Below, in pieces: positions 1 through 20,842 of a stretch of 20,842 nucleotides of DNA; the first letter of the stretch is position 1; the number at the start of each line of letters is the position of its first letter. Source of the DNA: Armatimonadota bacterium (GTDB lineage: Bacteria > Armatimonadota > Fimbriimonadia > Fimbriimonadales > GBS-DC); assembly GCA_037444405.1 (NCBI GenBank), contig JBBIML010000035.1, forward strand, positions 1-20,842, written 5' to 3'. Below the pieces are notes generated by a model, which was not told the origin of the DNA, did not search any database, and worked only from the letters and a program-made list of their open reading frames with translations. The position numbers were made by a program, and so were the translations under genes.

Positions 1-152
1 CCGAAGTTGAACAGCACGATCAGCAGGTCGGCGTCATCCACGATGTTATCGCCGTTCACATCCTCCGGGCAGCCCGAACAGAAGTTGCCGAAGGCGAACA
101 GCACGGCTAACAGGTCGGCATCGTCCACCACGCCATCCCTGTTCACATCGCC
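1..152 (-). other. Dockerin type I-like / EF-hand-like duplicated Ca-binding motif
   Basis: Two DVNxDxxVDDADLLxVLFxF motifs in tandem. Confidence 0.8.
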
Positions 153-1886
153 CTCACAACCGGGCGGCGTCTCGCAGCCTGCCGGGCTGACAAAGTAGGC
201 GCCCTGCAGGGTGATGGTGTAGGTGCCGCTACCACCGGAACCAGTCCAGCCTGCTATCGGGTTCGAAGCGCCCGGACCATCGGGACAGCGAACCCCGCTG
301 AAGGGTGTGTTGTTCCAGATGAGCTGCCCGCTGGCGTCGATCGGATCCTGGTTGTAGCCCGTGATTGCCAGCAGGTAGATGCCCGATTCGGTGATACAGC
401 CTGTGGAGTTGTCGATCTGGGATTGCAGTCCGACGGAGTCGTCGTTATGCACCACGCCCGTGCCATCGCAGCGGAACAGGAACAGCTGGGTGTCGAAGCC
501 CGCGCCGCCCACCGTGCTGGCGACGAAGCTATTCGGGTCGGTGATGCAGATGATGTACATATCGGCATCGGTGCCACTCGTTCGGTTGCCCGTGATGCGT
601 GTGACCGCCGTTGCGCAGGGTTCTGCTTCGGGTCGCGCAACAACCTGCGCGGTGGAGGGCAGATCGCCCGCATCGCCGCCGCCGTTAGCGGTCTCGTCCC
701 AGTGATCGATCGGCGGTGGCGGACAGTCGTCGGGATCACCCGCGCTGGCGCCCTCGGCGCCCTGCAGGGTGATGATGTAGGTGCCGCCTGCGCCCGTAGC
801 GCCCGACCAGCCTAACACGCGCGAGGTCGATTCGGGACCATCAGGGCAGCGAATAGCCCCGAAGGGTGAGTCGTTCCAGATGAGTCCACCACCACAGCCC
901 ACCGGGTCGCGGTTATATGCGCTCACGGCAAGGTAGTAGACACCCGGACCTGGAATACAGAAGGTGGAGTTATCGATGTAAGAGATCAGCCCGAAGGTGT
1001 CGTCGTTGTGCACGACGCCGTTGCCGTTCGCGTCGAACAGGAAGAGTTGGGTGTCGAACAGGGCGCCGCAGCGGAGCGATGCGCTAAAGAGGTTGGGATC
1101 GGAAATGTAGATGGCGTACATATCCACGCCGTCAGCTTCCAGATCGCCCCGAATGGCGGTCAGCACGCCGCTGCCAGTGCTCTGAGCGGTTTCAGGGGTA
1201 TCACCAGCGTCTCCACCACCGTTGACTGCCTCATCCCAGCCTGTGAATGGCGGGGTAGTCCCAAACTGGAAGGAGAGCGTGCCGCTGTCCCAGTTGCCGT
1301 CCTGCCCGCAGCCACCGAAGTCATCGAAGGTTTCGAAGAACTCCAGGTAGAGATTGCCGTCAGGTAGCGGCAGATCGGGGAAGCCGTACACATCGCACAG
1401 CTTGTTCACGGCGCCGCTGGAGTAGCAACCGGAGCCAGCAGAGCAATCGGCAGCACCGGGACGGAGAATGTAGCCTTCGCCATTCACATTCGTGATCAGC
1501 ACGGCAATTTCGCAGCGCCAGCTGGGTGAGGTTGCCGTCAGACACACATCCCAGCCGATGCCGTTGAAGTTGTCTCTACCAGCGGGTGCGGGGATGGTGA
1601 GCCGCACATTGCACGACGCGCCTGCGCTATCATAGCTGGGTGTGCCCGTTACATCGACGACAACCACATCGCCGCTTGCCGGGGAGAAATCGCCCCCGTT
1701 ATAGGGAGCATAGAGAGCCGGGTTGCGCGGACCGGCATTCACCGGTTCCACGATGAGCGTCGGACGCGGCTTGTCGAACTGGTCTTTGGGAGACGGTACT
1801 CCCTTCTGCGCCAGCATCGGCGCGCTCACACAGAGGGCTATGCTGATCAGCCCCATCCAGCGAAACCAGCCATTGCGTTGCATCAT
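1..1886 (-). CDS. Secreted Cys-rich modular protein: signal peptide, N-terminal beta-rich domain, two ~160-aa internal repeats (PPC/DVUA0089-like) and a C-terminal dockerin-like domain; 3' end runs off the window
   Basis: Manual translation gives an open frame from ATG 1886 (or 1883) to the window edge: MMQRNGWFRWMGLISIALCVSAPMLAQ...GDVNRDGVVDDADLLAVLFAFG...DVNGDNIVDDADLLIVLFNF. AGGAGG RBS at 1891-1896. Absent from the ORF track because the stop lies outside the window. Confidence 0.9.
   Translation of the reverse strand, partial: MMQRNGWFRWMGLISIALCVSAPMLAQKGVPSPKDQFDKPRPTLIVEPVNAGPRNPALYAPYNGGDFSPASGDVVVVDVTGTPSYDSAGASCNVRLTIPAPAGRDNFNGIGWDVCLTATSPSWRCEIAVLITNVNGEGYILRPGAADCSAGSGCYSSGAVNKLCDVYGFPDLPLPDGNLYLEFFETFDDFGGCGQDGNWDSGTLSFQFGTTPPFTGWDEAVNGGGDAGDTPETAQSTGSGVLTAIRGDLEADGVDMYAIYISDPNLFSASLRCGALFDTQLFLFDANGNGVVHNDDTFGLISYIDNSTFCIPGPGVYYLAVSAYNRDPVGCGGGLIWNDSPFGAIRCPDGPESTSRVLGWSGATGAGGTYIITLQGAEGASAGDPDDCPPPPIDHWDETANGGGDAGDLPSTAQVVARPEAEPCATAVTRITGNRTSGTDADMYIICITDPNSFVASTVGGAGFDTQLFLFRCDGTGVVHNDDSVGLQSQIDNSTGCITESGIYLLAITGYNQDPIDASGQLIWNNTPFSGVRCPDGPGASNPIAGWTGSGGSGTYTITLQGAYFVSPAGCETPPGCEGDVNRDGVVDDADLLAVLFAFGNFCSGCPEDVNGDNIVDDADLLIVLFNF
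198..701 (-). repeat. Intragenic domain repeat, copy 2
   Basis: WDETANGGGDAGDLPSTAQ...DMYIICITDPN...FDTQLFLF...HNDD...LIWNNTPF...RCPDGP...GTYTITLQGA; aligns with 756-1238. Confidence 0.85.
756..1238 (-). repeat. Intragenic domain repeat, copy 1
   Basis: WDEAVNGGGDAGDTPETAQ...DMYAIYISDPN...FDTQLFLF...HNDD...LIWNDSPF...RCPDGP...GTYIITLQGA; aligns with 198-701. Confidence 0.85.
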
Positions 1887-1919
1887 CGAACCTCCTTTCG
1901 CGGCCTCAGCCGCACCTCT

Positions 1920-1951
1920 ATTATACCACATTTTGCGCAGGAGCCAGTCAA
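1920..1951 (-). promoter_or_regulatory. Sigma70-type promoter of the secreted protein gene
   Basis: Minus strand TTGACT (1951-1946), 20-nt spacer ending in TGG (extended -10), TATAAT (1925-1920). Confidence 0.7.
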
Positions 1952-2031
1952 GAGGAAATGACCGCTGCCCTGCAGAGAATCCCGCAACCGTCCGATAATA
2001 GCCCTGAATCTGCATCATACATCGAGACACT

Positions 2032-2889
2032 ATGATTATGGCGAGTGATGTTCGCAGGGATATTGAGCGCGCGATTCACGAGCTGCCCGCGCTGCCAGGG
2101 CTGGTGACGCAGCTGGTCGAGCTGGTGGAGAGCGAGAACGCGACCGCTGAGCAGGTAGAGCGCCTCATCACAACCGATCCCGCCCTCACGGTGAAGGTGC
2201 TACATCTGGCGAACTCCGCTTATTACGGGCTGACGCGCACCATCAGCACAGTGAAGCAGGCGGTGATTGTGCTGGGCTTCCACACGGTCAAGAATCTGGT
2301 GCTGGGCGTGTCGGCGTTTATGGCGCTGCGCAACAGTCGGGCGCCCAGCCCGCTGGAACTGGAGCTGTGGGAGCATTCGTTTGCCTGCGCCGGGATTGCC
2401 CGCGAAATCGCGCTGACACAGGGGCGAGGCATCCGCCAGGCGGAGAACGCTTTTATGGCCGGGCTTTTACACGACATCGGTATCCTGTTTTTGCACACCC
2501 GTTTCCCCAGAGAGTATCAGCGGGTGTTGCGCCATGCGAACCCCCAGCGAACACGCCATGAAGTGGAGGGCGCGATTCTGGGCATGGATCACGCGGAGGT
2601 GGGCGCGTTGATCGCTGACGGCTGGAACCTGCCCCCGTTGCTGGTGAACTTGATCGGCAATCACCACGCGCCCGCCCTACCCGACGACGACCTCTGTCTA
2701 CCCACCGCCTGCCTGATGGTGGCGGACCAGTGGAGCTATCAGCGACACAATACCGACCACGGGTTCGCTATCCCACCCATACCCTCGGAAGCCGAGCAGG
2801 TGGTCCACCTGTCGGACGATACCCGCGAAGCCATCGTCACGCGCGTCTTCGAAGCGGTCGCCGCCATGCGGCAGGTCGTTGCCGCATAG
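2032..2889 (+). CDS. HDOD domain signal-transduction protein (stand-alone)
   Basis: LPALP...DPALTVKVLHLANSAYYG...AVIVLG...LWEHS...AGLLHDIG...DHAEVGALIADGWNLP...HH is the HDOD signature. Start may be 2032 or 2038. Confidence 0.92.
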   Translation: MIMASDVRRDIERAIHELPALPGLVTQLVELVESENATAEQVERLITTDPALTVKVLHLANSAYYGLTRTISTVKQAVIVLGFHTVKNLVLGVSAFMALRNSRAPSPLELELWEHSFACAGIAREIALTQGRGIRQAENAFMAGLLHDIGILFLHTRFPREYQRVLRHANPQRTRHEVEGAILGMDHAEVGALIADGWNLPPLLVNLIGNHHAPALPDDDLCLPTACLMVADQWSYQRHNTDHGFAIPPIPSEAEQVVHLSDDTREAIVTRVFEAVAAMRQVVAA

Positions 2890-2951
2890 GGATAGCAGCA
2901 CAGGCAGGAAAAGCCGCGCTTGTCGGCGAATCTTTTTGCCGGTGAGCGCGT

Positions 2952-4064
2952 ATGTTCAAGGGGCTACCGTTGACGCTGGGCGTCGAGGAGGAGTACCAGA
3001 TTGTGGACGCTGAGACGCGCGCCCTCGATTCGTATGTGTCCAAGATTTTGCCCGACGGGCGCGTGCGCCTGCAGGACCAGGTGAAAGAGGAGTTCATGCA
3101 GTCGCAGATCGAAGTGGGCAGTCAGGTCTGTGAGGATGTGCAGCAGGTGCGCGACGAGCTGGGTCGGCTGCGCGGCGCCCTTATTGAAATTGCCGAGTCG
3201 AACGGCAAGCATATCGTGGCAGCGGGCACACACCCCTTCTCCCGCTGGATCGATCAGACTATCACACCGAAGCTGCGCTACAAGGCGCTGGAAGAGAACA
3301 TGCAGGACATCGCCCGTCGCCTGCTCATTTTCGGCATGCATGTGCATGTGGGCATCGGCGATCTGGAGCTGACCATCGATATTTTCAATCAGGTGCGCTA
3401 TTTTTTGCCGCATCTGCTGGCGCTATCGGTCAGCTCGCCCTTCTGGGACGGTCGACGCACGGGGCTGATGTCCTATCGGAGCGTGGTGTTCGAAACCCTG
3501 CCTCGCACCGGGATTCCTGACGCCTTTCGCTCCTATGCCGACTACGACGCCTTCATGAACACGCTGGAGCGAGTGGGCGCGATCGATGACCGCACGAAGG
3601 TGTGGTGGGATGTGCGCCCGCATCCGCACTATAAAACGCTGGAGTTCCGCATCTGCGATGTTTGCACGCGCATCGAGGACGCGGTCTGCATCGTGGCGAT
3701 TATCCAGTCGCTGGTGGCGTTTCTGTACGATTTGCGGCGCAACAATCAGAGCTGGCGGCTCTACCATCGCGATCTGATTCGGGAGAACAAGTGGCGGGCG
3801 GTGCGGCACGGCGTGCGGGGTGAGCTGATCGATTTTGGCATCGGCAAGAGCGTGCCCTATGAGGAGTTGCTGGAGGAGCTGCTGGCGTTCATTCGCCCCT
3901 ATGCGGAGCAGCTGGGCTGCTGGGAGGAAGCGAAGCATGCGCGCCGCATCGTGAAAGAGGGCACCAGCGCGGACTGGCAACTGCGCGTCTATGACGAATC
4001 GGGTGGCGACCTGTGCGCTGTGGTCGACTGGCTGGTTGCGGCGACTCGTGAAGGGGTCAGCTAA
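2952..4064 (+). CDS. ybdK: Carboxylate-amine ligase, YbdK / glutamate-cysteine ligase family 2
   Basis: TLGVEEEYQIVD, AAGTHPFS, FGMHVHVG, LLALSVSSPFW, WWDVRPHP..TLEFRICD, ENKWRAVRHG. Confidence 0.93.
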   Translation: MFKGLPLTLGVEEEYQIVDAETRALDSYVSKILPDGRVRLQDQVKEEFMQSQIEVGSQVCEDVQQVRDELGRLRGALIEIAESNGKHIVAAGTHPFSRWIDQTITPKLRYKALEENMQDIARRLLIFGMHVHVGIGDLELTIDIFNQVRYFLPHLLALSVSSPFWDGRRTGLMSYRSVVFETLPRTGIPDAFRSYADYDAFMNTLERVGAIDDRTKVWWDVRPHPHYKTLEFRICDVCTRIEDAVCIVAIIQSLVAFLYDLRRNNQSWRLYHRDLIRENKWRAVRHGVRGELIDFGIGKSVPYEELLEELLAFIRPYAEQLGCWEEAKHARRIVKEGTSADWQLRVYDESGGDLCAVVDWLVAATREGVS

Positions 4065-5218
4065 AAGCCGTACTCCGCGGGGTTCACCGGGTCGCCGTTG
4101 ATGCGCACTTCGAAGTGGAGATGGGGTCCGGTAGAGTAGCCCGTGCTGCCGACGCGCGCGATAATCTGCCCCCGCTGCACGGTCTGCCCCTCGCTGACCA
4201 GGATCGCGGAGCAGTGCGCGTAGAGGGTGGCGACGCCCCCGCCATGATCGATAATCACGGTGTTGCCGTAGCCGCGTATGTAACGGGCTTCGACCACCAC
4301 GCCCGAATCGGCGGCGACAATCGGCGTGCCGTGCGGGGCGGAGAAGTCGATGCCGTTATGCATGCGGCGCACCTTGAAGATGGGGTGGACTCGCATGCCG
4401 TAGCGGGAGGAGACGGCGCCGTTCACAGGGCGGATGAATCGCCCTGACCATCGCCGGTCGGCGCGGGCGCGTCCGGCGGGGGTTTCCATCAGCGCGCGCA
4501 GGCGGCGGGCTATCGCCTGCGACTCGGCTTCCAGCTCGGCTAACTGCTGTTCATAGAGGGCGCGCTCGCTGGCAATCTGGCGCAGCGTCTCCCGTTTCTC
4601 CTGATGCGCCAGCTGCAACTCGCTCGCCTGCGCCCGCAGGTCGCGTTCCAGACCGGCTATTTCGGCGACCAGCGCGTCCATTCGCGCCTTCGCCTTCGCG
4701 ACCGCCTGCTGGTCGGCTCGCACCGCATCGAGCAGTGCGCGGTCGGTCTTCACAATCTGGCGCAGCACATAGCCCCGACTGGTCAGCTCGCGCATGCTGT
4801 TAGCGCCCAGCAGCACATTCAGATACGAGATGGTGCGGTGTTTATAGGCGGCGCGCAGGCGCTGGATGAGCAACGCCTGTCGTCGCTGGAGCCGCTCGGT
4901 GAGAATCGCCAGCCGTTTCGCCAGCTGGCGCTGTTCCTGACGGGCGCTGGCTAAGCGGTCGCGTGTGGCGCGCAGGCGGTGGGTGATGGCGTCGATCTGG
5001 GCGTCCAGCGTTGCCAGATCGCGGCGCACCCTGCGCTCCTCATGCTTTTTTTGCCGAATCTGCGAGCGCAACTGCCCAATCTGACCCTGCAGGCTCTTCA
5101 GCTCCTGCTGCAGCTTCTGCCTCTGCTGGCTTTTATCGGATTGTGGTGCAAGCGGGGCAAGCAGAAGCAGCCCTCCTGCGCAAATTAGCAACCACCATCC
5201 CTGTGCGCGCATCCACAT
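4061..5218 (-). CDS. Secreted coiled-coil plus M23 peptidoglycan DD-endopeptidase (EnvC/CwlO-like architecture)
   Basis: Signal peptide, long coiled coil, and intact Zn ligands HNGID (HxxxD) and [11 protein letters not shown] (HxH). Stop codon overlaps the ybdK stop. Confidence 0.92.
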
Positions 5219-5226
5219 CGTTCCCT

Positions 5227-5256
5227 ACTATACCCATTCGCGACCGTTGTCCGCAA
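5227..5256 (-). promoter_or_regulatory. Putative promoter of the M23 gene (near-leaderless)
   Basis: Minus strand TTGCGG (5256-5251), 18-nt spacer, TATAGT (5232-5227), 8 nt from ATG 5218. Confidence 0.55.
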
Positions 5257-5300
5257 TCCTGCCAGAAAATCGCGCAAATCGGTCAAAAAAGGTCGAACCG

Positions 5301-5331
5301 TTGCACTGTAGTGGTATGCATCGGGTATACT
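5301..5331 (+). promoter_or_regulatory. Putative promoter of the MerR-type gene (near-leaderless)
   Basis: TTGCAC (5301-5306), 19-nt spacer, TATACT (5326-5331), 9 nt before ATG 5341; no SD. Confidence 0.6.
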
Positions 5332-5340
5332 CTGGCTACT

Positions 5341-6036
5341 ATGAAACCCATCGACATGCTGAGGCAGTATCGGCAACAGGAGTACTTTACGATCGAGGAG
5401 CTGGTGGCTGTTGCCAATAGTCTGCTCGAGCAGTGGGCTCCTGTGCAACCGCGCTACAAGGTGGTGACCTTCCCGGATGTTCGGACCGTACGCTTCTATG
5501 CGGCGAACCGGTTGATTGACCCGCCCAGCAAGCGGATGGGCAATCGGGTGCTGTATGACTACCACCATCTGCTGCAGCTGGTCGCGCTTAAGGTGCTTCA
5601 GTCTCAATACATTCCGCTGCGTGCGGTGCAGCGGATGATTGAGAACAAGAGCGCGGAGGAGATTGAGGGGCTGATTGAGTCGGTGCTGGAGAGCCGCTCG
5701 GAGAAGGAGCTGGTGCAGCGGATGGGCGAGGCGGCGAAGGCGCTGGTGGCGGAGACCCCCGCGCCCGCTTATGCCGTCGCTGCGCCGCGCCCCACGGGAT
5801 CACCCTACCCCACGCCCGAAGAGTGGCATCGCTTCATGGTCACACCGTGGCTGGAGGTGGCGGTGCGTCCCGAAGCGGCGCGTACAGCCAGCGTCACCGA
5901 ACTCAATCGGGTCGCCGAGCTGGTGCGCCTGAGTATCCAGAAAGCGTACGAGGCGCAGGCGAAAGCCGAACAGGCACAGCAGCCCAAAGCGGAGGCAGCA
6001 CCGAAGCGGCGCGGGCGCAAGCGCCGCTCTGAATAG
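5341..6036 (+). CDS. MerR-family HTH transcriptional regulator (231 aa)
   Basis: FTIEEL...[17 protein letters not shown]...[16 protein letters not shown]...IPLRAVQ winged HTH. Start moved to ATG 5341 because the longer ORF overlaps the M23 gene. Confidence 0.85.
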
Positions 6037-6104
6037 GAGCCGCTGGCTCCATCGACGCGCCGATTGCGCGGTTAATCGGGTACGGCAGGGCAGTTGCACG
6101 GGCG

Positions 6105-6830
6105 ATGAAAGCCGCAATCATCGGTGGCACCGGCGTGCAACAGCTGCCGGGCTTTGTGTTGCAGCAGGAGCAGGCACTGCCAGGCGAGGTCTACCTGCTG
6201 CACGGTCAGCTGGAGGGCTGCCCGGTGATGCTGCTGCCACGCCACAGCAAGGGGCACCGCGTGCCCCCGCACCAGATTGACCATCGCCGCCATGTGCAAT
6301 TGTTGCGGGAGCAGGGAGTGCAGGCGGTGTTAGCCACGGCCGCCGTCGGCTCCCTGCGCCCCGACTGGACGCCCGGCACGCTCGTGATCCTCAGCGACTT
6401 TCTCGATTTCACGCGCACGGTTTATACGCTTTTCGAGCATGAGGTGGTGCATACCGATTTTTCGCAACCGTTCAGCCCGCTGCTGCGGGAGGCGCTGCTC
6501 CAATCGGCAGGCGAACTGAGACTCAGCGTGCAACCGGAGGGGGTCTATGTGTGCGCGCCGGGACCGCGCTACGAGACGCCCGCCGAAATCCGCATGTTTC
6601 GCATGCTCGGCGGCGATGTGATTGGCATGACCGTCGTGCCAGAGGCGATCCTGTGCCGTGAGGCGGGCATCCACTACGCGGCGGTGGCGGTCGTCACCAA
6701 TCCCGGTACAGGGCTGACCGACCAACCGCTGGATCATTCGGAGGTTACCGAAGTGATGGCGCAGGCAACCGAAGCGATTGCTCACCTGTTCGCCCGCACG
6801 CTGCGCCGTATCCAGGCGGTGCCACTATAG
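6105..6830 (+). CDS. mtnP: MTAP-family purine nucleoside phosphorylase (S-methyl-5'-thioadenosine/thioinosine phosphorylase)
   Basis: AIIGGTG, LPRH..GH.VPPH, AVGSL, HTDFSQPF, GPRYETPAEI, GMT..PEAILCRE, VVTN. Confidence 0.88.
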   Translation: MKAAIIGGTGVQQLPGFVLQQEQALPGEVYLLHGQLEGCPVMLLPRHSKGHRVPPHQIDHRRHVQLLREQGVQAVLATAAVGSLRPDWTPGTLVILSDFLDFTRTVYTLFEHEVVHTDFSQPFSPLLREALLQSAGELRLSVQPEGVYVCAPGPRYETPAEIRMFRMLGGDVIGMTVVPEAILCREAGIHYAAVAVVTNPGTGLTDQPLDHSEVTEVMAQATEAIAHLFARTLRRIQAVPL

Positions 6831-6834
6831 CGGC

Positions 6835-6861
6835 GAGTGCGGAAGCTCCGCTTCCGCAGTC
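6835..6861. repeat. Intergenic palindrome (REP-like hairpin)
   Basis: TGCGGAAGC-TCC-GCTTCCGCA, a perfect 9-bp stem at 6838-6858 with no U-tract. Confidence 0.6.
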
Positions 6862-6878
6862 CCGACCGATAGATAGGG

Positions 6879-8960
6879 ATGGAGCCACTGAAAGCAGCGA
6901 TAAGTGAGGGTTTCCGCCGTCTGGAGGCGCGGGATGGGTTCGAGGTGCGTCCCGTTCAGCATCAGATGGCGGAGTTTATTGCCGAATGCCTGCATGGGGG
7001 TCAGACCGCCTGCATCGAGGCGCCCACCGGCGTCGGCAAGAGCCTCGGCGCGCTCATTCCGCTGATTGCCTGGCTGCTGCAAACAGGCAAGCGGGTGGTG
7101 GTCTCCACCTACACCAATGTGCTGGCGGAGCAATACTGGCGCAAGGATTTGCCGCTCGCGCTGGAGCTGTTCGGGGAGGCGAGCAAACGGTTGCGCGGGC
7201 AACTGGTGATGGGGCGGTCCCGCTACGCCTGCATCGATCGAATTGCTGGGCGCGAGAACAACACCCTGGAGCCTGCATTACAGCGCTTCCTGAAGGAGTG
7301 GGTTCCGCTGGCGCAGGAGGGCACCGAGAGCGAGCTGATGCCCTTTTTGCGGCGCAAGGGCGTGCCCGAAAGCCTGACGCGCGATGTGTGGCGTCGGATT
7401 GCCACGCCGCCCGCCTGCCGCGCCCGCGCCTGCCAGCATTATGCGTCCTGCTTCTATTATCGCCAGCGCCGCGCCGCTGCGAACGCCCCGCTCATCATCA
7501 CCAATCACTCGGTGGTGCTGACCGACGCCCTGCTCAAGGCGAGTGGCGCGGAAGGACTGCTGGACGAGTACGACTATCTGCTGGTGGACGAGGCGCACGA
7601 TTTGCCGGAAGCCGCCCGCAGTGCGCTGGAGTTCGAACTCTCACCCGAAACGCTGGAGGAGATCGTGCGCAACGCCGCCAGCCTCAGCCACCAGATTGCG
7701 AACGCGCTGGAAGGCGAACAGCGCCCGGAGACGCTGCTGAACACCATCGCGGAGCTGGTGCAGGTGCTGGCGCAACGCTGCCACGCCGCCGTGATACCGC
7801 TCAGTGGCGCGGAGCTGCCGCCTGAAGGGCGTATCGTTGCCATCAACCCGCCTGAGCTGATGGACGACGAAGCGGTTCAGAAGGCGTCGCGTCCCGACTG
7901 GCTGCCCCTGATGCAGATGATAGTGGACAATCTCCAGCAGGCGCTGCGCCAGTTCTTCAGCGATTTGAAAAGCGAGCTGAACCACCATCGCCACCAGATG
8001 ACCAACGCGCAGTATGCCGCTGTGCGTGAGGCGTTCAATCAGTACGCGAGCTGGTTCCGCCAGCACTATCTGGGCTTGAACCTGCTGGTGAACCCTGTGG
8101 GCGGGGTGAGCTGGCTGGAGGGGTCGCCACTGGGCTGGCGGGCGTGCTATCAGCCGCTGGAGGTGGCGCCGTGGCTGGCGGAGCATCTGTGGAGCCGTCA
8201 GCCCGCGATCCTGATGAGCGCGACGCTCACCATCGACGGCTCCTTCGAGTTCTTTCGGCGGCAGGTGGGTCTGCCCGAAACGGTGCGCACGCTCCAGCTG
8301 CCCCCTGTATTCGACTACGCGCACCAGTGTGCGCTCTACCTGCCGCCGCGGGGCGCACTGCCGCCGCCACCACGCTCATCCCGTTCCCACGACGCGCCCG
8401 AATATTATCAGGCGGTGGCAGAGCAGCTGACAGCGATTCTGCAGGCGACGCGCGGGCGCGCGCTCGTGCTGTTCACCTCACGAGCAGAGATGGAAGCGGT
8501 GCGGGAGCGACTGCCGCCGCTGCCGAACCTGCGCCTGATGGTGCAGGGCGACAGCGCGACCGCCGACCTCTCCCAGCGGTTTCGGGAGGATACCGGGTCG
8601 GTGCTGTTCGGGCTGCGCTCCTTCTGGACAGGGTTTGACGCGCCCGGTGAGACACTCAGCTGTGTGGTGCTGGTGCGAATCCCGTTCGAGGTGCCGATCA
8701 GCCCGCCGCAGGTAGCACGCCATGCCCTGCTGCGCCTGCGGGGTGAAGACCCCTTCGAAAGCTGGACACTGCCGTTAGCCAAGCAACAGATTCGGCAGGG
8801 GTTCGGACGGCTCATTCGTCGCGCGGACGATAAGGGCGTCGTCTGCCTGCTGGATGCTCGCATCCGCACGCGCCCCTACGGCAAAACGATTCTTGCCAAC
8901 CTGCCCCCGAACATCCCCATCCACACCTCCATCGAAGCCGCCGCCCGACTGATTGCGTAA
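6879..8960 (+). CDS. dinG: ATP-dependent DNA helicase, DinG/YoaA family with Fe-S cluster
   Basis: Q-motif RPVQ, EAPTGVGKS, four Cys (YAC...CRARAC...SCFY), VDEAH, MSATL, FWTGFD, QGFGRLIR. Confidence 0.92.
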   Translation: MEPLKAAISEGFRRLEARDGFEVRPVQHQMAEFIAECLHGGQTACIEAPTGVGKSLGALIPLIAWLLQTGKRVVVSTYTNVLAEQYWRKDLPLALELFGEASKRLRGQLVMGRSRYACIDRIAGRENNTLEPALQRFLKEWVPLAQEGTESELMPFLRRKGVPESLTRDVWRRIATPPACRARACQHYASCFYYRQRRAAANAPLIITNHSVVLTDALLKASGAEGLLDEYDYLLVDEAHDLPEAARSALEFELSPETLEEIVRNAASLSHQIANALEGEQRPETLLNTIAELVQVLAQRCHAAVIPLSGAELPPEGRIVAINPPELMDDEAVQKASRPDWLPLMQMIVDNLQQALRQFFSDLKSELNHHRHQMTNAQYAAVREAFNQYASWFRQHYLGLNLLVNPVGGVSWLEGSPLGWRACYQPLEVAPWLAEHLWSRQPAILMSATLTIDGSFEFFRRQVGLPETVRTLQLPPVFDYAHQCALYLPPRGALPPPPRSSRSHDAPEYYQAVAEQLTAILQATRGRALVLFTSRAEMEAVRERLPPLPNLRLMVQGDSATADLSQRFREDTGSVLFGLRSFWTGFDAPGETLSCVVLVRIPFEVPISPPQVARHALLRLRGEDPFESWTLPLAKQQIRQGFGRLIRRADDKGVVCLLDARIRTRPYGKTILANLPPNIPIHTSIEAAARLIA

Positions 8961-8999
8961 AAAACGGTTCCTGCTGAGAGTGCGGGTAAGGGAACAAGC

Positions 9000-9019
9000 A
9001 GGAGGTGCGCCCCCTTTTT
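9000..9019 (+). terminator. Weak candidate intrinsic terminator after dinG
   Basis: AGGAGG-TGCG-CCCCCT (one mismatch) followed by TTTT. Confidence 0.35.
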
Positions 9020-9089
9020 GCAAGTAGGGGTAGAGGATGTGGAGGAGTGGGGGGTGGTATCGATCTGTTGGCACATTTAGACGAACCCC

Positions 9090-9120
9090 TTGACAAAGGG
9101 GGATATGTGCATGGTATAAT
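9090..9120 (+). promoter_or_regulatory. Consensus sigma70 promoter of rpoBC
   Basis: TTGACA (9090-9095), 19-nt spacer ending in TGG (extended -10), TATAAT (9115-9120). Confidence 0.8.
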
Positions 9121-9157
9121 GACCTTTCGTGTAGACGTCCGACAGAGGAGGTCATAT

Positions 9158-12100
9158 ATGCGAATTATACGTCCAGCTAAGAAACGAATCAGCACCGTCC
9201 TTGAGCCGCCAGCACTGCTGGAAGTGCAGTTCAACTCTTACCGATGGTTTCTCGAGCAGGGACTGAAGGAGCTGTTCGAGATCTTTTCGCCTATCTACGA
9301 TTTGACGGAGACCTATTTTATCGAGTTCGGGGAGTATTGTCTGGGTGAGCCGAAATATGCGCTGGAGGAGTGCCGCGACCGCGAAATCACTTTCGAGGCG
9401 CCCCTGCGCGTCAAGGTGCGTTACGGCAAAAAGGATGGCGAGATTCAGGAAAGTGAAATCTATCTGGGCGACCTGCCCCTGATGACCGATAACGCCACCT
9501 TCATCGTCAACGGGCGCGAGCGCGTGGTCATCAACCAGCTCAACCGCACGCCCGGTGTCCACTTCCCGTCGCCCTATCTGTCCAGCACGGGGCGCGAGAT
9601 GATGGCGCGTGCCCTGCAAGAGGTCTATCTGGTGCAGATTATCCCTGCTGAGGGTCCCTGGATCGATGGGGGCAGCGACCCGCACGATGTGGTGCGTGTG
9701 CGCGTGCATCAGTCGAAGCAGCTGCCCTTCACGCAGATTATCAAGGCGTTAGCTGCCTTCCCGGAGGCGCAGGTGCCGACCCGATTGCCGCTGCAACGCG
9801 CCGTTGGCTGGCGACTGCTTGAACCCGTGCGGGAAGGGCGCAAAACGGTGCTGGAAGCGGGCACGATTGTTCAGCCTGCCATGCTCGCGAACCTTTCCGC
9901 CGATACCCTCCAGCAGAAGGTGCAGGTGGAACCGCCCTATCTGCCCGACGCTGAAGGACGCCCCAGCCTCACCAACGAGTCGTTTCTGCTGCTGTTTGGC
10001 ACGTTCGAAGAGGTTGCGGAACCCTCCATAGAGCAGGTGCGCGACCGCTATGTGGCGGAAGACATTCGCGACCGGCGCGGGCGCGTGATTGTGCCGAAGG
10101 GGACGCGCATCGACGCCGAACGCGCCCCTGCCGTCGCCCAGCATGCTATCCCACCGTTGCGGCTGATCCGATTGCCACGCCTTGTGCAGGCAACCCTTGA
10201 CGCCGATCCCACCACCGACTCGCGTGAAGCTCTGCTCGACTTCTATCGGCGTGTGCGCCCTGGCGACCCCGCCACCGAAGAGAATGTGCGCGCGGTGTTC
10301 TATAACCTGCTACTTGACCGCCGCCGCTACGACCTCGGCGCCGTCGGACGCTACCAGATTAACCGCAAGCTCGGACACGAAACGCCTCTGGAGGTGCGCC
10401 ACCTGACCGTGCCCGACCTGATTCTCACGCTGCAGTACCTGATTGAACTGGCGGATGAGAAACATCCCTACGATGATACAGATCACCTTGCCAACAAGCG
10501 GGTGCGCTCCGTCGGCGAGCAGTTGCAGGCGCATTTGCGAACCGCCTTTTTGCGCATGGAGAAGATTGCCCGCGAGAAGATGACTGCTGCCGAAGATGTG
10601 CATCAGCTGCTGCCCAACATGGTGCTGAGTGTGAAGCCTGTTTCCACTGCCCTCAAAAGCTTCTTCGCCCAGAACCCGCTCAGCACTTTTATGGATCAGA
10701 CCAACCCGCTTTCGGAGGTTGCCAACAAGCGGCGGCTCTCGGTGCTGGGTCCGGGCGGTCTCAGCCGTCAGAGTGTGCCGCCGCAGGTGCGTAACATCTT
10801 CCCCAGCCATTACGGACGGCTCTGCCCCGTCGAAACGCCCGAAGGTCAGAACATCGGGCTGGTCAATCAGCTGACACTGTATGCCCGTGTGGACGAGTAC
10901 GGCTTCATTCGCTCGCCCTACCGTATCGTGCGCGACGGGCGCGTTACCGACGAGGTGGTCTATCTCGCCGCCGATGAAGAGATGACCGCCTATATCGCCC
11001 CTGCCGACACGCCCGTGCTGCCCGACGGCACACTCGCGAGCGAACTCGTGCAGGTGCGCTACGGCGACGAGTATCCCACTATCCCTCGCGAGCGCGTCCA
11101 GTATATGGATGTCAGCCCCTCGCAGGTGTTTTCGGTCTCTGCCAGCATGATCCCGTTTCTGGAGCATGACGACGCGGGACGCGCCCTGATGGGCGCCAAT
11201 ATGCAGCGTCAGGCGGTGCCCCTTGTGGAGCCGGAGACCGCCTATGTGCATACGGGTGTGGAGCGCGCGGTGGCACTGAGTGCGCCCAGCGTGATTCGCG
11301 CCCGCCGCGCGGGACGAGTCCGCTATGTGTCCGCTGAGGAGATTCGCGTGGAAACCAGCGAGGGCGAGCTCGACATTTATCACCTCACCCACCTCCAGGA
11401 AAGCAATAAAGGCACCGCTTTCAGCTACCGACCCGCTGTCAAACTGGGGCAGCGCGTGCGGGAAGGCGATGTGCTAGCTAACGGCGCCGCCACCCAGCAC
11501 GGTGAACTCGCGCTCGGACGCAATGTGCTGGTCGCCTTCATGCCCTGGAACGGCTATAACTACGAAGATGCCATGCTGGTCTCGCAGGCGCTGCTCCACC
11601 GCGAAACCTACACCAGCGTCCACCTCGAAACCCACCAGACCGATGCCGTGGACACCAAGCTCGGCACCGAGGAAATCACCAGCGACATTCCGAATGTGAG
11701 CGAGGAAGCCCGCCGCCAGTTAGACGAGAACGGCATCATTCGCATCGGGGCGGAGGTGCGCGCGGAGGATATTCTGGTGGGCAAGGTCGCGCCGAAGCCA
11801 ACCACGGAGGGCAGCACGGAGCAGCGCCTGGTACGCATCATCTTCGGCTCGCAGGCAGAAGAGATGCGTGATGTCTCGTTGCGTTTGCCCCACGGTGAGC
11901 GAGGCGTGGTCGTGCAGGTGCTCCAGTTCGCCCGCTACCGATACCAGTGCCAGCGCTGTAATGCGCTCTTCTATCGCGCCAAACCGCTCGAAACACGCAG
12001 CTGCCCCCGCTGCCGCGGTACCCTCGAAACCCTGCCCGAAGACGAACTCCCGCCCGGCGTCAACCATCGCGTGCGCGTCACCGTCGCGACGAAGCGTCTG

Positions 12101-13213
12101 CTCACCGAAGGCGACAAAATGGCAGGGCGACACGGCAACAAGGGCGTCATCTCCCGCATCCAGCCCGTCGAAGATATGCCCTTCCTGATGGACGGCACGC
12201 CCGTCGATGTCGTTCTTAACCCGCTCGGCGTGCCATCACGGATGAATGTGGGGCAGATTATGGAGCTCCATCTCGGCTTTGCGGCGCACCAGCTGGGCAT
12301 CCGTTATCAGATCCCCGTCTTTCAGGGCGCCACCGTTGAGGAGATTCAGGCGGAGCTTGCGATTGTTGCCGACCGCCTGCGGCTGCGAACGCTTCTGGCT
12401 CTACTCACTGACGAACTCGGACTCACCTTGAACCTGCCGCCCAACGCCACCTTTGACGAAGCCATCGAGCAGCTGGGCGAGATTCTGCACGGGCTCGACG
12501 CCCAGCGGCTCGCCGCCATCGCCCGGCGATTGGGCATTCCTGGATTGACGGCACCCTCCAGCGAGCCTGCACGCGCCCGCCGTCGCAAACAGACAGGCAC
12601 CCCCGAAGCCGCACCGCAGCCATCCATGCCCGAACTGATCCAGACCCTTCTGGACACCATCCGCGAACGCGCCATCCAGCGCACAGGCTTCGACCCCACC
12701 ACTGGTAAGGCGCTGCTGCGCGACGGCAAGAGCGGTGAGACCTTCCAGAACCCCGTCGCCATCGGCTACCTCTACCTGCTCAAGCTGGAGCATCTCGCCG
12801 AAGAGAAAATCCATGCCCGCTCCATCGGACCCTACTCGCTGGTGACGCAGCAGCCGCTGGGCGGCAAAGCGCAGTTTGGTGGGCAGCGGCTCGGCGAGAT
12901 GGAGGTCTGGGCGCTCGAAGCCTATGGCGCCGCCCACACCCTCCAGGAGATGCTCACCATCAAATCGGACGATGTGATGGGGCGCATCCGCGCCTACGAG
13001 GCGATCGTCAAAGGCGCACCCGTCATCCAGCCCTCGGTGCCTGAATCGTTCAAAATCCTCGTTAATGAGCTGCGCGCCCTCGCGCTCCGCGTCCAGATCG
13101 TCGACCCCAGAGATCAAGCCCACAACTTCCGAAGCCTCGAGGAACTCGAAACGCTCGGCACCGAAGAGGAGACCAGACCCACTCTCACCATGCTCCATCC
13201 TGAAAACGAATAG
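9158..13213 (+). CDS. rpoB: DNA-directed RNA polymerase subunit beta (1351 aa, divergent)
   Basis: FIVNGRERV, FMDQTNPLSE, HYGRLCPVETPEG, RALMGANMQRQA, GYNYED, GDKMAGRHGNKG, NPLGVPSRMN, GGQRLGEME. GAGGAGG SD precedes ATG 9158. Confidence 0.98.
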   Translation: MRIIRPAKKRISTVLEPPALLEVQFNSYRWFLEQGLKELFEIFSPIYDLTETYFIEFGEYCLGEPKYALEECRDREITFEAPLRVKVRYGKKDGEIQESEIYLGDLPLMTDNATFIVNGRERVVINQLNRTPGVHFPSPYLSSTGREMMARALQEVYLVQIIPAEGPWIDGGSDPHDVVRVRVHQSKQLPFTQIIKALAAFPEAQVPTRLPLQRAVGWRLLEPVREGRKTVLEAGTIVQPAMLANLSADTLQQKVQVEPPYLPDAEGRPSLTNESFLLLFGTFEEVAEPSIEQVRDRYVAEDIRDRRGRVIVPKGTRIDAERAPAVAQHAIPPLRLIRLPRLVQATLDADPTTDSREALLDFYRRVRPGDPATEENVRAVFYNLLLDRRRYDLGAVGRYQINRKLGHETPLEVRHLTVPDLILTLQYLIELADEKHPYDDTDHLANKRVRSVGEQLQAHLRTAFLRMEKIAREKMTAAEDVHQLLPNMVLSVKPVSTALKSFFAQNPLSTFMDQTNPLSEVANKRRLSVLGPGGLSRQSVPPQVRNIFPSHYGRLCPVETPEGQNIGLVNQLTLYARVDEYGFIRSPYRIVRDGRVTDEVVYLAADEEMTAYIAPADTPVLPDGTLASELVQVRYGDEYPTIPRERVQYMDVSPSQVFSVSASMIPFLEHDDAGRALMGANMQRQAVPLVEPETAYVHTGVERAVALSAPSVIRARRAGRVRYVSAEEIRVETSEGELDIYHLTHLQESNKGTAFSYRPAVKLGQRVREGDVLANGAATQHGELALGRNVLVAFMPWNGYNYEDAMLVSQALLHRETYTSVHLETHQTDAVDTKLGTEEITSDIPNVSEEARRQLDENGIIRIGAEVRAEDILVGKVAPKPTTEGSTEQRLVRIIFGSQAEEMRDVSLRLPHGERGVVVQVLQFARYRYQCQRCNALFYRAKPLETRSCPRCRGTLETLPEDELPPGVNHRVRVTVATKRLLTEGDKMAGRHGNKGVISRIQPVEDMPFLMDGTPVDVVLNPLGVPSRMNVGQIMELHLGFAAHQLGIRYQIPVFQGATVEEIQAELAIVADRLRLRTLLALLTDELGLTLNLPPNATFDEAIEQLGEILHGLDAQRLAAIARRLGIPGLTAPSSEPARARRRKQTGTPEAAPQPSMPELIQTLLDTIRERAIQRTGFDPTTGKALLRDGKSGETFQNPVAIGYLYLLKLEHLAEEKIHARSIGPYSLVTQQPLGGKAQFGGQRLGEMEVWALEAYGAAHTLQEMLTIKSDDVMGRIRAYEAIVKGAPVIQPSVPESFKILVNELRALALRVQIVDPRDQAHNFRSLEELETLGTEEETRPTLTMLHPENE

Positions 13214-13254
13214 CTGACCACACTCCTGCCCATAGATGGAGGTGACGCAAATAG

Positions 13255-16200
13255 ATGGATATTGAACAGATTAAAGCGATCCGAATCGGGTTGGCGTCGC
13301 CAGACGACATTCGCAACTGGTCGTACGGCGAGGTCAAAAAGCCTGAAACCATCAACTACCGCACCTTCCGCCCAGAGCGGGACGGGCTCTTCTGTGAGCG
13401 CATCTTTGGTCCGACCCGCGACTGGGAATGCAGTTGCGGACGCTACAAGCGGGTCAAGAATAAGGGCGTCCGCTGTGAGCGCTGTGGCGTCGAGGTCACA
13501 CGCGCCCGGGTCCGACGCGAGCGCATGGGACATATCGAGCTCGCCGCGCCCGTCGTCCATATCTGGTACCTCAAAGGGCAACCCCCATCCCCGCTCGGAC
13601 TCCTGCTCGACATCTCGCCCCGCCAGCTTGAAAAGGTCATCTACTTCACCAACTATATCATCACCGAGATCGACCGCGCCGAGATCGAGCGCAATCTCGG
13701 CGACATTCGCCGCGTTGTTGAAGAGGAGAAAGCTCGTCTTGACGACGAACTTGCCCGCGTCTATCAGGAGCTCGACAACCGCCTCCAGCGCGAGCTGCAG
13801 GAGCATCGGGACGACTGGACCGACGCCCAGCGTGAGGAGCGCATCCGCTACTACAACCATCGCAAGGAGATGGAAGCCCGCGAACATCAGAACTGGTTGA
13901 GCGACCTCGAACGCGCCACGAATCACCTCGCCTCCCTCCAGAAATATCAGCTGCTGGACGAAACCACCTGGAGCGCGATTGAGCATCTGCTGATCCACTG
14001 TTCCCGCAGGCTCGGACGCGACCTGCGCGGGCTGGTACGCGCCGGGCAGGGCGCCGAGGCGGTTCGCGAACTGCTGCGCCAGCTCGACCTTGAAGCGCTC
14101 ACACGCCAGCTCCGCGAGGAAATCCAGCGCACGCAGGGCGCCCGCCGCGCTCGCATTGTCAAGCGGCTTGAAATTGTTGAAGCCTTCCGCCAGAGCCATG
14201 CCCGACCCGAATGGATGATCCTCGAAGCGGTGCCCGTGCTGCCGCCTGAGCTGCGCCCGATGGTCCAGCTCGATGGCGGGCGCTTCGCCACCAGCGACCT
14301 CAACGATCTTTACCGCCGCATCGTCAATCGCAACAACCGCCTGCGCAAGATTCTCGAAATCCGCGCACCCAAAACCATCCTGAACTCGGAGAAGCGCCTG
14401 CTGCAGGAAGCCGTCGACGCCCTCATCGACAACGCTCGCCGCACCAAACCTGTCGCCGGCTCCAACGGGCGACCTCTCAAGTCGCTCTCGGATCTGCTGC
14501 GCGGCAAGGAAGGGCGATTCCGCAAGAACCTGCTCGGCAAGCGCGTCGATTATTCAGGTCGCTCCGTGATTGTGGTCGGTCCTCACCTGCACCTACACCA
14601 GTGTGGTCTGCCCAAAGAGATGGCGCTGGAGCTGTTCAAGCCCTTCGTGATGCACCGCCTCATCCTTATGGGGCTGGCAAACAACATCAAAAGCGCCAAG
14701 CAAGCCGTCGATCGCCAGACGCCCGAAGTCTGGCAGGCGCTCGAGACGGTGATTCGGGAGCATCCGGTGCTGCTCAATCGCGCCCCGACCCTGCACCGAC
14801 TGGGCATCCAGGCGTTCGAACCTGTTCTCACCGAAGGCAAGGCGATCCAGCTCCATCCGCTGGTGTGCCATGCCTATAACGCCGACTTCGACGGCGACCA
14901 GATGGCGGTGCATGTGCCCCTCTCGTATCCTGCCCAGGCGGAGGCGCGACTGCTGATGCTCGCCATTCATAACCTCTTCAAGCCTGCCGACGGCTCGCCG
15001 ATTGTGTCGCCTCTGCAGGACATCGTGCTGGGCGCCTATTACCTCACGATGGACGATCCCTACGGTCAGCAGGAGCCGCGCTTCATCTTTGGCAGTGTGG
15101 AGGAGGCGCACCTGGCGTTCGAGGGCGGCGAGATTCGCATGCATGAACCCGTCCGCATCCGCCTCAGCACGGAGAACCTGATTCCGACTTCACCCGACGG
15201 CTCCGACTCGATTCCACCGCGCCTGGTGCTGACCACCTATGGGCGACTGCTGTTCTTTGAGCTGCTACCTGCCTCGTTCAAACGCCACCTGCTGGAGTCG
15301 CCCGATGAGGCTCTGCAAGCCTGTCTGAACCGCGTGTACACCAAGAAGGCGCTCTCGGAGCTGATCCGCGAGGTGTATCGCGTCTGCGGGCACGCCGAAA
15401 CGGTCACCTTCCTCGATCAGCTCAAGCAGGCAGGCTTCTACTGGGCAACGCGTGCGGGCATCACCTTCGCGCTGACCGATATGGCGATCCCGGAAGAGCG
15501 CGACGAAATCGTGCGCCGTGCGGAGGAGGAGGCGCGCCGCATCGACGAACTGTACGAGATGGGCGAACTCACCCTTGCCGAAAAACGCCAGCGACTGATC
15601 GACCTCTGGCAACGCGCCTATGAGCAGGTGACTCAAGCGATGCTGCGCTCCATCCCACGCGATAACCCGCTGTTCATCATCACCGATTCAGGCGCCCGCG
15701 GCTCCACCAAGCAGCTGGCGCAGCTGGTCGGGATGCGCGGGCTGATGAGTGGACTGCTCGACATCCGCACCGCATCCGAGCGCCTGATTGAGGAGCTGCC
15801 CGTGCGCCACAACTTCCGCGAGGGTCTCACCACCCTCGAATATTTCGTCTCTGGCTACGGCGCGCGGCGTGGGCTTGCCAGCACCGCGCTGCTGACCGCC
15901 AACGCGGGCTATCTCACCCGCCGTATGGTCGATGTCGCCCAGGATGTGATTGTGCGCATCCCCGACTGCCAGACCACCGAGGGCATTGTGGTGGCACGCA
16001 TCATTCGTGAGGGTGAGGAGATCGAACCGCTCTATCAGCGTATCCGCGGGCGCACCGCCCGACGCACGCTGCGCAACCCCTACACGGGCGAGACGCTGAT
16101 CGAAGAGAACCAGATTATCCCGGACGAGCTCGCTCGTACCATCGATCAGCTCGCGGCTCAGCTGGAGCGCTTCACCCAGACCCTGCGCGACCTCTCCGAA

Positions 16201-17994
16201 AAGGAGCCGGGCGAGCTCTTCACGCCCGATGATGCTCAGCCGCTGACCGATCCCGAGACGGGCGAGCCGCTGTTGGAACCGTTTGAGCCGATTGATGAGT
16301 CGCTGCTGACCCGGTTGCGCGCTCGCCGGGAAGAGCTGCGCCAGCTCTGGTATCGCGCGGGCTTTGAATGGGTTGAACATGATTGGGTTGGCGTGCCCAT
16401 CCGTTCACCGCTGACCTGCGCGTCCCGACATGGACTCTGCGCCGCCTGCTACGGTCTCGATATGGGCACTTTGCGCCCTGTTGAACTGGGCACTGCCGTC
16501 GGCATCATCGCCGCCCAATCGATCGGCGAGCCGGGCACCCAGCTCACTATGCGCGTGTTCCACACGGGCGGCGTCGCAGGCGCTGGCGAGCAGATTGCGG
16601 GCTTCCGAGTCGGCGGCGCAACCCTGCAGGCGGCTGCCGCGCTCGGCGAGCTTGAAGAGCGCGGCGTAACCGAACGCATCAGCGACCTGCGCTCCGACCA
16701 GCGCCGCGTGCTGTATCGCGTCGCCCAGCGACTGCTTGGTAAGCCTGTCCAACCAGAACCCATCGAACCCGCTGAAACAGCCGAAACCGAGACTGAAGAA
16801 AAGGTCCAGCGCAAGGTGCGCGAGTGGGTGCGCAAGCTCGCCAAACTGATGGAGAGCCAGAACACGGGCATCAACCGCGTGGAGGAGCTGTTCGAAGCCC
16901 GCAAGCCCAAAGGCGAAGCCATCACCGTCGACTACGAGGGCGAGGTGGTCGCCATCGAGCGCAGCATCGGGCGCTGGGTCGTGCTGCGGGCAAACCTGCC
17001 CGTCGGTGAGCAGCTCATCGGCAAGGTCAGCCTGCACACCGTCGTCAGTCCCATAACGGGCGAAACCCTTCTGCGCGAGATGGAGGAAATCCGCTCCACC
17101 CACCTCAACCGCCTGATGGAGCATGGTGTGGAGCAGGTGGAGGTACTGGACGCTGTGCTGGTGGGCGTCTCGGGCACGCTGGAGGTCAAGGTGGGCGACC
17201 GCGTGCTGCCCGGCGATCGCCTGACTCCGGGACCGCTGAACCCGCATGACCTGTTGCGCCTGCGCGGCGTGCGCGGCGTGCAGGAGTACCTCCTGCGCGA
17301 GATTCAGGCGGTCTATAAGGCGCAGGGCGTCGACATCGATGACAAACATATCGAGGTTATTCTGCGCCAGATGCTGCGCAAGCGGCGCATCATCGACCCG
17401 GGCGACACCCTCTTCCTGCCCGCGCAGATTGTGGATCGGTTCGTGTTCGAGGATGAGAACGCGCGGGTGATGCGCGAGGGCGGTCGACCCGCCACCGCCG
17501 AATGGGTGCTGCTGGGCACTTCGGAGGCGGCGCAGCAGACCGAATCGTTCCTGTCGGCTGCCTCGTTCCAGCGCACCGTAAAGGCGCTCACCGATGCCGC
17601 TGTGCGTGGCAAGCTGGACGAGCTGGTCGGGCTGAAGGAGAACGTGATTATCGGGCGGCTCATTCCGGCAGGCACGGGCTACTCCCGGCCCGAGTTCCGG
17701 GCGGAGTTCACCCGCCCCACCCGCGCCGCCGTGATGGAAGCGGAGGCGCCGCCCACCACCGAGCCGAAACAGCCTACTCTGCGCGACCTCGAACGGCTGA
17801 TAGGCGAGCCGTCGGCAACCGAAACTGCCACCCCTGCCCCACCCGACACAACCAGCCTGGCAGACCTGTCTGAGCGGGCTCCCATAACGGAACAGCCCGA
17901 TCAGTCGGGGCTGGTAGAAGAAACCCAGCCAGCCGCTGAATCCGAAACGAAGCCGAAGCGCCGTCGCCGCAAGCAGGCAGACGCTGAGAGTTGA
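13255..17994 (+). CDS. rpoC: DNA-directed RNA polymerase subunit beta' (1579 aa, divergent)
   Basis: N-terminal Zn site (CSC...CERC), [36 protein letters not shown], second Zn site, [35 protein letters not shown]. Confidence 0.98.
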
Positions 17995-17997
17995 ATC

Positions 17998-18028
17998 AAA
18001 ACGGGGGGCGGGTGTCAAACCCGCCCCC
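17998..18028 (-). terminator. Hairpin between convergent rpoC and cytochrome genes; intrinsic terminator, possibly bidirectional
   Basis: GGGGGCGGGT-GTCAA-ACCCGCCCCC, a 10-bp stem at 18004-18028, followed by GTTTT on the minus strand. Confidence 0.7.
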
Positions 18029-18034
18029 ATCACC

Positions 18035-18526
18035 CTACGGGTTCCAGCGACTGAACACCCGATCGCGGTCTTTCACCTGGTCGTGGCAGCCCTGACACTG
18101 ACCCACAGGGTCGGTCACGATGGGCTTGCCCGACGCATCCCACGCCTGCCAACCCCAGCCGCCCGATCGCGCATAACGGCGACTGTCTTTGACCATCAGC
18201 GCGGTGACCTTCTTCTTCCCCGCGACATACATGCCGTTCTCGTCTTTCGCCTCGTACAGCACGAAGACTATCTGGCTGCCGTTGGGGAACTGCTTCGCGT
18301 TTTTGCGATAGGCTTCCGCCGCAATCGGGTTCGCGTAGATATGATGCACGCCACCAAACGCGCCAAACAGCGGGTGCTTGTCGCTGTAGATGACACCCGT
18401 GGTAATATGCGTCCAGTTGCGCCAGCCTGCAGGCAGCCGCTGAGGAGTCGGCGGCTTGCTCTGACCCGCTATGGCGACCATACTCAACAACGCCAGTAAG
18501 CCCGCTCCAAGCAGAAAAGCTCGCAT
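18035..18526 (-). CDS. Cytochrome P460 family / cytochrome c'-beta monoheme protein (163 aa)
   Basis: Signal peptide, GWRNWTHI, HHIYANP, FPNGSQIV, LMVKDS, GGWGW and C-terminal CQGCH...DRVF. GGAGGTG SD supports ATG 18526. Confidence 0.88.
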   Translation of the reverse strand: MRAFLLGAGLLALLSMVAIAGQSKPPTPQRLPAGWRNWTHITTGVIYSDKHPLFGAFGGVHHIYANPIAAEAYRKNAKQFPNGSQIVFVLYEAKDENGMYVAGKKKVTALMVKDSRRYARSGGWGWQAWDASGKPIVTDPVGQCQGCHDQVKDRDRVFSRWNP

Positions 18527-18546
18527 GTCATTCACCTCCATATTAG

Positions 18547-18577
18547 ATGTTTACCATGCAACAGCAACGAATGTCAA
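18547..18577 (-). promoter_or_regulatory. Putative promoter of the cytochrome gene
   Basis: Minus strand TTGACA (18577-18572), 18-nt spacer ending in TGG, then TAAACAT (imperfect -10). Confidence 0.5.
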
Positions 18578-18638
18578 GAGGTTTCCAGAAAGTAAGTGGC
18601 TTACCTTTCGGTAAGTTTCGGTGGTTCAGAGCCAAAAA

Positions 18639-18727
18639 GCAGGAATCGGTTCTGCCTGCGGCGAATCACCAATCAGGCAGAAATCGAACGAAAGTTCGAA
18701 AACCCTGCCTAATCCAGAAACAGGAGG
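18639..18727 (+). ncRNA. Candidate structured cis-regulatory 5' leader (family not recognised)
   Basis: GCAGG/CCTGC closing stem around TTCTGCCTG/CAGGCAGAA (9 bp) and TCGAAC-GAAA-GTTCGA (GNRA hairpin), directly upstream of the SD. Confidence 0.4.
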
Positions 18728-18786
18728 TACAGGCGATGCAGAGACTGATCGGTAAAGCGATGGGGCTAATGGCGTTCTGCCTGCTG
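18639..18786 (+). repeat. 148-bp direct repeat, copy 1 (leader plus first 17 codons of the S8 gene)
   Basis: Matches 20695-20842 with a single mismatch (C18659 / T20715). Confidence 0.95.
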
Positions 18787-20601
18787 ATGGGCGTTCCCTT
18801 CGCCCAGCAGCCCAACCTGCCGCCCGAAACCAGCAATTGGGTAGCGGCAGAGCAACCCGCCGAGTTCGTGCCCGGCGAACTGGTCGTCGGGTTAGACCCC
18901 GCTGATCCCAAAGCGCTCCCCCTCCAGGCGATGACGCTGGTCGGCTGGGTGGTGGAGACCATCCCCCAGATCGGCGCCTATCGCGTGGTGCTGACGCCAA
19001 ACATCTCAATGGACGACGCCAAAGCGTTCCTTGAGGCGATTCCGGGCGTGCAGTATGTGGAGCCGAACTACATCTACCACGCCTTCGCTAATCCGAACGA
19101 CCCTGGCTACAGCCAGCAGTACGGTGTGCGCCGCATCCAGGCGAACCTGGCGTGGGACATCTGGCAGCCGCAGACAACCCGCTATATCGCCATCATCGAC
19201 ACGGGCATCGATTACAACCATTCTGACCTGCGCAACAAGTTCCGCCGGCTGGCGAACGGTCAGATCTATGGTTACAACACCCTGAATAACAGCACGAACG
19301 CGAACGATGATAATGGGCACGGCACGCATGTGGCAGGGATTGCGGCGGCGGAGATCAACAACGGAATTGGTGTGGCAGGTGTGGCGGGCTGGAACCCGAA
19401 TGTTCCAAACTCCAACCAGTATGTGCAGCTGATGCCTGTCAAGGTGCTGAATGCGAACGGTTCTGGCACGCTGACCAGCGTTGCCAACGGTATCACCTGG
19501 GCAGCGGATAATGGGGCGCATGTGTTGAGCATGAGCCTGGGGGGTTCCTCGGGTTCCTCCACTCTGTCCAACGCCGTGACCTATGCGTGGAATCGGGGCT
19601 GTGTGCTGGTGGCGGCGGCGGGCAATGGAGGCAGCTCCTCACCGCAGTACCCTGCCTACTACACGAATGTGATCGCGGTGGCGGCGACCGATCAGAACGA
19701 TCGGTTGACCTATTTCTCGCAGTACGGTTCGTGGGTGGACATCGCGGCGCCAGGTGGATCGATCTACTCCACCTATCGGGGCAACAGTTATGCGACGCTA
19801 TCGGGCACCTCGATGGCGTGTCCGCATGTGTCGGGCGTGGTGGCGCTGGTGTGGTCGCACGCACCAAATCTGAGCAATCAGCAGGTACGCACGATAGTGG
19901 AGCAGAATGTGGATCCGTACCAGCCCTATTCGGGTCGCACGATAGGTCCGAACGCGGGTCGTGTGAACGCCTATCGCGCGGTACAGGCGGCAGGAGGTGG
20001 CGGCGGCACGCCATCGCTGAGCAGCCTGACGCTCAATCCCAGCACGGTGGTCGGCGGGCAGAGCAGCACGGGTACCGTAACGCTCACGGCGCCCGCGCAA
20101 TCGGGCGGATTCACCGTGCAGCTGAGCAGTAGCAACCCATCGGTTGCCAGCGTGCCGTCGTCCGTCACCGTGCCGCAGGGTCAGACCTCCGCTAACTTCA
20201 CTGTCACCACACAGCCGGTCTCCAGCCAGACTCAGGTGACCATCACCGCCAGCGCAAACGGCGTCACGCGCCAGGCAACACTCACGGTGAACCCGCCTTC
20301 TGGCTCCGTGACGCTCCAGTCGCTGACGATCAGTCCGACCTCTGTGTGGGGCGGCAGCAGCGCGACCGGCACGGTTACGCTCAGCGGACCGGCGCCGTCG
20401 GGCGGTGCGGTTGTGCAGCTGCGCAGCAGCAACCCCAGCGCTGCGATTGTGCCCAGCAGCGTCACGGTACCTGCAGGTCAGCGATCCGCCAGCTTCACCA
20501 TCCGCACTACCAGCTGCTGGTACTGCTTCGTGCGTCAGGTGACCATCACGGCGACCTACAACGGCGTTTCGCGATCGGCAACGCTGACCATCTGGTTCTG
20601 A
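18736..20601 (+). CDS. Secreted S8 subtilisin/thermitase-like serine protease with propeptide and two C-terminal Ig-like repeats (621 aa)
   Basis: Catalytic triad motifs IIDTG, HGTHVAG and GTSMACPHV; oxyanion motif AAAGN; propeptide ends YVEPNY. AGGAGG SD precedes ATG 18736. Confidence 0.95.
   Translation: MQRLIGKAMGLMAFCLLMGVPFAQQPNLPPETSNWVAAEQPAEFVPGELVVGLDPADPKALPLQAMTLVGWVVETIPQIGAYRVVLTPNISMDDAKAFLEAIPGVQYVEPNYIYHAFANPNDPGYSQQYGVRRIQANLAWDIWQPQTTRYIAIIDTGIDYNHSDLRNKFRRLANGQIYGYNTLNNSTNANDDNGHGTHVAGIAAAEINNGIGVAGVAGWNPNVPNSNQYVQLMPVKVLNANGSGTLTSVANGITWAADNGAHVLSMSLGGSSGSSTLSNAVTYAWNRGCVLVAAAGNGGSSSPQYPAYYTNVIAVAATDQNDRLTYFSQYGSWVDIAAPGGSIYSTYRGNSYATLSGTSMACPHVSGVVALVWSHAPNLSNQQVRTIVEQNVDPYQPYSGRTIGPNAGRVNAYRAVQAAGGGGGTPSLSSLTLNPSTVVGGQSSTGTVTLTAPAQSGGFTVQLSSSNPSVASVPSSVTVPQGQTSANFTVTTQPVSSQTQVTITASANGVTRQATLTVNPPSGSVTLQSLTISPTSVWGGSSATGTVTLSGPAPSGGAVVQLRSSNPSAAIVPSSVTVPAGQRSASFTIRTTSCWYCFVRQVTITATYNGVSRSATLTIWF
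20017..20598 (+). repeat. Two tandem ~95-aa Ser/Thr/Val-rich beta-sandwich repeats (20017-20295 and 20314-20598)
   Basis: LxSLTxxPxxVxGGxSxTGTVTL...VQLxSSNPS...VPSSVTVPxGQxSAxFT...QVTITA..NGV.R.ATLT occurs twice. Confidence 0.85.
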
Positions 20602-20614
20602 CCTTCCCCTGAAC

Positions 20615-20657
20615 CCCAGCCACCTCTGGAGCGTCTAATGCTCTGGAGGTGGCTGGG
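20615..20657 (+). terminator. Long hairpin 3' of the S8 gene (terminator or stabilising stem, no U-tract)
   Basis: CCCAGCCACCTCTGGAGCG-TCTAA-TGCTCTGGAGGTGGCTGGG: a 19-bp stem with three G-U pairs. Confidence 0.6.
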
Positions 20658-20842
20658 CAGGAATCGGTTCTGCCTGCGGCGAATCACCAATCAGGCAGGA
20701 ATCGGTTCTGCCTGTGGCGAATCACCAATCAGGCAGAAATCGAACGAAAGTTCGAAAACCCTGCCTAATCCAGAAACAGGAGGTACAGGCGATGCAGAGA
20801 CTGATCGGTAAAGCGATGGGGCTAATGGCGTTCTGCCTGCTG
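20657..20842 (+). repeat. Direct repeat copy 2 (20695-20842), preceded by an extra tandem 38-bp unit (20657-20694)
   Basis: GCAGGAATCGGTTCTGCCTG(C/T)GGCGAATCACCAATCAG occurs twice in tandem; the sequence then matches 18677-18786. Confidence 0.95.
20792..20842 (+). CDS. Start of a second secreted protein, probably a tandem S8 protease paralog (truncated by the window edge)
   Basis: MQRLIGKAMGLMAFCLL, nucleotide-identical to 18736-18786 and with the same SD. Confidence 0.75.
   Translation, partial: MQRLIGKAMGLMAFCLL

Follow-up and report, generated by a model that had tools for sequence, protein, structure and literature searches.

The window analysed here, a stretch of 20,842 nucleotides from an Armatimonadota bacterium, carries an rpoB-rpoC pair detached from its usual ribosomal-protein neighbours, and the question it raises is whether these genes encode the ordinary RNA polymerase (RNAP) core of the organism or a specialised one. 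The original prediction allowed either a lineage-wide remodelled housekeeping RNAP or a second, specialised paralog. The first reading is the one upheld, and it holds in layers, at the level of the phylum, the order and a clade of four genera. With a probability of roughly 0.9, the locus is a single essential rpoB-rpoC operon that encodes the catalytic core of the housekeeping RNAP and bears three superimposed layers of lineage history. The enzyme is a single housekeeping RNAP that has been moderately and coherently remodelled.

Gene structure and conserved motifs

Translation and Pfam searches place rpoB at 9158..13213 (+), encoding 1351 amino acids from the ATG at 9158, and an intact rpoC, encoding 1579 amino acids, at 13255..17994 (+). 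A longer open frame starting with GTG at 9005 was rejected as the start of rpoB, since a ribosome-binding site GGAGG (9147..9151, +) lies 6 nt 5' of ATG 9158 and relatives begin at the same MR(I/V)I residues. RpoB contains Rpb2 domains 1, 2, 3, 45, 6 and 7 (E values from 3.5e-14 to 7.9e-115) and RpoC contains Rpb1 domains 1-5, all above the Pfam curated cut-offs; matches to solved beta' chains have E = 0. The pair shares its domains, catalytic and zinc motifs, rpoB-then-rpoC order and single copy with the canonical rpoBC of E. coli, Thermus, Bacillus and Mycobacterium, whose RNAPs differ from that of the window in having other lineage-specific inserts.

The motifs described as intact are so. 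NADFDGD is found at 14878..14898 (+; beta' 542-548), the four cysteines of the N-terminal beta' zinc site at 13429..13485 (+; beta' 59-77), and the active-site motif GDKMAGRHGNKG at 12110..12145 (+; beta 985-996). The second beta' zinc site (15964..16449, +) consists of Cys 905, 1055, 1062 and 1065, and the insert between its ligands, residues 969-1044, is longest in this family. YNYEDA is likewise unchanged, and beta carries the (N/Y)xED motif. Two variant motifs quoted as altered are also real, one in the SAASFQE region at beta' 1434-1445 and the other, HDDAGRALMG, at beta 670-679. The description of the genes as strongly divergent is, however, overstated: identity to the E. coli subunit, counted in shared columns, is 45.7% for beta, where other members of the phylum have a median of 49.6%, and 51.3% for beta', where theirs is 52.5%.

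Phylum-wide and order-wide layers

The first layer is phylum-wide and comprises a zinc-ribbon-like insert in beta, a helical trigger-loop insert where Gram-negatives have SI3, and K or R in place of E in SAASFQE. A remodelled polymerase is already known as a trait of the phylum: in Armatimonadetes, beta is distinctive and rich in insertions ('type 4*'), and beta' bears insertions as well (Alvarez-Carreno et al. 2024, 'BEAN and HABAS', PMC11515920). The words 'zinc' and 'helical' do not occur in the main text of that paper, although its supplementary tables might list such inserts; the zinc-ribbon-like and all-helical inserts described here go beyond the main-text description and extend the known set of lineage-specific RNAP insertions.

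The beta insert (11948..12013, +), identified by alignment, tally and model, lies at the E. coli SI2 site and has a CxxC...CxxC pattern. The form CxxC-N16-CxxC occurs in 9/9 clade members, 2/2 sequences from the rest of the family, 4/11 from the rest of the order, 26/39 from the rest of the phylum and 0/80 outgroups. Its model consists of beta-strands (pLDDT 87-92), and on this basis the insert may bind a metal. Another insert, in C-terminal beta (residues 1068-1180; 12359..12697, +), is modelled as helices (pLDDT 84-96) with a disordered basic/Pro-rich linker (pLDDT 54-57). In the N-terminal (clamp) region of beta', alignment reveals a charged insert of approximate boundaries (residues ~138-320; 13666..14214, +), which has a counterpart of variable length across the phylum, while residues 138-229 lack one in most outgroups. 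The C-terminal tail of beta' (17680..17994, +) is of low complexity, acidic and Pro-rich, ends in a basic patch and varies in length among relatives.

The trigger loop (16549..16902, +) has T934V at its base and contains an insert of 95 residues (1110-1204), which lies outside every Pfam domain matched and whose length varies between about 62 and 261 residues in the phylum. Like SI3 in E. coli and in cyanobacteria, it interrupts the loop between HxGG(V/A)A and G(L/I)xRV. The SI3 elements are sandwich-barrel-hybrid (HABAS) domains (Qayyum et al. 2024, PMC10895346), whereas the insert here is modelled without strands, as helices 1123-1134, 1138-1161 and 1177-1198, the two longer of which would accompany a disordered acidic tip (pLDDT 58-88). 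An SI3-type identity was accordingly discarded, as helices only are predicted, with moderate confidence.

The variant in the SAASFQE region (FQRTVKAL; 17554..17589, +) had been taken as unusual. Its change of E to K or R, here R, is found in 37/38 loci of the phylum that possess the motif and is no peculiarity of this lineage, but the TVKAL part is clade-specific. The same division applies to the proposal that the substitutions noted might already be widespread in the phylum, which is true of E-to-K/R while the others are confined to the clade.

The second layer is order-wide and consists of the rifampicin-pocket changes H526N and Q513T (E. coli numbering), located in rifampicin-pocket cluster I (10661..10747, +) together with a clade-specific Q510P. 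H526N and Q513T/S are present in 22/22 loci of the order, as opposed to 0/39 from the rest of the phylum. Going by this distribution, the group, which is environmental and uncultured, may be less sensitive to rifamycins, a point that, if true, could matter for attempts at enrichment or cultivation with rifampicin.

Clade-specific remodelling of the active centre

The third layer belongs to a clade of four genera (g1, g3, g4 and g5). It comprises changes at bridge-helix positions 776, 777, 781, 785 and 789, T934V in the trigger loop, beta N677G, a new fork loop 2 and an F-loop longer by 6 residues. An RNAP-specific increase in rate of about 1.5-fold accompanied it, its outcome then being frozen by purifying selection. 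Residue-level changes of this kind lie outside the scope of the phylum-level classification of architectures in PMC11515920.

In the bridge helix (15841..15945, +), T776G, H777Y, K781R, D785S, K789L and L800M (E. coli numbering) are found, and the segment compared is identical in 12/12 loci of the four genera; close relatives in genera g2 and g6 retain the canonical bridge-helix cap. Both bridge helix and trigger loop are present and alignable, with the normally fixed T776, K781, D785 and T934 replaced in the clade; D785, T776 and T934 of beta' are fixed in all other sequences sampled. The F-loop (15730..15804, +) carries the clade-specific insertion, so that the stretch corresponding to E. 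coli 743-760 measures 25 residues in 9/9 clade members, against 19 in 53 other phylum loci and 18 in 69 outgroups. HDDAGRALMG (11165..11194, +) reflects the replacement of E. coli beta N677 by G, seen in 9/9 clade members and 0/132 other sequences. Fork loop 2 reads RQSVPPQVRNIF (10766..10801, +) in place of RQSAKLEVRDVH in relatives, and 9/9 clade members have replacements at 543, 549, 550 and 551 (E. coli numbering).

Altogether 31 of 697 near-invariant columns are replaced in all 9 clade members, where 'near-invariant' is relative to a sample with 76 of its 80 outgroups labelled Proteobacteria (several at genus or family level only). Sixteen of the 31 fall among 132 columns of active-centre modules and 15 among the 565 outside, an enrichment for which p = 3e-5 is overstated, the module boundaries having been picked after the list was known. 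Comparable remodelling is seen elsewhere. When lineages were scored one by one as a control, the window, with deviations at 31/633 near-invariant positions, ranked 6th-7th of 50, five or six others in the phylum being equally or more deviant (50, 50, 37, 33 and 32, with one tie at 31; median about 8).

Residues beta' 775-785 and beta 675/677 constitute one structural module, the 'bridge-helix cap', and beta' 785 is conserved from bacteria to human (Degen et al. 2014, PMC4029172). It is conceivable, though rather doubtful, that in the sole RNAP of this four-genus clade the cap has been rebuilt as a unit on the phylum-specific scaffold of zinc ribbon and helical hairpin, possibly altering nucleotide addition and translocation or inhibitor sensitivity. 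If these mechanics were altered, or if inhibitors of the cap, fork loop or rifampicin pocket were resisted, the enzyme would serve as a natural test of active-centre parts regarded as immutable.

A selective explanation of the bridge-helix, fork loop 2 and rifampicin-pocket changes is that they are adaptations to natural RNAP inhibitors of the habitat (rifamycin-, streptolydigin- or salinamide-like) and not neutral, compensated drift. The replaced positions are concentrated in active-centre modules, as this explanation would have it, and E. coli H526 and Q513 are hot-spot positions for rifampicin resistance; H526N is listed among the 'disputed' rpoB mutations, a class reported to be capable of causing low-level resistance. 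E. coli becomes highly resistant to salinamide through substitutions at beta N677, and the inhibitor is contacted by beta' 781 and 785 (PMC4029172). Yet most salinamide sites (beta' 775, 779, 780, 782 and 783) are unchanged in the alignment, and the substitutions here need not be ones that confer resistance. Beta 677 is the one clade change that coincides with a salinamide-resistance site listed by Degen et al. The resistant E. coli mutants carry single laboratory substitutions, whereas a natural lineage here combines many simultaneous changes with a 6-residue insertion. Compensatory drift after the F-loop insertion would also produce concerted change in one structural neighbourhood, and adaptation to inhibitors is considered unlikely. 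Under the preferred reading of a remodelled housekeeping enzyme, we infer that the clade changes compensate one another, so that ordinary function is kept while kinetics or inhibitor sensitivity may have shifted.

Evolutionary rates and selection

Trees were built with FastTree (LG+gamma) on fast MAFFT alignments, and rates were estimated with a single topology fixed throughout. In the clade there is an acceleration specific to RNAP. Its beta, beta' and alpha subunits evolved faster than ribosomal proteins by a factor of about 1.3-1.5, chiefly along the clade stem, which measures 0.241 for beta plus beta' and 0.124 for 11 ribosomal proteins. The ratio of RNAP to ribosomal-protein rate is 1.22-1.32 in the clade and 1.36, 1.27, 1.22 and 1.19 in four other lineages of the phylum. 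Eight pairwise comparisons give dN/dS values of 0.067-0.107, indicating strong purifying selection at present. Of the tests proposed for the locus, those of branch length and dN/dS returned the long RNAP stem and the purifying selection that had been named as support. Against the alternative of a single copy with ordinary branch length, the copy is single but the branch is not ordinary.

The divergence might instead reflect a genome-wide effect of a fast-evolving, small-genome lineage, with nothing specific to RNAP. The whole order is indeed long-branched in ribosomal proteins, its members reaching 0.8-1.07 in the set of 11, and the median root-to-tip distance of the clade relative to the others is 1.26 for that set and 1.27 for a second set of 9 from the ribosomal cluster (8 ribosomal proteins plus SecY). 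The three RNAP subunits nevertheless remain above these values after the control, with 1.89 for beta, 1.73 for beta' and 1.64 for alpha, the last based on 3 clade members only, and the stem of the clade has double the ribosomal-protein length in RNAP. As a full account of the divergence, a genome-wide effect is improbable.

Copy number and descent

A Pfam search of the whole genome (2.68 Mb, 98.9% complete) finds Rpb2_6 and Rpb1_2 matches on this contig only. The count of rpoB and rpoC that had been suggested therefore yields one of each and no second canonical copy. All of 30 relatives, from genus to order level, have rpoC matches, and those listed for each lie within one open frame or on fragments of one gene interrupted by contig ends; the one-contig genome G012 of the same family is among these relatives. 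The RNAP protein core is matched in 140/140 high-quality genomes of the phylum sample, a figure that concerns presence and not copy number. In a tree based on RNAP alone, the gene is nested in its own family and order, in agreement with the taxonomy labels, and the clade is sister to the other two genera of the family inside its order. rpoBC is here the only copy, vertically descended, and forms the housekeeping RNAP core; the combination of single copy and dN/dS of 0.07-0.11 argues for a catalytically competent enzyme.

Acquisition of rpoBC from a distant lineage with replacement of the native genes, which would explain the long stem branch and the detached position and could be read from neighbours that vary even within the genus, is very improbable: the RNAP-only tree places the clade beside the other two genera of its family within the order, the clade has the zinc-ribbon-like beta insert and the trigger-loop insert of its phylum and the H526N/Q513T of its order, alpha, whose gene lies elsewhere, in the ribosomal cluster, shows the acceleration as well, and the GC content resembles that of the flanks, from which rpoBC does not differ in base composition.

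Some actinomycetes possess duplicated, rifampicin-resistant rpoB paralogs, which, like the gene here, have Asn at the position of E. coli H526; there the residue belongs to a second gene copy, whereas here it is carried by the sole copy and fixed across the whole order. A comparable specialised core beside a canonical one, suggested by nothing beyond apparent divergence at conserved motifs and the stand-alone position, is refuted for this assembly, given a lone rpoB and a lone rpoC in a genome that is 98.9% complete, single-gene rpoC matches among those listed for each of the 30 relatives, a core match in all 140 high-quality phylum genomes and a gene tree that follows taxonomy. The locus is best annotated as plain housekeeping rpoBC, its odd context and several of its 'unusual' residues being normal for the phylum and no indication of a second polymerase.

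Genomic context and promoter

As had been described, rpoBC lies between a dinG-type gene and a cytochrome gene, namely a DinG-like helicase gene upstream (6879-8960, +) and a cytochrome P460 gene downstream (18035-18541, -) that is convergent with rpoC. A GC-rich hairpin (18004..18028, unstranded) separates the two convergent genes and has a T-run on the minus strand alone. Unlike E. coli, where the order is rplKAJL-rpoBC, the window has rpoBC unlinked to rplKAJL or rpsL-rpsG-fusA; rplJL and rpsL are found on other contigs of the genome, and the canonical rplKAJL-rpoBC-(rpsL) neighbourhood is absent. The stand-alone position is real, but it is no peculiarity of this locus. Among 60 phylum loci, rplJL is upstream in 9, rpsL downstream in 10, both are present in 3 and neither in 44, the last group including all 20 loci from the order of the window. 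The detached context is the background state of the phylum, and the neighbours of rpoBC vary even inside the genus.

A consensus promoter of its own had also been proposed for rpoBC, and direct reading confirms a promoter-like element at 9090..9120 (+), with TTGACA at 9090-9095 and TGgTATAAT at 9112-9120. Both hexamers are perfect; the spacer, though, is 19 nt, and a promoter scan allowing 16-18 nt missed the element because of it. The element probably serves rpoBC as a dedicated promoter of the sigma-70 type with an extended -10. Upstream of rpoB in L109, L111 and L116, three of the four loci inspected from the rest of the order, an element of this layout was not found, and the fourth, L113, has a looser version (TTGACT ... 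TACACT). Within the family, the same layout recurs at the equivalent place 5' of rpoB in 10/10 loci inspected (L099-L101, L104-L108, L102 and L103), with TTGACA, TTGACT or TTGAAT as -35 and TATAAT, TATACT or TATAGT as -10.

Gene organization and copy number

The rpoBC genes of the window represent the sole housekeeping rpoBC operon of their genome, with a predicted promoter of their own and in a setting that is normal for the phylum Armatimonadota. The source genome (2.68 Mb in 40 contigs, rated 98.9% complete) carries them on a 20,842-bp contig, C35, that the window covers entirely. rpoB (9158-13213) encodes a beta subunit of 1351 amino acids and rpoC (13255-17994) a beta' subunit of 1579 amino acids, as identified by translation and Pfam, and all Rpb2 and Rpb1 domains exceed the curated cut-offs. 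A GTG frame opening at 9005 was rejected as rpoB in favour of the ATG at 9158, which is preceded by GGAGG (9147-9151) and at which the proteins of relatives also start. The original prediction is confirmed in that NADFDGD, GDKMAGRHGNKG and both zinc sites of beta' are intact, and the two variant motifs that it quoted are indeed present in the sequence. The YNYEDA motif is intact as well.

Horizontal replacement of rpoBC in the clade formed by the window's genus and three related genera is unlikely, since a tree built from RNA polymerase (RNAP) alone places the clade within its own family and order. The alternative that the operon is a second, specialised paralog is refuted, as the 98.9%-complete genome has one rpoB and one rpoC and the rpoC matches listed for relatives are likewise single-gene. 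Matches to Rpb2_6 and Rpb1_2 in whole-genome Pfam searches are confined to the window contig. With the window's protein as query, rpoC was matched in each of 30 relatives, which range from members of the same genus to members of the same order, and the places listed in them, one-contig genomes included, are a single frame or pieces of one gene. In the phylum sample 150 of 151 genomes gave a match, including all 140 of high quality, and the typical beta' frame is 1300-2040 amino acids long. Among the related loci listed, the best match with a name, L019, is labelled 'Armatimonadota bacterium' and has beta and beta' nearly identical to those of an order-level relative.

Genomic context

The operon had been seen to be flanked by dinG and a cytochrome gene, and this was borne out: a gene for a DinG-like helicase (6879-8960) lies upstream of rpoB, and downstream of rpoC there is a convergent gene for a cytochrome P460 (18035-18541) with an S8 subtilase gene beyond it (all by Pfam). 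A GC-rich hairpin (18004-18028) is found between the convergent rpoC and P460 genes, with a T-run on the minus strand only. Further upstream in the window, a 676-aa open frame on the minus strand (3-2030) without a Pfam match runs off the contig end, and a 341-aa plus-strand frame (5011-6036), whose MerR-type HTH is confined to its middle, overlaps the start of a divergent M23 peptidase gene with a PcsB-like coiled coil (4061-5218, minus strand); the MerR gene itself probably begins at some point downstream of 5011.

Gene neighbourhoods were compared at 60 loci, of which 20 belong to the window's order and 40 to further families of the phylum. The gene pair rplJL was found immediately 5' of rpoB in 9 of them and rpsL immediately 3' of rpoC in 10, with 3 loci having both; the 44 loci that have neither include all 20 of the order. 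In the window's own genome, rplJ-rplL and rpsL are on two other contigs (C8 and C10). A stand-alone rpoBC is thus the common state of the phylum; the operon is detached from rplJL and rpsL as had been noticed, but is not peculiar in this. DinG is a neighbour at none of the 60 loci, and the P460 and S8 neighbours recur in the closest species only.

At locus L117, which comes from G158, a relative at order level, rpoB and rpoC are separated by a pair of large same-strand ORFs of 747 and 729 amino acids (5225-9883), while the two genes are adjacent in the other relatives; neither ORF has a Pfam match, and their mutual similarity is weak (23% over 269 aa, E 2e-5). On contig C31 of the window's own genome, a 702-aa ORF (24816-26924, minus strand) lies within the spc operon of ribosomal-protein genes, with rplE on one side and rpsN on the other, and the ribosomal cluster is likewise interrupted after rplE in several relatives. 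Inspected by eye, the N-terminus of this ORF reads like that of an EF-G-like translational GTPase.

Promoter and leader

Direct reading reveals a promoter-like element upstream of rpoB, TTGACA (9090-9095) and TGgTATAAT (9112-9120), in which the -35 and the extended -10 are perfect, with an untranslated region of roughly 30 nt after it. A promoter scan allowing spacers of 16-18 nt returned nothing on the plus strand, and this element is absent from its output because the 19-nt spacer exceeds the accepted range. An element of the same layout occurs at the same position upstream of rpoB in all 10 family loci compared, the variants being TTGACA, TTGACT or TTGAAT at -35 and TATAAT, TATACT or TATAGT at -10. 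Outside the family, four loci of the order were compared: L113 has a looser element and L109, L111 and L116 have none. The claim that rpoBC has its own consensus promoter therefore stands as far as both hexamers go, though the spacer is 19 nt, and conservation across relatives favours the predicted promoter being real. No Rfam family or tRNA was matched when the window was scanned for them, so no known leader RNA is found upstream of rpoB.

Inserts and phylum-level architecture

Two inserts belong to the phylum rather than to the window's clade. In beta, a zinc-ribbon-like insert of roughly 30 residues with the pattern CxxC-N16-CxxC (11948-12013, residues 931-952) is located at the site of SI2 in E. 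coli. Its four cysteines are found in 9 of 9 clade members and in both other sequences of the family, in 4 of 11 order sequences outside the family and in 26 of 39 phylum sequences outside the order, having been lost in some families. They are found in none of 80 outgroup sequences, 76 of which bear Proteobacteria labels, so that their rarity is gauged against that sample. An AlphaFold model from a 31-row alignment renders the insert as beta-strands (pLDDT 87-92) and beta 1068-1180 as a confident helical insert with a disordered linker. A Foldseek search of the beta-fragment model against the PDB retrieved RNAP beta chains only, at low TM (0.25-0.33), and is uninformative on the inserts. Among the literature matches listed, apparently none describes a zinc ribbon in bacterial beta. 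The beta subunit of Armatimonadetes has been classed as 'type 4*' with extra insertions in an RNAP insertion survey, of which the main text contains neither 'zinc' nor 'helical' ('BEAN and HABAS' 2024, PMC11515920).

In beta', the trigger loop carries at its tip an insert of 95 residues (16582-16866, residues 1110-1204), which occupies the site of SI3. The insert is phylum-wide and variable in length: the part that aligns with E. coli 936-1137, in which flanking trigger-loop residues are counted besides the insert, has 96-103 residues in the clade and 62-261 in the rest of the phylum, the longest being that of L103. It is modelled as helices only with a disordered acidic tip (pLDDT 58-88), and is thus predicted to be all-helical, whereas SI3 of E. 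coli is beta-rich. Very long subunit frames are present at two phylum-level loci, L132 (beta' frame of 2039 aa) and L138 (beta 1924 aa, beta' 1827 aa), and their lengths point to further large insertions. An origin of the low-complexity rpoBC inserts of the window from in-frame mobile repeats was rejected, since blastn of 9000-18100 against the whole genome detected no part of the region a second time.

Phylum-, order- and clade-level substitutions

The original prediction of a lineage-wide remodelled housekeeping RNAP is right in kind, but must be split into layers belonging to the phylum, the order and the clade. The altered SAASFQ(E) motif belongs to the first, as the final position is K or R in 37 of the 38 phylum loci with the motif, including all order loci, and E in all 65 outgroups with it. 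This substitution, taken to be unusual, is therefore widespread, whereas the other two, DDA(G)R in beta (N677G in E. coli numbering, which is taken here from one aligned E. coli record) and TVKAL in beta', are confined to the clade.

The order layer concerns the rifampicin-pocket region (10661-10747, beta residues 502-530). Positions 526 and 513 are rifampicin-resistance hot spots. H526 is replaced by N and Q513 by T or S in all 22 order loci and in none of the 39 phylum loci outside the order, the window having N and T. H526N is listed among the 'disputed' rpoB mutations, which are described as able to cause low-level resistance. This residue state suggests a lower rifamycin sensitivity throughout the order.

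In the clade layer, the bridge-helix cap and the fork loop have been rebuilt coherently, and the rate excess specific to RNAP is modest; this layer is the only part of some interest. DDA(G)R is present in 9 of 9 clade members (the window, three congeners and five loci of genera g3 and g5) and in none of 132 other sequences, and TVKAL has the same distribution. RpoC loci of genus g4 share the bridge helix, F-loop and TVKAL of the clade, which thus spans genera g1 (the window's own), g3, g4 and g5, while g2 and g6 of the same family retain the canonical version. A column counted as near-invariant if one residue was shared by at least 90% of the phylum sequences outside the clade and by at least 95% of the 80 outgroups. 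Replaced in all nine clade members are 21 of 312 such columns in beta (E. coli positions 122, 152, 445, 478, 510, 543, 549, 550, 551, 567, 572, 664, 711-713, 816, 862, 899, 904, 1270 and 1318) and 10 of 385 in beta' (17, 776, 781, 785, 800, 934, 1249, 1309, 1314 and 1329). Position 785 of beta' is D in all 121 other sequences with a residue there, and the clade additionally has H777Y and K/R789L. Within the bridge helix, the segment compared does not vary among the 12 clade loci. The F-loop has gained 6 residues, the stretch corresponding to E. coli 743-760 being 25 residues long in the clade, compared with 19 at 53 loci from elsewhere in the phylum and 18 in 69 outgroups. Residues 775-785 of beta', the F-loop and beta 675/677 have been described as one module, the 'bridge-helix cap', in which residue 785 is conserved from bacteria to human and substitutions at beta 677 can confer salinamide resistance at a high level (Degen et al. 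2014, PMC4029172). Replacements are enriched in active-centre modules (16 of 132 columns inside vs 15 of 565 outside, odds ratio 5.1), with an optimistic p-value because the module boundaries were set after the list of replaced positions was known. Loss of Gre factors accompanying the remodelled active centre was rejected, as the clade does not differ from the rest: GreA/GreB-domain genes are found in all 31 genomes, with two matches in 26 and one in five.

Degree of deviation, rates and selection

As an outlier, the 'strongly divergent' rpoBC is not borne out, since identities to E. coli over shared columns are only slightly under the phylum medians (beta 45.7% vs 49.6%, beta' 51.3% vs 52.5%). 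When each of 50 lineage representatives was examined in turn, deviations in the window were counted at 31 of the 633 positions that are near-invariant; the count was higher in five lineages (50, 50, 37, 33 and 32) and equal in one, and the median was about 8. The window's polymerase is in the upper tail of the phylum, and comparable deviation is present in several other lineages.

As a rate control, 11 ribosomal proteins of the S10/spc cluster were taken from the same genomes. One topology was derived from RNAP plus these proteins and branch lengths were re-estimated per partition, all trees being built on fast MAFFT alignments (FFT-NS-2). For beta plus beta', clade members lie 1.07-1.12 from the root, and for ribosomal proteins 0.83-0.89. 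The ratio of the two distances is 1.22-1.32 in the clade and has a median of 0.86 elsewhere, though ratios similar to that of the clade occur in four other lineages. The stem of the clade measures 0.241 for RNAP vs 0.124 for ribosomal proteins, so that its branch is longer than ordinary. The proposed long branch relative to ribosomal proteins was found in each subunit: clade-to-others ratios of root-to-tip distance are 1.89 for beta, 1.73 for beta' and 1.64 for alpha (three clade members only), compared with 1.26 for the 11 ribosomal proteins and 1.27 for nine further cluster proteins (eight ribosomal proteins and SecY). Since the subunit ratios exceed the ribosomal ones, a genome-wide long branch is combined with an RNAP-specific excess, which is about 1.3-1.5-fold and common to the three core subunits. 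Values of dN/dS are 0.067-0.107 across eight comparisons, and present-day selection on rpoBC is strongly purifying.
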